Of a stretch of 64,000 nucleotides of DNA, positions 1 to 64,000 are shown one piece after another. The translations under genes and the position numbers were made by a program. The stretch's first letter is position 1. Each line of letters starts with the position of its first letter. Source of the DNA: Cyclobacteriaceae bacterium (GTDB lineage Bacteria > Bacteroidota > Bacteroidia > Cytophagales > Cyclobacteriaceae); assembly GCA_047632435.1 (NCBI GenBank), contig JBLICU010000005.1:15-64014 (forward strand), read 5' to 3'. The notes beneath the pieces are model-generated. The model did no database searches. It was not told the origin of the DNA and saw nothing but the letters and a program-made list of their open reading frames with translations.

Positions 1-2
1 AG

Positions 3-713
3 AATGTACTGGTACTTAGAGGGCGCTTTCGGCCAGTCACTCACGTAAGTGTCGATATGATGCTCACCGGCATGCGTGCTTTTAGAAAAGAGGCGGATGT
101 GGAAATCAGAAATATCGTTCCTCTGGTTGAACTCACCTTAAACGATCTAACCCTTGAAGGAGAGCTTGACGAGACCGATTTTTTGGATCGCGTTGACTTG
201 CTGTGCTCTCTTGGACAAAATGTAATGATTTCCAATTATCAGGAGCATTATAAGCTTGCTTCATATCTGTCCAAATTCACACGTCAAAAGAAAATAGGCA
301 TTATTCTGGGCTATTATAATCTTGTGCAGATTTTTGATGAGTCTTATTATAAAAATTTGAATGGTGGAATTTTAGAGTCATTTAGCCGCCTTTTTGGTAG
401 CAATGTAAAACTCTATGTCTATCCTACTTTCTCTACCGAATCAGATGAATTTAAAAACGTGAGCAAATTCGCACCCCCACCTCACTTATTTCATCTTTTC
501 GAATACATCAGGTCAAATGGAAAGATTGACGATGTGACAGGAGCCAACAAAGAATTACTTCACATCATTTCGGACGAAGTTTTAGAGATGATTGAAAAAG
601 GAAATTTAGAGTGGGAAGCCTACGTACCGCACCGAGTAGCCGCTTCAATCAAAAAAAATCATTTATTCAATTTTCCCTATGAAATCCCACAGGATGAGGA
701 TGATTTGAACTAA
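3..713 (+). CDS. Conserved Bacteroidota nucleotidyltransferase-like protein (5'-truncated by window edge)
   Basis: Frame is open from nt 3 (NVLVLRGRFRPVTHVSVDMM...) to the stop at 713. RGxFRPVT resembles the start of a Rossmann nucleotidyltransferase signature. Confidence 0.55.
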   Translation, partial: NVLVLRGRFRPVTHVSVDMMLTGMRAFRKEADVEIRNIVPLVELTLNDLTLEGELDETDFLDRVDLLCSLGQNVMISNYQEHYKLASYLSKFTRQKKIGIILGYYNLVQIFDESYYKNLNGGILESFSRLFGSNVKLYVYPTFSTESDEFKNVSKFAPPPHLFHLFEYIRSNGKIDDVTGANKELLHIISDEVLEMIEKGNLEWEAYVPHRVAASIKKNHLFNFPYEIPQDEDDLN

Positions 714-759
714 TTAAATCACCAATTATATTTTAAATACTCAGACAAACGCATTTTAC

Positions 760-767
760 TATATTTG
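760..767 (+). promoter_or_regulatory. Bacteroidota sigmaA -7 element (TAnnTTTG)
   Basis: TATATTTG 21 nt upstream of the ATG at 789. No clear -33 element. Confidence 0.45.
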
Positions 768-788
768 GTGTTTTAATTATCAAAATTT

Positions 789-2201
789 ATGACTGCAAGA
801 GGTTCGTTTTCCAACAAGTTGGGTTTCATTTTAGCAGCAGCCGGATCCGCTGTTGGTTTAGGTAATATATGGAGTTTCCCATTTGTGGTTGGAGCCGGTG
901 GTGGAGCCGCCTTTCTGTTGGTATATCTTTTCTTTTGTTTCGTATTATGCTTTCCGGTCATGGTTACTGAAATAGCCATCGGGAGAAAGACACAACTAAA
1001 TCCAGCAGGAGCTTATGAAGCTCTAGGGTATAAAAAATGGCGATTACTTGGAGTCCTAGGTATTATTAGTGGTGTGGTTATTTTGTCTTTCTACAATGTG
1101 GTCGCCGGATGGGCTTTTGGATATTTCCTTGAATTGTCAATGGGACATTTTGAGATCGGGAGTCAATTCTCCACTTTCATAAAAGACGTTTTCAAGGTTG
1201 GCTTATATGCTTTTGTTTTCATGTTAGTCACAGCGTACATTGTTTCAAAAGGAGTCGCAGGTGGAATTGAGAAAGCATCTAAAATTCTCATGCCGCTATT
1301 GATCATAATGATCAGTGGACTTGTTATTTACTCGCTTACTCTTGACCATGCATATGAGGGTTTGAAATTTTATTTGGTTCCAGACTTTTCTCAACTCACC
1401 CTTGAGGTAATTGGAAAAGCCATGGGTCAAGCCTTCTTCTCACTTTCGCTAGGCATGGGTGCATTGATCACTTATGGTAGCTATCTGTCAAAAAATGATA
1501 ACATCGTTTCCTCTGCAGCCTTCATTACGTTGGCTGATGTGGGCATTGCTTTTATAGCCGGATTGATGATGTTCCCATTGGTGGCATACCTCACACATGG
1601 AACGATGGAGGGTGCTGGACAAGGCGCTGGTTTGATATTTACAGTACTTCCAGGTGCTTTTCAAGGACTAGGGCCTGTACTTGGTGTGGTTGTCGGTTCT
1701 ACTTTTTTCCTTTTGCTTTCTTTTGCAGCACTCACTTCAACTGTTTCGTTATTGGAAGTACCAGTGGCATATATTGTTGATGAAAAAGGGATAGAAAGAA
1801 AAAAAGCAGTTTGGTTGGTCGCTTTGGGTATTTTCGTTTTGGGAATTCCTTCTTTGATATCTAATGGTTATTCTGGTTTCTTCACAAACTTTATCACTTA
1901 TATAGGTGCCGAAAAAGCTACATCTTTCATGGATTTCGCGCAGAATGTGGCCAATGACACGTTCCTACCACTAGGGGGTTGTTTGATTTCAATTTTCGCA
2001 GCACATATGTGGAAAACCAAAAAATTGCATGAGGAAATCGCGCAAGGATATCCTGGTTATGTAGGTTCATTTATTCAGAAATTTCTGGGTTTCGCTATTA
2101 TGTTTTTATGTCCCGTTGTTCTGGGCACTATGTTTGTCCTGACGCTATTCCAGACCTTCTTTGGGATTAATCTAGGAGAGTTGATTCTTTCGATATTCTA
2201 A
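789..2201 (+). CDS. Sodium-dependent transporter, NSS/SNF family
   Basis: N-terminal GSAVGLGNIWSFP motif, GGGAAFLLVY, QAFFSLSLGMG and about 11-12 hydrophobic helices. Confidence 0.93.
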   Translation: MTARGSFSNKLGFILAAAGSAVGLGNIWSFPFVVGAGGGAAFLLVYLFFCFVLCFPVMVTEIAIGRKTQLNPAGAYEALGYKKWRLLGVLGIISGVVILSFYNVVAGWAFGYFLELSMGHFEIGSQFSTFIKDVFKVGLYAFVFMLVTAYIVSKGVAGGIEKASKILMPLLIIMISGLVIYSLTLDHAYEGLKFYLVPDFSQLTLEVIGKAMGQAFFSLSLGMGALITYGSYLSKNDNIVSSAAFITLADVGIAFIAGLMMFPLVAYLTHGTMEGAGQGAGLIFTVLPGAFQGLGPVLGVVVGSTFFLLLSFAALTSTVSLLEVPVAYIVDEKGIERKKAVWLVALGIFVLGIPSLISNGYSGFFTNFITYIGAEKATSFMDFAQNVANDTFLPLGGCLISIFAAHMWKTKKLHEEIAQGYPGYVGSFIQKFLGFAIMFLCPVVLGTMFVLTLFQTFFGINLGELILSIF

Positions 2202-2204
2202 TAA

Positions 2205-3008
2205 TTATTCTCTTATAAACAGTCCAGGATCATCTTCATTGAAGTAAATGACATAACTGCCAGAAGGCAGCTTGCTTATGTCTACATCCTTGCCGATACC
2301 TTCCATTACTATTGAATTGCCACCATCGTAGACTTTATATGATGCAGTTCTTGAGAAAAAAATCATTTTATCCGTTTTCTGAGGTCTGAAAGTGACTGGA
2401 TCTGGATAAAAATGAAAGTCAATTTCTCTGGAATAAAGATATTTCCCATCAGGCAGGAGGTATTTGATTCGAAACTTATTGGAGCCTTCTTCAATTTTTG
2501 GGTAATGTTTATAAGAAGCACTCTCAAAGTGTCCGCTGGCCTCAATCACAGCTTCTTCCTGCCAGATTCCCATATCTATTTTTTCAATGAGAAATTGCCC
2601 ATGCTCCTTCTCTCCTAGCGTTTTCCATATCAAAGTGGAATCTGACATATTGATCTCACTGAATGAGAATATGCTGTGATAAAAAATTGCATCCGGATTG
2701 ATGACAATTGGGCGACAAGATTCCTTATGAACAATGTGAATAGTGACTGGCGCGTATAAATCCAATCCTTTGAAATCCAGCTTAATAGCGCTCATTTTCA
2801 TATTGAATTCTATCGTGCGTTCATTCACCCTTATTTCCTTGATGCAAAAATCCTTCTCTTCTGGATCAAAGGTATTTTGAATGAAAATAGGCCTCCCCTG
2901 ATACACTCCAGCCACATTTGTTGCACCAGGAACCTGCCCTAAAACCATTACGAAAAGAAATAAAAAGTAAGACGGTATCAAAGACAAAATTCTTGCGCTT
3001 AGTAACAA
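2205..3008 (-). CDS. Secreted hypothetical protein, possible T9SS-like C-terminus
   Basis: 267-aa ORF with signal peptide. C-terminus DISKLPSGSYVIYF resembles a type A T9SS sorting domain. Confidence 0.6.
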   Translation of the reverse strand: MLLSARILSLIPSYFLFLFVMVLGQVPGATNVAGVYQGRPIFIQNTFDPEEKDFCIKEIRVNERTIEFNMKMSAIKLDFKGLDLYAPVTIHIVHKESCRPIVINPDAIFYHSIFSFSEINMSDSTLIWKTLGEKEHGQFLIEKIDMGIWQEEAVIEASGHFESASYKHYPKIEEGSNKFRIKYLLPDGKYLYSREIDFHFYPDPVTFRPQKTDKMIFFSRTASYKVYDGGNSIVMEGIGKDVDISKLPSGSYVIYFNEDDPGLFIRE

Positions 3009-3221
3009 AAATGAATTTAAGAAAAAAAGCGTTAATCACGTGACTACCATTCAAAATAGGCGAGTAATAAGAAAACAAAAAATATTGATTGAACAATTCA
3101 ATTCATCATCAAACCTAAAAATGATACTCTACCTGATTAATTATATCATCTAGTTTTTTAAAAAATGGTTACTTTCTAATAACAATTTGTATTAAACTTG
3201 AAAATACACAAGGACTAAGAC

Positions 3222-3410
3222 ATGCAACTAATTATTTGGTACAACCCCGATATTGATTCTTATCAGAAGGGATATATTCGAGAATATGACAAACTCTTAA
3301 TGTTTAGTCCAAATAAAGATCGATTCGACATACTTTATGAATTTTCAGAAACATCCAAACGAATCATTGACAAAATTTTATCTTCTTTAAACACAGCCAG
3401 ACTCCTGTAA
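3222..3410 (+). CDS. Small hypothetical protein (62 aa)
   Basis: ATG-started ORF with natural amino-acid composition, filling an intergenic gap. Confidence 0.55.
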   Translation: MQLIIWYNPDIDSYQKGYIREYDKLLMFSPNKDRFDILYEFSETSKRIIDKILSSLNTARLL

Positions 3411-3451
3411 TCCGAGGCTTGTGTTTATTAATGATTTATCTTTAGCCACGA

Positions 3452-4006
3452 ATGAAAAAGTGGCTTTTTATTTTCCCTATTATTCTCCTTTGCAAGTGTG
3501 CTACAGTGAAGGTGATCCATTTTGTAAATGAAGATGCATCATTCAAATCTTATACAAATTTCTCCGTAGTAAATTATAAGACCCAAGGAGTTGATATCTC
3601 TGCTGAAGGTAGTCTCCTTTTTAATGAAATTGAGACGAACATAGAAAATCAGATGTTCAGAAGGGAATATCAAAAATCAAATCTCAATCCGGATATTATT
3701 GTTCGCTATGAAATCATCTCCAATCAAGTATCAGAAACACGCACTGTTTCGCCTTATGCCAATCCATATTCTGGATTTGGCCCATCATTTAGCACCAGAA
3801 CATTTCTTGAATCTGCTCTACTCATCGAATTGACAGATATAAGTACCAGAAAAATGGTTTGGCAAGGCAGTGTGGATTTGAGCAAATATGATCAAGGAAA
3901 TGAACAAAATAAGCTACTTAAAAAGGCCATAAGCCAAATATTTGATACCTATTTGTACCATTCAGGAAGTGATGTGCCTGATCCAACACTCATTGAGAAT
4001 AAATGA
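3452..4006 (+). CDS. DUF4136-like lipoprotein
   Basis: Lipoprotein-like signal (ILLCKC). F..Y..F start and LLIELTDISTRKMVWQG are typical of DUF4136. Confidence 0.7.
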   Translation: MKKWLFIFPIILLCKCATVKVIHFVNEDASFKSYTNFSVVNYKTQGVDISAEGSLLFNEIETNIENQMFRREYQKSNLNPDIIVRYEIISNQVSETRTVSPYANPYSGFGPSFSTRTFLESALLIELTDISTRKMVWQGSVDLSKYDQGNEQNKLLKKAISQIFDTYLYHSGSDVPDPTLIENK

Positions 4007-5418
4007 AAGAATTAGGGTTACTGACAATACTCCCTCCTGTCCTGGCTATCATTCTGGCTATACGAACGAAACAGGTAATCCCATCGCTCATTCTTGGGCT
4101 CTTACTGGGTTGGTTAATCCTATGTGACTGGAATCCATTGATGGGAATAATGGCTACTATAAACGGCCTGGTAAACGTATTTGCGAGCGCAGGAAACACA
4201 AGAACTATACTATTCACTTTGTTAATCGGCTCGCTGATTCATCTTATTCAAAAAGCCAAAGGAATTGATGGATTTGTAGTACGTCTCCAAAACAAAATAG
4301 ACCAATCAGAAAACCCAAAATCTAAACTTCAGGTCTTTGGGGCACTGACAGGATTTTTGATTTTTATTGAATCGAATATTTCAATACTTACTGTAGGAAC
4401 TGTTTTTCAATCGCTCTTTAAACGATATGGTATTCCCAAAGTAAAGCTCGCGTATATCGCTGATTCAAGCAGCGCGCCTTCTTGTATTCTATTTCCTATC
4501 AATGCCTGGGGTGCTTATATTATTGGCTTGTTAGCGGCGTATGAAACACTGCCTCCTTTTAAAACATTGCTCTACTCTATTCCATTCAACTTCTATCCGA
4601 TCCTTACATTAATCCTTGTTTTTTATACCGCTTTTTCCAACAAGAGTTTTGGTTTAATGAATACTTTTGACACGACCGAAAAAATACATGAGGCTGAATC
4701 AGCGGTCATCACATCGGAAGGAAAATCATTCAACATGATCGTGCCACTCGGGGCAATGGTATTGAGTATGCCGGCTTTTCTGTTGTTTACCGGATATGAT
4801 GCCGAATTTTCGGGTTCGATAATGGGGAAATTATGGCAGTACATTGGTAATGCTTCCGGATCTGCATCCGTACTTTATGCGGTGTGTACAGGTCTATTAA
4901 CAGCCGGAATTTTGTTTTCAGTTCAGAAAATTGTGACTCTTTCTACTTTTATCACTCAATCGCTTGAAGGAATGAAAGAAATGCTTTCAATGGCCATTTT
5001 AATGGTTTTAGCCTTTGCATTGGGTGATTTGTGCAAGGAAATGGGAACCGGAACTTATGTTGCTTCGGTGACTGAAAGCTGGTTGGCACCAGGTTTAGCA
5101 CCAGCTGTGATTTTTCTTACGAGCTGTTTCATCGCATTTTCTACCGGAACTTCCTGGGGAACTTTTGCCATCATGATTCCAATAGCCATTCCACTGGCTC
5201 AAACACTGGATATTAACATTCACCTGGCACTTGCTGCGGTCTTAGGTGGTGGCGTTTTCGGAGATCATTGCTCCCCTATTTCAGACACTACCTTAATATC
5301 CTCTATGGCTTCTGGCGTGGATCACATTGATCACGTGAAGACACAACTCCCATATGCACTTTTTACAGGCGGACTGGCAATTATAATGTATCTAATTTTT
5401 GGTTTTTTAATGGCCTAA
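4003..5418 (+). CDS. Na+/H+ antiporter NhaC-family protein
   Basis: AYIADSSSAP, AFSTGTSWGTF and GGGVFGDHCSPISDTT motifs. Polytopic membrane protein. Confidence 0.9.
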   Translation: MKELGLLTILPPVLAIILAIRTKQVIPSLILGLLLGWLILCDWNPLMGIMATINGLVNVFASAGNTRTILFTLLIGSLIHLIQKAKGIDGFVVRLQNKIDQSENPKSKLQVFGALTGFLIFIESNISILTVGTVFQSLFKRYGIPKVKLAYIADSSSAPSCILFPINAWGAYIIGLLAAYETLPPFKTLLYSIPFNFYPILTLILVFYTAFSNKSFGLMNTFDTTEKIHEAESAVITSEGKSFNMIVPLGAMVLSMPAFLLFTGYDAEFSGSIMGKLWQYIGNASGSASVLYAVCTGLLTAGILFSVQKIVTLSTFITQSLEGMKEMLSMAILMVLAFALGDLCKEMGTGTYVASVTESWLAPGLAPAVIFLTSCFIAFSTGTSWGTFAIMIPIAIPLAQTLDINIHLALAAVLGGGVFGDHCSPISDTTLISSMASGVDHIDHVKTQLPYALFTGGLAIIMYLIFGFLMA

Positions 5419-6558
5419 TTCGTCAGAATAATAAGCTTTTGCGAACTCGCGACCATTGTAGTTGTTACGCATGGTTTCACCGTAAGCGCCAGTAGAGCGG
5501 ATGACTATGAGGTCCCCCCTTTTCGTCTTGGGAAGTGCTGTTTTCTTTCCGAAAAAATCCGAAGATTCACATATTGGACCCACTACATCATATACGTCAT
5601 CAGGTTGATGACTAGAAATGTTTTCAAGCTTATGTACAGCTTGATAGAGTGCCGGGCGCATTAGTTCCGTCATACCTGCATCTAGAATGGCGAATTTTGT
5701 ATGGCCACCCTCCTTCATGTAAAGCACACGACTAAGGAGCGATCCACATTGTCCGACGATAGATCTACCTAGCTCAAAATGCACTTGCTGACCTGGAAGA
5801 ACTTTCAAATGATCATGAAAAATTTTGAAATAACCTTCGAAATCCGGAATTGGCTCATTGTCCGGGTCTTCATAATTGATCCCAAGGCCACCACCTAAAT
5901 TGAGATGAGGGAGCTTAAATCCATTTTCATGCAATGTATCCTGAAGTAGGTTGACCCGATCAGTCAGCGCTTGAAAGCGTTGCAAATCTGTTATTTGTGA
6001 CCCAATATGATAATGTAATCCAATAAATGCAACATGCTCACATGAGCGAATGAAGTCCATGGAACGGATCAGTTCATCAGTAGATACACCGAATTTGTTT
6101 TCCTTTGATCCTGTGGTGATATAATGATGTGTTCCAGCTTCAATTTCAGGATTGATTCTCATTGAAATCCTTGCCTTTTGACCGATTCGGCTAGCTATTT
6201 CGTTGATAACTTCAAGCTCAGCGATAGATTCAACATTGAATGAAAAAATGTCACTACGAAGAGCAAATTCAATTTCCTTATCTGTCTTTCCTACCCCGGC
6301 CAATACAACCTGATCTGGTCTAAAGCCATTTTCAAGAGCTATTTTGATTTCTCCCCCACTGACACAATCAACACCCAACCCAGATTTTCGGATTTCATCC
6401 AAAATTCTTGAATTGATATTTGCTTTCAATGCATAATGTATGTGATAACCGTATCTATTGGCCTTTTTTAATGCCTCAAGTGTGCTATTGAGCAGTGAAA
6501 TATCGTAAAAATAAAATGGCGTTTCTATGCCTCGGAAGTAGTTAAGATATCTTTTCAA
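5407..6558 (-). CDS. lysA: Diaminopimelate decarboxylase
   Basis: PLP Lys in YALKAN, HIGSQI, GGGLG, ELGRSIVG and GPICES motifs. Confidence 0.95.
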   Translation of the reverse strand: MKRYLNYFRGIETPFYFYDISLLNSTLEALKKANRYGYHIHYALKANINSRILDEIRKSGLGVDCVSGGEIKIALENGFRPDQVVLAGVGKTDKEIEFALRSDIFSFNVESIAELEVINEIASRIGQKARISMRINPEIEAGTHHYITTGSKENKFGVSTDELIRSMDFIRSCEHVAFIGLHYHIGSQITDLQRFQALTDRVNLLQDTLHENGFKLPHLNLGGGLGINYEDPDNEPIPDFEGYFKIFHDHLKVLPGQQVHFELGRSIVGQCGSLLSRVLYMKEGGHTKFAILDAGMTELMRPALYQAVHKLENISSHQPDDVYDVVGPICESSDFFGKKTALPKTKRGDLIVIRSTGAYGETMRNNYNGREFAKAYYSDELGH

Positions 6559-6564
6559 CGTGAA

Positions 6565-7161
6565 TTAGTTGCAGTATTTTGTTATGATAGCGCTAACCTC
6601 TTTAACATTAAGAACTTGCGCTTTTCTAAAATCTTCACAGGCACTTTGAATTTTACCCAAATGGATTTTTAATGCACCTCGATACAAATAAGCCTCACCA
6701 AAGTCACTATTGAGTTTAATTGATAAAGTGTATGACTCTAATGCACCATCAACATAACCAAGCTGGTGTTTTGCTCTGGCAGCTAAAAAATGTGCTTGGG
6801 AAGAATTTTCATTGATTTCCAACGCCTGCTCTGCCCACAACACTGCTTTGTTGTAAAACTCTTGCTCATAATAAAGCTTTGAAAGACTCAAACGCGCATT
6901 TACATTTTTTGTCTCAGATTTGATCGCTGAAATGAAATCTTCTTCTGCTTTGTCAAAGTCACCCAACTCTTGATAAGCTCTGCCGCGGTTATAGAGTGTT
7001 TTGACATCACTTGAATTGGATTCCAGATAATTGTTATAAGAAGCAACAGCGTCCTTGTATTTACCTTTTTCGAATAGTGCATCCCCTTCATTTGAACCAC
7101 TACTACATGCCAGCAATAAAACGATAAGAGTTAAAAACAAGAATATTTTTTCAAACTTCAT
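6565..7161 (-). CDS. TPR-repeat lipoprotein
   Basis: LLAC lipobox and several TPR repeats (YNRGRAY..LG, AYLYRG). Confidence 0.85.
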   Translation of the reverse strand: MKFEKIFLFLTLIVLLLACSSGSNEGDALFEKGKYKDAVASYNNYLESNSSDVKTLYNRGRAYQELGDFDKAEEDFISAIKSETKNVNARLSLSKLYYEQEFYNKAVLWAEQALEINENSSQAHFLAARAKHQLGYVDGALESYTLSIKLNSDFGEAYLYRGALKIHLGKIQSACEDFRKAQVLNVKEVSAIITKYCN

Positions 7162-7182
7162 GAACCCAAATTTTTAAGAACG

Positions 7183-7190
7183 CAAATATA
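7183..7190 (-). promoter_or_regulatory. sigmaA -7 element for the TPR-lysA unit
   Basis: TATATTTG on the minus strand, 21 nt upstream of the ATG at 7161. Confidence 0.45.
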
Positions 7191-7252
7191 TGCCTGTATG
7201 TGCTTAAACTCACATGCAATTTTCCTTAAACAACTTGTAAAATCGAATAATG

Positions 7253-8065
7253 TTAGACGCTCACATTATTTTCCCTAAGGGCAGAATTCAATGAAGTTTT
7301 CTTATCGGTACTTTCCTTTCTCTTACCAATAATCAAAGCACATGGTACTTGGTAAATACCAGATGCGAATTCTTTAGGAATAGTGCCAGGTATCACTACA
7401 GATCTTTCTGGAACATAACCTTTGTATTCTACAGGCTCTGGGCCAGTAACATCAATTATTTTGGAACTTCCTGTCAAAACTACATTGGCCCCTAAAACGG
7501 CCTCTCTGCCGACTCTTACACCTTCTACAACAATACATCGTGAACCAATGAACGCATTATCCTCAATAATTACCGGAGCAGCCTGAATGGGTTCAAGTAC
7601 TCCACCAATACCGACTCCCCCACTTAAATGAACATTTTTACCAATTTGAGCACAACTACCCACGGTAGCCCAGGTATCCACCATGGTTCCTTCATCCACA
7701 TAGGCACCAATATTCACGAAAGAAGGCATCAAAACAGTTCCTCGTGAAATAAATGATCCATATCTGGCAATTGCATGAGGAACCACTCTCACACCTAATT
7801 GGTCGTAGTTTGACTTCAATTTAATTTTATCATGGAATTGGAATGGACCCACTTCAATCAACTGCATTTTCATCAGAGGAAAATAAAGAATGACAGCTTT
7901 CTTAATCCACTCATGCACCACCCATCCATCTGCCGTAGGAGAAGCTATTCTACGTTTGCCAATATCAAGATCATCGATCAACGTTTTTATTGCCACTGAT
8001 ACATCCTTCTCTTCAATAAGGGATCTATCTTCCCACGCCGATTCGATTAATTTTTGTAAATCCAT
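7253..8065 (-). CDS. dapD: 2,3,4,5-tetrahydropyridine-2,6-dicarboxylate N-succinyltransferase
   Basis: W.VHEWIKKAVILYF, VDTWATVGSCAQIGKNVHLSGGVGIGGVLEP and TSLNSALR. ATG at 8065 is preferred; an in-frame GTG lies at 8086. Confidence 0.95.
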   Translation of the reverse strand: MDLQKLIESAWEDRSLIEEKDVSVAIKTLIDDLDIGKRRIASPTADGWVVHEWIKKAVILYFPLMKMQLIEVGPFQFHDKIKLKSNYDQLGVRVVPHAIARYGSFISRGTVLMPSFVNIGAYVDEGTMVDTWATVGSCAQIGKNVHLSGGVGIGGVLEPIQAAPVIIEDNAFIGSRCIVVEGVRVGREAVLGANVVLTGSSKIIDVTGPEPVEYKGYVPERSVVIPGTIPKEFASGIYQVPCALIIGKRKESTDKKTSLNSALRENNVSV

Positions 8066-8105
8066 ATATAGGTTTGTATTTTCCACTCCTTAATTCTTTT
8101 GTAGA

Positions 8106-9215
8106 GTGAATTATAAAAAAATATTTATTGCTTCAGTTCTAAAGCCTGTTGATGATGTCAGACACTTTGACAAGCTAGCTTGTTCTTTAGCTAAGGCAAA
8201 TAAATACCAAATATTCATTTTAGGAAAAGGAAGCATAAAAAAAACCGAAAATGATCTCATTTCATTTTGGAACACTGGCTATTTCAAAAGAAAAAGCTTC
8301 CATAGATTAATAGTTCAAATCACTTTTCTTAGAAAAATAAGTGCCTTAAAACCTGATCTAATAATCATCACATCACTAGAACTGCTTCCGCTGGCAAGCT
8401 TGTTTAAAAAATGGTTCAGATACAAATTGGTTTATGATGTTCAAGAAAATTATTTATCCAACATCCGTTATCAAAATGAATATCCGACCTTAGAAAAACT
8501 GATACTCATTCCCATCATCAATTTGACACAAAGGATTTTTCACCGAAGGGTTGATCACTTCCTATTAGCTGAAAAATCTTATAGCACAGAGGTTGCTAAT
8601 TTGGGTAATCGTTATACCATTTTAGAAAACAAAACCGGCTTATCAAAAATAAAATTAAAAGTAAAAAAATGGGATGGAAATGAGCCACTCATCTTAATTT
8701 TTTCAGGCACCATTTCAGAGTATTCGGGAATTAAAATTGCCATTGAAATATTTGAAAAAATTCAGAAACATGTACCAAGTAGCCGACTGAAAGTCATAGG
8801 ATGTTATCATGATTTGAACCTTCAGAAGTTCCTAAAATCTAAAGCCGAAGAAAACCCTTCAATAGAATTATATACAGATTCTACACCCATAGAACATGAT
8901 CTAATACTACAGGCTATAACAACCTCACATCTAGGAATGATCTCCTACAAACCCAATGAAACCAATAAGAAAAGAGTCCCAACTAAACTCTTCGAATACG
9001 CAAGTTATGGTCTACCATATCTGATAGACCAACATCCATATTGGTTATCAAGGTCACAGGAAATGGGTGGAGCCATACCCATAGATATAGGCTCATTCGA
9101 CGTTGAGAAAGCCATCAAGCAATACCGTCAACTCCTGGAATGGGATAGGAAAAAGAGCTTGTGGTTGGACGAAGAAGTAACATTAATCAACCTCATAAAA
9201 CAATTAATCAAATAA
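8106..9215 (+). CDS. Glycosyltransferase, GT-B fold (GT4-like)
   Basis: YDVQENY N-terminal motif and PTKLFEYASYGLP C-terminal motif. Confidence 0.8.
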   Translation: MNYKKIFIASVLKPVDDVRHFDKLACSLAKANKYQIFILGKGSIKKTENDLISFWNTGYFKRKSFHRLIVQITFLRKISALKPDLIIITSLELLPLASLFKKWFRYKLVYDVQENYLSNIRYQNEYPTLEKLILIPIINLTQRIFHRRVDHFLLAEKSYSTEVANLGNRYTILENKTGLSKIKLKVKKWDGNEPLILIFSGTISEYSGIKIAIEIFEKIQKHVPSSRLKVIGCYHDLNLQKFLKSKAEENPSIELYTDSTPIEHDLILQAITTSHLGMISYKPNETNKKRVPTKLFEYASYGLPYLIDQHPYWLSRSQEMGGAIPIDIGSFDVEKAIKQYRQLLEWDRKKSLWLDEEVTLINLIKQLIK

Positions 9216-9271
9216 ACTTAATTGGCTGGTTTAATGTTACTTATGTGGTTGAAAAAAATACACACGAAAAT

Positions 9272-9295
9272 TATATTTAGATTTGTCTAAATATA
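9272..9295. promoter_or_regulatory. Palindromic operator, candidate MntR/DtxR-family box
   Basis: TATATTTAGA-TTTG-TCTAAATATA with perfect 10-bp arms, 21 nt upstream of the mntR ATG. It overlaps TAGATTTG (9278-9285), a TAnnTTTG element. Confidence 0.7.
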
Positions 9296-9316
9296 TATTT
9301 AGCTTTGATAACTGAT

Positions 9317-9979
9317 ATGGAACTTAGTTTAGCAGAAGAAAATTATTTGAAGTCAATTTATCATCTTTCGGAAAATGGAAATGGTGAAGTTTCCACTAAT
9401 TCAATAGCTGAAGATATAAACACCAAACCGGCATCAGTTAGTGACATGATGCGTAAGCTGTCTGATAAAGGGGTCATTCAATACCAGAAATATAAGGGTG
9501 TTCAGATCTCTGAAAAAGGCAGAAAGATCGCATTAGGCGTCATCAGAAAACATCGACTTTGGGAGGTTTTCCTTTTAGAGAAATTAGGATTTAAATGGGA
9601 TGAAGTACATGACATAGCTGAACAACTAGAGCATATTAAATCACCCCTTTTGATTAAAAAACTCGACGAGTTTTTAGGACATCCTACTGTTGACCCACAT
9701 GGAGATCCCATACCTGATGAGCATGGTGAAATCCATTTTGAACCTCAGCTTTCTTTAGCAGAAATGGAAGTTGGAAAATCTGGAATTGTGGTCAATGTGC
9801 CTGACAGTAATCCTGCTCTATTGAGACATCTGGATCAGATAAAAATGCAGTTGGGTTCCAAAATCAAGATCAAAGATAAAGTCGAATTTGATGGATCTGT
9901 TTTGATATCAATTAATGAACAAACGCCCATCTATTTGTCAGGAACTATTTCACAAAATATAATGCTCAAAGTCAAATGA
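9317..9979 (+). CDS. mntR: Metal-dependent transcriptional regulator, DtxR/MntR family, with C-terminal FeoA-like SH3 domain
   Basis: EENYLKSIY, KHRLWEVFL, VHDIAEQLEH and DPHGDPIP motifs. ATG at 9317 preferred over TTG at 9305. Confidence 0.9.
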   Translation: MELSLAEENYLKSIYHLSENGNGEVSTNSIAEDINTKPASVSDMMRKLSDKGVIQYQKYKGVQISEKGRKIALGVIRKHRLWEVFLLEKLGFKWDEVHDIAEQLEHIKSPLLIKKLDEFLGHPTVDPHGDPIPDEHGEIHFEPQLSLAEMEVGKSGIVVNVPDSNPALLRHLDQIKMQLGSKIKIKDKVEFDGSVLISINEQTPIYLSGTISQNIMLKVK

Positions 9980-10992
9980 TTCCAGATCCTAAAATTGCGT
10001 TGACCATCTTTTTCGCCTTTGTCGCTTTGGTAATTGTTATTATTAAAACCGGACTTTGGAAAAGAAATTTTCGAAGCGAGACAGAAGCCAGAAAAACTGA
10101 GGTTGAGGACATACTCAAGCAACTGTACCATGTAGAATATAGTGGCCGAAAGGCAAGCCTGAATGCCATGGCCGGCGCACTAAAATTGAGTGATCGTAAA
10201 TTGGTTGACCTGATAGAATATATGTCCACTTTGAATTTTATTCGAGTCAAGGACGACACTATTTACCTTACCCCGGCTGGTAAGGATTACGCATTAAAAA
10301 TTATAAGAATCCACAGGCTTTGGGAAAAATACTTGTCTGAAAAAACTGGTATTGATAAATCCGAATGGCACGATCGGGCTGAAAAAATGGAACATTCCCT
10401 TACACCAGAACAGGCTGAAGAGCTGTACCAGGAGTTGGGAAGTCCCAGATATGATCCACATGGTGATCCAATTCCACTAAAATCTGGAGAAATCATTGAC
10501 ACCATCGGAGTGCCTCTTTCCGGAGTAAAGTCAAATACCATTGCCAAGATTACACATATTGAGGACGAACCAGAAGTCATATACAAACAAATCATTGACA
10601 AAAAGCTGCACATCGGGCAACACATAAAACTCATAGATGGCAATGATAGCGTGGTGAAATTCCAATCTGAAGGAGAACTATATGAACTTTCGAGTATTGT
10701 GGCAAGTAACATTGGAGTGAAACCCTTGAGCGACGAAGAGGAGTATGAAGATCAAAAAGTAAGACTGAGCAGCTTAAATGAGGGAGAAAAAGGTAGAATA
10801 CTTGGTATATCCAGAGAATGCCGTGGTGCAAGTAGAAGGCGTTTACTTGATTTGGGATTTATTGATGGCACACTGATAGAAAATCAATTGAATGGCCCAA
10901 TGAAGGAACCCAGAGCCTATTTGATTAAAAATACGCTAATCGCCCTCAGAAATGATCAGGCAGATTTAATATTAATTGAAAAAATAGCATGA
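9976..10992 (+). CDS. DtxR-like protein with N-terminal TM helix and two FeoA domains
   Basis: Hydrophobic residues 7-23, IHRLWEKYL, HDRAEKMEH, DPHGDPIP, then C-terminal RRRLLDLG...LIALRNDQA (FeoA). Confidence 0.8.
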   Translation: MIPDPKIALTIFFAFVALVIVIIKTGLWKRNFRSETEARKTEVEDILKQLYHVEYSGRKASLNAMAGALKLSDRKLVDLIEYMSTLNFIRVKDDTIYLTPAGKDYALKIIRIHRLWEKYLSEKTGIDKSEWHDRAEKMEHSLTPEQAEELYQELGSPRYDPHGDPIPLKSGEIIDTIGVPLSGVKSNTIAKITHIEDEPEVIYKQIIDKKLHIGQHIKLIDGNDSVVKFQSEGELYELSSIVASNIGVKPLSDEEEYEDQKVRLSSLNEGEKGRILGISRECRGASRRRLLDLGFIDGTLIENQLNGPMKEPRAYLIKNTLIALRNDQADLILIEKIA

Positions 10993-11765
10993 TGGAAAAC
11001 AAGGAAACAATCAACGAAGGATGTGAGACATGCGCTTTTCACAATGTGGCCCAACTTAAAAAACTTGGTATAAATGTCGATAACGCCGATTATGTAATTG
11101 CATTGGCTGGAAACCCAAACACAGGCAAAAGCACTGTTTTTAATGCGTTAACAGGCCTAAGACAACATACAGGAAACTGGTCTGGCAAAACGGTGACCCG
11201 TGCAGAAGGCGGATTCCTTTATAGTGATAAACGTTACAAGCTAATTGATTTACCAGGTACCTATTCTTTGTTATCAACCTCAGAAGACGAAGAGGTTGCA
11301 AGAAATTTTATCCTGTTTGGAAGACCAGATGTGACAGTCATTGTTGTGGATGCGTCCAGATTGGAGCGTAATCTTAATCTCGTGCTTCAAGTATTGGAAA
11401 TCACCAACAAGGCGGTGCTGTGTTTGAATCTGATGGATGAAGCAAAGCGTCATGGCATTGCCATCGATGAGCGCACCCTAGCTAAGGATCTGGGTATTCC
11501 TGTGGTAGCTACCAGTGCCCGAACAAATGAAGGAATCCCCGAATTGATAAAAGTGATATCTCAAGTCGCTTCAAATGAAATAGCCTGCAAGCCTCATAAA
11601 ATCAAAAACCTAGCTCCAAAAGTGAATGAGGCTATTGAAGAATTAAGTGATAAAATATTGAGGCTTTATCCCAGCCTACCAAATAGCAGATGGGTTGCTA
11701 TGCGATTACTGGATGGCGATCAGGAAGTATTGAATGCGCTAAATGATGGAGAATTGACAGTTTAA
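10989..11765 (+). CDS. feoB: FeoB N-terminal GTPase domain (split FeoB)
   Basis: G1 [17 protein letters not shown]3 DLPGTYSL and G4 NLMD. N-terminal CETC motif. Confidence 0.9.
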
Positions 11766-11770
11766 TTGAT

Positions 11771-13198
11771 ATGGTAGACAATAAAAAAAGTTTAGACGAG
11801 ATCACCGCTTTTACATCTTCACTCAGATGGAAAGTAGGTGACGATTTTCATGATAAGCTTACCGAGGCGATCTATTCAGATGCTTCGGCGATTACTTTGA
11901 GGGCAGAGATTAAAAATACAGAAAAAGAGACCTATCATTTTGATCGGATGCTTGATCGGATCCTGACAAGCAAAAAATTTGGATTCCCAATCATGGCATT
12001 GATATTATCAACCATTTTGTGGATCACCATACAAGGCGCAAATTATCCTTCCGGACTACTAAATGATCTTTTATTGGGAATCGTCTACCCATTTCTTAAG
12101 TCCATCGCAAGTAGCATTGGAATGGTATGGTGGCTAGATGGATTTATCATTGATGGCGTTTATATGGCGGTTGCTTGGGTGATTGCGGTGATGTTACCTC
12201 CCATGGCAATATTTTTTCCCTTGTTCACGCTGCTAGAAGATTTTGGGTATCTGCCACGCGTAGCTTTTAATCTCGATGGATTATTCAAAAGAGCTGGCGC
12301 TCATGGCAAACAGGCTTTAACCATGAGCATGGGCTGGGGATGCAATGCCGCCGGAGTGGTGGCAACTCGAATCATTGATAGCCCCCGGGAGCGATTGATT
12401 GCTATTATTACCAATAATTTTTCGCTTTGTAATGGTCGTTGGCCAACTCAGATTTTGATTGCTACCATTTTTATTGGGGCATTGGTTCCAGCTGGTTTAT
12501 CCAATCTAATCAGCACTGTGGCAGTGATATCAATTGCCTTTTTAGGAATATTTTTCACGTTTTTTACTTCATGGCTCCTATCCAAAACCATGCTTAAAGG
12601 TGAAGTATCAACCTTTACATTGGAGCTTCCACCCTATCGACCACCAAGATTTTGGCAGACGGTTTATACTTCACTTATTGATCGCACATTAATTGTGCTT
12701 TGGAGGGCTGTTGTATTTGCTGCTCCGGCTGGAGCTGTAATCTGGCTCATTTCAAACATAGACATTGGAAGTCTTTCTATAGCCTCACACACCATTGATT
12801 TTCTCGATGAGTTTGGTATTCTCATCGGATTGAATGGAGTTATATTATTGGCTTATATTGTAGCGATACCGGCAAACGAAATTGTGATTCCCACAGTATT
12901 GATGCTTACCGTTGCTCAATTTAATATTGCTGGATTTGGCTCAGGGGACGGTGTTATGTTTGAATTAGATTCTACTGCTGACACATCTGATATTTTAAAA
13001 GCCGGCGGCTGGACAATCCTAACCGGGATTAATTTGATGCTTTTCAGCTTACTACACAACCCATGCAGTACCACTATTTACACCATCTATCAAGAGACAA
13101 AAAGCTGGAAATGGACAAGCGTGGCAACTATTCTTCCTATCATTATGGGATTTGTGGTTTGTTTCCTCGTTGCGCAGTTTTGGCGATTATTAGCTTAA
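11771..13198 (+). CDS. feoB: FeoB membrane domain (split FeoB, Gate domains)
   Basis: [35 protein letters not shown] and HNPCSTT motifs. Confidence 0.9.
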
Positions 13199-13644
13199 CA
13201 TTTGATTACCTGAATTATCCTGTTTGCTGAAAAAAATGATCTGATACCGATCTTACATTTGTATACACAGTAGACCTGCTATCGTATGCACACTAGAATA
13301 TCCCCAACATCTTTGGATCGGCACCCAGGGTGCGCATGGGTTAAATTATAGATTATTGGACATGCTTAATCCAGCACAAACGATACTGGTACCTGACTCT
13401 GGGTTTGAGGATGTCTGGCGCAAGAAGTGCGCACGCAAGTTTCATATTATATCGATATCTGAGTTTGTGAAAGAGGGTGAAGATTTGGGGGATGTCAAAG
13501 GTGATTGATTAATTGATAGGATGCTCTTACAATAGATCATTGAAATTTAAAATTCTAATGGTACAGGAATAACTGTTTGTGTGCACACCAATAATTAATT
13601 CTTTAAGATCAGATATTAGGCATGATCTTCAAACCTCGTTTATC

Positions 13645-13673
13645 CTGCTTAATTGATTTAATCAATTAAGCAG
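13645..13673. terminator. Perfect 29-bp palindrome just downstream of the last PUL gene (terminator-like or protein-binding)
   Basis: CTGCTTAATTGATT-T-AATCAATTAAGCAG, 12 nt past the GH2 stop. No clear U-tract on the minus strand. Confidence 0.45.
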
Positions 13674-13685
13674 ATTTTGGATGAA

Positions 13686-15512
13686 TCAAGGCCTTACTTT
13701 TTCATTCTCAGCTGGTTTATTGGTTTCGGAATAAAACTTCTGAAGTATGTAAAAAGCTTCCTTTTTCTGACCTGTATCCGATATTAGTCCTTTTCGGTTA
13801 AAGTCATTTTGGATATGCCTCAGGTTTCTTCTAGGGGATAGGAAGTCTTTTAAGATCCAAGGCGATACACCAGCAAGAAAATCTACCTTTTTCATCATTT
13901 CTATATTACAGCGGTATACTTCACTTTGATACTCCTCGGTCCAGCGCTCGTTCACGTCACCATGCAGACCCTGCAATGCTCCTGCCCCAAGTTCACTAAA
14001 AATCACAGGCTTATCAGATGGATTAGCCCAGGTTATATCAACACATTCCTGAGGTTTTTTGGAGTACCATCCACAATATGTATTAATTCCAATCACATCT
14101 ATGTAATTACCCAATGGATCATCTATAACTATCTCATTGTCTTTGCCTCGTTGTGTGTTTAATGCAGCTGTGATCAAACGTGTCGGATCTATCTTTCTGG
14201 CAGTATCGATAAGCGATTTAAGAAACGCTAAACGCTCCGCAGTGATAGGTGTCTCATTGGCCACTGACCATAACCCAATTGCAACTCTGTTCTTATCCCG
14301 ATTGATCATATCTGTGAGTTGCTTCTCTGCATTTTTATAAGTTTCGGGATTATCATAGTCAATAGTCCAGTAAACGGGAATCTCAGACCAGATCAAAAAA
14401 CCCATTTCCTCAGCAAGTTTCACCATAAACTCACTGTGAGGATAGTGTGCCAATCTCACATAATTACAACCCAATTCTTTCGCCCATCCTAATAGTATTT
14501 TGGCTTGATCAACAGAGACCACCCGCCCTGCTCCAAATGGAGCTTCTTCATGGATGCTAATTCCCTTTAAGAAAAGGTACTCTCCATTTAGTAAAATCTT
14601 TGACCCATCGGTGCTTATGGTCTTGAATCCTATTTGGTCTTCAATAATATCCTCTCCGAATTGGATACTTATTTCATAACGAATAGGATCAGATGGTGAC
14701 CATTTCTGAAGCTTTGGTACCAAAAATGAAAACGAAGCTTTACCTTCATTATTCGTTTTTACAGAAATACTTTTTCCAAGTTTGGGAATGCTAACAGTGA
14801 CTTGCTGCTTCCCCCTCTTAGCCCCGTCTAACGATACCCAGCCAACAACTTTATTGGCATTTTCTTGATCAAGCGAGAATGAGTAATCATTGATAAAAGT
14901 TTCAGACAATTCAATCAAAGACACGGTCCGTGTGATCCCGCCATAATTCCACCAATCAAAATTCACAGTTGGCACTCCATCTCGCAAACGTTTGTTATCG
15001 ACTTTGAGGATCAAAAAATTTTCATCCTGCAGCTGATCTGTCACATCAAAACCAAAAGAAGTATACCCTCCTACATGGTCGCCCAAATAAGTACCATTGA
15101 GATAGACTTTGCATTGATAGTTTACACCTTCAAAATTGAGGGCAGTTCGCACTCCAGTCTTTCGTTTGTATGAAAAAGAACGCTTATACCATACAGTGCC
15201 TTCATAATAGTAGAGTTTTTCCATCTGAGTATTCCAATCTCCCGGCACTTCCAGCTGGTAACTCTGATCAAAATCATATTCAATCAGGTCATCTGGCTGA
15301 TTCATTTTCTCATTTTTGAAGTAGCCATTTTTCCGCTCCTCTAAGCTATGATTGTATAATCCGTTTTCAAGCGGATCAATGATGATTTGCCAAAGTCCGT
15401 TCAAACTGACCTTATTTCTAGCGTCAACATTCTGGAGTGAGTACTCTTTAGACTGAGAGTGGCAGATAAAAGCCACTAACAAGAAGGCTGCTACAAATAC
15501 AGAATTTCTCAT
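13686..15512 (-). CDS. GH2 beta-glucuronidase, secreted
   Basis: Signal peptide, RLAHYPH, acid/base WSVANET, nucleophile SELGAG and the NxKG (FNRKG) motif that distinguishes beta-glucuronidases from beta-galactosidases. Confidence 0.88.
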   Translation of the reverse strand: MRNSVFVAAFLLVAFICHSQSKEYSLQNVDARNKVSLNGLWQIIIDPLENGLYNHSLEERKNGYFKNEKMNQPDDLIEYDFDQSYQLEVPGDWNTQMEKLYYYEGTVWYKRSFSYKRKTGVRTALNFEGVNYQCKVYLNGTYLGDHVGGYTSFGFDVTDQLQDENFLILKVDNKRLRDGVPTVNFDWWNYGGITRTVSLIELSETFINDYSFSLDQENANKVVGWVSLDGAKRGKQQVTVSIPKLGKSISVKTNNEGKASFSFLVPKLQKWSPSDPIRYEISIQFGEDIIEDQIGFKTISTDGSKILLNGEYLFLKGISIHEEAPFGAGRVVSVDQAKILLGWAKELGCNYVRLAHYPHSEFMVKLAEEMGFLIWSEIPVYWTIDYDNPETYKNAEKQLTDMINRDKNRVAIGLWSVANETPITAERLAFLKSLIDTARKIDPTRLITAALNTQRGKDNEIVIDDPLGNYIDVIGINTYCGWYSKKPQECVDITWANPSDKPVIFSELGAGALQGLHGDVNERWTEEYQSEVYRCNIEMMKKVDFLAGVSPWILKDFLSPRRNLRHIQNDFNRKGLISDTGQKKEAFYILQKFYSETNKPAENEKVRP

Positions 15513-15514
15513 GT

Positions 15515-17410
15515 TTATCGTTTTATAAATTTTGCTGAGAACTGGGTATCATTGGCATCAATCCCTTCCATGAGATAAACACCGTCCCCCAAATTCGACA
15601 GATCAATGGCTTCATTATTTTCTAATCGTAATTGTTTCACCAAAATGCCTTCTAACGTCCAAATTTTGATCGATCGAATCTGTAGATCAGTTCTTAACCA
15701 CATTTGATTATTGGTCACTGGGTTTGGGTATAATAATGCACCGGCAGAAAAATCAGTATTTAATACCTCATCTGATTCAATTAATTCATTTGATGCCTGA
15801 TGGATACCTATGTCAATAGAAATATTGCCAGCTATTGAATTACCGAAAAAATCAAATTTGGGTATACTTTCAAGCCTCAACCCTGATGCTCTTGCGGGTG
15901 AACTCTGGAGGAGCTGATAGCTGTTTTCACCCATGCCGATAGCGTTCAATTGTGGATCTTCAGTTACGGCATTTGTATCTTGAGGGGTCTTATAAGTGGT
16001 TTTTCCGAAATAAAGATTATGACTAAAGACATTCCTCAAACTAGGACCTAAATCATATTCACAACTGGCTCCCTCCACATAGAATATATTGTTATGAAAG
16101 AATGTGTCCTCAGGCTTGGCGCCACTCCAGCTTTTTGAGTAAATAACATGGGTAAAGTCTTGACCTTCTGGTATATAAACCAAATTGTTGTGGAAATAGG
16201 TATTGGTAGCAGATCCTGAAAAACGAACGGAAAACTTTCCATCAGAGCCTTTCCTAGCCATGTGGCCATCTCCTTCGATTATGTTGTATCTTATGATGGT
16301 GCGATCATTAAATCGACCTGGACCTCCCGTCACCAACAAACCAAAATCATTGTCATGAAGGTAATTATATTGGATAGTCGTGTTTTTAGAGCGATAATCA
16401 CTATCCACACCCCCAGCATCTTCATCATCCAAATTGGCCTTTGTTCGTTCAAATTCATTGAATTGCCAAAGCGTGTTGTCAGTATTGAAGTTAAATGCCG
16501 CATTGCCTGATCCTTTAATAGAACAGTCTGAAAATAAACATTGCTCTATAACCGCACCATCAGACACCCGCACGATCAAAGCGTTTACACCCGTTCTTAC
16601 AAACGTACAATTCCTAATCACATAGCTTTTGTTTGGCTTCCAATTTGAGTTTGAATTGAACTCACGGTTATCATAGTAAGACCAGTTGGAGATGCCTGTA
16701 CGATCAACATCATGGATATGGCAGTTTTCAATCAATAGGTCTTCAAAGTGACTAGAGGTAATTCCCTGAAAGATTTCCATGAAAATACCGCCATTGTCTT
16801 TTGTCCTTATATCTCCATTTATTCCATGAATCTCCAGGTTTCGAAAGGTCAGACCCTTAATTGCACCAGCGCTTTTCCCTTCCACAAGAACGCCACTCTT
16901 TTTTGAATTGCTACCAGCATATTGATGTGGTTCAACCATATCAACATAATCTGTAATGTTGCGCTGCTCCCACTCAGATAAAGTAAGGTTTGCCTCCTCG
17001 GAAGCTTCATAATTGGTAATTTCTAAATCTTCTATTACCCAATATTGCTGATTGTAGAGAAAAATGGTGCAGTAATGGCTCTCGCCAGCTTCATTTGTAC
17101 AATTAGTAAGCCCAGCTCCATTAATCACCGGATTGGATCCATCCCCATATCTTCCGATCACAATGGGCTTACCCTCAGCCCCAGAACCCTGGGGCTGAAG
17201 GGTACCCACCCATAGCTGGTCAGCTCTCATTAATATACTATCACCAGGATAAAATATGGTCGTATTAATATTGGCTAGTAACCTCCAGGCTGTTTCAGTA
17301 GAAGTACCTTCACCTGTGTCACTCCCACTTACCTGATTAATGTAGTAGTTAGTGCCATAGACATTCTGTATTAACAGAATAAGAATACTTACCATCAAAC
17401 ATAATTTCAT
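15515..17410 (-). CDS. Right-handed beta-helix carbohydrate enzyme with T9SS CTD (paralogue 1)
   Basis: YYINQVSGSDTGEG...PGDSILMR...GSGAEGKPIVIGRYG, DAGGVDSD and CTD LYPNPV...LGDGVYLM. ATG at 17410 preferred. Confidence 0.85.
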   Translation of the reverse strand: MKLCLMVSILILLIQNVYGTNYYINQVSGSDTGEGTSTETAWRLLANINTTIFYPGDSILMRADQLWVGTLQPQGSGAEGKPIVIGRYGDGSNPVINGAGLTNCTNEAGESHYCTIFLYNQQYWVIEDLEITNYEASEEANLTLSEWEQRNITDYVDMVEPHQYAGSNSKKSGVLVEGKSAGAIKGLTFRNLEIHGINGDIRTKDNGGIFMEIFQGITSSHFEDLLIENCHIHDVDRTGISNWSYYDNREFNSNSNWKPNKSYVIRNCTFVRTGVNALIVRVSDGAVIEQCLFSDCSIKGSGNAAFNFNTDNTLWQFNEFERTKANLDDEDAGGVDSDYRSKNTTIQYNYLHDNDFGLLVTGGPGRFNDRTIIRYNIIEGDGHMARKGSDGKFSVRFSGSATNTYFHNNLVYIPEGQDFTHVIYSKSWSGAKPEDTFFHNNIFYVEGASCEYDLGPSLRNVFSHNLYFGKTTYKTPQDTNAVTEDPQLNAIGMGENSYQLLQSSPARASGLRLESIPKFDFFGNSIAGNISIDIGIHQASNELIESDEVLNTDFSAGALLYPNPVTNNQMWLRTDLQIRSIKIWTLEGILVKQLRLENNEAIDLSNLGDGVYLMEGIDANDTQFSAKFIKR

Positions 17411-17475
17411 CCTCCCCTCTTGCCAATTAGCCATATGAGTTTTAATTTTTATCTATTTATCCTTGTCTATTCTCT

Positions 17476-20394
17476 TTAATATTTGATGATTCTTTCAGTA
17501 TATCGGTGACCAAAAACGTCGGTAAACCGAATCATATAGATACCTCGCTCGATTCCGCTCAGGTCAATCCGATCGCCTACAAGCTCACTTTGAGTAAGCA
17601 CCTTCACTTCTCTACCTTTAAGATCATATATACTCACAGCGTTAATGGGTGATTCACTTTGAAAGTTGAGATCTGTAGATGTAGGATTAGGGTATGTTTT
17701 GAATGTAGAAATCACTTTTTTAACTTCCGGTCCGGAGATCGCCATCCTTGCTCCAGAATTCAAAGTAATTTCCAGATAAGGTCTAAAGCCTGTGTTGGTA
17801 TTTTCAGAACTATAAAGCTGCGCCAATGCCCCGCTTTCCGCATCGTCACTCAACTTAATAGAGATTACACCATCTATTCCCAACTGCGTGTTAACAGCAG
17901 AGCCTATATCCAGTGTGTACCAGCTATTACTTGTGCCAACGCTTAGATCTCCGAGTGAATACGAGACTCCAGGTGCTGAATTATACGTGACAGTGGACTC
18001 ACTCCAGCTATCGGTGGCAGCTTTATATACATCTATGTTCATACTATAATCAGCATTTCCATAAATATTAAAAACAGCTGAAGCAACGCTACTGACTCCA
18101 AGTGAATTCATGTCAAATTTCAAAAAAGCCTCCCTCCTAAAGTTGACATTGGTAGTCCCTTTCACAGCCAATGTCTGTTCAGAACCATAGTTTGTGCTCG
18201 CGTAAGTTCCTGCACGGACGTAAGCATCATCACCAGGTGAAACAGCCGTAATTGTCGTACCCGCAACCACCAGGTAGGCCTTATATTGACTTTGCGTATT
18301 TTCTTTGCTGTAGAGATCTATGGTTTTGACGAGTCCCGCATCGTCCATCAGTCCAATCGAAAAGGTGCCGTTCCCGGTCATTTCATCCTGCGCAGCACTT
18401 GTCACATCCAGCTGTATCCAGCCATCGGACGTACCTACCGATGCGGCTGATATTAGCGAAGTAAATGAAGGGGCATTGCTCCAGTTGACAGTGGATTCAG
18501 TCCAGGTATCAGAAGATGCTTTGTAAGCATTGATATTCATATTTAGCTCCGCATTTCCGTACACAAACAAATGCGCTGAAGTAATTGCGCTATAGCTTGT
18601 CAGGTCAAACTTCAGGAGTGTCCTCCGAGTGAAACTGGCATTGCTACTTTCCTTCACCGTTAATAATTGTTCACTCCCATAATTTGTGCTGCTGTATGAT
18701 CCGCCTCTGATATGTGCATCTTCATTTACGTAAAGCGTGTCGCCCCCAGTACTGGCTGTACTCACTTGGTGCACACCTCTGTCAACAGGAGCCAGTGTAG
18801 CAATCTCGTTTTGATAATAATCTTCATCCGGGATAGATGCTATCCGAATGCCACTACCCAATGCTGGAGAACCTGACCCTAATTCATAGCCACTATCCCC
18901 TCCACCAGGATTGGACAGCAATGGATCTAAAGTGAGACCATTATTGTCCGTTGGCACATTTGACGCTGTATTGCCATAGAAGGTATTGTAAGCAAACAGA
19001 TTATCCGTGCTACTGGTGAACTCATAGGTACTATTTGATCCCAGGTTATAAAAAATATTATTGTAATAGGACGTATTATCTGGATAGCTACCGCTCCAAC
19101 CTTTGTGAAAAACAATCTTGGTAGAATCCTGGGAGCTACTTAAATAGATCACATTGTTGTGAAAGGTTGTATTAGTGGCCGCCCCAGAAGATCTTAAAAC
19201 AAACCACTTATCGTCCCCGTACCTTTTTACTTGTCCATCACGCTCGAAAATATTATACCTGACTATGGTTCCATCATTAAAATCCCCAGGACCTCCTGTT
19301 ACAAGCATCCCAAAATCATTATCGTGAAGATAGTTGTATTGGATAATAGTCCCTTTGGTGCGATAGTCACTATCTACTCCACCTGCATCATGATCTCCTA
19401 CATTCGCTTTTGTATATTCAAATTCATTGTATTGCCAGATGGTATTATCCGTATTAAAATTAAACGCAGCATTTCCAGACTCTTTTATTGAACAATGGTC
19501 AAAATGACAATTTTCAATCACTGCATTATCAGCTACTCTAACTATCAAGGCATTTGCTCCAGTGCGCTCAAAACTAGTGTTTCGTATCACCAAATTAGTT
19601 GTTGGTGTCCAATCGGTGTTGGTTGACAAAGTCCTATTATCATAATCTGATTCATTGGAAATACCCGTGCGATCTACATCATGGATGTAGCAATCTTCAA
19701 TCAGAATGTCATCGAAGTACGTTGGGGTTTCGGAACCAAAATTGAATATGCGAAAGAAAATTCCGCCGTTGTGTTTTTGCGAAATCTGGCCATTTACACC
19801 ATGTACTTCCAAATTAATAAAATGCAATTGACTCAATTCCCCTACATCATTGGCCTGAACCAGTACACCACATTTCTTCGTATTCGTGCCCGTGTACTTA
19901 CCCGGATTCGTGACATTCGCATAATCCGTTTCATTGTCACTTTCCCACTCACTTAGCGTAATGCTTGACTCTTCACTTGAGTCATAATTGGTAATTTCAA
20001 GATCTCGGATAACCCAATATTCCTGATTGTAGAGAAGTATGGTGCAATACTTTGTCTGACCAGGCTCCACGGTACAATTCGAGGATCCATCCCCATTGAG
20101 TGCTGGTCTACTGCCACTGCCGTACATTCCTATTACAATAGGGTTACCTGATGAACCAGAACCTTGTGGTTTTATCGTTCCGGTCCATGATTGACCCGCT
20201 TTAAAAAGGATACTATCTCCCGGCTGAAAAGTAGTCGTGTTAATATTTGCAAGTGTTTCCCATGCTGCCATCTGCGAAGTTCCACTATTGCCATCATCTC
20301 CTGAGACAGAGTCAATGTAGTAGTTGGTCGCAAGACAAGGCCATGCTGCACTGAGCATTATAATGGCCAATAAGCGTTGAGCGTGTTTCATCAT
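17476..20394 (-). CDS. Right-handed beta-helix enzyme + two DNRLRE (CBM96-like) modules + T9SS CTD (paralogue 2)
   Basis: Same catalytic-domain motifs as paralogue 1. Two modules of form DA[HY][IV]R.G.Y...NYGSE...R...LKFD at ~18270-18745 and ~17760-18250. CTD TYPNPT...RGIYMI. Confidence 0.85.
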   Translation of the reverse strand: MMKHAQRLLAIIMLSAAWPCLATNYYIDSVSGDDGNSGTSQMAAWETLANINTTTFQPGDSILFKAGQSWTGTIKPQGSGSSGNPIVIGMYGSGSRPALNGDGSSNCTVEPGQTKYCTILLYNQEYWVIRDLEITNYDSSEESSITLSEWESDNETDYANVTNPGKYTGTNTKKCGVLVQANDVGELSQLHFINLEVHGVNGQISQKHNGGIFFRIFNFGSETPTYFDDILIEDCYIHDVDRTGISNESDYDNRTLSTNTDWTPTTNLVIRNTSFERTGANALIVRVADNAVIENCHFDHCSIKESGNAAFNFNTDNTIWQYNEFEYTKANVGDHDAGGVDSDYRTKGTIIQYNYLHDNDFGMLVTGGPGDFNDGTIVRYNIFERDGQVKRYGDDKWFVLRSSGAATNTTFHNNVIYLSSSQDSTKIVFHKGWSGSYPDNTSYYNNIFYNLGSNSTYEFTSSTDNLFAYNTFYGNTASNVPTDNNGLTLDPLLSNPGGGDSGYELGSGSPALGSGIRIASIPDEDYYQNEIATLAPVDRGVHQVSTASTGGDTLYVNEDAHIRGGSYSSTNYGSEQLLTVKESSNASFTRRTLLKFDLTSYSAITSAHLFVYGNAELNMNINAYKASSDTWTESTVNWSNAPSFTSLISAASVGTSDGWIQLDVTSAAQDEMTGNGTFSIGLMDDAGLVKTIDLYSKENTQSQYKAYLVVAGTTITAVSPGDDAYVRAGTYASTNYGSEQTLAVKGTTNVNFRREAFLKFDMNSLGVSSVASAVFNIYGNADYSMNIDVYKAATDSWSESTVTYNSAPGVSYSLGDLSVGTSNSWYTLDIGSAVNTQLGIDGVISIKLSDDAESGALAQLYSSENTNTGFRPYLEITLNSGARMAISGPEVKKVISTFKTYPNPTSTDLNFQSESPINAVSIYDLKGREVKVLTQSELVGDRIDLSGIERGIYMIRFTDVFGHRYTERIIKY

Positions 20395-20443
20395 TTTAGG
20401 GTTTTTGGGTTAGTTAAATTTTAACGCCGAATCTGATTCTCCC

Positions 20444-22522
20444 TTAAGGCTTCATGATTCTGGTTGCGTAAACATGCTGGTCAATATCCAATGCATGAAT
20501 GATATATATCCCGGGATTCAAGAAGCTTAAATCCATTGATAACTGATTTGAATGAATATCTTTTAATTGGTAAACTATCGCACCTTTCATATCCACCACC
20601 TTAATTCCCACAAAGGCTTTGCCCGATTGAAGTTTGAGTGCTCCATTTATTACAGGGTTTGGGTAAATCCGTAATTCATCCATGGGCAAATCAAAATCTG
20701 CTTCCAGATTCTTAAATACTGCACCAGTACGCGATCCACTGGAAAGCTGATCTGTGACGTAATCCACCAATATATATGGCCTTACATGCTGATACGTCTG
20801 ATTCTCCTTACTGGTTACCTTGAGTTGTGACGTGGTTACAGCATTGTCCTTCAGACCTATGGAAACAATCGAATCACTCTCATATTCCTGATTCACAAGG
20901 CTTGTAGCAAAAACAGTGTAGCTCTTGTAGGAACTACCTTCCACAGGTAGTGTATAGAATTTATTGCTCATGGCCGGGCGATTATTCCAAGATAAACTTC
21001 CTTCTGCCCAGTCATCCGCGGCTCCATAGAAACCCACCTCAAAACTTTCATTGTCATTCACATAACCATTGATTTTCAGACTCGCGTCAACGATATAACC
21101 GTTAATCCCTTGTAGGTTGAATTTTAAATAGGTTCTTCGGGTGTAACCAGAAGTAGTGATTTCCTTGACCCGCAAAAGATCTTCTGTACCGAAGTTGGTA
21201 TCTCCAAAACTCCCATCCTGAACATGTGCATCCTCGGTAACCCAAATCGTGTCCTGCATGTACTGATAGCCATACTGCATTTCCAATACTTTGCTGGCAT
21301 ATCTTCTTCCCAGGATCCGCTGGCTTTCAGAATCAAAATGCGTACTATCAAAAGCCATTAAACCGAAGGACTCCACAATATCAGTGTTGGCAACAGAATC
21401 AGGTAACGTCCTAATTAACTTATTAAAATTGGAATTTTCAGGTCTTAGCTGACTGATTTGCCCTGCAATAAACGATAGGTTTGGCATGTCCAGTGTATCT
21501 CTAAAATCAGTGATTAAAGACTTCAACTTGGATAAGTAAGTCAGGGTATCATTCTTATTACTTTCTCCTTGGTGCCAAAGAATTCCTTTGAGTTGCGTAT
21601 TGGGAAGGGCTAGCGCTGCGCTGATACGGACATAAGCAGAATCAAAATAGCCCGCATTTGCACCTTTGAGCCATTCATTGATATTGGAACCCCCTCTCGC
21701 ATTCACAACCAGGCCTATGTCCTTGCCTGTCACCCTGTGCACCATTTCACCAAAAGTATAGGCATAACCCAATTTCTGGTGAACTAAATCTTTGCGTATT
21801 GTTGAATAAGCGTTCAATGGATTTTTAGCCGGAATCCAACTGTTTACATCATTCAAGAGATAAACATCGTTTAAAGAGACTGTATCCTGTGCTTCAATTT
21901 CGGCTCTTCCGGCTGTATTCGATTGACCAATGATAAAATAGACATCCTTTGTTGCCGACTCACCTTCCACCACCAAACGCGCTTTGTATTGACTTGAGCT
22001 ATTCTCTTTGCTATACAAAAAAACAGTTTTGACTAGCGAAAAATCATCCTTCAGCCCGACGGAGAACGACTTATTTCCCCCGTTCATTTCATCCTGTGCA
22101 GCCGATGTAACATCGAATTCAACCCATTGATCAGTTGTAGTAACTATTGCAGAATCTATGAAGGCATTGAAAGATGAAGCGTTGTTCCAGGTAAGGGTAG
22201 ACTCAGACCAAGTATCAGGATATACCTTGTATGCACTTACGGTCATCTCTTGTTGGGCACTCCCATAGACCAATAACTTTGCTGAGGAAATAGCCCTATA
22301 AGCTCCCAAATCAAATTGCAAATAAGTCCTACGGGTGTAGGAAGCATTATTACTTTCCTTGATCTCCATCTTAATTGCGTCTCCATGGTTGTCATTGCTA
22401 TAGGAACCTCCACGGATATGCGCGTCCTGATCAATATAAAGCGTATCAGTGACCATACTGAAAACTATATTTGCAATAAAAGCAAAAACACTAAAAAGCA
22501 ATATTCTAAATAGTAGATTCAC
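20444..22522 (-). CDS. DNRLRE - SASA/CE6-like acetylesterase - DNRLRE - T9SS CTD
   Basis: SGNH-type GQSN (catalytic Ser), WHQGESN and DSTH (DxxH), flanked by two DNRLRE modules. CTD IYPNPV...PGIYII. GTG start. Confidence 0.85.
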   Translation of the reverse strand: MNLLFRILLFSVFAFIANIVFSMVTDTLYIDQDAHIRGGSYSNDNHGDAIKMEIKESNNASYTRRTYLQFDLGAYRAISSAKLLVYGSAQQEMTVSAYKVYPDTWSESTLTWNNASSFNAFIDSAIVTTTDQWVEFDVTSAAQDEMNGGNKSFSVGLKDDFSLVKTVFLYSKENSSSQYKARLVVEGESATKDVYFIIGQSNTAGRAEIEAQDTVSLNDVYLLNDVNSWIPAKNPLNAYSTIRKDLVHQKLGYAYTFGEMVHRVTGKDIGLVVNARGGSNINEWLKGANAGYFDSAYVRISAALALPNTQLKGILWHQGESNKNDTLTYLSKLKSLITDFRDTLDMPNLSFIAGQISQLRPENSNFNKLIRTLPDSVANTDIVESFGLMAFDSTHFDSESQRILGRRYASKVLEMQYGYQYMQDTIWVTEDAHVQDGSFGDTNFGTEDLLRVKEITTSGYTRRTYLKFNLQGINGYIVDASLKINGYVNDNESFEVGFYGAADDWAEGSLSWNNRPAMSNKFYTLPVEGSSYKSYTVFATSLVNQEYESDSIVSIGLKDNAVTTSQLKVTSKENQTYQHVRPYILVDYVTDQLSSGSRTGAVFKNLEADFDLPMDELRIYPNPVINGALKLQSGKAFVGIKVVDMKGAIVYQLKDIHSNQLSMDLSFLNPGIYIIHALDIDQHVYATRIMKP

Positions 22523-22538
22523 ATTGTTCGTTTAATGG

Positions 22539-24185
22539 TTAGAAATTAATTCCAATATTGAGGCTGTCCGCATGAATGCGCTTACCCTCGTAATCTTTGG
22601 TTGGCATCTTAATCAATTCAATCCCTGTATTTCGTAAAAGGGAATTTTCAGATGGCACATAGCCATCATTATCTGATTTGAATAGTTCACGCACATCAAC
22701 AATATTAGCATCTCTCGATGGCCATGACCGTACCGGCTTGTTCGCAATCACATTGTTTTCAAAGTGGTTTTCAGTACTTTCAGTCATCTGGAGATAGGTA
22801 CCCACCCCATCATTAATAATAACGTTATTATAATAGGTGGACTTAGATGGATAGCCGCCCCAGTTTTTATGATAAACTGCTGCGCGACCTTTCTGCTTCG
22901 AGCCAATTTTAAAAATATTATTATGAACCCATGTGTTCGTTGCATTTCCAGAAATCTTAAATGAGTAGTCCAATCTACCATCTGAAGTATCTCTTGTGAT
23001 GCCATCATTTTCAAAAATATTGAATCTGACAATTGTTCCTTCATTGAACCCTCCAAAGCTCCTTTGACCGCCTGTAACGAGTGGCCCAAAATCATTGTCA
23101 TGAATATAATTGTATTGCATGATGGTCCACTTCGTCCGAAAATCACTGTCAATACCACCGGCATCATGGTCACCAATGTTGTATTTTGTAAATCGACCTT
23201 CATTATATTGAAGCAAAGCACTATCAGTGTTAAATACAAAAAAAGCATTGCCACTCTCCTTTATGGCACAGTGATCGAAAAGGTTATTTTCAATTATTGG
23301 TTTGTCAGCCACACGGAGTATCAGTGCATTCGCACCTGTTCGTTCAAACCGGCAATTTCTAACTATATAACCCAGCGATGGAGTCCAATTATCAATAGAA
23401 TCAAGCGTGCGATTTTCATAGTAAGATGAATTTGAAATTCCAGTTCTGTCAACATCATGTATGTAACAGCTGTCAAATACCAATCCATCAAAATAGGTTG
23501 GTTTTTCAGATTCCGAACCTAGAATTTCAAGAAAAATACCCCCATTATTTTTGGTTCGAATGTCCCCATTTATTCCGTGAATATATAGGTTATTATAAGT
23601 TAGGTTGTGAATAGCACCATAGTTTCTGGCTTGTACGAGAATTGCGCTTTTTCTTTTTCTGGGTTGTTGATACTGTTTTGGGTGATAATAATTAGCAAAG
23701 CTGTCAATATTATGTTGCTCCCATTTCGTGAGCGTGATTCCTTCCTCTTGCTGATCATAGTTGGTGATTTCAAGATCTCTTATTGCCCAATATTCCTGGT
23801 TGTAAAGGAATAGCGTACAGAAATGCTCATCTTCAGCTTCCGGAGTACAGTTGTAAGCGCCTTGCCCCTGTATTTTAGGGGCTTTCCCTTCGCCATATTT
23901 ACCCATTGTTATAGGTTTATTTGGAGCGCCTGATCCTTTTGGCAACAATGTCCCTGACCATTCACAACCAGCCTTGAAGAGCAGCTTATCACCAGGCTCG
24001 AAAGTAACCTGATTTACCCGCTCAAGTGATTGCCATGCTTCGGCAGCACTCGTGCCTTCATTAAGATCTGAACCTGATTCACAGTCAACATAATAGCTAA
24101 TGACTGTCACTTCCTGACAGGAAAATAGACATATCACGGCAGCTACTAAATAGCATAATCGAACATATAAAAAAGAACCAGTCAT
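22539..24185 (-). CDS. Lipoprotein right-handed beta-helix enzyme (paralogue 3)
   Basis: LFSC lipobox, YYVDCESGSD...PGDKLLFK and DAGGIDSD. No CTD. Confidence 0.85.
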   Translation of the reverse strand: MTGSFLYVRLCYLVAAVICLFSCQEVTVISYYVDCESGSDLNEGTSAAEAWQSLERVNQVTFEPGDKLLFKAGCEWSGTLLPKGSGAPNKPITMGKYGEGKAPKIQGQGAYNCTPEAEDEHFCTLFLYNQEYWAIRDLEITNYDQQEEGITLTKWEQHNIDSFANYYHPKQYQQPRKRKSAILVQARNYGAIHNLTYNNLYIHGINGDIRTKNNGGIFLEILGSESEKPTYFDGLVFDSCYIHDVDRTGISNSSYYENRTLDSIDNWTPSLGYIVRNCRFERTGANALILRVADKPIIENNLFDHCAIKESGNAFFVFNTDSALLQYNEGRFTKYNIGDHDAGGIDSDFRTKWTIMQYNYIHDNDFGPLVTGGQRSFGGFNEGTIVRFNIFENDGITRDTSDGRLDYSFKISGNATNTWVHNNIFKIGSKQKGRAAVYHKNWGGYPSKSTYYNNVIINDGVGTYLQMTESTENHFENNVIANKPVRSWPSRDANIVDVRELFKSDNDGYVPSENSLLRNTGIELIKMPTKDYEGKRIHADSLNIGINF

Positions 24186-24223
24186 ACTTTAAAGGAAATA
24201 ATTTAAAAGGATTTAAATATTAG

Positions 24224-24253
24224 AGAAGTGAGATGATCCCTCATCTCACTTCT
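24224..24253. terminator. Intra-operonic hairpin (attenuator or mRNA-stability element)
   Basis: AGAAGTGAGATGA-TCCC-TCATCTCACTTCT with perfect 13-bp arms, between the surface lipoprotein gene and the enzyme genes. Confidence 0.6.
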
Positions 24254-24266
24254 TTCTAATTGTTTA

Positions 24267-25280
24267 TTAACGCGCAGCAATACTTACTTCATCCACAGCT
24301 ATACCTCTAGAATAAGTCCCCTCAGGAAGGTCTGCTTCTATTTTGAATTTCAAATTTCCATCTATATCAGCAGTTCCATTGATTGTATACATCGTATAAA
24401 TACCACTATCACCGGTTCCATCAGTGAATGCATTATCCATTGTGTCTCCACCGGTAAAACTCGCATCCAATCCTCTTTCTGAGCTACCATGGAGTCTCAG
24501 CCAATACGTAACAGTGGCTGGCTGACCTGCTTCCAATCCACTTACAGCAATTTCAACTGAAGTACCCGGGCCTTGCACAGAAAATGCATTTCCACAATTT
24601 CCATCTGTATCGTCATTATTATCAGCATCTGCTACACCGTCTGAGGCTGTGTCTGTGCACATTGCTCTTTGAGATTGTACCCTTGCACCAATGTCTGTAT
24701 TAGTGTCATCTCCATCATTATAATGCGTAATGGCATAAGCCACAGTCAATCCTTCCATGACAGTACCGGCAGACTCTAAATCTTCTACGAACAGCTCGCT
24801 TCCATGTCCACCATCACCTGACGTACTGGATTTGCCCATTTCAAAGCCACTGGAATATATTACAGTACCTGCATCAAGGAAAGTAATAGGCACTGCAGTA
24901 ACATTGGCGGTAACATCAATGATTTCAGTCAAATCGCCAGATGATACGGTGATTTCTCCAGTAACTGCACCAAGAGTTGCTTCCAGACTTGGCGCAAAAG
25001 TAAGAGTAACCGTGTTCAAGGCATTCGCAATAGGAAATACCGTTTGACTTAAACTGAAACCTTTTCCCGTTACGGATAGCGTTACAGTTCCAGTTATATT
25101 CTCACCCGTCACAGTAAACTCTTTCGTAGCAGTAACCCCAGCTTGTACATCTCCAAAAGCTAAGGATGAAGCGCTTAAGGTTACTACGGGATCTGGAGCG
25201 GGCTCATCTTCGCTGCATGAGATAAATCCTATGCAAGAAATAAAAAGGATAATGAGTAAATAGTTTTTAGAAGATTTCAT
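24267..25280 (-). CDS. Surface lipoprotein, candidate glycan-binding protein (SGBP)
   Basis: FISC lipobox followed by acidic residues, an Ig-like beta domain and a C-terminal beta-sandwich with a Cys-flanked Asp-rich loop. Lies directly downstream of susD. Confidence 0.7.
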   Translation of the reverse strand: MKSSKNYLLIILFISCIGFISCSEDEPAPDPVVTLSASSLAFGDVQAGVTATKEFTVTGENITGTVTLSVTGKGFSLSQTVFPIANALNTVTLTFAPSLEATLGAVTGEITVSSGDLTEIIDVTANVTAVPITFLDAGTVIYSSGFEMGKSSTSGDGGHGSELFVEDLESAGTVMEGLTVAYAITHYNDGDDTNTDIGARVQSQRAMCTDTASDGVADADNNDDTDGNCGNAFSVQGPGTSVEIAVSGLEAGQPATVTYWLRLHGSSERGLDASFTGGDTMDNAFTDGTGDSGIYTMYTINGTADIDGNLKFKIEADLPEGTYSRGIAVDEVSIAAR

Positions 25281-25359
25281 AATTTAAAGTTGTTTAGTTT
25301 GTACATATTAGTTTAATAAAATATCTAGTTTACTGGGCATGTATTTAATTCAAGAGGTT

Positions 25360-27024
25360 TTAATAACTAGGGTTATTACTTATTTTGAAATCAAGATTTG
25401 CATCAATAAAAGATTGCGGAATCGGAAATAGCTTATCTCTTTCTATCATTTTTCCAGATGCATTTACATTGTACAGATTGGTTCTTTCAATCCATTTATT
25501 ATTTCTGAGTAGCGTGTATCTCCTATGCTCTTCCGAAAAAAGCTCCCGAGCTCGCTCATCTAAAATAAGATCAATGTCAATTTCTGCCGGAGTTACTTGA
25601 GTTGCATTGGCACGATTTCTTAATTCATTGATATAGAATGCAGCATTGTTAGGGTCACTATTTTTGAAATACGCCTCTGCCAATAAGAGATAAGTATCAG
25701 CAAGCCTTAGATAAATCTGATCATTAAAAGCTCTGCTTTCGCTTGGATCAACCACATGTGACCAATCCCACTTACGAGTGTAGGGTCTAATTCTATCTCC
25801 AAGAGGATCCTCCGGGGTGAAGTCCAGCCATAATGTATCACCGACACTTCCAGCTGTGGATGGATCTTCTTCGCTCACTACAAAATAAGTCCGCCAGCTA
25901 AACTCATCGCCCCTATCATCTATCACCACCCCATTGTTATCCCGATAAAGATCAAACACAAACTTGGTGGCTGAAAGACGAGTATTTCCTCTACCACCTC
26001 GATCTATGGTGACAGCCAACCCAGGAGCTCCGCCACTAGAACTGCTATACTCACTCATGAACCATCGTCTCATGATATTGTGCCCTTGTCCTCCTTCCAC
26101 TTCATATTCATTTTGTAGCACCCACAAGGCTTCTGTATTACCCTCACTCGGATTGGAATTGCCGCTCAGAAACATATCACTATAAGGAGTTCCTGGAAAC
26201 GAAGAATTTACACCATATCTATTAGTTACAAGTGAGCGAGAACCTCCTATGGCTTCAAGTGCTAATGAAATAGCCGCAGAATACTCCTCCTCGATTATCA
26301 ACAATTCAGTTAAATAGTGCTGAGCCACAGCTTTGATAATCTTACCATCATTTAAATGAACTTCTGGTAAGTGCATGACCGCAAATTCTAAATCCTCTTT
26401 TATAAATTCTCGAATATCAGCAACAGATGTTCGTTCCCAGTCAAGACGAACATTTTCACCCGTAGATTCCTCCTTGACCAAAGGCACATCACCATATAGA
26501 AAGGTAAGATGACGGTACGCCCACGCTCTCATGGTTTTGGCTTCACCTGAAATTCTATTCAAAGTACTTTCATCAATACCTCCTCCTCCAAATTGATCTG
26601 CTCTATTGATTATGGTGTTGGAAGCATTGATAATTTCATATAACCAATTCCATGTCCCACTGAAGTATCCTTGAGCAGCATTTCCCAATACTTGCTCTCC
26701 CCAATCATTGAGGAAAAGTTCAGCATTCCATGGTCGGTTGCCGTAGATGATGTCCGTTCCAGCCATCATCATTGCACATGTCAGGTTATTACTATTGCCA
26801 GTAGGGTTACTATTACTTGGTAGTCCGGCTCGTTCAACACGTGCCAGCGCATAGAGGCCATTTAGTCCTGCATCAAACCCCACCTCATCTACATAGAGAT
26901 TATCAGGTGCTATGACATGAGGGATTTCTTGATCTAAGAATTGGTCTTGACATGACACACTAACCAAGATGGTAACTGCCAAAATGAATGTTTTGATTAT
27001 GTAATGTTGGGGTTGCTTTTTCAT
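25360..27024 (-). CDS. susD: SusD/RagB-family glycan-binding lipoprotein
   Basis: SVSC lipobox, GEAKTMRAWAY..L...YGDVP, YLRLADTYLLLAEA and DERARELFSEEHR...L.R. Confidence 0.93.
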   Translation of the reverse strand: MKKQPQHYIIKTFILAVTILVSVSCQDQFLDQEIPHVIAPDNLYVDEVGFDAGLNGLYALARVERAGLPSNSNPTGNSNNLTCAMMMAGTDIIYGNRPWNAELFLNDWGEQVLGNAAQGYFSGTWNWLYEIINASNTIINRADQFGGGGIDESTLNRISGEAKTMRAWAYRHLTFLYGDVPLVKEESTGENVRLDWERTSVADIREFIKEDLEFAVMHLPEVHLNDGKIIKAVAQHYLTELLIIEEEYSAAISLALEAIGGSRSLVTNRYGVNSSFPGTPYSDMFLSGNSNPSEGNTEALWVLQNEYEVEGGQGHNIMRRWFMSEYSSSSGGAPGLAVTIDRGGRGNTRLSATKFVFDLYRDNNGVVIDDRGDEFSWRTYFVVSEEDPSTAGSVGDTLWLDFTPEDPLGDRIRPYTRKWDWSHVVDPSESRAFNDQIYLRLADTYLLLAEAYFKNSDPNNAAFYINELRNRANATQVTPAEIDIDLILDERARELFSEEHRRYTLLRNNKWIERTNLYNVNASGKMIERDKLFPIPQSFIDANLDFKISNNPSY

Positions 27025-29969
27025 TATAGGCTGAAGTTTAATCCGAAAACAATTTCCTTTTGCAATGGCACTGATCGTTGGCTACTTAACTCTGGATCTA
27101 GTCCTGTCCAATCTGTTATTGTGATTAGATTTCTTAATGTCGTATAAACTCGTAATCCAGAAATACCTGTCTTACCAAGCAAGGAATCATTAAAAGTGTA
27201 GGATAATGTAATGTCCTTGACTCTCATAAAATCTGCACTTTGATAGAATCCGACATTATAGATATTAGCTTGGGGATGATTTCTGTGAAAGGTTTTAATA
27301 GGATCTTCTTGAGTCCAATAGTCTAATACAAACCAGTTTCGCTTTACACCACCATAGACGTTTTCATCGTAAATGGTATTTCTCTTGGTTACTCCTTCTA
27401 CACCATGTATGAAAACATACAATGAAAAGCCTTTATACTTTAACGTATTAGTAAGTCCCCAGGTAGTTTTTGGGTCTCGCTGACCTTGAATAGCTCGGTC
27501 ATGTTCTGAAGATATTCCAAGGACTGGATTACCATCTGTATCAATTGGGTTGTCAATATCTTTTACTTTCACATCACCTGGATGAGCATTAGGTTGAGCA
27601 CTCTCTGTTGCATCTTCACCCTCTTGCCAGATTCCATCAAACACCAAACTATAATTTGATCTTATAGGCTTTCCAATGAATAATCCATTTCCGATATCGT
27701 CTTGATTTTTCCCGAATAGGGAAACAATCTCATTACGGTTGAAGGACATATTTCCTGCAATATTCCAGGTGAAATCCTTTTTATTTATCGCAAATCCTGA
27801 GGTAGATAGCTCAATACCTTCATTCTGAACTTTACCAATATTCTGAGTGATCTCTGTAATCCCATGGACGGAAGGGATGAGTCTATCCAGCAGCAAATCT
27901 GATGTGCTGGCTCTATAAATATCTGCTGAAAACTGAACACGATCAGAGATGAGTCCTAGATCTAAACCAAAATTGAGGGTTGCCGTTTTCTCCCAACTCA
28001 ATTCATTATTAGCTAATTGATTTGGTACAAACCCCGGTGCAGTTTGACTTCCATTTAAATAAGAGCGATCGCTCAAGCGGGCTAAATTATCATAAGGTCC
28101 CACTGCCTGATTGCCATTCTCTCCGTAAGAGATTCTGAATTTAGCTTTGCTCACGAAACTAGTAGGGAAAAAAGCTTCATCTCCTATATTCCAACCTACT
28201 GCTACTGACGGGAAAATTCCGTACTTGTTTTCATCTCCGAAACCTGAAAACCCATCTCGTCTTACAGTCATGGTTACCATGTATTTATCAGCATAGCCAT
28301 AATTGACCCTAGCCATTTGAGATAGAAGTGTTGTTTGGGTGAAACTGCTTGATGGACTTATTCCTACTGCTAGATGATTTTGATAGTAGGTAAGTAAGTC
28401 ACTTGGGAAACCTACTGCATCTACTCCGTTATCTTCTGATTTGATCTTTTGAGCACTGTAAAGCCCCGTGAATCCGATAGAGTGCTTCCCAAATGTAGCA
28501 GAGTAGTTTAAGATATTTTCTAGCAAAAAGTTTTCATCTGATTGATTGCTCACCTGTGCATCCCCTCCTGATGTAAAACCTCTAGCTGTATTCCTTCCCC
28601 AGTAGGTACCAATCTTTCTTGCACCCACTTCTATACCAGTATTAATCTTGTAGGACAACCCTTCAAGAAAAGGAAATGAATACATTAGGTAATTGGTTGT
28701 GAAAATTTTATTATTTATATCGTCATTCACCGCTAGCGTGGGTGCCAACGCGTTTTCGAAAAACTGATCCTCTGGCCAAGGGAAGATGGTAGGGCTACCA
28801 TCACTATCATATGCTGAACTCAGAGGATTGAGAAAATAAGCTCCAGCAGCTTCTCCCCCAAAGTCTGGATCTAAACCAGACCTATCAATTCTGGAAAGCT
28901 GAGTAGAAGTACCGAATTTCAGATCCTTGGTAATATCAAAACTGAGATTAACTCTCAACGATACTCGATTAAAGTTATCATTAATAGCTACACCCTGAGC
29001 ATCCAGATAACCCATGGACACATAATATTTGGCATTATCAGTCGCACCAGAAACTGACAAATTATGCTCTTGCTTAACTCCTGTCTGTGTAGCGAGAGAA
29101 AGCCAATCAGTGCCTTTACCTTGGGCAAGTAGATCAAGCTCTGATGGAGTGAGCTCACCTGGCTCCCTTGTTTCTTTGAATGCGGCAAAGCCAGGTCCAT
29201 CATATACGGCTGGAACATTGCCAATATCGGAGATACCAATATATCCACTATAGGTGATTTTAGGCTGACCTTTTGTGCCTTCTTTTGTTTGAATTAAAAT
29301 CACACCATTAGCTCCTCTCGATCCATAAATTGCTGTTGCAGATGCGTCTTTCAAGACAGTCATATTTTTAATATCTGACGTATTGATATCAGAAATACTA
29401 CCCGCATAAGGCACGCCATCAAGAACGATTAGAGGGGAGTTGGAAGCATTGATTGAGTTCCTACCTCTAATCAAAATGCTTACATCATTTTGCTCGGCAC
29501 TAGAGGAATTAAGTGTTATGTTAACTCCAGGCAAAGCACCTTGAAGCGCTTGGCTAAAATTGGTGTTTGGCTTGGCATCTATTCTATTCACATCAATCGA
29601 TGCTACCGAACCTGTTAAATCACTTTTCTTTTGAGACCCATATCCTACAACAACAATTTCTTCAAGTGCGTGAATGTCATCTGGAAGCACAAAATTGATT
29701 AAGGATCTTCCACCCACCTTTGCTGTTTTACTTTCAAAACCTACAAAGGAGGCTATAAGGTTTGCTTCGGGATTCACCATAATTTGGTAATTTCCATTCA
29801 CATCTGTTACAGTTCCATTATTTGCACCAACTTCTTGAATGGTGGCCCCAGGTAATGGCTCACCGTTTGAATCTTTAACAACTCCTGTCAATTGAATTGA
29901 AGAATTCTGTGCATTTAGGTTTGTCAATATGACGAATAAAAAAATAATTTGCGTAAGGTATCTCCTCAT
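27024..29969 (-). CDS. susC: SusC/RagA TonB-dependent transporter
   Basis: CarboxypepD-like N-terminus, EEIVVVGYG, LKDASATAIYGSRGANGVILI, WEKT and C-terminal GLNFSL. Confidence 0.96.
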   Translation of the reverse strand: MRRYLTQIIFLFVILTNLNAQNSSIQLTGVVKDSNGEPLPGATIQEVGANNGTVTDVNGNYQIMVNPEANLIASFVGFESKTAKVGGRSLINFVLPDDIHALEEIVVVGYGSQKKSDLTGSVASIDVNRIDAKPNTNFSQALQGALPGVNITLNSSSAEQNDVSILIRGRNSINASNSPLIVLDGVPYAGSISDINTSDIKNMTVLKDASATAIYGSRGANGVILIQTKEGTKGQPKITYSGYIGISDIGNVPAVYDGPGFAAFKETREPGELTPSELDLLAQGKGTDWLSLATQTGVKQEHNLSVSGATDNAKYYVSMGYLDAQGVAINDNFNRVSLRVNLSFDITKDLKFGTSTQLSRIDRSGLDPDFGGEAAGAYFLNPLSSAYDSDGSPTIFPWPEDQFFENALAPTLAVNDDINNKIFTTNYLMYSFPFLEGLSYKINTGIEVGARKIGTYWGRNTARGFTSGGDAQVSNQSDENFLLENILNYSATFGKHSIGFTGLYSAQKIKSEDNGVDAVGFPSDLLTYYQNHLAVGISPSSSFTQTTLLSQMARVNYGYADKYMVTMTVRRDGFSGFGDENKYGIFPSVAVGWNIGDEAFFPTSFVSKAKFRISYGENGNQAVGPYDNLARLSDRSYLNGSQTAPGFVPNQLANNELSWEKTATLNFGLDLGLISDRVQFSADIYRASTSDLLLDRLIPSVHGITEITQNIGKVQNEGIELSTSGFAINKKDFTWNIAGNMSFNRNEIVSLFGKNQDDIGNGLFIGKPIRSNYSLVFDGIWQEGEDATESAQPNAHPGDVKVKDIDNPIDTDGNPVLGISSEHDRAIQGQRDPKTTWGLTNTLKYKGFSLYVFIHGVEGVTKRNTIYDENVYGGVKRNWFVLDYWTQEDPIKTFHRNHPQANIYNVGFYQSADFMRVKDITLSYTFNDSLLGKTGISGLRVYTTLRNLITITDWTGLDPELSSQRSVPLQKEIVFGLNFSL

Positions 29970-30120
29970 ATAGGGGTTGTTTTAATTAAATTGATTCAGT
30001 ACAAATAAATCACAAACAAAATCATGGTCAACAAAAGAGCGCCAATTACAAAAAGTCTGAATGGTAATTTCATATGGCTATGATAGCCTAATTAAATATT
30101 TCTCCTCACAGGAGCTGGAT

Positions 30121-30175
30121 TCATTTTAACCTGACTACCGATACTTACGCATTTTCCATGTATCATTTTAACCTG
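30121..30175. promoter_or_regulatory. 13-bp direct repeat, candidate HTCS operator
   Basis: TCATTTTAACCTG at 30121-30133 and 30163-30175 (42-bp period), in the divergent susC/HTCS intergenic region. Confidence 0.55.
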
Positions 30176-30236
30176 CCAAATGTTTCATCACAGCCTAAAA
30201 GCTTGAATTTGTATCCTTCAATGGTTTTGGTTACCA

Positions 30237-30244
30237 TATTTTTG
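30237..30244 (+). promoter_or_regulatory. sigmaA -7 element upstream of the HTCS
   Basis: TATTTTTG exactly matches TAnnTTTG. Confidence 0.4.
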
Positions 30245-30309
30245 CTACTATATAATTTAATTCAAAATATATCAAAATGACGTTTCGAATTCCATGTAAT
30301 ATTAACTAA

Positions 30310-33300
30310 ATGTTAAAGTCATTTCTCCATGTGATAATTCTTAACCTAGCTGTTTTAGCAGGTTCATTCGGGGCAGATCAAATACAATTTGATCATATAA
30401 TTGAACTTCCCGACAACCCTGTCTTTTGTATAACACAAGACAAAAAAGGTTTTATGTGGTTCGGAACCAAAAATGGTCTTTTGAAATTTGATGGTCATGA
30501 ATTAACCACATTTAACTCAAGTGATGACGACAGCACATCCCTCACCAATGATTGGATTTGGTCAATTTACTGTGACACCCGGTCTGAACTATGGATCGGC
30601 AGTGCGGACGGTCTTAATCTTTGGATAGACAAAGAAAATCGATTTCAAAGAATCGTACTTCCTTCATCGGAAAACGGGAAGAACAAGCCAGTTACCATAA
30701 GAAAAATATATGAAGATAAACAAGGAAATCTGTGGATCGGAACCAATCATGGCCTTTATATTAAATCCTATGATAATCCGGATTTCCATAAATGTGACTT
30801 AAGCTATGGACTGAGTCAATTAACAGATTATGATATCAAAGAAATATTCGAGGGCTCGAACAATCATTTGTATGTCGCAACACAATTTGGTATTTCCTCA
30901 ATTGTTAATAGAAAACTTTCGTATCAAACAATTCCGGCCAACCTAGTTCTTAAAATTGATAATCAAATTGAGGATACAAGATCTGTATACTCCGACGCAA
31001 TAAATGATGTTTTTTGGATCGGAACCCAGTCAGAAATGACTGGTCTTATAAAATCACAAAACCGAAGTGGTAAAAATGAGATAATTACGTTAAAAGGATC
31101 CGTCGAAATTAATAGTATCAGAATAATCCGAAATTTTGGAGATAATACCCTTTGGTTAGGAACAATGAACGGGTTGATACAACTAGATACTCTGACTAAT
31201 ACTACTGAAAAACACTTAAACCACCTTTCAATTAGAGATATTTACCAGGATATCGAAAAAGGGCTCTGGGCGGCCACATACAATGATGGAATATATTACT
31301 ATTCGCCAAATTCCAACCGATTTGAGCATATTTATGAATACGCCAAGCCATTCTCCACACAAGAACAAAACCGAAGTGAGGTGGTCACTGATGTCGTACA
31401 ATCGAAGGACAATCAAATATGGATCGGTACAGAATATGGTCTCAAAGTCTATAGGCCTGACCACAAGAATTTTCCTATTCATTTAAATAGAACAATGCAA
31501 ACAGCTATTGTCAATGATCGTGTAAAATGTCTTGAATATACGAATGATAATATGCTTTGGGTGGGGACATTTAATGGAATTAGCTGTCTCGATTTAACAA
31601 ACGGAAATATAAAAAACTATGTTCCAACATCTAACCCTAAAAATCAGGGTTGGAATGAAATCCATGATCTAATAAAGATTAAGGAAGAGGTGTGGATTGG
31701 TACAAATGGTGGTGGGGTATTTTGCCTTGATAGAGATTTTCGCTTCACACAACATGCCGACCATTTTATTCGAGGAGCGAATTATGTAAACGCTATGCAT
31801 TCCTTTACTGATAGTATCATTTGGATAGGCTCAAATGCCGGATTAAGTGCTATCAAACCTGATGGTAGGGAATTTAAAAAATTTGGATCCAGCAATTATA
31901 TGTTTCCAGAGGTGAACGTAATTTCCATAACACATGATAATAAAAATAATTTATGGTTGGGTACTGAAAGATCAGGACTGATTTACTTTGATCCACAGTC
32001 TTTCGATTTTCTAAGGATCAACAAGGAGAATGGTTTACCGGATAATAACATAAAGTCGGTACAAATTGATGTATCTCAAAACCTTTGGGTCACCACACAA
32101 CAAGGACTTCTAAACATTTCTCTATCGCCCAAAGAAGATCTTCAATCAACATCTTTTGAGGTTTATGATTTTTCTATCAATACAGATTTTGGCAAACCAC
32201 TATTCTTAAGTAATAGCACAACCAAAACGTCATCTGGAGAAATACTTTTTGGAACACATCATGGTATTACCTATTTTGATCCATCTCAAATATCAAGTTC
32301 CCGCAAGTACCCTAAAGTATGGATAAGGGATATCAGTATAAACCAGCAAAAAATAACCATTAACAAGGATTTATCATTGAAATATGGCAATACTGAAGAA
32401 TTGCTTGTGTTGAGTCTGGAACATTACGAGTCTGTTCTATCGTTTTACTTCACGGGCATTAATTATAGTAATCAAGATGAGCTTTATTATGCATACAACA
32501 TAGATGGAATTAATGATAGATGGGAGATAATTAACAAACAGCGTCAGCTAAGCTTCAATTACCTACCACCAGGAAAGTATACATTAAGACTTAAATCAAG
32601 CAATTCAAAACAAAATTGGGGAAGTGACTACACCGCATTAGACCTCATTATAAATCCTCCTTTTTATAAGTCGCTGATTGCTTTTCTTATTTATGGGGTA
32701 ACCATTTTAGCACTACTTTATATATTCTTCTATTACTCTTCCAACTGGCAAAAAATGAAAAATCGCCTTGTAATCGAAGAACTTAATAAGAACAAAGAAT
32801 ATGAACTTCATCAGTTAAAATCGGAGTTTTTTATTAATATTTCTCATGAGCTCAAAGCACCATTGACGTTAATTCTTGCCCCAGTTGAGGATTTACTAGC
32901 TCAAAAAATTGAAAATACTGGAGTGCGCAACCGATTAAAAATGGTCAAACGAAACGCTGAGAGGATTTTGAAATTGGTAAATCAAATTGTGGATGTAAGG
33001 AAAATTGAAACCTCTCGTGAGAGCTTAAATGTAGCTAAATACGACATTATAGCATTCATTCATGAGGTTTCTTCAGTGTTCAATGAATTATCCAGAATCA
33101 AAAATATTGAATTCAATATAAGTTCTAGCAGTGAAAATATTGATCTTTGGTTCGATCGAAATAAATTAGAAACAGCCATTTCGAATCTCCTCTCAAATGC
33201 GTTTAAATACACCAAAGAAAACGGTAAAATTGAAGTGTCTATTGTCACTCAAAAAAGGTCAAAAGGGTTAGATGAAGATGATCAGGTTAATATTATCATT

Positions 33301-34389
33301 GAAGATAATGGGAAAGGAATAGCTCAGGAAGATATCCCACATCTCTTCGACCGTTTTTATCACATTTCAAATAGAAATAAACGTCTTTCTATAGGTGATG
33401 GCATTGGGTTGGATTTGGCTAAAAAATGTATCGAAATACAAAAAGGTTCAATAAAAATTGAAAGTCTTCAGGAAAATGAAAGAACAAGTGGTCTTACTAG
33501 AATCACTATTTCCTTAAAACGAGGAAATCAACATTTTGATGATAATGACGTAACAAATGAGCCGTTACATCATTCATCAACTAAAGACCCTGATCTCAAT
33601 GACTATGCTCTCATAAACCTCATTGATGCAAAAGCTAGCGATAGCAATATTGATGACTATTCCATTTTGATTGTAGATATCAACTCTGAATCGATTCAAC
33701 AAATTCGTGATATATTTTCAAATTGCAATCATATATATGACACTTCTGATGGTTTGGAAGCATGGAAATTGACTCTGGATATAATTCCTGACATTGTAAT
33801 TAGTTCAGAAAGTGCCGGCACAATTGATGGAGAAGAATTATGTCATAGAATAAAAATAGATGAACGCACATGTCACATTCCTGTAATTCTTCTATCTGAA
33901 CAAAATCAATTTAATAATCAAGCTGAGTTTGTGCCTGATGAGTTTATTGCTAAACCAATTAATGCGGATTTTCTAAAGCAGAGAGTTGAATACTTTATTG
34001 ATCAAAGAAACAGAATAAGACGACAATTTGAAAAGAAATCAATATTGAAACCCAATCAGATAACTTCTTATGATGAGAAAATGTTAGATAGCGTAATCAA
34101 CTATATTGAGGATCACCTGTCCGACCCTAATCTATCTGTAGAGCGTATGAGCAAAGAAATTGGGATCAGCAGGGTTCATTTTTATAGAAAAATAAAATCA
34201 GTAATGAACATGTCCCCTAATGAATTCATCCGATCCTATCGAATAAGAAAAGCGGGACAATTGCTTGAACAGAAAAAACTTAATATTTCGGATGTTCGGA
34301 TGATGGTTGGTTTCAATGATGCAGATTACTTCAGATCTTGTTTTAAGAAAGAATTCGGTGTAAATCCTTCGGATTTCATGAAGGACTAA
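30310..34389 (+). CDS. Hybrid two-component system (beta-propeller sensor, Y_Y_Y, TM, HisKA, HATPase, atypical REC, AraC HTH)
   Basis: Repeated LWIGT propeller blades, YLPPGKYTLRLKSSN, SHELKAPLT, NLLSNAFKYT, DNGKGI and AraC (SKEIGISRVHFYRKIK...GFNDADYFRSCFKKEFG). Confidence 0.95.
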   Translation: MLKSFLHVIILNLAVLAGSFGADQIQFDHIIELPDNPVFCITQDKKGFMWFGTKNGLLKFDGHELTTFNSSDDDSTSLTNDWIWSIYCDTRSELWIGSADGLNLWIDKENRFQRIVLPSSENGKNKPVTIRKIYEDKQGNLWIGTNHGLYIKSYDNPDFHKCDLSYGLSQLTDYDIKEIFEGSNNHLYVATQFGISSIVNRKLSYQTIPANLVLKIDNQIEDTRSVYSDAINDVFWIGTQSEMTGLIKSQNRSGKNEIITLKGSVEINSIRIIRNFGDNTLWLGTMNGLIQLDTLTNTTEKHLNHLSIRDIYQDIEKGLWAATYNDGIYYYSPNSNRFEHIYEYAKPFSTQEQNRSEVVTDVVQSKDNQIWIGTEYGLKVYRPDHKNFPIHLNRTMQTAIVNDRVKCLEYTNDNMLWVGTFNGISCLDLTNGNIKNYVPTSNPKNQGWNEIHDLIKIKEEVWIGTNGGGVFCLDRDFRFTQHADHFIRGANYVNAMHSFTDSIIWIGSNAGLSAIKPDGREFKKFGSSNYMFPEVNVISITHDNKNNLWLGTERSGLIYFDPQSFDFLRINKENGLPDNNIKSVQIDVSQNLWVTTQQGLLNISLSPKEDLQSTSFEVYDFSINTDFGKPLFLSNSTTKTSSGEILFGTHHGITYFDPSQISSSRKYPKVWIRDISINQQKITINKDLSLKYGNTEELLVLSLEHYESVLSFYFTGINYSNQDELYYAYNIDGINDRWEIINKQRQLSFNYLPPGKYTLRLKSSNSKQNWGSDYTALDLIINPPFYKSLIAFLIYGVTILALLYIFFYYSSNWQKMKNRLVIEELNKNKEYELHQLKSEFFINISHELKAPLTLILAPVEDLLAQKIENTGVRNRLKMVKRNAERILKLVNQIVDVRKIETSRESLNVAKYDIIAFIHEVSSVFNELSRIKNIEFNISSSSENIDLWFDRNKLETAISNLLSNAFKYTKENGKIEVSIVTQKRSKGLDEDDQVNIIIEDNGKGIAQEDIPHLFDRFYHISNRNKRLSIGDGIGLDLAKKCIEIQKGSIKIESLQENERTSGLTRITISLKRGNQHFDDNDVTNEPLHHSSTKDPDLNDYALINLIDAKASDSNIDDYSILIVDINSESIQQIRDIFSNCNHIYDTSDGLEAWKLTLDIIPDIVISSESAGTIDGEELCHRIKIDERTCHIPVILLSEQNQFNNQAEFVPDEFIAKPINADFLKQRVEYFIDQRNRIRRQFEKKSILKPNQITSYDEKMLDSVINYIEDHLSDPNLSVERMSKEIGISRVHFYRKIKSVMNMSPNEFIRSYRIRKAGQLLEQKKLNISDVRMMVGFNDADYFRSCFKKEFGVNPSDFMKD

Positions 34390-34710
34390 AACAATCATAT
34401 AATTCTTAGGTACACCCCTTCTTCCATTTCATATACAAAAGTCAAAAGTGGATATTTTTATCTAACCTAATATTAAAATTGTTTGTCGCGAAGACGTGCT
34501 AAGAACGTCAACCAAAATTTAGAGGTGTTTAATTACAAAATCGCAAGGAGCCTCAAAAACTTAATCATATATCTAGAGATCAAATGCCCCTTTCTTTTCA
34601 AAAATTCTGCTTAAGCCAGATAAATTTTCTTATTCTCTCATTCTAAAAAATCAACAATTCTTTCAAGCAAAAGAATGAATAAGGTGTACTCTTTTGTGTA
34701 AACCAGACAT

Positions 34711-34743
34711 AAAAAAAGCACTTACGAATTAACGTAAGTGCTT
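34711..34743 (-). terminator. Rho-independent terminator of the tRNA operon
   Basis: GCACTTACG-TTAATT-CGTAAGTGC followed by T7 on the minus strand. Confidence 0.8.
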
Positions 34744-34754
34744 GATTATCAAAG

Positions 34755-34828
34755 TGATCCGCTCGGGACTCGAACACGAAACCTACTGCTTAGAAGGCAG
34801 TTGCTCTATCCAATTGAGCTAGCGGACC
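34755..34828 (-). tRNA. tRNA-Arg (anticodon TCT)
   Basis: Acceptor stem GGTCCGC/GCGGATC, anticodon arm ACTGC-CTTCTAA-GCAGT and T-loop TTCGAGT. One T-C mismatch in the T-stem. CCA not encoded. Confidence 0.92.
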
Positions 34829-34861
34829 ATCGAACTACATTTCCCTTCGGATGAAGTAGTG

Positions 34862-34948
<87 letters not shown>

Positions 34949-35001
34949 GTGTAATTAGCTGTTTTGATTTACTTTTTCAGAGCGATCCCTGAAAAGGACT
35001 G

Positions 35002-35032
35002 CAAACCTAGAGAAAAACAATTATTTAACAAA
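35002..35032 (-). promoter_or_regulatory. Canonical Bacteroidota sigmaA promoter for the tRNA operon
   Basis: TTTG (35032-35029), a 19-nt spacer, then TAGGTTTG (35009-35002). Confidence 0.75.
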
Positions 35033-35213
35033 TAGTAATATTTACAAAAGCCTGATTTTTTAATACTAATCTTCAATTTGATCTTCTATTATCTTTAAAC
35101 AAAGAATCCATCGTTCGCTAATCATACACTTTCTTTTTTGCCATTAAAAAACGTTAAATGAAACCATGGTTTATTGGGCAGTACTACTTACTTGCTTAAT
35201 TTAGCAGCCGTTT

Positions 35214-36182
35214 ATGAATTGGTCATACAGCTTAGGTACGTTTGAGGGGATTGCCATTGCCCTTTTCGCTTTTTTTTATATTCTCTACGCCATCCGTATG
35301 ATACGGATCAGCAGGAAAATTCATGCGCCGATCCACAGGACCTTAATTAAACTCATCCTTCGCACGTCCTACTTTATACTTATTGTCATTGCTTTGCTTG
35401 GCCCCTCTTTTGGTGAAACCAGTCGTGAAATCAAGTCTGTTGGAAAGGATCTCTTCGTTTGTGTGGATTTATCGCAATCCATGAATGCTTTTGACATCCA
35501 ACCGACCAGATTGGAGCGTGTTAAATTCGAACTTAAAAATATTGTAGAGGCATTTAGTTCTGATCGAATAGGGCTGATTATGTTCTCCAATGAAGCATTT
35601 ATGCAATGTCCCCTGACCTATGACAACAATGCGTTAAACATTTTCATACAATCACTGAATACGGATTTGGTGCCAAATACCGGAACAGATTTTGGCCCTC
35701 CTCTTAAAATGGCTCTTAAAAAACTACAAGACGAAGAGTCCGGACCATCAAAACAAAAATCAAAAATCATCATTCTGATCAGCGATGGAGAAGATTTTGG
35801 TGAAGAAACAGATCAAATAGCTGAGGAGATTGAAAATTCGGGTTTGAAATTGTTCACGCTCGGTGTAGGGACGGACAAGGGCTCTAAAATCTTACTCAGT
35901 CGGGGTTATAAAAAAGACAAAAGTGGGAATGAGGTTGTGAGCAAAATCAATCCCACATCATTAAAAAAATTAGCCGCTGATACTGGTGGTAAATATTTTG
36001 AAATCAATGATAACAAAAATGACGTTGAAAGATTAATCAATACAATCAACGAAATAGAAGGAGAACTTAGAGATGCCAAAAAAGTGGACGTCAAGGCCAA
36101 TAAATATTATTATTTCCTCGCTATCGCTCTTTTTCTTATGTTTTTCGATTTATTGATCAGTATTAGAATCATCAAAATATGA
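35214..36182 (+). CDS. VWA-domain membrane protein (BatB-like)
   Basis: MIDAS DLSQSM, CPLTYD, GTDFG and ISDGEDF. N- and C-terminal TM segments. Confidence 0.85.
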   Translation: MNWSYSLGTFEGIAIALFAFFYILYAIRMIRISRKIHAPIHRTLIKLILRTSYFILIVIALLGPSFGETSREIKSVGKDLFVCVDLSQSMNAFDIQPTRLERVKFELKNIVEAFSSDRIGLIMFSNEAFMQCPLTYDNNALNIFIQSLNTDLVPNTGTDFGPPLKMALKKLQDEESGPSKQKSKIIILISDGEDFGEETDQIAEEIENSGLKLFTLGVGTDKGSKILLSRGYKKDKSGNEVVSKINPTSLKKLAADTGGKYFEINDNKNDVERLINTINEIEGELRDAKKVDVKANKYYYFLAIALFLMFFDLLISIRIIKI

Positions 36183-37003
36183 AAACTGCCATTCTTATAT
36201 TACTCCTGCTATTCACAGATCCTTTGGAATTGGCAAGGATTAATGGTTTAAAAAAAGATGCCAATGAGGCTTTCAAATCCGGCAACTATGAACTGGCCGC
36301 TTCACAGTACACCATGCTTGCAGATAGCTTGGGCGTAAATGAAGATGAAATATTCTTGAATCTAGCGCATAGCCATTTTCATACTGGCGATACAGCGGCT
36401 GCAAAAAGGAATTACCAGAGTGTTGCCTCCTCTCATGACAAGAAACTCAAGTCCATTGCTTCTCAACAATTGGGTGTATTGGCCAAGGATGCACAAAAAC
36501 TTGAAGAGTCACTCAGCCTTCTGAAAAACGCGATCAAAGCTGATCCTACTAATTCTGGAGCCAAGTACGACTATGAATTAGTCAAAAAACTACTTGATCA
36601 GCAAAAAGAAAATCAACAAGATCAGGAAGGCGAAGATAAAGACCAAAAAGATCAGGAAAATAAAGAAGAGCAAAAAGATAAGAGCCAAGAAAAAGGAGAC
36701 GAAGAAAAAGGAGACGAAGAAAAACAAAATGAGGAAAAGTCTGAAGAAGAAAAATCAGACGAATCTAAAGACGGGGAACAAAAAGATCAGGAAAATCAAG
36801 AAGAGCAAGAAGGCGAAAAAAGTGACGAAGAGAAACAGAAGGAAATGGATGACGCCACCAAACAAAAGCTGAAAGAAATGAACATCAGCCCAGAAAAGGC
36901 AGAAATGATTCTGGAGGCACTAAAAAACAACGAAATTCAGTATATTCAGCAGCAAAGACGTCAACCCATAGAAAAACAGGATACGGGTAAGCCTGATTGG
37001 TAA
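36179..37003 (+). CDS. TPR protein with Q/E/K/D-rich linker (BatC-like)
   Basis: TPR helices, AKYDYEL, a low-complexity acidic/basic tract, AEMILEAL and the C-terminal KPDW. Confidence 0.8.
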   Translation: MKTAILILLLLFTDPLELARINGLKKDANEAFKSGNYELAASQYTMLADSLGVNEDEIFLNLAHSHFHTGDTAAAKRNYQSVASSHDKKLKSIASQQLGVLAKDAQKLEESLSLLKNAIKADPTNSGAKYDYELVKKLLDQQKENQQDQEGEDKDQKDQENKEEQKDKSQEKGDEEKGDEEKQNEEKSEEEKSDESKDGEQKDQENQEEQEGEKSDEEKQKEMDDATKQKLKEMNISPEKAEMILEALKNNEIQYIQQQRRQPIEKQDTGKPDW

Positions 37004-37025
37004 AGTAGTTATTGGTTTATTTAAA

Positions 37026-37101
37026 GTAAAGAGTAAAGAGTAAAGAGTAAAGAGTAAAGAGTAAAGAGTAAAGAGTAAAGAGTAATAACTAACTAACTAA
37101 C
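37026..37101. repeat. Tandem repeats (GTAAAGA)8 followed by (TAAC)4
   Basis: Eight perfect heptamers at 37026-37081 plus partial GTAA, then four TAAC units at 37086-37101. Confidence 0.95.
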
Positions 37102-37157
37102 TAATAATAATTGTTTACTACCAACTGATAACAGTCCACTACTAATTGCACAAAAAA

Positions 37158-38336
37158 ATGGAAGAAGTATATATCATCTCAGCCGTAAGAACCCCTATTG
37201 GCAGCTTTGGCGGTGCATTGGCAAGTTTCACAGCTGTGGAATTAGGAAGTAAGGCTATAAAAGGAGCATTGGCAAAGGCGAATGTACCAGTGTCAGAAGT
37301 GAATGAAGTATTCATGGGCAATGTGGTTTCAGCAAACTTAGGTCAGGCTCCAGCAAGACAAGCTGCAATTGGCGCAGGCATTGGCTACAACGTACCCTGC
37401 ACCACAGTCAATAAAGTTTGTGCTTCTGGGATGAAATCGGTTATGTTTGGCGCACAATCGATTATGCTGGGCATCAATGACATAGTAGTGGCTGGAGGAA
37501 TGGAAAGCATGTCCAATATCCCTTATTATATACCTAAAGCCCGTTTTGGATATAAATATGGAAATGGACAACTAGTTGATGGTCTGCAGCAAGATGGACT
37601 TTGGGAAGCTTATCATCAGTTTCCAATGGGAAGCTGTGCAGATAACACTGCAAAAGAAAAAGGCATTTCGCGAGAAGAACAAGATGCATTCGCTATCAAT
37701 TCATATAAAAAAGTGGCTGCCTCCACAGAAGCGGGTAAATTCAAAGATGAAATTATTCCAATCGAAATTCCTCAAAGAAAAGGCGATCCTATCATCATGG
37801 ATACAGATGAAGAATACAAAAATGTAAACTTTGATAAAATACCGTCGCTAAGACCAGTTTTCAATAAGGATGGAACGGTAACCGCAGCAAATGCATCAAC
37901 CATCAATGATGGTGCTGCCGCGCTGATTCTGGCAAGCAAGAAGAAAGTAGATGAGCTTGGATTAAAGCCAATCGGAAAAATTCTCGGGTTTGGTGATGCC
38001 GCTCAGGAACCTATCTGGTTTACTACTGCACCTTCTTTGGCGATACCAAAAGCTATCAAACACGCGGGAATCACATCTTCAGACGTGGATTTTTATGAAA
38101 TCAATGAGGCTTTTTCTGTGGTAGCCATTGCCAATAACCGCGAACTCAATTTGAATCCAGATAAAGTGAATGTAAATGGTGGAGCAGTTGCATTGGGACA
38201 TCCTCTAGGCGCTTCAGGTGCCAGAATCATCACCACTCTTGCCTCTGTTTTGCAACAAAATAAAGGAAAAATTGGAGTTGCTGGAATCTGTAATGGTGGC
38301 GGTGGCGCCTCAGCAATAGTGATCGAAAAAATTTGA
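37158..38336 (+). CDS. Acetyl-CoA C-acetyltransferase (thiolase)
   Basis: NKVCASG (Cys), EINEAF, GHPLGASG and CNGGGG. ATG at 37158 preferred. Confidence 0.95.
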   Translation: MEEVYIISAVRTPIGSFGGALASFTAVELGSKAIKGALAKANVPVSEVNEVFMGNVVSANLGQAPARQAAIGAGIGYNVPCTTVNKVCASGMKSVMFGAQSIMLGINDIVVAGGMESMSNIPYYIPKARFGYKYGNGQLVDGLQQDGLWEAYHQFPMGSCADNTAKEKGISREEQDAFAINSYKKVAASTEAGKFKDEIIPIEIPQRKGDPIIMDTDEEYKNVNFDKIPSLRPVFNKDGTVTAANASTINDGAAALILASKKKVDELGLKPIGKILGFGDAAQEPIWFTTAPSLAIPKAIKHAGITSSDVDFYEINEAFSVVAIANNRELNLNPDKVNVNGGAVALGHPLGASGARIITTLASVLQQNKGKIGVAGICNGGGGASAIVIEKI

Positions 38337-38406
38337 TTTTATTAGATTTTGGCCTAAAAAAGATATTGGTGATTTTCGTTTTCCATTTCAGATTTTGTAA
38401 TCAATT

Positions 38407-39705
38407 ATGAGAATCACAATCTCTTTTAGCTTACTATTCCTATCCAAAATTCTCCTTGCTCAAGAGCCGGTAACAACTTTCTATGAATCAAATGGAGCCA
38501 TTAAAGAAAAATACCAAATCATCTGGGAAGACACTGCTGTAGTGCACGGTGATTATAAAATGCTGAGTCCGGCCGGAAAAGTGATTGTAACTGGAAAATA
38601 CGACCATGGCAAGCGTGAAGGATATTTTTACAACTATTATGAAGATGGTTCCATACAAAGAGAAACCTTCTACGAACACGGCTTGAAGCAAGGAGTCACT
38701 AAAGTTTACGCGACGAGCGGGCAGGTTCTTCAGGAAGCCTTATTTCAAAACGATACGCTCACTGGAAACCTGAAAATATATGATGAATCTGGTCAGGTAA
38801 GAGGAGAAACAGCTTTTTTGAACGGAAAACCAGATGGCCTGGTGGTTTCCTACTTTGATACCGGCATCAAATCAGAGGAAATCCAATATGAAAACGGAAA
38901 ACCCAACGGATACACACGGCAGTATTACCAAAATGGAAACATAAAGCTTGAAGCGGAATATAAAAGTGGATTATTGGATGGGCAGTATAAGACCTTTTAC
39001 CCTTCCGGTAAACTCGAAATGGAAGTTTTGAACCTCAGAGGTCAGCGCTCCGGATATGTCAAGTACTATCACGAAAATGGCCAGCTGAAATCAGAAGGTG
39101 TATATGAAGATGGTGCTTTGCAGGGCAAATTTGTGAGCTTCTATGAAGACGGCAGCTCACGTGCTGATTTCAAATACAATGATGGCAATAAAACCGGGAA
39201 AAACATCGAATACCATCCTAACGGAAAAATCAGAATTGAGTCGGTTTACTCCAACCATGGGCTTAACGCTAAAATCAAAGAGTATACAGATAAATCTAAA
39301 TTGGTCTCGGATATATCCTTGGTCAACGAACTACCCGATGGTCAATGGATCTTTTACGACGAGAAAGGACGACCTTCCAAAATCGAAGATTACCAGGCAG
39401 GCAAACTTCATGGACTGTTGCAACATTATGGCAATGGCAAATTGATGTTTAAAGCAGAATATGCTTTTGGAAATCAGCAGGGCGCAACGCTGGAATATTA
39501 TCCGAATGGTGACCTGATGGTCTCCTCCACTTGGAAAATCGGGATGCTCAATGGGCCATATATCCGGTATTACAAAAAAGACCAAAAGGAATATGAAGGG
39601 AACTATGTTCGCAATAAGCGAAACGGTACCTGGATATTTTATGATAAAAAGGGAATTGTGACTGAAACTTTGGAATATACCTTTGGTAAAGTCTCGGAGA
39701 ACTAA
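38407..39705 (+). CDS. Secreted MORN-variant repeat protein (YwqK-like repeats)
   Basis: Signal peptide plus many G.Y..YY.NG.L..E..Y..G repeats. Confidence 0.85.
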   Translation: MRITISFSLLFLSKILLAQEPVTTFYESNGAIKEKYQIIWEDTAVVHGDYKMLSPAGKVIVTGKYDHGKREGYFYNYYEDGSIQRETFYEHGLKQGVTKVYATSGQVLQEALFQNDTLTGNLKIYDESGQVRGETAFLNGKPDGLVVSYFDTGIKSEEIQYENGKPNGYTRQYYQNGNIKLEAEYKSGLLDGQYKTFYPSGKLEMEVLNLRGQRSGYVKYYHENGQLKSEGVYEDGALQGKFVSFYEDGSSRADFKYNDGNKTGKNIEYHPNGKIRIESVYSNHGLNAKIKEYTDKSKLVSDISLVNELPDGQWIFYDEKGRPSKIEDYQAGKLHGLLQHYGNGKLMFKAEYAFGNQQGATLEYYPNGDLMVSSTWKIGMLNGPYIRYYKKDQKEYEGNYVRNKRNGTWIFYDKKGIVTETLEYTFGKVSEN

Positions 39706-40274
39706 AAATAGACTAAAACCTGGGTTGATTCTCTATAGATTGTCTTGATTTTCGGGGAATCATAATCCAACTCGTATCTAAAAGAAGTTGCAAATGCCTT
39801 ATTTGGGATCTCAGAAAATCCAAAATAAAGCATCTCATTATATTCGCTAAAAGCATTGAAACTGATATTTTGAAGTTCGAAGAAATCACTTAAATCAGTT
39901 CCCGGCACCACATAGCTCCTATTGAAGCATAACGTATCGGCAGCATAAATCCTGATGTCATTTATTGGACTATTGTGTCTAAATGAAGGTGAACAGGCAT
40001 AAGCGCTATTTATTAAGCCAAACCTATTGATTTTCTGTTGTGTTAAAAATTCATCGGCTTTTAATTCAATTTGAAATTCAGAAATATGAATTGAATCGGA
40101 CATTTCAAATAAAAAAAATCCATCGCCATGATTATACCTGGCACCTACATTAAAGGAATAAGATTCAATTCTATAAGGTTTACCACCTTCACATTCTTCA
40201 AAATCACAAGAAAATGGGAATCCCGTCAATAGAGTGAGTGAAATCAGAATTTTGAAGCGGAATGTTAAATTCAT
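39702..40274 (-). CDS. Hypothetical lipoprotein
   Basis: 190-aa ORF with PFSC lipobox-like motif and internal AYACSP. AT-rich. Confidence 0.6.
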   Translation of the reverse strand: MNLTFRFKILISLTLLTGFPFSCDFEECEGGKPYRIESYSFNVGARYNHGDGFFLFEMSDSIHISEFQIELKADEFLTQQKINRFGLINSAYACSPSFRHNSPINDIRIYAADTLCFNRSYVVPGTDLSDFFELQNISFNAFSEYNEMLYFGFSEIPNKAFATSFRYELDYDSPKIKTIYRESTQVLVYF

Positions 40275-40373
40275 AACTCATATTTTCAACCAAAAAAAGT
40301 AAATTAACAATTAGCCACCAAAATCTAATCATCATACATCCAATGTATAGCCAGAACACTATCTTTGCCGGCT

Positions 40374-41309
40374 ATGTCACAAGGGATCAAATACACAGAT
40401 TTCGATTTCCCAAACCAAACTGGGAAATACATTGGAAAAGTACGAGACGTCTATTTTTTCGGGGATAAATTAGTTATGGTAGCCTCGGACAGGATTTCTG
40501 CTTTTGATGTGGTTTTGCCACGCCCTATTCCTTTCAAAGGACAAGTGCTCAACCAGATAGCAGCAGTTTTCCTGAACAAAACAAAAGACATTGTTCCAAA
40601 TTGGGTTTTGGATGTACCTGATCCGAATGTGACCATTGGTAAAAAATGTGAACCATATAAGGTTGAGATGGTCATCAGAGGATATCTTGCCGGTCATGCC
40701 TGGAGAGAATATCGTGAAGGAAAAAGAATCTTATGTGGCTGCCCGCTACCCGAGGGGCTCAAGGAAAATGACAAGCTCCCCACTCCTATCATCACCCCTA
40801 CTACCAAAGCCGATGAAGGTCATGATGAAGATATCTCCAAAGAAGAAATTTTGGCTCAGGGGATCGTGAGCAAGTCTGATTATGATCAGCTAGAGAAATA
40901 CACTCATGCTTTGTACCAAAGAGGTACGGAACTTGCAAAAGAGCAAGGATTAATTTTAGTTGATACCAAATATGAATTCGGTAATTTCGAAGGTGAGATT
41001 ACCCTGATTGATGAAGTGCATACCCCTGATTCCTCTCGCTACTTTTACGCTGAAGGATACGAGGAACGTCAACGATATGGCGAAACTCAGAAGCAACTCT
41101 CAAAAGAATTTGTAAGGCAATGGCTTATCAGTAATGGCTTTCAAGGAAAAGATGGCCAGACCGTACCGGAAATGACCGATGAATTCATCGCTTCGGTTTC
41201 GGCAAGATACATTGAACTTTATGAGAAGATTACTGGTCAGCCTTTCGTTAAAGACGAGAGTGCCGGCCTATTAACTAGAATAAAAAACAACATAGAAAAA
41301 ACAGTATAA
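40374..41309 (+). CDS. purC: Phosphoribosylaminoimidazolesuccinocarboxamide synthase
   Basis: [38 protein letters not shown] and SKEFVR. A TATCTTTG -7 element at 40360-40367 supports ATG 40374. Confidence 0.95.
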
Positions 41310-41310
41310 A

Positions 41311-41694
41311 ATGAAATTTTCAATAGACAGGCAAGACCAATATACCATAGTCACTATCAACGAGGAAAAACTTGACTCGACGGTGAGTCCAGAGGTGAAA
41401 TCCGAATTTGTAACACTTCAGGCAGAAGGCGTTCAGAACTTAATAGTGAATATGGAGCAGGTGAAATATTCAGATTCATCTGGCCTCAGTGCACTTTTGG
41501 TTGGTCATAGACTATTCCATGAAAATGGTTCATTCGTGATCTGCGATGTGAACGAGCATGTGACGAAGCTGATCAGCATAAGCCAACTAGATAAAGTGTT
41601 GGATATTCTCCCAACGATTGAAGAATCAATCGACACAGTTTATATGAACGCACTGAAAAGAGGATTGGAAGAAGAAGGCGGCACAGAAGACTAA
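41311..41694 (+). CDS. STAS-domain anti-sigma-factor antagonist
   Basis: V.YSDSSGLSALL motif with the phosphorylatable Ser. Confidence 0.88.
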   Translation: MKFSIDRQDQYTIVTINEEKLDSTVSPEVKSEFVTLQAEGVQNLIVNMEQVKYSDSSGLSALLVGHRLFHENGSFVICDVNEHVTKLISISQLDKVLDILPTIEESIDTVYMNALKRGLEEEGGTED

Positions 41695-41700
41695 TATAAA

Positions 41701-42615
41701 TTGGCCATAGAACTTCAAATACTAGGCTCCAATTCTGCTGCTTTCGCGCACAATCGCCATCAAACTTCACAGCTACTCAGGGTTCAGGATAAATATTTCC
41801 TGATTGACTGTGGAGAAGGTACGCAGTTGCTGCTTAAGAAGTACAAAATCAAATTATCACGAATCAACCATATTTTGATCTCCCACCTTCACGGAGATCA
41901 TTATTATGGACTGATTGGGTTGCTCTCCACTATTCATCTTTATGGCAGGCACACAGAGCTGATGATCATTGGCCCTCCTGGACTTTCGGATATATTGAGC
42001 TTACAGTTCAGATATTCTGAAACAAAATTGGGTTATGAAATCAATTTTGTGGAGTGGACACCAGAGCAGGAACAGGTTGTTTTTGAAGACGAAAAAATGA
42101 CTATCAAAACCATACCATTGAATCATAGAGTACCCTGTTCAGGATACCTTTTTACCGAAAAGACAAAAAGACGTGGGCTCAACCGAAAAATGATCACACA
42201 AAAACTCACGCCTGCGCAAGTAAATGATCTAAAAGATGGAAACGATTTATTTGATGATGAAGGAAATCTTTCGCTGAAAAATGAAGAAGTGACTTTTGAG
42301 GCCAAGAGGCCATTCACCTACGCCTACTGCTCAGATACCAAATACAAGCCTGAACTTTCCAAAAGACTTCAGGGTGTTGATATGGTTTATCATGAGGCGA
42401 CCTTTATGGACGACATGAATGATAGGGCTGAAAAAACTTATCATTCCACAGCAAGACAAGCTGCTGAATTTGCTAAAAACGCCAAAATAGGTCATCTACT
42501 GCTGGGTCATTTTTCTACCCGATACAAAGATCTTACACCTTTGCTAAAGGAAGCAAAATCCGTTTTTGAAAATTCCTCCCTGGCAATTGAAGGTGAAATT
42601 TTTCTGGTATCTTGA
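41701..42615 (+). CDS. rnz: Ribonuclease Z
   Basis: DCGEGTQ, SHLHGDH, HEATF, HST and LGHFS motifs. TTG start. Confidence 0.95.
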   Translation: MAIELQILGSNSAAFAHNRHQTSQLLRVQDKYFLIDCGEGTQLLLKKYKIKLSRINHILISHLHGDHYYGLIGLLSTIHLYGRHTELMIIGPPGLSDILSLQFRYSETKLGYEINFVEWTPEQEQVVFEDEKMTIKTIPLNHRVPCSGYLFTEKTKRRGLNRKMITQKLTPAQVNDLKDGNDLFDDEGNLSLKNEEVTFEAKRPFTYAYCSDTKYKPELSKRLQGVDMVYHEATFMDDMNDRAEKTYHSTARQAAEFAKNAKIGHLLLGHFSTRYKDLTPLLKEAKSVFENSSLAIEGEIFLVS

Positions 42616-42664
42616 AGTGACCATCAGGATTGATCAATCAATTTAGATCTGGATAAATTAAAAC

Positions 42665-43474
42665 GTGAAATTAGCCATGGGTACTAATAAGAAACATAAC
42701 CTATTTATTGCCCTTGCAGCAATATTTCTCACAAACGCGATTCTGGCAGAGATGATTGGTGTGAAAATATTTAGTGCAGAATCTACTTTCAACCTGCCTC
42801 CTGCCAACATCCCACTTTTCGGTGGTTCCGTACTTTCATTCAACCTTACTGCTGGGGTCATCATCTGGCCTGTAGTCTTCCTTACCACTGACATCATCAA
42901 TGAGTACTATGGCAAAAAAGGTGTTCGCAAACTTAGTTATATCGCCGCGGGTTGTATCGCCTATGCATTTATTGTGATTTACATCATTACCCTCCTTCCG
43001 CCAGCAAAATTTTGGACTGAGATCAACGGCACTGATCCAGATGGCAACTATTTCAATATGAATTTCGCTTTTAACAAGATCTTTTCTCAAGGTCTTGGAA
43101 TCATTGTTGGCTCACTCGTAGCATTTCTTTTGGGGCAATTTCTTGATGTATATATCTTTCAAAAGCTCAAGAAAATCACCGGATCTAAAATGATCTGGCT
43201 CAGGGCCACTGGCTCCACCCTAGTATCCCAATTCATTGATAGCTTCGTTGTACTTGGTATTGCCTTTTATGTTTTGGCACCAGAGAATAGCCGCTGGAGT
43301 CTTACCCAACTTGCTTCCGTTGGCATCATCAATTACATCTATAAGTTTTCGGTTGCGATACTGTTTACCCCGCTCATTTATCTTGGGCACAATATCATCG
43401 ATAAGTATTTAGGAAAATCTCTTTCTGATGCAATGACCAAGGAAGCATCTGAAGGCTCTGATGGATTTTTCTGA
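42665..43474 (+). CDS. yhhQ: Queuosine precursor transporter (VUT/YhhQ family)
   Basis: TDIINEYYGK, GSLVAFLLGQFLD and RATGSTLVSQFIDS. Alternative ATG at 42677. Confidence 0.88.
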   Translation: MKLAMGTNKKHNLFIALAAIFLTNAILAEMIGVKIFSAESTFNLPPANIPLFGGSVLSFNLTAGVIIWPVVFLTTDIINEYYGKKGVRKLSYIAAGCIAYAFIVIYIITLLPPAKFWTEINGTDPDGNYFNMNFAFNKIFSQGLGIIVGSLVAFLLGQFLDVYIFQKLKKITGSKMIWLRATGSTLVSQFIDSFVVLGIAFYVLAPENSRWSLTQLASVGIINYIYKFSVAILFTPLIYLGHNIIDKYLGKSLSDAMTKEASEGSDGFF

Positions 43475-43505
43475 ACCCTTTATTATCACACCACAATACA
43501 AACTT

Positions 43506-43823
43506 TCAATTTTTAAAGGTCCGGCTCAATCGAAACTCGATCAGGATGAAAAGTAAGATAAAATAAATGATGAGTGAAAAGGCATGTTCGAATCCTGAAA
43601 AGTCGTTGCTCAAATTTTCGAAGAAATTGAGAAACACAAAATAAAAAATACCTGCTAAAAACATTCCAATCCCGTAGTAGGTATTGGCATAAGCAAACCT
43701 TAGATGCGTTTTTATAGCTCTTGGGGATCGATAACCAAAAATCCAGTTTCGGTTATTTCTCAATAAAAAATTAAGAATGCCAACAATAATGAATATAATT
43801 GAGACCTTGTATTCAATGGGCAT
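43506..43823 (-). CDS. SdpI/YhfL-like small membrane protein
   Basis: NWIFGYRSPRA...YANTYYG matches the SdpI-type GxRT motif. Three TM segments. AT-rich. Confidence 0.65.
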   Translation of the reverse strand: MPIEYKVSIIFIIVGILNFLLRNNRNWIFGYRSPRAIKTHLRFAYANTYYGIGMFLAGIFYFVFLNFFENLSNDFSGFEHAFSLIIYFILLFILIEFRLSRTFKN

Positions 43824-43909
43824 AAATGGTTATTGATATTTGACCTAAATTTAGAATTATAGCCTCCCATTTCCAATGCAGATTATTAATGATACAAAAA
43901 AAATAGTCT

Positions 43910-44575
43910 TTATTGAGACATTATAGCCCCGTCTTCAAGTTGTATGATTCTGCTGCCATATTCTGCGAATTTTTCATTGTGTGTCACTTGAATGATCGCC
44001 ATACCATCCTTGTTGAGTTGCTTTAGCAAACTCATCACCTCTTCACCTTGACTGCTGTGGAGATTACCAGTTGGCTCGTCAGCAAGTAACAATTTGGGCT
44101 TGCCAATGATGGCTCTGGCTACACCCACAAGTTGCTGCTGACCTCCGGATAGCTGTTCAGGAAAAAGATCTTTCTTGGCCACAATACTGAATCTATCCAA
44201 TATTTCTGCTACCATGGATTCACGTTCTTTTCTTTTCACTCCACGATACAACAATGGTGTTTCTATGTTTTCGTATACAGTGAGCTCATCTATGAGATGA
44301 TATGCCTGAAAAATGAACCCTATATGTTCCTTATGTATTTGTGAAGTCTTGCGCTCGTTGAATTTGTGTACCGGTTCATCCAGAAAATAATACTCTCCCT
44401 GAGACGCCTTATCCAACATCCCGATAATATTCATCAATGTAGATTTACCCGATCCACTTGGCCCCATAATACTGACAAATTCGCCGGCATTGATTTCCAG
44501 GTTTATACTCTTCAAAATAAAAGTACGGGCGTATCGCGACTCTATGAATTTATCAACATCGTTTAGTTTAATCAT
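43910..44575 (-). CDS. ABC transporter ATP-binding protein (LolD/MacB-type), no adjacent permease
   Basis: GPSGSGKS, LSGGQQQ, LLADEPTGNL and VTH. ATG at 44575. Confidence 0.92.
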   Translation of the reverse strand: MIKLNDVDKFIESRYARTFILKSINLEINAGEFVSIMGPSGSGKSTLMNIIGMLDKASQGEYYFLDEPVHKFNERKTSQIHKEHIGFIFQAYHLIDELTVYENIETPLLYRGVKRKERESMVAEILDRFSIVAKKDLFPEQLSGGQQQLVGVARAIIGKPKLLLADEPTGNLHSSQGEEVMSLLKQLNKDGMAIIQVTHNEKFAEYGSRIIQLEDGAIMSQ

Positions 44576-44598
44576 TATATCAATTTTGTATTTGCATG

Positions 44599-44613
44599 GC
44601 AAATGTGATACCA
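44599..44613 (-). promoter_or_regulatory. sigma54-type -24/-12 promoter
   Basis: TGGTATCACATTTGC on the minus strand has GG-N10-GC spacing, 23 nt upstream of the ATG at 44575. Palindrome CGTTC-N6-GAACG at 44688-44703 is a candidate enhancer-binding site. Confidence 0.6.
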
Positions 44614-44729
44614 GCTTTATAACAATCTGTATATCTGTATTTTACTAAAATATAACAATAAATAGGTAGTCAATATAGGACACTTATCGTTCAAATCCGA
44701 ACGTTAATTAGGTCTTTTAATAAGATAAA

Positions 44730-45968
44730 TTATGGTGATACCGCCTGCATCAATAAACCACATAAATAAGCACCATATGTGCCCAGCACATAACCAAAAA
44801 CCGCTAGTAAAACCCCTACAGGTGCCAAAGAAGGATGAAAAGCCGCTGCGATAATCGGTGCAGAGGCAGCACCACCTACATTGGCAGTACTACCAATGCC
44901 AACAAAAAAATAAGGCGCTTTGATCAGTTTTGCGACAATGATCAGCAACAAAATATGAAAGAGCATCCAGGTAATTCCAACCAAAAACAACCCTGGGTTT
45001 TCGAAAATAGATAGGATGTTCATATTCATTCCAATGACTGCAACCAAAACATACAAAAAGGCACTCCCAATTCTAGATGCGCCGGCACCTTCCAAAGATC
45101 TGGCCCTGGTAAATGAAAGGGCAACACCAAGGGAAGTAGCGATAACAACTAACCAGAAAAACCCAGATGTCAGACTGTATTCAGCTAAAATCGGAAAATT
45201 GGTTTCCAAAAATGGTGCGATCCAATCACTCATAAAGTGAGCCAATCCGGTACAGCCAAAAGCCACCATCAAAATTTTCATAATGTCCGTTAATGTGGGC
45301 ATTCTAGCAATACTGCGCTGATAGGTATCCATTTTCAGCTTCAGTGATTCAATTGCTGAAGTATCTGCTTTCAATTTGTGATCCAGGTATTTTGAGAAGC
45401 CAACTCCAGCGAGCAAGACACCCAACCAGGTATTACCAACGATGATATCCACAGCGACCATTTTCGAAAAGAGATCTCCATTCACCTCAAAAACTTCTTT
45501 CATGGCAGCCTGATTTGCTCCTCCTCCGATCCACGAACCAGCTATGGTGGTCATACCACGCCATACTTCATTTGGTGGTGCGGCGGTGACTACCTCAGGC
45601 GCAATTACAGAAAATATCAAAATGGCAATTGGCCCCCCAAGAACAATCCCGATAGTGCCTGTAAGAAACATGATCAAGGCTTTGGGTCCTAGCTTGATTA
45701 TTTCTTTTAAATCCACACTGAGAGTAAAAAGCACCAAACTAGCTGGTAATAAATATCTGGAAGCAACGAAATAAAGCTTGGATTTTGAGGGATCAATTAG
45801 GCCGAATGTTGGAAGCAGAGATGGGAGGAAGTAGCACATAAGCAAGGCCGGAACCACCCCATAAAACTTCTTCCAAAATTTATTTTCGCTACTGGAAGTA
45901 ATGAAAACAAAGCCAAGTATGACCATCAAAAATCCAAGAATTACAGCATCATTACTTATTTCACCCAT
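44730..45968 (-). CDS. DUF819 family membrane protein
   Basis: GSWIGGGANQAAM and GSTANVGGAASAP motifs. About 11 TM segments. Confidence 0.88.
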   Translation of the reverse strand: MGEISNDAVILGFLMVILGFVFITSSSENKFWKKFYGVVPALLMCYFLPSLLPTFGLIDPSKSKLYFVASRYLLPASLVLFTLSVDLKEIIKLGPKALIMFLTGTIGIVLGGPIAILIFSVIAPEVVTAAPPNEVWRGMTTIAGSWIGGGANQAAMKEVFEVNGDLFSKMVAVDIIVGNTWLGVLLAGVGFSKYLDHKLKADTSAIESLKLKMDTYQRSIARMPTLTDIMKILMVAFGCTGLAHFMSDWIAPFLETNFPILAEYSLTSGFFWLVVIATSLGVALSFTRARSLEGAGASRIGSAFLYVLVAVIGMNMNILSIFENPGLFLVGITWMLFHILLLIIVAKLIKAPYFFVGIGSTANVGGAASAPIIAAAFHPSLAPVGVLLAVFGYVLGTYGAYLCGLLMQAVSP

Positions 45969-46599
45969 TATTTAATTCGTTTATAATATCAACCAACTCA
46001 CTGAGCATCATGGCCGTAGCACCCCATACAACTCTATTTTCTAATTCAAAATAAGGAGACCACAATCGGTATCCACTTGCCGCTGTGATTTCTTTTTCTT
46101 TCAATAGCCCTCTATCTAAAAGTTGATTCAATGGCACTTCGATCACTTCATCCACCTCCCTTGGATCAGGAATAAAGTGAGGAATCTCTGGATACACCCC
46201 GATCACAGGTAACACCATGTAATTGCTGACAGCCACAAAAAACTCACTCAATGCACCAACAATCTGCACTTTGTGTTGCTCGATCCCTATTTCCTCAAAA
46301 CTCTCACGAAGCGCAGTTTCATATTGATCGGAATCCGATTCTTCCATTCCACCACCCGGAAAAGCCACTTGCCCGCTGTGTATCCCATCATACATGGGCC
46401 GCTGTATCAATGGAAAATACCACTGATTATCTTTCTGATAAAACAAGATTAACACACCTCCTTTGCGAGCATTGGTGGAATCTGTTGACCGAAAGTTGAT
46501 ACCAGAAGGAAGAATGGGTTTCATTTTCATGTGAGCCCCTGCGCCAGGAAGAGGCTTTTTCAATCTATTTTCCAACATTGAGATAAAATCATTCGCCAT
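45961..46599 (-). CDS. CoA pyrophosphatase, Nudix family
   Basis: HSGQVAFPGG, Nudix box TALRESFEEIG and VWGATA. Confidence 0.9.
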   Translation of the reverse strand: MANDFISMLENRLKKPLPGAGAHMKMKPILPSGINFRSTDSTNARKGGVLILFYQKDNQWYFPLIQRPMYDGIHSGQVAFPGGGMEESDSDQYETALRESFEEIGIEQHKVQIVGALSEFFVAVSNYMVLPVIGVYPEIPHFIPDPREVDEVIEVPLNQLLDRGLLKEKEITAASGYRLWSPYFELENRVVWGATAMMLSELVDIINELNNG

Positions 46600-46663
46600 A
46601 GGTTTCAAAAATATCTATAATTTTTCAAAGTAATATTTGATAACTTGACAGAATAGATAAAGA

Positions 46664-47371
46664 ATGGAAGATATCCCTCATTACGTCAGTATCATTTTCA
46701 TAAGCTGCATAGTTTCTGCTTTTTCATTTCTTTATTATGCTGTGAAGCAGTCTGACAAAAAGAGCAACTTACCTACGATCGTACTAACATTGGTATGTGT
46801 TTGGTTATTTATCATGGCACTAGCCACTTTCAATAAGTTTTTCCTTGATTTTGAATCAAAGCCGCCAAGATTGATGATTTTCGGGTTTATAAATCTAATC
46901 ATCATGATTGGCCTTTTTTCGTATAAGCGAACCCGTGATTATATCGGACGGATGCCGATTACCACGCTTACCCATATTCACATTATCCGGGTACCTGTAG
47001 AAATGGTATTGTGGTGGCTATTTCTAAGTAACATGGTTCCAGAGGCTTTAACTTTTGAAGGGGCTAATTATGATATTTTGTCAGGAATAACAGCACCTTT
47101 TGCAGGTATCTTTCTGGTAGGCCTCAGAAGTAAAAGCAAATTTGCTGCTATCGTTTGGAATCTCGTGACGCTAGGGCTTTTGATCAATATTGTAATCCGA
47201 GCCATCATGGCAACCCCCTATTTCTACGATGTATTAGTTTTTGAGCAACCCAACATTGCTATTTTCTATTTCCCGTATATTTATCTGCCTTTATTCGTTG
47301 TTCCAGTGGTTTTGTTTGCACATCTGGCTTCTCTTTATCAGCTTATATTTTTACCTGAAGATCGCTCCTAG
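46664..47371 (+). CDS. Conserved membrane protein of unknown function
   Basis: 235 aa with about 7 TM segments. HIIRVPVE, G.NYDILSG and FPYIYLP conserved-looking motifs. Confidence 0.75.
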   Translation: MEDIPHYVSIIFISCIVSAFSFLYYAVKQSDKKSNLPTIVLTLVCVWLFIMALATFNKFFLDFESKPPRLMIFGFINLIIMIGLFSYKRTRDYIGRMPITTLTHIHIIRVPVEMVLWWLFLSNMVPEALTFEGANYDILSGITAPFAGIFLVGLRSKSKFAAIVWNLVTLGLLINIVIRAIMATPYFYDVLVFEQPNIAIFYFPYIYLPLFVVPVVLFAHLASLYQLIFLPEDRS

Positions 47372-47661
47372 TCCGGCTCTTGGTTATTAGATCAAATAAG
47401 TTGTTGAGTTAATCAGCCTCTATTTGTTAGGATAGAGAAATGGGTAAGTCTTTTTGTAAAATTCAGATTCAAAATCTTAATGTAGTTAAATTTTTGACAT
47501 GATTTTTGACTGTAAAAGGCAAAACAAAACACCAAAACCTGCCAAATTATACCTTTTATAACCACGGGTTTAAATCGGTTGCTATAAAATTGAAGAACAC
47601 ACAGCACTGGGAACCAACTTTCGCTACCTGAGTTATTACAGCTCTTTTTTAAATTTCAATG

Positions 47662-48678
47662 CTAGCGACAATTCGCTTGGTATAAATTAATGGATCGTTT
47701 TTCATTCAAAGCCACTCCTTGTTTCCAGGCATTGCAGGCATTTTCCATATCTCCTTTTCCCATAAATGCTTCTCCCAGATAGGAGTAAATTTCATCGATA
47801 AATTTGTTTCGTTTCAAGGCATCATTCATCAATTTAATTGCTTCATTATAGTTCTTCTGGCTGAGGTGATAAATTCCCTTATTTCTAAATGCCCATGCGT
47901 TTTTAGGATCAAGAAGAATGCTTTTGTTGATGTCCTTGAGTGCTTTTTCATAGTCTTTCATTTCCAGATAAACTTGTCCTCTATTATTTAGAAAATAGGG
48001 TTCCTGAGGCACTATATTCAAGGCCTGATTAATGGTGATCAGCGCATTTTGGTAATCACTTTCAGCCAAATAGATCTGGCTCAAGGTATTGTATACGTTA
48101 GGCTCATTGGGTTGTCTTTTTAATATGTATCTCAGCCAAAATCTGGATGAATCAACTTGATTCTGATAGAAATAAAGTGTGGCTAGATTCACATAAGCAT
48201 CCATATTGGAAGTATCCAGGTTGATGGCTTTTTGAAATTGCCGAATCCCTGATTTGTATTGTCTGTCGGTGGTTAGAAGTAAACCTTTATAGAAATATAT
48301 GTATGCTGAATCGGGGAAAATGCCTTCCAGAAAACTCACGTCTTCCAATGCATTAGAAATTTTCCCTATGTTTTCATAGGCATAGGCACGATTGAATATG
48401 GCTTCATAATAATCCGGGTTGATTGCTATTGCCTGATTATAATCTTGAATGGCTTCATAAGAATGACCATCTTCAATTCTAGCCACACCTCTGTTGTTAT
48501 ATGCACTTGCAAAATTTGGATCATTTTCCAATGATTTGGTATAGAAATCAACCGCTTGATCAAAATCCTGATGTGCCAGGGATTCGTTTCCTTGAAGGAA
48601 AAACCGATCGCGTTTGGTCTCTTTTCCAGTAGAACAACCCAAAATCAAAACAGGAACGAAGAGATAAATTAGTTTCAT
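47662..48678 (-). CDS. TPR-repeat lipoprotein
   Basis: LILGC lipobox after ATG 48678 and many TPRs (AYNNRG, FLNNRG). The ORF track start at 48750 is probably too long. Confidence 0.85.
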   Translation of the reverse strand: MKLIYLFVPVLILGCSTGKETKRDRFFLQGNESLAHQDFDQAVDFYTKSLENDPNFASAYNNRGVARIEDGHSYEAIQDYNQAIAINPDYYEAIFNRAYAYENIGKISNALEDVSFLEGIFPDSAYIYFYKGLLLTTDRQYKSGIRQFQKAINLDTSNMDAYVNLATLYFYQNQVDSSRFWLRYILKRQPNEPNVYNTLSQIYLAESDYQNALITINQALNIVPQEPYFLNNRGQVYLEMKDYEKALKDINKSILLDPKNAWAFRNKGIYHLSQKNYNEAIKLMNDALKRNKFIDEIYSYLGEAFMGKGDMENACNAWKQGVALNEKRSINLYQANCR

Positions 48679-48752
48679 ACCGCAAATAAAACATACCTGC
48701 AATAGGATATCCGAGATAAGCCTCGAAATTATCAATATTACCCGATTCAAAT

Positions 48753-48784
48753 AAAAAAAGCTGCCCCGTTTGCACCGGACAGCT
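48753..48784 (-). terminator. Rho-independent terminator downstream of the DUF2807 gene
   Basis: AGCTGTCCGG-TGCAAA-CGGGGCAGCT followed by a T-tract on the minus strand. Confidence 0.6.
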
Positions 48785-48806
48785 TCAAATTCAATTTAGA
48801 TATTTC

Positions 48807-49550
48807 TTAATGTTTACGTACCGAGCCGCCACTGCTCGACTCCTTGTCTGTGTATTGCGGATTTCCTTCATATGAAATTGATCCCCCACTGCTAGCTCTA
48901 GCAACAATCTCCTTAGTAACAGTAAGATTTATGGAGCCCCCACTACTTGCTCTAAGGTTGGCAGACTCACTGATCAGATCATATCCGGAAAAATCCCCTG
49001 AGCTACTCACCTGCACCTCTATTTCACGAACTTTCCCTTCAATTTCAATTTCGCCAGCGCTTGATGCTGATGCCTCAATCTCCATGGCTTCAATGTTGGC
49101 TTCAATGTTACCAGCACTCGAGGCTTCCAATTCGACTGAATTGGCTTTCAAATCTATCTCAACTTCTCCTGCGCTACTCACATCTATTTCGAATGTGCAA
49201 TCGCAGGAAACATCGTCCCTTACTTGTATGGAACCAGCGGATGATGCTTTCAATCCTTCGAGTTTTCGATAGGTGACATACACTTTCACATCCACATTTC
49301 TAAAATTGTTTCCGTCAAGTGAAATATCAAGTTCTCCACTGCCATCTACATCCGTGAGGACATCTTCAAGATCAAGATTGCCACTGACAACTATCCTTGC
49401 CGATTCAGTTGAGCCTTCGCTTAAATAAGTATTGATTCCCTGCGATACAGAAACTGTTTTAAATGCTTTTAGATTTCTTGTTTCTGTATTTTGAGCTGCG
49501 AGCTGCGAGCCTACAAATAGGAAAAGGAAGAGTATTGTATTTCTGTTCAT
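48807..49550 (-). CDS. DUF2807 / head GIN domain protein
   Basis: Signal peptide and repeated ASSAG.I beta-solenoid rungs ending ASSGGSI.Y.GNP. Confidence 0.88.
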   Translation of the reverse strand: MNRNTILFLFLFVGSQLAAQNTETRNLKAFKTVSVSQGINTYLSEGSTESARIVVSGNLDLEDVLTDVDGSGELDISLDGNNFRNVDVKVYVTYRKLEGLKASSAGSIQVRDDVSCDCTFEIDVSSAGEVEIDLKANSVELEASSAGNIEANIEAMEIEASASSAGEIEIEGKVREIEVQVSSSGDFSGYDLISESANLRASSGGSINLTVTKEIVARASSGGSISYEGNPQYTDKESSSGGSVRKH

Positions 49551-49598
49551 CGTATTGTTTTTATTTCAAAGACGATACGAATTCACAGGGGTTGCATT

Positions 49599-50129
49599 TT
49601 AAAGCGCCGATTTAAAATTTTTCTGATAATCCGGCCAGGAAGTCTTTTTAAAGGCATCTTCCCCAAAGTAGGTTATGATAGGTTCAATAGACGCTGCATT
49701 CATATATCCAGGAATCGGTTGGATAATTTGTAGCTCTTCATTCATAAAAACAGTGGTTGGGTAACTGAGCTTATTGTTTGTAAGCGCAGCGGCCAACTCA
49801 TGAACTCCTCTGCTTCCATTTGCCTGAAACTTAAAAGTATGCCCATCAAAATCAACGTTAGTTTTTTGTTCTGCATTGAACTTTACAGCATAATAATTAT
49901 CGTTAATGTATTTGGCCAATGTTTGATTTTCATAGGCGTCTTTATCCATTTTCTTACACCAACCGCACCAATCAGTATAAATGTCAATTAAGATTTTTCG
50001 TGGTTCCTTTTTAGATCTTTCCATCGCCTCTTCGAACGTAATCCATTGGACATGTTCCTGAGCATTGACCTGATTTGCGCCTATTAAAAGGAAAAAAGAA
50101 AAACTTAGTAGCACCAATCTCATTTTCAT
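49599..50129 (-). CDS. Periplasmic thioredoxin-family protein (DUF255-like)
   Basis: Signal peptide, YTDWCGWCKKMD (CxxC) and YPTTVF (cis-Pro). Confidence 0.9.
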   Translation of the reverse strand: MKMRLVLLSFSFFLLIGANQVNAQEHVQWITFEEAMERSKKEPRKILIDIYTDWCGWCKKMDKDAYENQTLAKYINDNYYAVKFNAEQKTNVDFDGHTFKFQANGSRGVHELAAALTNNKLSYPTTVFMNEELQIIQPIPGYMNAASIEPIITYFGEDAFKKTSWPDYQKNFKSAL

Positions 50130-50186
50130 TTTGCTAAAATAATTATTTCTCTTTGAACGACGAAGAAGTGTTTTTGGTTCGCTTAG

Positions 50187-50227
50187 AAAAACAAAAGGCC
50201 ATTCTCATGAATAGCCTTTTGTTTTTT
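50187..50227. terminator. Bidirectional terminator-like hairpin
   Basis: AAAAACAAAAGGC...GCCTTTTGTTTTT with A/T tracts on both sides. Confidence 0.65.
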
Positions 50228-50392
50228 ATGTTACGCCAAACTAACATCCGTAAGCTTGACTTTCTAATCATTCATGAAAGTAACTGTTCAAGTCTAGTGT
50301 GCTGATTTGTAAAAAAACTTACTTATTACTAAAGCCTTACAATCTGATATTAAAGTATTTGTAGATAACAACTAAGTACACTTAATAAACAA

Positions 50393-50704
50393 TCATTTTA
50401 TTAGTTCCATAGCAGCAAATTCTGCTGCTTTAGAAGTTGATTCTTCTTCAATGTCAAAATCGTCCTGAAGCCCAAGCCAGAATTTAGGTGTAGTTCCAAA
50501 ATATTGACTCAATCTGATTGCCGTGTCAGTAGTCATTCGCCTATTTTTTTTCAATATTTGACTTATTCTTGTTTGGGCAATTCCAATACCCTTTGAAAGC
50601 CTGTATGCCGTAATTCCCAAAGGCTTTAGGAATTCTTCAAAGAGAACCTCACCAAGGTGTACGTTCGGAAGTTTTTCTATATCATTCGATTTAGTGATAA
50701 TCAA
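50393..50704 (-). CDS. higA: HigA-family antitoxin (HTH), possibly degenerating
   Basis: H[L]GEVLFEEFLKPLGITAYRL...TAIRLSQYFGTTPKFWLGLQ. The usual start position reads ATA (50680), so the upstream ATG at 50704 would be needed. Confidence 0.8.
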   Translation of the reverse strand: MIITKSNDIEKLPNVHLGEVLFEEFLKPLGITAYRLSKGIGIAQTRISQILKKNRRMTTDTAIRLSQYFGTTPKFWLGLQDDFDIEEESTSKAAEFAAMELIK

Positions 50705-50971
50705 TCATTTCTACATCGTTAGCATTTCCATCAACCCAAATGAAAATAATTCGCCACAGATCGTTAATTCGAATGCTATAATAGTCTTTTAAGTTTTCAA
50801 TTAATTTTTCAAGTCTGTTGGAAGGAGGAATTCTTAAATCTGTAATGTTCTGTGAATTATGAAGCATTCTCAACTTTCTTCGAGCAACTGTTTGAATTTC
50901 GATAGGCCACTTTCTTACCCGTTCTCCAATCCAAATTTTTTCAGGTTCCTTCGATCAAAAGATAAAATCAT
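50691..50971 (-). pseudogene. higB: Frameshifted HigB (RelE/ParE family) toxin
   Basis: ATG 50971 gives MILSFDRRNLKKFGLENG*. The shifted frame continues SKEPEKIW...RRKLRMLHN...PPSNRLEKL...YSIRIND.WRI. Gene span is 281 nt, one short of a whole number of codons. Confidence 0.85.
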
Positions 50972-51076
50972 ATTAACGTTCGGCGTTACTAACTTTATAA
51001 ATAACTAGAAGTTTTGATTTCTTGAAACCAATTGCTTTTATACCAAAATACCACCCAACAATTCAGTAAAATCGAC

Positions 51077-51964
51077 TTATCCGCCCGTAAAATATTCCGG
51101 CGATTTGAATAGTTTATCGTAAACCGACTTATCATTGAATATTTCAGCTTCATTGAAACTTGAATTCAACACACCTTCAGCAAATGATTTCACGGTAATG
51201 TCATCGCTACCATTTAAATGAATGATCATCTCTTTATCCGATTCACCAACTGTACCATCTTCAAATTTCTTACTGGTGATGATTCCGAGTCCATTCAGAT
51301 ATTGGGCAACATTGGCTGAATCAGCGGCAACTCCAGCCATGGACCACTTACCATTTGACCCCTTCAACAAGGTATAAGTGCCTGCTGCATAATTGAAATC
51401 GATCGAGTTGATTGAGTCCTTTTTCAATCTCACAATTTGATTGTTTCGATAATCAGCAGCTGTTTTGCCAATACTCATCGCCATGAAATTGTTTGCTACA
51501 TAAGTATCTTCGTCCTCCTCCAACCTCACATAAGAGTAGTAGGAACGCTGACCTTCTACACCAAATCTGCCAAGAATTAAATCCAGGGCCTCATCAGAGC
51601 CTTCGTAGATTTGAACTCTGGTTCCAGTAGAATCTACTTGAAAATCCTGCCATGAAGTCTTTGAGCGTGAAGCAAGTCGCGAAGGCTTGATGGTATTGAG
51701 ACTGTTGAGCATGGAGCGAACTGAAGCGGACATTGCATTTTTATCTTCATTTACAATCCACGCGCCTTCTTTTTTAGCCAATACTGTATTTATTCCACCG
51801 CTGGATATTTCCACTCTGGTCACACGTGCAGTGTCTATATCCACCAGCACTTCTCTGTAGGATTTGCTTCTCGCACCTCCAGAAGTAAGTTTCACGATGG
51901 CATATCCACCAGCCAAAACACCAAGAATAAGTAAAAGCTTTATTGTTGTATTTCCTTTTAACAT
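51077..51964 (-). CDS. DUF4340 domain protein
   Basis: N-terminal anchor. Lies directly downstream of the GldG-like gene, the usual context for DUF4340. Confidence 0.75.
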   Translation of the reverse strand: MLKGNTTIKLLLILGVLAGGYAIVKLTSGGARSKSYREVLVDIDTARVTRVEISSGGINTVLAKKEGAWIVNEDKNAMSASVRSMLNSLNTIKPSRLASRSKTSWQDFQVDSTGTRVQIYEGSDEALDLILGRFGVEGQRSYYSYVRLEEDEDTYVANNFMAMSIGKTAADYRNNQIVRLKKDSINSIDFNYAAGTYTLLKGSNGKWSMAGVAADSANVAQYLNGLGIITSKKFEDGTVGESDKEMIIHLNGSDDITVKSFAEGVLNSSFNEAEIFNDKSVYDKLFKSPEYFTGG

Positions 51965-51975
51965 AGCTCTAAATT

Positions 51976-53481
51976 TTAGTTGTAGTTACCCTGCATCCAT
52001 CTTTGACGCCTTTTGTTATTTATTTGCATTCTCACCAGAGCATAAATCAATAGCAACAATACTGGAGCCAACACATTACCCCACTTCAATATCAATTTCG
52101 TGCTGTCTTCCACTTGTTCCAATGGTCTAGAGGTAATGCCTTTGGTTCTAAGGTCAATCAGACCAGTGTCATCTGCAATCCAATCAATGCTGTTAGCAGC
52201 TAGATTCACATTGTCCTGGCTCAATTGCTGTGGTTTTTGGCCTTCACCATTTACAATAAAAGCTCCATTGGTGATCAGCGTGAGTCTAGACAGACCTTTT
52301 TCCAAACCGGCTGCCATAATCTGCTGGCCGGCATTAAAATCACTATCCTTCCATTTCTTCTGGACATCTATGTATGTGGGTGGGTTCACCAATCCTGATT
52401 TCTCAGATGAATAAATCAGTGGGACAAAAGATGAAGCCGTGTCAGCTGCTGTAAAAGTAATATTACTCGCAAATGGTAACATCAGAGACTCCAAACCATT
52501 GGTGATAGCATGATCTTCAAAATCTGAAACCTGAGGAAAATAAGGGAACATCACCTGACTATTGATTGTGAAGAAGCCCTGTCGCTGCTGCACATTCACA
52601 TTGGCGCATGAAGCATCAATCACAAAATTATCACCAATTGATAGACCTCTTTTTGCTAACCACCTCTTCATACCGACATCAGTGGTCTTAGAAAGCAGTC
52701 CTTTCTGCAAGTCGCCTTCTACATTGGAGTAAGCGATAAACATCCCTCCGCCATTGTTCAAATACTTGTCAAATTTCGCGAAATCACCAGCATCTACTGT
52801 ATCAGTTGGGTTGACCCAAATCAATGATCGATAATAGCCTGGCACTACAGAAGTATCCCTAATGTTGAGGGGTTCTACATCATAAAGCACCGAAAGTTGC
52901 TCCATCAACTGACCCATGGCCTGTGGAGTAGGTTCACCATAACCTTGAATTACTCCAAGTTTAGGTTTGTCCGTGATGGCGATTTTTTTGATCGCGGTTG
53001 TGAGCGAATATTCCAAACCAGCTCCGGGTTGGATCAATGGTATGATTTCCGTTCGGTCTTCCATCTTTAGCACTGCTCCCATATATGCTCTGAGTTGCTG
53101 TACCTGATCTCGTTCCTGAACATTGACCATTACCGGACCTATGCCTTGTTGCTGTGCTTCTTTCTCCATCTCCTCGCTTTCGTTTGGATTGATAAATTCA
53201 AAAACCACATTTCCACCTGAACGATTTTCATATTCAACGAGCTGATCTTTGAAATCCTGTTTGCTTTTCAAAAGCTGGGCAGGTAAGTCTTCTGAGAAAT
53301 ATGCTTTGATCGTGATGACACCATCCAATTCGTTAAGCACATCTTTTGTTGCTTTACTAAATGTGTATCTATTGTCTTCCGTAAAATCCAACCTGAAATA
53401 CAGGCTGTTTGATATCAAATTGGCTACCAGAATAATGGCCAAAACGATTACCAATTGTAGTATGATATTCTTTTTGTTCAT
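51976..53481 (-). CDS. GldG-family ABC accessory protein
   Basis: FRLDFTEDNRYTFS, FEFINP, EYSLTTAI and LIDLRTK..T.RPL. ATG 53481. Confidence 0.85.
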   Translation of the reverse strand: MNKKNIILQLVIVLAIILVANLISNSLYFRLDFTEDNRYTFSKATKDVLNELDGVITIKAYFSEDLPAQLLKSKQDFKDQLVEYENRSGGNVVFEFINPNESEEMEKEAQQQGIGPVMVNVQERDQVQQLRAYMGAVLKMEDRTEIIPLIQPGAGLEYSLTTAIKKIAITDKPKLGVIQGYGEPTPQAMGQLMEQLSVLYDVEPLNIRDTSVVPGYYRSLIWVNPTDTVDAGDFAKFDKYLNNGGGMFIAYSNVEGDLQKGLLSKTTDVGMKRWLAKRGLSIGDNFVIDASCANVNVQQRQGFFTINSQVMFPYFPQVSDFEDHAITNGLESLMLPFASNITFTAADTASSFVPLIYSSEKSGLVNPPTYIDVQKKWKDSDFNAGQQIMAAGLEKGLSRLTLITNGAFIVNGEGQKPQQLSQDNVNLAANSIDWIADDTGLIDLRTKGITSRPLEQVEDSTKLILKWGNVLAPVLLLLIYALVRMQINNKRRQRWMQGNYN

Positions 53482-53492
53482 TGCTCTATAAT

Positions 53493-54218
53493 TTATGATT
53501 GCCAATTTCTTTTTGAAAGCATGATTTGCGATAGCAAAGTGCCCAATACGATGATTGAAAGGAAGTATACCAAATCACGGCTATCCACAACTCCTCGACT
53601 GATTGATTCGAAATGAACGCTCATGCTTAGGTAGTTGAGTATTTCCCCTGTGACACCTCTGATGGTACTGCCCAGGACATCAAAAAGCAGTTGGAACATT
53701 ATGCCTATAGCCAGCGCAAATAGAAATGCCACAATCTGGTTTTGAGTAATACTGCTCGCGAAGAGTCCGATACTGATATAGCTCGCTGATAAAAGCAACA
53801 AACCAAAGTATCCGCCGATCACGGCTCCATCATCAATATTTCCCAATTGGCTAATGGTGATGTAGTAGGGCAAAGTGGTCAATAAAGCCACTCCTACCAA
53901 AATCAGACAAGCCAGAAATTTTCCCCATACAATCTGGCGATCGGAAATGGCTTTGGTTATCAAAAGCTCAATCGTTCCTGCTCTGTTTTCTTCAGCTATC
54001 ATCCTCATCGTGATAGCGGGAATGAAAAAGAACAAAGACCAAAAAGCAATGCTAAAAAACACCTGCATGGTGGCCTGGCCAATAAAAAACACGTTGGTAT
54101 TAGCCAACCATGTAAATATGCCGCTCAACAATAGAAACAATGTGATCAGCACATAGGCGATGAGCGAGTCAAAAAATGACGCTAATTCTCTTCTTGTTAT
54201 TATCCAAATTTTACCCAT
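53493..54218 (-). CDS. GldF-like ABC-2 permease
   Basis: RRELASFF.S.IAY, PAITMR.IAEE...GTIELL.T and SRGVVDSRD. Confidence 0.87.
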   Translation of the reverse strand: MGKIWIITRRELASFFDSLIAYVLITLFLLLSGIFTWLANTNVFFIGQATMQVFFSIAFWSLFFFIPAITMRMIAEENRAGTIELLITKAISDRQIVWGKFLACLILVGVALLTTLPYYITISQLGNIDDGAVIGGYFGLLLLSASYISIGLFASSITQNQIVAFLFALAIGIMFQLLFDVLGSTIRGVTGEILNYLSMSVHFESISRGVVDSRDLVYFLSIIVLGTLLSQIMLSKRNWQS

Positions 54219-54225
54219 CTCTCTA

Positions 54226-55149
54226 TTATTTAGTTAGTTTTTGGAATACATCTTCCAGCCTGGTTTCCATCCCAGTCATTTCCATCAAATACCATTTATT
54301 CTTTACGCAAAGGTCAAAAACCTCTTTTCTTGAGGACATTTCAGGCTTGCTCTGCACATTGAACCAACCATACTTTCCATCAACTCCAGTGACCTTTTCT
54401 ACAGAACCAAGTGCCCGAACAGCACTTTCAACTTTGGCAGGATCTGCTTCAATATTGATTCTCAATAGTTCCTGACCCTGCGATTGTGATCGCAAAGTAT
54501 CTGAAGTTCCATCAGCCACTATGCGTCCACGATTGATGATCAAAATGCGATCACAGGTGGCCTCTACTTCTGATAAAATATGTGAGCTTAGAATAACTGT
54601 TTTCTCCTTACCGAGATCTTTGATCAGTTTACGGATTTCCACTATCTGATTGGGATCCAATCCGGTGGTCGGTTCATCCAAAATCAGAACTTCCGGATGG
54701 TGGATCATCGCTTGTGCCAAACCAACCCTTTGCCTGTATCCCTTGGATAGCTCGTTGATGTTTTTGTGTTTTTCTCTATCTAATCCACACTTTTCGATCA
54801 TTTCGCCAATTCGTGTGGAAATCAATTTTCTATCAACACCCTGAACTTCCGCTGAAAATCTGAGATAATCAACAATGGGCATATCCAGATACAGCGGATT
54901 GTTTTCAGGTAGATAACCGATTTTCTTTTTTATCAACTCAGGATCGCTATGGATTGAGTTCCCGTCAAGTCTCACATCACCTGATGAAGGAGCCATAAAG
55001 CAGGTTATAATCTTCATGGTGGTGCTTTTACCCGCACCATTTGGCCCAAGAAAACCAACAACCTCCCCTGTCTTCACCTCAAATGATATGTCATTAACCG
55101 CTTTTTGCTCACCGAATTTCTTGGTAAGATTTTCTACTATTATTGACAT
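54226..55149 (-). CDS. GldA-like ABC ATP-binding protein
   Basis: GPNGAGKSTT, LSKGYRQRVG and ILDEPTTGLDPNQ. Confidence 0.9.
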   Translation of the reverse strand: MSIIVENLTKKFGEQKAVNDISFEVKTGEVVGFLGPNGAGKSTTMKIITCFMAPSSGDVRLDGNSIHSDPELIKKKIGYLPENNPLYLDMPIVDYLRFSAEVQGVDRKLISTRIGEMIEKCGLDREKHKNINELSKGYRQRVGLAQAMIHHPEVLILDEPTTGLDPNQIVEIRKLIKDLGKEKTVILSSHILSEVEATCDRILIINRGRIVADGTSDTLRSQSQGQELLRINIEADPAKVESAVRALGSVEKVTGVDGKYGWFNVQSKPEMSSRKEVFDLCVKNKWYLMEMTGMETRLEDVFQKLTK

Positions 55150-55394
55150 AGTGTTTTTGATTAATAAGTTGTTCGAGGGCGCAATAATACACGTCTCCTA
55201 ATACATTTTCAAGAATTAGGTGGTGTTAAAAAAAGTTAAACAATTATAAATGACATTTAAGCCATCATTTAAAGACAAATCGCTGATTAATTATCCATGA
55301 AACATACTTATGATTCCTCTCAAATGAGAAACTGATATCACTCATATAATTGATCTTCCAAGCACTATAATTTTATGCCTAAACTAAAAATAGA

Positions 55395-56249
55395 ATGCCT
55401 TCACATTCCATTATCCCTTTTTCGCTGGAGCGAAAGCAGATTACTGACTTCCTTGCGATAGCCAAAGCAAAACATACTGCCTATGCAGTGCTTGAACTGG
55501 ACATTACAGGTATTAGAAACAATCTTCGTAGTGCGAGCAGAAAATCGAAAAAAGCAACATCGCTCACCGGTTATCTGCTTTATTGCTTTGCGCAAGCAGT
55601 CAATGAGGATAAAATGATTCAGGCTTATAGAAAAGGGAACAAACTGATCATTTTTGACGATGTAGATGTTTCTACTATGGTTGAAAGAAACATAAACGGG
55701 GTGCTCGTTCCGGTAAGCTATGTCCTTAGAAAAGCGAACTACAAATCAGTATTTGAGATATCAGAGGAAATTAAAACTGCCAAGACTGGCACCTCGGATG
55801 ACCTAATGGATAGTGATAGCATGTCCAAAAAGAAAAAATTGATTGGCGTCATCAAGCGGATTGGTTTTCTGAGAAGATGGTTTTTAAAACGAATATTCAA
55901 CGACCCCTTTTTAAAAAAAGAATTTAATGGAACTGTTGGTTTTTCATCCATGGGCATGTTTAGCTATAATATGGCAGGATGGGTAGTCCCAATGACTCCT
56001 CAAGTTCTGACAGCTATGGTTGGTGGAGTCAGAGAAGTAGCTGGTATTGTACACGGAGAGATTGTAAAACAGGAAGTAGTAGATTTAACCATAGCTATGG
56101 ATCATGATATCCTGGATGGCGCGCAAACTGCACGGTTTATTGAACGCTTCAGAAAAATACTTTTGAATGGAATAGAAATTGATGAAACATGGGAAAAGAA
56201 CAAATGGGAATCAAAGGAGACATTGGAAATGAGCATGACATCAAAATAA
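55395..56249 (+). CDS. Stand-alone 2-oxoacid dehydrogenase E2-like acyltransferase catalytic domain
   Basis: GTVGFSSMG and DHDILDGA (DHxxxDG). No lipoyl or binding domains. Confidence 0.75.
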   Translation: MPSHSIIPFSLERKQITDFLAIAKAKHTAYAVLELDITGIRNNLRSASRKSKKATSLTGYLLYCFAQAVNEDKMIQAYRKGNKLIIFDDVDVSTMVERNINGVLVPVSYVLRKANYKSVFEISEEIKTAKTGTSDDLMDSDSMSKKKKLIGVIKRIGFLRRWFLKRIFNDPFLKKEFNGTVGFSSMGMFSYNMAGWVVPMTPQVLTAMVGGVREVAGIVHGEIVKQEVVDLTIAMDHDILDGAQTARFIERFRKILLNGIEIDETWEKNKWESKETLEMSMTSK

Positions 56250-56611
56250 TGGTGGACTCATTTTATGAAAAAGTGAATAAAGACGACTTGCTTTCGCCGA
56301 TATTCAACGATTTTTCAAAAGTAAATTGGGAAACGCATCTTCCACGTATGTACGCCTTTTGGAACAAAATGGCATTTGCAAAAAGTGGCTATGATGGGAA
56401 CCCCTTTCAAAAACATATTCCACTACCAATTGACGGGGCTCATTTCGAAAGATGGATTTCCATTTTTGTTGGGAACATGGATGAGCATTTCAGTGGGGGC
56501 GTGGCTGAAGACATTAAAATAAGAGCCCATTCCATTGCCTACATATTTAAATCTAAATTAAATATTATTAATAAAGATAAAAACCATGAAAACATCATCC
56601 CTGATAAATGA
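56204..56611 (+). CDS. Group III truncated haemoglobin
   Basis: DI....DI..MVDSFYEKV..D..L.PIF, W..HLPRM..FW, PF.KH, HF.RW...F and A..I. In-frame ATGs at 56189 and 56204. Confidence 0.87.
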   Translation: MGIKGDIGNEHDIKIMVDSFYEKVNKDDLLSPIFNDFSKVNWETHLPRMYAFWNKMAFAKSGYDGNPFQKHIPLPIDGAHFERWISIFVGNMDEHFSGGVAEDIKIRAHSIAYIFKSKLNIINKDKNHENIIPDK

Positions 56612-56927
56612 TCTAAAATACAATGAAGATAAACCAGTAATCTCAGTACTGTTCGAAACTGAAAACAGCAAAGAAATTCGTATCGCCATGCGGAAGGGGC
56701 AGTCTATGAAAGAGCACCAAACGCCTTTTCCCATCATCATTGAAATATTCGATGGTGAAATCAATTTCGGAGTAGCTGAAGATTTCAAAATCTTGAGAAA
56801 GGGCGACCTTATCTCCTTAGATGGAGGAATACCTCACAACTTAAAAGCCAATGTCAATAGCATTGTCCGACTAACGCTTTCGAAACAAGATAGTGCCAAA
56901 CGAGTATCACTGGTTGCTAAGAAGTGA
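56586..56927 (+). CDS. Cupin-domain protein
   Basis: MKEHQTP...IPHNLKA...VRLTLS cupin motifs. Confidence 0.8.
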   Translation: MKTSSLINDLKYNEDKPVISVLFETENSKEIRIAMRKGQSMKEHQTPFPIIIEIFDGEINFGVAEDFKILRKGDLISLDGGIPHNLKANVNSIVRLTLSKQDSAKRVSLVAKK

Positions 56928-58040
56928 ATCATCTAAACCAGGAATAATGCGCAAGGCATTCTGATAATAGACCTTTTTTAATATTTGATCAGAGAGGCCT
57001 AGTCCATACATTCTCCAAAAAGCGTGGTACTTTTTGTAGTATGGAAAATATTCGTCTTCAGTTTCAAGTACGCGGAAATAAGTATAAAACTCCTCGGGAT
57101 TGTAGGCATCTTTTGCAAAGAGAATTCGGTTCTGATACTTTTCGAAAAATAAGTTAGCAGCTCGTGGCTGTCGTCCCAACTCGGCGATCACAGCACCAAT
57201 CCCAACATTCACATTAAGGTATGAGTCTAGATGCTTGCCCAAAGCTGTCAGATCATTGGCCATCCAACCCATGTGTGCATTGATAAAAGTCGTTTTGGGA
57301 TGCTTTGCAAAAACATGATGCTGTTCTGCGATGATCTGTTCCCATGGTGCGGGATCATCGGCACTGCGTTTTCTACCGGATTTTAATTTTAACTCCAACC
57401 AGCGTTCATTTTTCTCATCGTGTGGATCCCAGAAAGGTTTTGGATCAGCCGCATGGATCAATACCGGAATTCCCAACTCACCACATTTTTCCCAAACTGG
57501 ATCAATTCGTGCATCATCTATTGGTACTCGATTTCCATCTATGTCATTGATTCCCAACCCAAGGCTTTTATAGATTTTCAATCCAACCGCACCATTTTTC
57601 ACATCTTCTTCCAGCTGCCTTACGGCTTCATCTGCCCAGCCTGGGTTGCCAATTTCCTTGAATGACACATTGGTAAACAAGGCAATTTTGCCAGATGCCT
57701 CCCCCTCTATTCGTTTCGCCATGGATGATAGATATTGTTGACTCCCTATATCTCCTACTGCACGGTCATATCCTCTCCCACTCAGGTTGACCATGATAGC
57801 CATATTGAGTTCTCTCATCTCCTTTTCAAGTTGATCAATTTTATCTTTGGTGAGGTTCCATTGATGACTATGCACATCAATAAATGGAAACTTTGCTTTG
57901 GTGATTCGATGCTCAGGAACAACTAGAGTGGAAATAGGCTCATAAAGCTCAAAATCCATGATTTGCTCTTTGTCGGAATCATTTTGTGAGTATACAAGCG
58001 TATATGATATGAAGAGCAAGAGAGGTAAAATGTATTTCAT
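56907..58040 (-). CDS. Secreted amidohydrolase-family protein (Amidohydro_2-like)
   Basis: Signal peptide, IDVHSH, LKIYK, VLIHAAD, AHMG and LFAKD metal ligands. Confidence 0.85.
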   Translation of the reverse strand: MKYILPLLLFISYTLVYSQNDSDKEQIMDFELYEPISTLVVPEHRITKAKFPFIDVHSHQWNLTKDKIDQLEKEMRELNMAIMVNLSGRGYDRAVGDIGSQQYLSSMAKRIEGEASGKIALFTNVSFKEIGNPGWADEAVRQLEEDVKNGAVGLKIYKSLGLGINDIDGNRVPIDDARIDPVWEKCGELGIPVLIHAADPKPFWDPHDEKNERWLELKLKSGRKRSADDPAPWEQIIAEQHHVFAKHPKTTFINAHMGWMANDLTALGKHLDSYLNVNVGIGAVIAELGRQPRAANLFFEKYQNRILFAKDAYNPEEFYTYFRVLETEDEYFPYYKKYHAFWRMYGLGLSDQILKKVYYQNALRIIPGLDDSLLSNQ

Positions 58041-58230
58041 AAATTAGGGATTTTGAGTAGTAATGGAAAGAAGCTGCAGCGGGTAATATTATGGCTATTT
58101 ACCTTAATTTCGGCTCTTCTAGCTCATTAGAGCGATTGTTAGTTTTACATGCCGACGATAAAAGTAAACCGATCCTAATCAAAAAGGTTCTCGATCATAC
58201 AGAAAGAAGTTCAAATATTCATTCTTTTGA

Positions 58231-60933
58231 TTATTGATTCTTACTTGACTCGAATCTCTCCTTGCTATGTTCTTTCATTTCACTGGGAGACTTCCCAAAC
58301 CGCTTTTTAAATAATTGACTGAAATGGGCCAGGTTTTCCATACCGCATTCGTAGGCTATTTCGGAGACAGTATTTTCTTTCGAAGACTCTAACAACAAAC
58401 GCGCTTTTTGCAGTCTTATTTCCCGAATATATGAAGCAGGAGGTTGACCTGTCACCAATTTTACCCGCCTATTAAAATTGCGCTCACTCACTGTAAAGTG
58501 ATAAGCCATATCCGTATTGGAAAGATTCCGATTCCTCAAATTTTCAATAATATAATTGTCCAACTCCAATTTGAAAGATTTTTGCTTTTCGATAGAAAGA
58601 TCAGGAATAATACTTCCTGCAAACTCTATCCTCTGTCTCGATATTTCAAGTAAGTTTTTTATCCTCACGCTAAGTTCATCCAGATCAAAAGGCTTGATGA
58701 TGTAGTCATCCACACCCAGGTTCAGCACTTTTACTTTGTCCTCACTTAATGTTCTTGCAGTAAGGAATATGATGGGGATATTGGCCCATTTGTTTTGTGC
58801 TTTAATTTGTTGTGCCAATTCATAACCATCCATTTCTGGCATCATATAATCTGTGAGGATCAGATCAGGAAGCAACGAATTATTAAGCTTTTTTAAGGCA
58901 CTTTCACCATCAGCCGCTTCCACTATATTATACTCCGTCAGTTTATCTGCCAGATAGCCCCGCATGTCAGCATGATCCTCCACAATCATGAGGGTGAGTT
59001 TAGACGCATCTATTAGGTTTTCAATATGCTCTTGGTTGTCTGTATCAGGGTCTTTTTGGATTGAATTTGGGAAACACAAGCTAAACGTTGAGCCCTTACC
59101 AAGCACACTTATGCAATTCACCATCCCTTCATGTAATTCCACAAATTCTTTGACTATGGAAAGACCAATTCCAGTGCCGATTTCAGGCTTGATGGTAGCC
59201 GATTGAAAGAAGCGATCAAAGATTCTTGGAAGCTCTTTTTTTGAGATTCCTCTCCCTTCGTCGCTGACTTCTACCCAGAGCTCGCACTCTTTTTCCATAA
59301 CTTTAATAAGAATATTTCCAGGCTCATCACTGTATTTGATAGCATTGGAAATCAGGTTGATCATTATTTTTTCAAACTTGTCCTGATCCACCATAGCCAT
59401 GGTGGAGTCATGCGCATGGGTAATAAAAATGGTTTGCCGCTTTTGCCGAGCAAAGGGATCTAAAGTCTCCTTGATATTTTTGATGACCTGTACCACATCC
59501 ATGGGCTGACGGATAATTCCCAACTCACCTTTGTCCAATTTGGCCAAGTCGAGCATCTCATTAACCAGCTGAAGTAGGTATTTGCCATTTTTCAGAGACA
59601 AATTCAATTCCTTTTTTACCTCATCAGATAATTCACCATTCTTGATTGTGTTTTCTAGCGGAGATAGGATCAGCGTAAGTGGTGTTCTTAGTTCGTGCGA
59701 TACATTATTAAAGAACTTGGTCTTTAGTATCTCAATTTGCTTCATTTGCTCCTTTTCTTCCCTCAATTTTTCTATGGTCACATCTCTTCTGATAGATTCG
59801 TCTTGCAACCGGAAATAGTTACGGAACAAGTTTAATGTGAAAAGAGTATCACGTAATATAAAACCTAGAAACACTGCGTTAGTTGTGACAAAGTGATGAA
59901 CAATAAAACCGCTTAAGGCTAATACCATAACCAAAGCTGCTAGAATAGATAATCCATTTGCTAGTATAAATATTTTACACTTCTGTGAGTCAATCCTCCA
60001 TGTGATAGCAACTGAATAGATAATGATAACTAAGCTTATAAGAAAATAGGAAGTAGAAATCCATGGAAAAAAATGACCATTTGAAATAAATATTGACGAA
60101 ATAACTAACGGAAAAATTGGAAAAACTAAAATGTAATGAATTGTCTTTGACGACTGATATACGTTTAGAAAATACGCTGTAAATAAGTTAAATGAATAGA
60201 TAATTAGTACAGCAATTATTAGTTCTGTATAATTCAATTCAATCGCTGACATGCCGATCATATCTACAAAAATTTGGGCATTAAAGTTGGATAAAAAGAT
60301 GCCTGTGAGAATGAAAAACGCATAGGAATATCCTGTCTTACTTGGTTTTAGGTAAATCAAGAAGAGATTGATCATCAAAATGATCAACTCCATTCCAGTC
60401 AATAATGTGTAAGTGGTAAGAATGTTTTTTGATTGATAACCAAGATCTTCTGCAGTACAAACTTCGATATGTGAGAGGGATCTATTATAAATCGAATTCC
60501 CTGTTTCGCTAATTAGTTTAATATAAATGGGGTCTTTAGTTTTTTCTATTTTAAGCACATGCCGATAGAATCCTCTCTTGTAGGAACGGTTTTCAAAATC
60601 TACTAATCTTCCTGTAATGGAAAATGGCTGTGTGCTTCCGCCAGAATAAGCTTCAATTCGATCAAAAAAATTGGAAAACAATAAATAATCCGCGCCCTTT
60701 AGTATACTCGGATCAATTTTAATCCAATAGAAATTGATAGTTGAAGACAGGTCCGCATAGTCTTCGAACTGAATTTCACCCTTTTCTTCTAAAGTAAATA
60801 GCTCCTCAAAAGACAAATTAGTAGTATCCGCATAGATTTTAAACTGATCATAGCTTAACCTTTCTCCGGCCTTAGCAGATAGAAATGAAATGAAGGTTGA
60901 TCCAATCAGGATAAGTCCAAAAATAGAGCGCAT
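58231..60933 (-). CDS. Hybrid sensor/regulator: periplasmic domain + 7TM (7TMR-DISM-like) + HisKA + HATPase + REC + AraC HTH
   Basis: Signal peptide, seven hydrophobic helices, SHELRTPLT, NLISNAIKY, intact REC (PDLILTDYMMPEMDG) and AraC C-terminus. Confidence 0.92.
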   Translation of the reverse strand: MRSIFGLILIGSTFISFLSAKAGERLSYDQFKIYADTTNLSFEELFTLEEKGEIQFEDYADLSSTINFYWIKIDPSILKGADYLLFSNFFDRIEAYSGGSTQPFSITGRLVDFENRSYKRGFYRHVLKIEKTKDPIYIKLISETGNSIYNRSLSHIEVCTAEDLGYQSKNILTTYTLLTGMELIILMINLFLIYLKPSKTGYSYAFFILTGIFLSNFNAQIFVDMIGMSAIELNYTELIIAVLIIYSFNLFTAYFLNVYQSSKTIHYILVFPIFPLVISSIFISNGHFFPWISTSYFLISLVIIIYSVAITWRIDSQKCKIFILANGLSILAALVMVLALSGFIVHHFVTTNAVFLGFILRDTLFTLNLFRNYFRLQDESIRRDVTIEKLREEKEQMKQIEILKTKFFNNVSHELRTPLTLILSPLENTIKNGELSDEVKKELNLSLKNGKYLLQLVNEMLDLAKLDKGELGIIRQPMDVVQVIKNIKETLDPFARQKRQTIFITHAHDSTMAMVDQDKFEKIMINLISNAIKYSDEPGNILIKVMEKECELWVEVSDEGRGISKKELPRIFDRFFQSATIKPEIGTGIGLSIVKEFVELHEGMVNCISVLGKGSTFSLCFPNSIQKDPDTDNQEHIENLIDASKLTLMIVEDHADMRGYLADKLTEYNIVEAADGESALKKLNNSLLPDLILTDYMMPEMDGYELAQQIKAQNKWANIPIIFLTARTLSEDKVKVLNLGVDDYIIKPFDLDELSVRIKNLLEISRQRIEFAGSIIPDLSIEKQKSFKLELDNYIIENLRNRNLSNTDMAYHFTVSERNFNRRVKLVTGQPPASYIREIRLQKARLLLESSKENTVSEIAYECGMENLAHFSQLFKKRFGKSPSEMKEHSKERFESSKNQ

Positions 60934-61136
60934 GATTAAAAATAGAGCTATTTCATTCCTCCAACAACCCGCTTGACTATTGGCGAAAGGTGAACTTAAT
61001 GATATTCAGACCAGTCAGAAAGTCTAAAACACCCCTTGCTATGAATTAGGGCCTAAAAAGACTCAAATTTTTCTTTTATAGCAAAAAATGGCATGTCGCA
61101 AATGAGATAAAGAATGTCAGGAATTTGATAGTGAAC
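60790..61136. repeat. Dispersed duplication, copy 1 (kinase 5' end + divergent promoter region)
   Basis: Aligns by eye with ~61870-62221 (offset 1090, then 1085 after a 5-nt indel). Example: AAACTGATCATAGCTTAACCTTTCTCCGGCCTTA is identical at 60841 and 61931. Confidence 0.9.
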
Positions 61137-61656
61137 CTCTACTAAACTTTTTTGTATTAACTCAAGGTCAGTATCAAGGCAATAACAATTGAAACAACAC
61201 TATGAGGAGAACTTCTCTCACATGATTGCGCGCCCACTGAAAAATCTGAAATGCAGAAATCATAAGTTTTGAACTCCCCGATTTACCTTTAAAGGCCAAT
61301 TTTACTTTCAAAATCAGATTGACCCAAGTGAAAATGGAGTTTCTGGGGGCTCATGATTTAAATGAGTCATGTGATAGATTCTAATTTTAGGAGAATGTCA
61401 ATATAATTAATCCACTAGCTCTTTACTCTTCAATATCTCTTTTAGGGTATTGGTCAAAATCATCCTTTTGCCAGATGCAATTCGGTAGTCAATTCGTCAA
61501 TTTTGAATTCAAATACGCACTAAACAGAATATATTCATCACCAGTAAGACAACAAATATGGTACTATTCGGACGCCTAGGCAGCATCGATAGTATCAAAT
61601 TATAATGTAATGAATGCAGTCAATGACATAAGCTTAAGCCGTAAAACTGTACACCA

Positions 61657-61815
61657 ATGAAAAAACAAAAACTGTCCTTTAATAAATCTTTGATCAGGTT
61701 CCATAAGTACCGCAGAAAACTCCAACGACTGGAGTTAGCCTGGCACAACCAGCGCCGACAAGGTATGCTGCAAAAGCACATAGAAAGGCTACATGGATGG
61801 CTCAGCGCTATGATA
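61657..61815 (+). pseudogene. 5' remnant of a probable large secreted protein (basic N-terminal leader)
   Basis: MKKQKLSFNKSLIRFHKYRRKLQRLE...LQKHIERLHGWLS is an amphipathic basic leader. It then runs directly into the antisense strand of the kinase remnant. Confidence 0.45.
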
Positions 61816-62018
61816 CTCGCGCAAAAACCAAATCAGAGAGTTCTCCAAATCGGCCAAACACAATTTTGCCCTGGCTTGCTAATCTTGATTGCTCCTCAAA
61901 AGACAGATCAATGGTATCGGCAAAGATCTCAAACTGATCATAGCTTAACCTTTCTCCGGCCTTAACAGATAGAAATGAAGGTTGATCCAATCAGGATAAG
62001 TCGAAAAATGGAGCGCAT
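61808..62018 (-). pseudogene. Truncated, frameshifted paralogue of the 7TM hybrid kinase 5' end
   Basis: ATG 62018 gives MRSIFRLILIGSTFISIC* (5-nt deletion relative to 60933). The other frame reads SFLSVKAGERLSYDQFEIFADTIDLSFEE versus SFLSAKAGERLSYDQFKIYADTTNLSFEE in the intact gene. Confidence 0.85.
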
Positions 62019-62221
62019 GATTAAAAATAAAGGTATTTCATTCCTTCATCAACTAGCTCGACTATTGGAGAAAGGTAAGCTTAAGCACATTCAGACCAGT
62101 CGGTAAGTCTAAAACACCCTTTGCTATGAATTAGGATCTAAAACGACTCAGATTCCTCTATTATAGCAAATAATGGCATGTCACAAATGAGATAAAGAAT
62201 GTCAGGAATTTGATAATGAAT
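61870..62221. repeat. Dispersed duplication, copy 2
   Basis: See copy 1 at 60790-61136. Confidence 0.9.
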
Positions 62222-62296
62222 CGGCTCTACCTTTATTCCTTAGCTATTTTTCGAATAGCAAAACCGGACACTACTTTTCACCCAATCAAAAATAAA

Positions 62297-64000
62297 ATGA
62301 AACACTTATTCTACTCTTTTCTACAATTGAAATCAAGTAAGCAAATTCAGAAGACCATTATGGTTTTTGTTTTAACACTTCTCTGTGGAAGCACATTCGC
62401 CCAGACGATCTCCATTCAGGGTGTTCTTCGCGATCCCAACGGACGATCTGTGGACGATGGATCTTACAGTGTTACCTTCAAAATCTATGATGCTGCAACA
62501 GGAGGCTCTACACTATGGACAGACACCTATACCAGTTTGCAGACCAAGCATGGAGTATTTCAAGCCAATTTAGGTGAGCAAACCTCATTAGATGGTTTGG
62601 GATTTGATACACAGTATTTCGTAGGAGTAACAGTAGAGGCATATGCTGAAATGACGCCAAGGATTGCTTTAACAATCTATCCATATGCGAAAGCGATTCT
62701 TGGTCAAGATAATAAGTTCCCTTCCGTAGGAAATGTAGAAATGGCCACTGACGACTTCATCATTCATGAAGGAGAATTGAGATTAGCAGGAGCAGGTGGT
62801 AGAATATTATTCAATGACGGTACATCACTAAACACTGCTAATTTCGGCGGTCCAGCAGGCTCACTGCTCAATTCTTCTAATGTTAACATAAATGCGGACA
62901 ATATCGCCGACTTTTCAGGAGCAATCAATTTTCAGACACGTGGAACCACTAGAGCTTCGATTGCAAATAATGGAAATGCAACTTTCAATGGATCAATAAA
63001 TGCTGCATTTGGAATTTCGTCAGGAACTTACAATACCAGTATAGGATCAATAAATTTATATGGACCTGATGCTGCTTCTGCTTCTGGTGGTCAATTAAAT
63101 CTTTATACAAGCGACACACGGGCTACAGAAAAATGGTATATGCAACCGGTTGAAAACAATTTGATTCTCGGTCATGAAACAGGAGGAGCATTCCCCACTG
63201 TTGCAACTTTTAGTTCAGCAGGCACTACGTTAGCAGGTACTACTGTAATTGATGCATTGACTGTTTCATCAAGTACTACATTATCAGGTACTACTGTAAC
63301 TGATGCCTTGACAGTTTCATCAGGTACATTAACAGTTTCGTCAGGTTCGGTGGCAGTTGGTTCAAATTTTTCTGTTTCAGACAATGTTATATCAGCAGGA
63401 ACATCCAATACGACCAAAGGTATATTACAATTATATGGTTCTAATGGAGCAACCGGTGGCCAAGCAAATTTTTACACAAATGCAGGACAGGCTGTCTCAA
63501 AATGGTTTTTGGAAACCAATGAAAATGATTTCGCGATAGGTCACGAAAACGCAGGATCATTCCCTATTTCCGCATATTTTGATTCGAGTGGTAGTATTGG
63601 TATAGGAGATGATACACCTACTGAAGGCAGACTTGTTGTAAAAGGTTTAGGCGTAGGAGGTACCGTAAGTTTGCTTTCATATTTAGAGGGTGCTGGTGCT
63701 GGAAATACTCCAATTCCGAGTTTCTCGAGCGCTTTTGGTATTTATGCCGATGGAGGTGTTGTAAGTGAAGCTGGTTTTTACGTTATTTCTGATAAGAGGG
63801 TAAAAGAAATACAACGGAGGACAAATACGAGTGAGGATTTAGATGTATTCAGTAAATTAAACGTGACGGATTATGAATTTATCGATAAAGTTCAACACGG
63901 TGATAAAAAAGAGAAGAAGCTAATAGCTCAAGAAGTAAGAGCCGTTTACCCACAAGCAGTATCATTAAGTAAAGGAATTGTCCCGGATATTTATGCTAAG
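62297..64000 (+). CDS. Secreted phage-tail-fibre-like protein with peptidase S74 intramolecular chaperone domain (3'-truncated by window edge)
   Basis: Hand-translated 568 codons with no stop. Signal peptide ends ...GSTFA/Q, then an N-domain QGVLRD...YSVTFKIYDAATGG..LW...PR...YPYA and a G/S/T-rich shaft. C-terminus has the S74 signature FYVISDKRVKE (SD at 63788) and LIAQEV..VYPQAV. Confidence 0.88.
   Translation, partial: MKHLFYSFLQLKSSKQIQKTIMVFVLTLLCGSTFAQTISIQGVLRDPNGRSVDDGSYSVTFKIYDAATGGSTLWTDTYTSLQTKHGVFQANLGEQTSLDGLGFDTQYFVGVTVEAYAEMTPRIALTIYPYAKAILGQDNKFPSVGNVEMATDDFIIHEGELRLAGAGGRILFNDGTSLNTANFGGPAGSLLNSSNVNINADNIADFSGAINFQTRGTTRASIANNGNATFNGSINAAFGISSGTYNTSIGSINLYGPDAASASGGQLNLYTSDTRATEKWYMQPVENNLILGHETGGAFPTVATFSSAGTTLAGTTVIDALTVSSSTTLSGTTVTDALTVSSGTLTVSSGSVAVGSNFSVSDNVISAGTSNTTKGILQLYGSNGATGGQANFYTNAGQAVSKWFLETNENDFAIGHENAGSFPISAYFDSSGSIGIGDDTPTEGRLVVKGLGVGGTVSLLSYLEGAGAGNTPIPSFSSAFGIYADGGVVSEAGFYVISDKRVKEIQRRTNTSEDLDVFSKLNVTDYEFIDKVQHGDKKEKKLIAQEVRAVYPQAVSLSKGIVPDIYAK

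Follow-up and report, generated by a model that had tools for sequence, protein, structure and literature searches.

The window analysed here, a stretch of 64,000 nucleotides, corresponds to positions 15-64014 of an 84-kb contig (C5:15-64014; contig coordinate = window + 14). An ORF scan permitting open ends identified a plus-strand reading frame (entry 62210/62297..64000, 3'-open) that opens at 62297 and continues past the window end. The default ORF track missed this gene, as the first-pass annotation had recognized, because the frame is 3'-open at the window edge. The 3' extension proposed there was carried out by reading the contig and yielded a complete protein of 705 aa from the ATG at 62297, with the stop codon 414 nt past the window end (window-equivalent 64412-64414; L002:4412-4414), followed by two T9SS cargo genes. 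The signal peptide, N-domain, shaft and S74 motif that had been described from the incomplete frame are all present in the full-length protein (Table 1). The best homologues of the fibre were from Cyclobacteriaceae MAGs; a search of the genome contig collection with the full-length fibre found no relative.

Table 1. Features of the fibre locus and its flanks (aa numbering is that of the 705-aa fibre)
Feature	Position	Strand	Basis
Hybrid sensor kinase/response regulator/AraC-type regulator, 900 aa, divergent	58231..60933	-	ORF
Copy of the kinase 5' end and promoter region, directly 5' of the fibre gene	61857..62220		Direct repeats
Predicted signal peptide, aa 1-35 (MKHLFYSFLQLKSSKQIQKTIMVFVLTLLCGSTFA/Q)	62297..62401	+	Read from sequence; A-Q junction conserved
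MAT-type N-terminal beta-rich domain, aa 36-135	62402..62701	+	NF053851 match, AF2, profile
Conserved neck, aa 136-235 (KAILGQDNKFPS.GNV ... GRI.FNDGTSLNTANFGGPA ... INAD ... INFQ)	62702..63001	+	Alignment
Variable Gly/Ser/Thr-rich shaft, aa 236-497	63002..63787	+	Composition, repeat, alignment
Predicted autocleavage/catalytic motif, S498-D-K-R-V-K503	63788..63805	+	Conservation, PF13884 match position 1
S74 intramolecular chaperone module, aa 498-705	63788..64000, cut by window end	+	PF13884, profile
Partner gene (a), 2344 aa	L002:4440-11474 (window-equivalent 64440-71474)	+	ORF, domain matches
Second T9SS cargo (b), 982 aa, He_PIG/Big_9 and sorting domain	L002:11471-14419 (window-equivalent 71471-74419)	+	Domain matches

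Genomic context of the fibre gene

Upstream of the fibre lie genes for the hybrid kinase, an amidohydrolase, an ABC transporter (gldAFG-like), a thioredoxin-like protein and a TPR protein, while downstream the two T9SS cargo genes are followed by genes for a desaturase, a GMC oxidoreductase, RraA, isocitrate lyase and malate synthase. Over some 15 kb upstream and 20 kb downstream of the fibre, not one gene for a phage, tail or baseplate protein was found. With regulators, T9SS cargo and metabolic genes as its neighbours, the gene is chromosomal and outside any prophage, as had been claimed. The four-gene neighbourhood recurs in five other genomes, where its flanks differ and the proteins are only ~40-50% identical. 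Two further attributes fared less well: domestication of the fibre is at most a possibility, as its family is huge and cellular and transfer between phage and cell may have run in either direction, and a gliding host was not established. The T9SS proteins SprA and PorU are encoded in the genome, and the ABC transporter upstream is gldAFG-like; matches to GldJ in a search of the genome failed to reach the cut-off.

The divergent hybrid two-component/AraC regulator probably controls the fibre operon. At the orthologous position, an HK-RR-AraC hybrid is present in three other loci and TPR-GerE or 7TMR-DISM proteins are present in two. The copy of the kinase 5' end directly 5' of the fibre gene has its original at 60767-61135 and is made up of two direct repeats (D1, 249 nt, 89%; D2, 123 nt, 81%) at a spacing of 1085-1090 nt. 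No terminator-like site was present at the gene junctions between fibre and cargo. A sigma-70 promoter and terminator scan, which is unsuited to Bacteroidota promoters, gave results at background level.

Domain organization of the fibre

The predicted Sec signal peptide, as read from the sequence, has a K-rich n-region, a hydrophobic stretch (IMVFVLTLLCGSTF) and then A-Q; all 22 homologues share Q36, right behind which the conserved domain begins. The N-domain is 70 to 85% identical among orthologues and was modelled by AF2 as beta structure (pLDDT 76-85). The neck is strongly conserved over 22 orthologues, in contrast to the shaft after it, which is hypervariable and indel-rich in the same 22-sequence alignment. 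Gly, Ser and Thr together account for 40.5% of the shaft, versus 14% of the C-terminal module, and an internal repeat comprises two ~95-aa modules (aa 241-330 versus 366-460; 39% identity, E 2e-19); beta modules were modelled in the shaft with a pLDDT of 70 to 84. A weak RicinB_lectin_2 match in the fibre (E 0.087) was rejected as noise. The AF2 monomer of the whole fibre had a mean pLDDT of 62, with parts of the shaft and of the S74 N-part below 50, and its top Foldseek match was the Bd2133 MAT fibre 8OND (E 6e-4), a weak match with a TM of 0.1 to 0.2; in a separate monomer of the C-terminal module the S74 N-part was likewise poorly modelled.

The suggested Pfam search matched PF13884 (Peptidase_S74) at residues 498-555 with 29-30.2 bits, above the gathering cut-off of 22 bits. 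The codon of S498 maps exactly to 63788, where the serine of SDKRVK had been placed. The 22 homologues all have S498, and among them D499, R501 and K503 are each at least 90% conserved, with Ser and Lys five apart in an S-D-x-x-x-K pattern (S498-DKRV-K503). The fibre is probably self-cleaving at this predicted S74 site. A beta-barrel insert of ~65-70 aa (aa ~557-628; AF2 pLDDT 82-94), which in weak Foldseek matches resembles the N-terminal beta-barrel of F1/V1-ATPase, divides the S74 module into two halves, and AF2 placed a helix at aa 645-691 as the C-terminal coiled coil.

Among solved structures, the best match of the C-terminal module, covering both halves and the helix after them, was the MYRF ICA (7DC3; E 7e-15, in two pieces); profile positions 159-221 aligned with MYRF ICA residues 117-178, by which the second chaperone half was found. 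Unlike in MYRF, a eukaryotic membrane-bound transcription factor, the two halves in the fibre are split by the insert. The same profile matched phage fibre 6F45 (E 7e-7) and phi29 gp12 (3GUD; E 0.02). Like phage S74 fibres and spikes (K1F endosialidase, T5 pb1, phi29 gp12 and the long-tail-fibre distal subunit), the protein appears to carry a C-terminal, probably self-cleaving Ser/Lys trimerization chaperone; unlike them, it bears a Sec signal peptide, its N-domain is cellular where theirs serves virion attachment, and its gene has no phage context.

Relation to MAT fibres

MAT (mosaic adhesive trimer) fibres were first described in 2024 (Caulton et al., PMC10769870). The only recurrent NCBIfam match of the N-domain was NF053851 (Bdello_MAT_N), a Bdellovibrio subfamily model with a curated cut-off of 60 bits, which matched fibre residues 30-97 under that cut-off (E 1.1e-4, 22 bits). 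Because of this difference in score, the fibre lies outside the Bdellovibrio subfamily and only in the wider MAT superfamily. The model also matched 17 of the 22 orthologues (best E 1.4e-5) and 62 of 80 family representatives (best E 7.5e-11), in every case N-terminally. A profile search with the N-domain retrieved 36,280 clusters, in which the match nearly always starts at residues 20-35. The tips of the 80 representatives are mosaic: S74 in 40, Gp10_C in 9, Collar in 8, Lcl_C in 4 and Gp34_trimer, Gp53-like_C and the Peptidase_G2 IMC in 1 each. These results uphold the relation to Bdellovibrio MAT fibres that the first-pass annotation had drawn. At the level of sequence, the N-domain is distantly homologous to that of the Bdellovibrio MAT fibres, a homology read from the NCBIfam model, and the fibre is a cell-made member of the MAT superfamily, S74 subgroup. 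To our knowledge, the solved MAT structures do not include the N-domain.

As a protein, the fibre is new but of a kind already known, Bacteroidota MATs having previously been listed (Caulton et al. 2024); MAT members from the "FCB group," S74-like tips included, appear in Supplementary Table S3 of that paper (PMC10769870). Like the S74 MATs of Bdellovibrio bacteriovorus (e.g., Bd3182), it has a signal peptide, directly followed by a conserved beta-rich N-domain, a fibre body and a C-terminal S74 chaperone with SDxxxK, tips are swappable in the family, and the genes are chromosomal and in some genomes multi-copy. Unlike those fibres, it comprises 705 aa rather than ~1000 aa, its N-domain shows only a distant relationship (22 bits, cut-off 60), its S74 module is divided by the beta-barrel insert, and in its T9SS host it is operonic with T9SS cargo bearing a conserved module. 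No such partner is described by Caulton et al. 2024, in which the binding partner of the N-domain is unidentified and the Discussion poses the N-domain ligand and the crossing of, and retention at, the outer membrane as unanswered questions (PMC10769870).

T9SS cargo downstream of the fibre

Partner gene (a) begins 25 nt past the fibre stop, wholly outside the window, and encodes a signal peptide, a module of ~55 aa (aa ~29-89), Laminin_G_3 domains (E 4e-38) and a T9SS type-A sorting domain (Por_Secre_tail, E 2e-8; TIGR04183, 40 bits). Cargo gene (b) overlaps gene (a) by 4 nt, and its product matched He_PIG (E 7.5e-11) and Por_Secre_tail (E 2e-8). As Ig/LamG-repeat proteins of 2344 and 982 aa with type-A sorting domains, the two neighbours resemble SprB-type T9SS giant adhesins. 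Unlike SprB-type cargo, the 705-aa fibre showed no match to a T9SS sorting domain (PF18962 or TIGR04183), and the N-terminal module of the partner is covered by no Pfam family. A sorting domain (CTD) of its own was found in only 1 of the 80 N-domain proteins.

The arrangement is conserved. In all six orthologous loci the fibre is followed, after a gap of 25-30 nt, by a LamG-CTD giant (~2340 aa), and a He_PIG-CTD gene is also present in five of the six. The second N-domain fibre of the genome (contig C55) has a Big_9/He_PIG CTD protein 7 nt after it. In other genera, a CTD gene lies directly downstream in 10-11 of 19 evaluable loci, versus ~2% of genes genome-wide, and is missing next to the fibre in about 6 of the 19 (about one third). 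A 323-aa paralogue in the same genome as the fibre (contig C82) carries S74 and then a type-A T9SS sorting domain, which contradicts the earlier argument that S74 cleavage would conflict with a C-terminal T9SS signal; this paralogue lacks both the N-domain and a partner. The best clue as to how the fibre is exported and anchored comes from the two T9SS cargo genes past the window end.

A module shared by the partners

The ~55-aa module of the partner also occurs in tiny T9SS-tagged proteins adjoining other such fibres. In other lineages these small partners (~180 aa) consist of a signal peptide, the module, a linker and the sorting domain. Comparison of the module of partner (a) with that of the small partners by hhalign gave 92% (E 6e-7), and a mixed module profile, of which partner (a) is itself a seed, found partner (a) in its own genome (E 5e-20). 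The first module HMM, for which small partners were used, had no match in this genome. In a search with a second HMM, which excluded own-genome sequences, the C55 partner came first (E 0.019) and the 2344-aa partner was missed; the latter is thus linked to the small partners through profile-profile comparison and the mixed profile only.

Among 301 genomes, 28 had both module and N-domain, 19 the N-domain only, 3 the module only and 251 neither (Fisher p 1e-23; p 2e-12 without seed genomes). A fibre gene lay within 1.5 kb for 33 of 43 module matches, on the same strand in 32 of the 33. Since 19 of the 47 N-domain genomes are without a module match and about one third of the loci are without a CTD gene, the partner is either non-universal or missed by a short, weak profile. 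We found no paper reporting the tag-less fibre with its adjacent LamG T9SS cargo, the shared module or the co-occurrence.

Discussion

We lean, with some reserve, toward a MAT-type S74 fibre that is docked on a module of its T9SS-exported operon partner and is exported or anchored via that partner. By what is known of the family, the fibre would be exported by Sec, with the signal peptide removed before Q36; the C-terminal S74 intramolecular chaperone would nucleate trimerization, and self-cleavage dependent on Ser498 and Lys503 would free the 208-aa chaperone. A mature chain of ~460 aa would be left, in which the end of the variable shaft would be exposed as the adhesive tip. For the subsequent steps, we infer that the fibre docks on the partner: the invariant N-terminal ~200 residues of the fibre would bind the ~55-aa module at the N terminus of the partner, a role that would fall to the 2344-aa LamG adhesin-like protein here and to the minimal ~180-aa protein in other lineages, and the C terminus of the partner would provide T9SS passage, covalent surface anchoring or both. 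Because the partner would be anchored through its C terminus, the fibre would sit at the distal, N-terminal end of the partner. We know of no precedent for the piggy-back export of a partner-bound trimer through the T9SS, which counts against docking.

It is somewhat unlikely that the T9SS cargo proteins are merely co-regulated companions of the same MAT-type S74 fibre in one adhesion or foraging programme, with a T9SS-independent route for the fibre and with the shared module serving another role, such as folding, glycosylation or interaction with T9SS shuttle proteins. Bdellovibrio MATs are surface-exposed without any T9SS (PMC10769870), so that the T9SS is in principle dispensable for MAT surface display, and the N-domain genomes without a detectable module and the loci without an adjacent CTD gene also fit this account. 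Against it, the tiny partners are barely more than module and sorting domain and are hard to explain except as adaptors or anchors, the adjacency is tight and strand-specific, and CTDs are nearly missing from the N-domain proteins themselves.

That the protein is a secreted, trimeric glycan-degrading enzyme, a depolymerase resembling a tailspike or endosialidase, and not an adhesin is quite improbable. S74 was first described on endosialidases, and the neighbourhood encodes lectin-like LamG domains, but Pfam, NCBIfam and PDB profile searches of residues 136-497 revealed no catalytic domain, and the shaft, with its short length, its repeats and its hypervariability across orthologues, fits a binding tip more readily than an active site. 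Least probable by far, and already largely refuted, is the reading of the protein as mobile-element remnant or cargo (a tail fibre from a prophage, a tailocin or an extracellular contractile injection system), to which a PHROG tail-fibre match (phrog_1980, E 2e-10), the typical occurrence of S74 in phage fibres and its reported presence in eCIS fibres would point, but against which stand the lack of phage, tail and baseplate genes nearby, a Sec signal peptide, which is absent from phage fibres, a neighbourhood kept in five other genomes at low protein identity and an N-domain common to 36,280 cellular-type clusters.

Docking of the fibre on its operon partner also leads to a broader and more tentative proposal. 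MAT-type fibres, together with proteins that combine the module and a sorting domain, could form a widespread two-component surface-fibre system of Bacteroidota, in which the module is the ligand of the MAT N-domain and the partner supplies T9SS export and A-LPS anchoring to fibres that have no sorting domain because a self-cleaving chaperone or a tip occupies their C terminus; the fibre described here, self-processed and trimeric, would be mounted at the distal end of a 2344-aa LamG stalk.

If docking is untrue, the fibre gene belongs, as an ordinary member, to a large family that already has a name. The locus and its relatives offer a genetically testable candidate, a short module on a T9SS partner that is syntenic and co-occurs with the N-domain across the phylum. 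If docking is true, it would reveal the means by which Bacteroidota present trimeric, self-cleaving, phage-like adhesins, it would mean that one T9SS cargo carries or anchors a second, tag-less protein, and it would account for tens of thousands of "tail fiber domain-containing protein" annotations.

Domain architecture of the fibre

The fibre gene was absent from the default ORF track because its frame runs off the window at 64000; an ORF listing with open ends allowed showed an unterminated frame from 62210 (TTG) or 62297 (ATG). The window comprises bases 15 to 64014 of an 84,124-bp contig (C5) in a genome of 3.9 Mb and 198 contigs, and extension of the fibre on C5 gave a protein of 705 aa from the ATG. 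The first-pass annotation, which had noted the ORF-track miss, described a signal peptide, an N-domain of ~100 aa, a Gly/Ser/Thr-rich shaft, and an S74 domain with the serine of SDKRVK at 63788. Each part was recovered, the serine at exactly that position. Among 22 aligned homologues, Q36 and S498 were invariant, and D499, R501, and K503 were at least 90% conserved. The shaft is internally duplicated (residues 241 to 330 versus 366 to 460; 39% identity, E = 2e-19).

Features of the fibre, its surroundings, and the other S74 loci of the genome
Feature	Location	Details
Signal peptide (predicted)	fibre N-terminus	K-rich n-region, hydrophobic core, A-Q end; read from sequence
N-domain	fibre residues 36-135	strongly conserved among homologues
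Shaft	fibre residues 236-497	Gly+Ser+Thr 40.5% versus 14% in C-terminal part
Peptidase_S74 (PF13884)	fibre residues 498-555	29-30 bits, cut-off 22
Catalytic motif SDKRVK (predicted)	Ser at residue 498, window 63788	
Insert in S74 module	fibre residues 557-628, window 63965 to 180 nt past window end	small beta-barrel, AF2 pLDDT 82-94
Long helix	fibre residues 645-691	follows insert; AF2
Transporter gene set	window 51077-55149 (-)	GldA/GldF/GldG-like: ABC_tran, ABC2_membrane_2, ABC_transp_aux + DUF7088; plus DUF4340
Direct duplication, ~370 bp	window 60767-61135 and 61857-62220	81-89% identity, spacing 1085-1090 nt
60-aa ORF	window 61808-61990 (-)	resembles hybrid kinase N-terminus (…KAGERLSYDQF.I.AD…LSFEE…)
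Second fibre locus (L014/L015)	C55:92-21069	in order: 2353-aa cargo, caspase-like Peptidase_C14, ECF-type sigma factor, DUF4384, 1288-aa fibre, 1240-aa cargo
Third S74 locus (L016)	C82:12277-13293	323-aa paralogue: signal peptide, short N-part, Peptidase_S74 108-180, T9SS type-A sorting domain 246-320

A 15-homologue profile covering residues 470 to 705 gave matches among solved structures to the MYRF intramolecular chaperone auto-processing domain (7DC3, E = 7e-15), to the distal subunit of a phage long tail fibre (6F45, E = 7e-7), and to the neck appendage of phi29 (3GUD, E = 0.02). Since the MYRF match falls in two pieces (profile positions 15 to 92 and 159 to 221), an insert of ~65 aa splits the chaperone. 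The insert is kept in all orthologues, and its barrel is similar to the crown domain at the N-terminus of F1/V1-ATPase subunits (rmsd of ~3.4 Å over ~75 residues). The first half of the S74 domain and much of the shaft were poorly modelled by AF2 as a monomer, as would be expected of an intertwined trimer.

The fibre belongs to the mosaic adhesive trimer superfamily

The sole NCBIfam match of the fibre was Bdello_MAT_N (NF053851; residues 30 to 97, E = 1.1e-4, 22 bits, cut-off of 60), the N-terminal family of Bdellovibrio mosaic adhesive trimer (MAT) proteins. When proteins were scanned singly, NF053851 was matched by 17 of 22 orthologues and 62 of 80 wider-family representatives (best E = 7.5e-11), and no other NCBIfam family recurred in either set. 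Among 1.84 billion representative proteins, 36,280 clusters matched the N-domain profile at E ≤ 1e-3, and 15,226 did so at E ≤ 1e-10; the proteins span 117 to 1542 aa, and the domain nearly always starts at residues 20 to 35. In our phylum sample the domain occurred in 47 of 301 genomes and 36 of 144 genera, at 1 to 13 copies per genome. A few proteins (P0061, P0114, P0127) carry two or three N-domain-like stretches per chain.

The tips of the 80 representatives varied: Peptidase_S74 (40), Gp10_C (9), phage tail Collar (8), Lcl_C (4), and Gp34_trimer, Gp53-like_C, and Peptidase_G2 IMC (1 each). This is the same pattern of constant base and swappable tip that defines the Bdellovibrio MAT family (Caulton et al. 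2024, PMC10769870); Supplementary Table S3 of that study lists MAT proteins of Saprospiraceae, Salinivirga, Kordia, Patiriisocius, and Dokdonia, the last with an "S74-like" tip. Some Bacteroidota genomes (e.g., G049, G128, and G133) have 12 to 13 paralogous fibres with the N-domain, which often stand in tandem, a number similar in scale to the 21 MAT genes in Bdellovibrio. A Foldseek search with the whole model lends weak support: the top PDB hit was the Bd2133 MAT fibre (E = 6e-4), at TM-scores of only 0.1 to 0.2. Judged by its sequence, the fibre is a new, distant member of the known MAT superfamily, outside the Bdellovibrio subfamily defined by NF053851. The core of the earlier proposal, a chromosomal, exported, S74-bearing MAT-like fibre, thus stands.

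A conserved locus with T9SS cargo genes

Downstream of the fibre lie two genes with T9SS type-A sorting domains, encoding a 2344-aa Laminin_G_3 protein (the partner; 25-nt gap) and a 982-aa He_PIG/Big_9 protein (4-nt overlap with the partner gene). No terminator-like site was found at either junction in a terminator scan, and the fibre and cargo genes are probably co-transcribed. Fatty-acid desaturase, GMC oxidoreductase, RraA, isocitrate lyase, and malate synthase genes follow. Genes upstream encode a 900-aa hybrid kinase/response-regulator/AraC protein, amidohydrolase and acyltransferase enzymes, an ABC transporter of GldA/F/G-like type, and thioredoxin-like, DUF2807, and TPR proteins. A prophage tail module, for which the PHROG tail-fibre matches might speak, is rejected: these were the only PHROG matches and were confined to the fibre itself, and the flanks (~15 kb upstream and 20 kb downstream) are free of phage genes and contain regulator, T9SS cargo, and metabolic genes, in keeping with the absence of phage context first reported. 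The description of the organism as gliding is unproven; the GldA/GldF/GldG-like set hints at gliding-type machinery, although elsewhere in the genome GldJ fell short of its NCBIfam cut-off.

The closest fibre homologues are 35 to 53% identical; those with names come from Cyclobacteriaceae MAGs and are annotated "tail fiber domain-containing protein." Five could be placed on contigs and were compared with our locus. In all six, the fibre is followed after 25 to 30 nt by a Laminin_G_3 protein of 2328 to 2404 aa, with a sorting domain in most, and in five the next gene encodes a 980- to 1350-aa He_PIG protein with a sorting domain. The upstream regulator is a hybrid HK-RR-AraC protein in four loci; of the remaining two, one has TPR-GerE and the other 7TMR-DISM. 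The outer flanks vary between genomes. In our locus the 5' end of the kinase gene and its upstream region were copied to a site immediately 5' of the fibre gene; this lengthens the intergenic region between kinase and fibre to 1.36 kb, versus ~240 to 290 bp in orthologous loci, and the 60-aa ORF is a truncated kinase duplicate left by this event.

Fibre genes pair with a specific module of T9SS cargo

A sorting-domain HMM iterated on the ORFs of this genome retrieved 67 ORFs (~2% of genes). It was used to scan 20 N-domain loci from other genera, 19 of them evaluable. The next gene downstream on the same strand had a sorting domain in 10 to 11 of the 19, versus ~0.4 expected by chance; in two further loci it was the adjacent upstream gene that had one. 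Many partners found in this way measure just 160 to 225 aa, comprising a signal peptide, a conserved stretch of ~50 aa (approximately S..S.GG...........T.GQ...G.........GFW), a linker, and a sorting domain. Giant partners start with the same module (residues ~29 to 89 of the 2344-aa neighbour, INYSISNVTLNGGSVPYISNDDGSAQITIGQTYLGPSGSFNQGISARNGFWGHYLLEPQGP), and profile-profile comparison of the small- and giant-partner modules gave 92% probability (E = 5.7e-7, 52 columns). The module has no Pfam family.

In the same 301 genomes, the module profile matched 31: 28 had both module and N-domain, 19 the N-domain only, 3 the module only (all weak), and 251 neither (Fisher P = 1e-23). With the 19 seed genomes removed, the counts were 13, 15, 3, and 251 (P = 2e-12). 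Thirty-three of 43 module matches had an N-domain gene no more than 1.5 kb away, and 32 of these matches were on the same strand (21 downstream, 11 upstream). Only 1 of the 80 N-domain proteins had a sorting domain of its own. These patterns indicate that the link of the fibre to T9SS cargo is general and tied to a specific module. As our locus shows, this module can also form part of a giant LamG adhesin, encoded in a conserved operon that is linked to a regulator.

Other S74 proteins in the genome

A genome search found three S74 domains. The second belongs to a fibre on contig C55 that has the N-domain and S74 and is followed 7 nt on by a Big_9/Cadherin_5/He_PIG T9SS cargo protein with sorting domain and partner module; 6 kb upstream lies a LamG/cadherin/fn3 sorting-domain protein. 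The third, on contig C82, showed neither a MAT N-domain nor a partner. Its sorting domain (TIGR04183, 24.7 bits, cut-off of 23) follows S74, so the two can coexist in one chain, contrary to the presumed conflict between S74 cleavage and a C-terminal T9SS signal. The second gene downstream of it encodes an OMP beta-barrel. The genome encodes the T9SS proteins SprA (2310 bits) and PorU sortase (1154 bits).

Discussion

From established knowledge of S74 proteins (endosialidase, T5 pb1, Bd3182; PMC10769870), the fibre would be exported by Sec, trimerise from its C-terminus, and cleave itself through Ser/Lys before S498, releasing a 208-aa chaperone. The mature chain would be residues 36 to 497, with the variable end as tip. 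The genomic statistics suggest that the invariant N-terminal ~200 residues of the fibre dock on the N-terminal module of the partner, which may take the fibre through the T9SS, anchor it, or both. Because T9SS cargo is attached via its C-terminus, the distal end of the 2344-aa protein would carry the module together with any fibre bound to it. Against docking, no partner was detected in 19 of the 47 N-domain genomes, with a module profile that is short and weak, and in Bdellovibrio MAT fibres are displayed in the absence of any T9SS.

Full-text literature searches returned no paper linking S74/MAT fibres with T9SS cargo, and the anchoring and function of MAT fibres are still described as open questions in a 2025 review. 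The coupling of fibre and partner probably constitutes a system with a candidate mechanism that would be open to direct testing.
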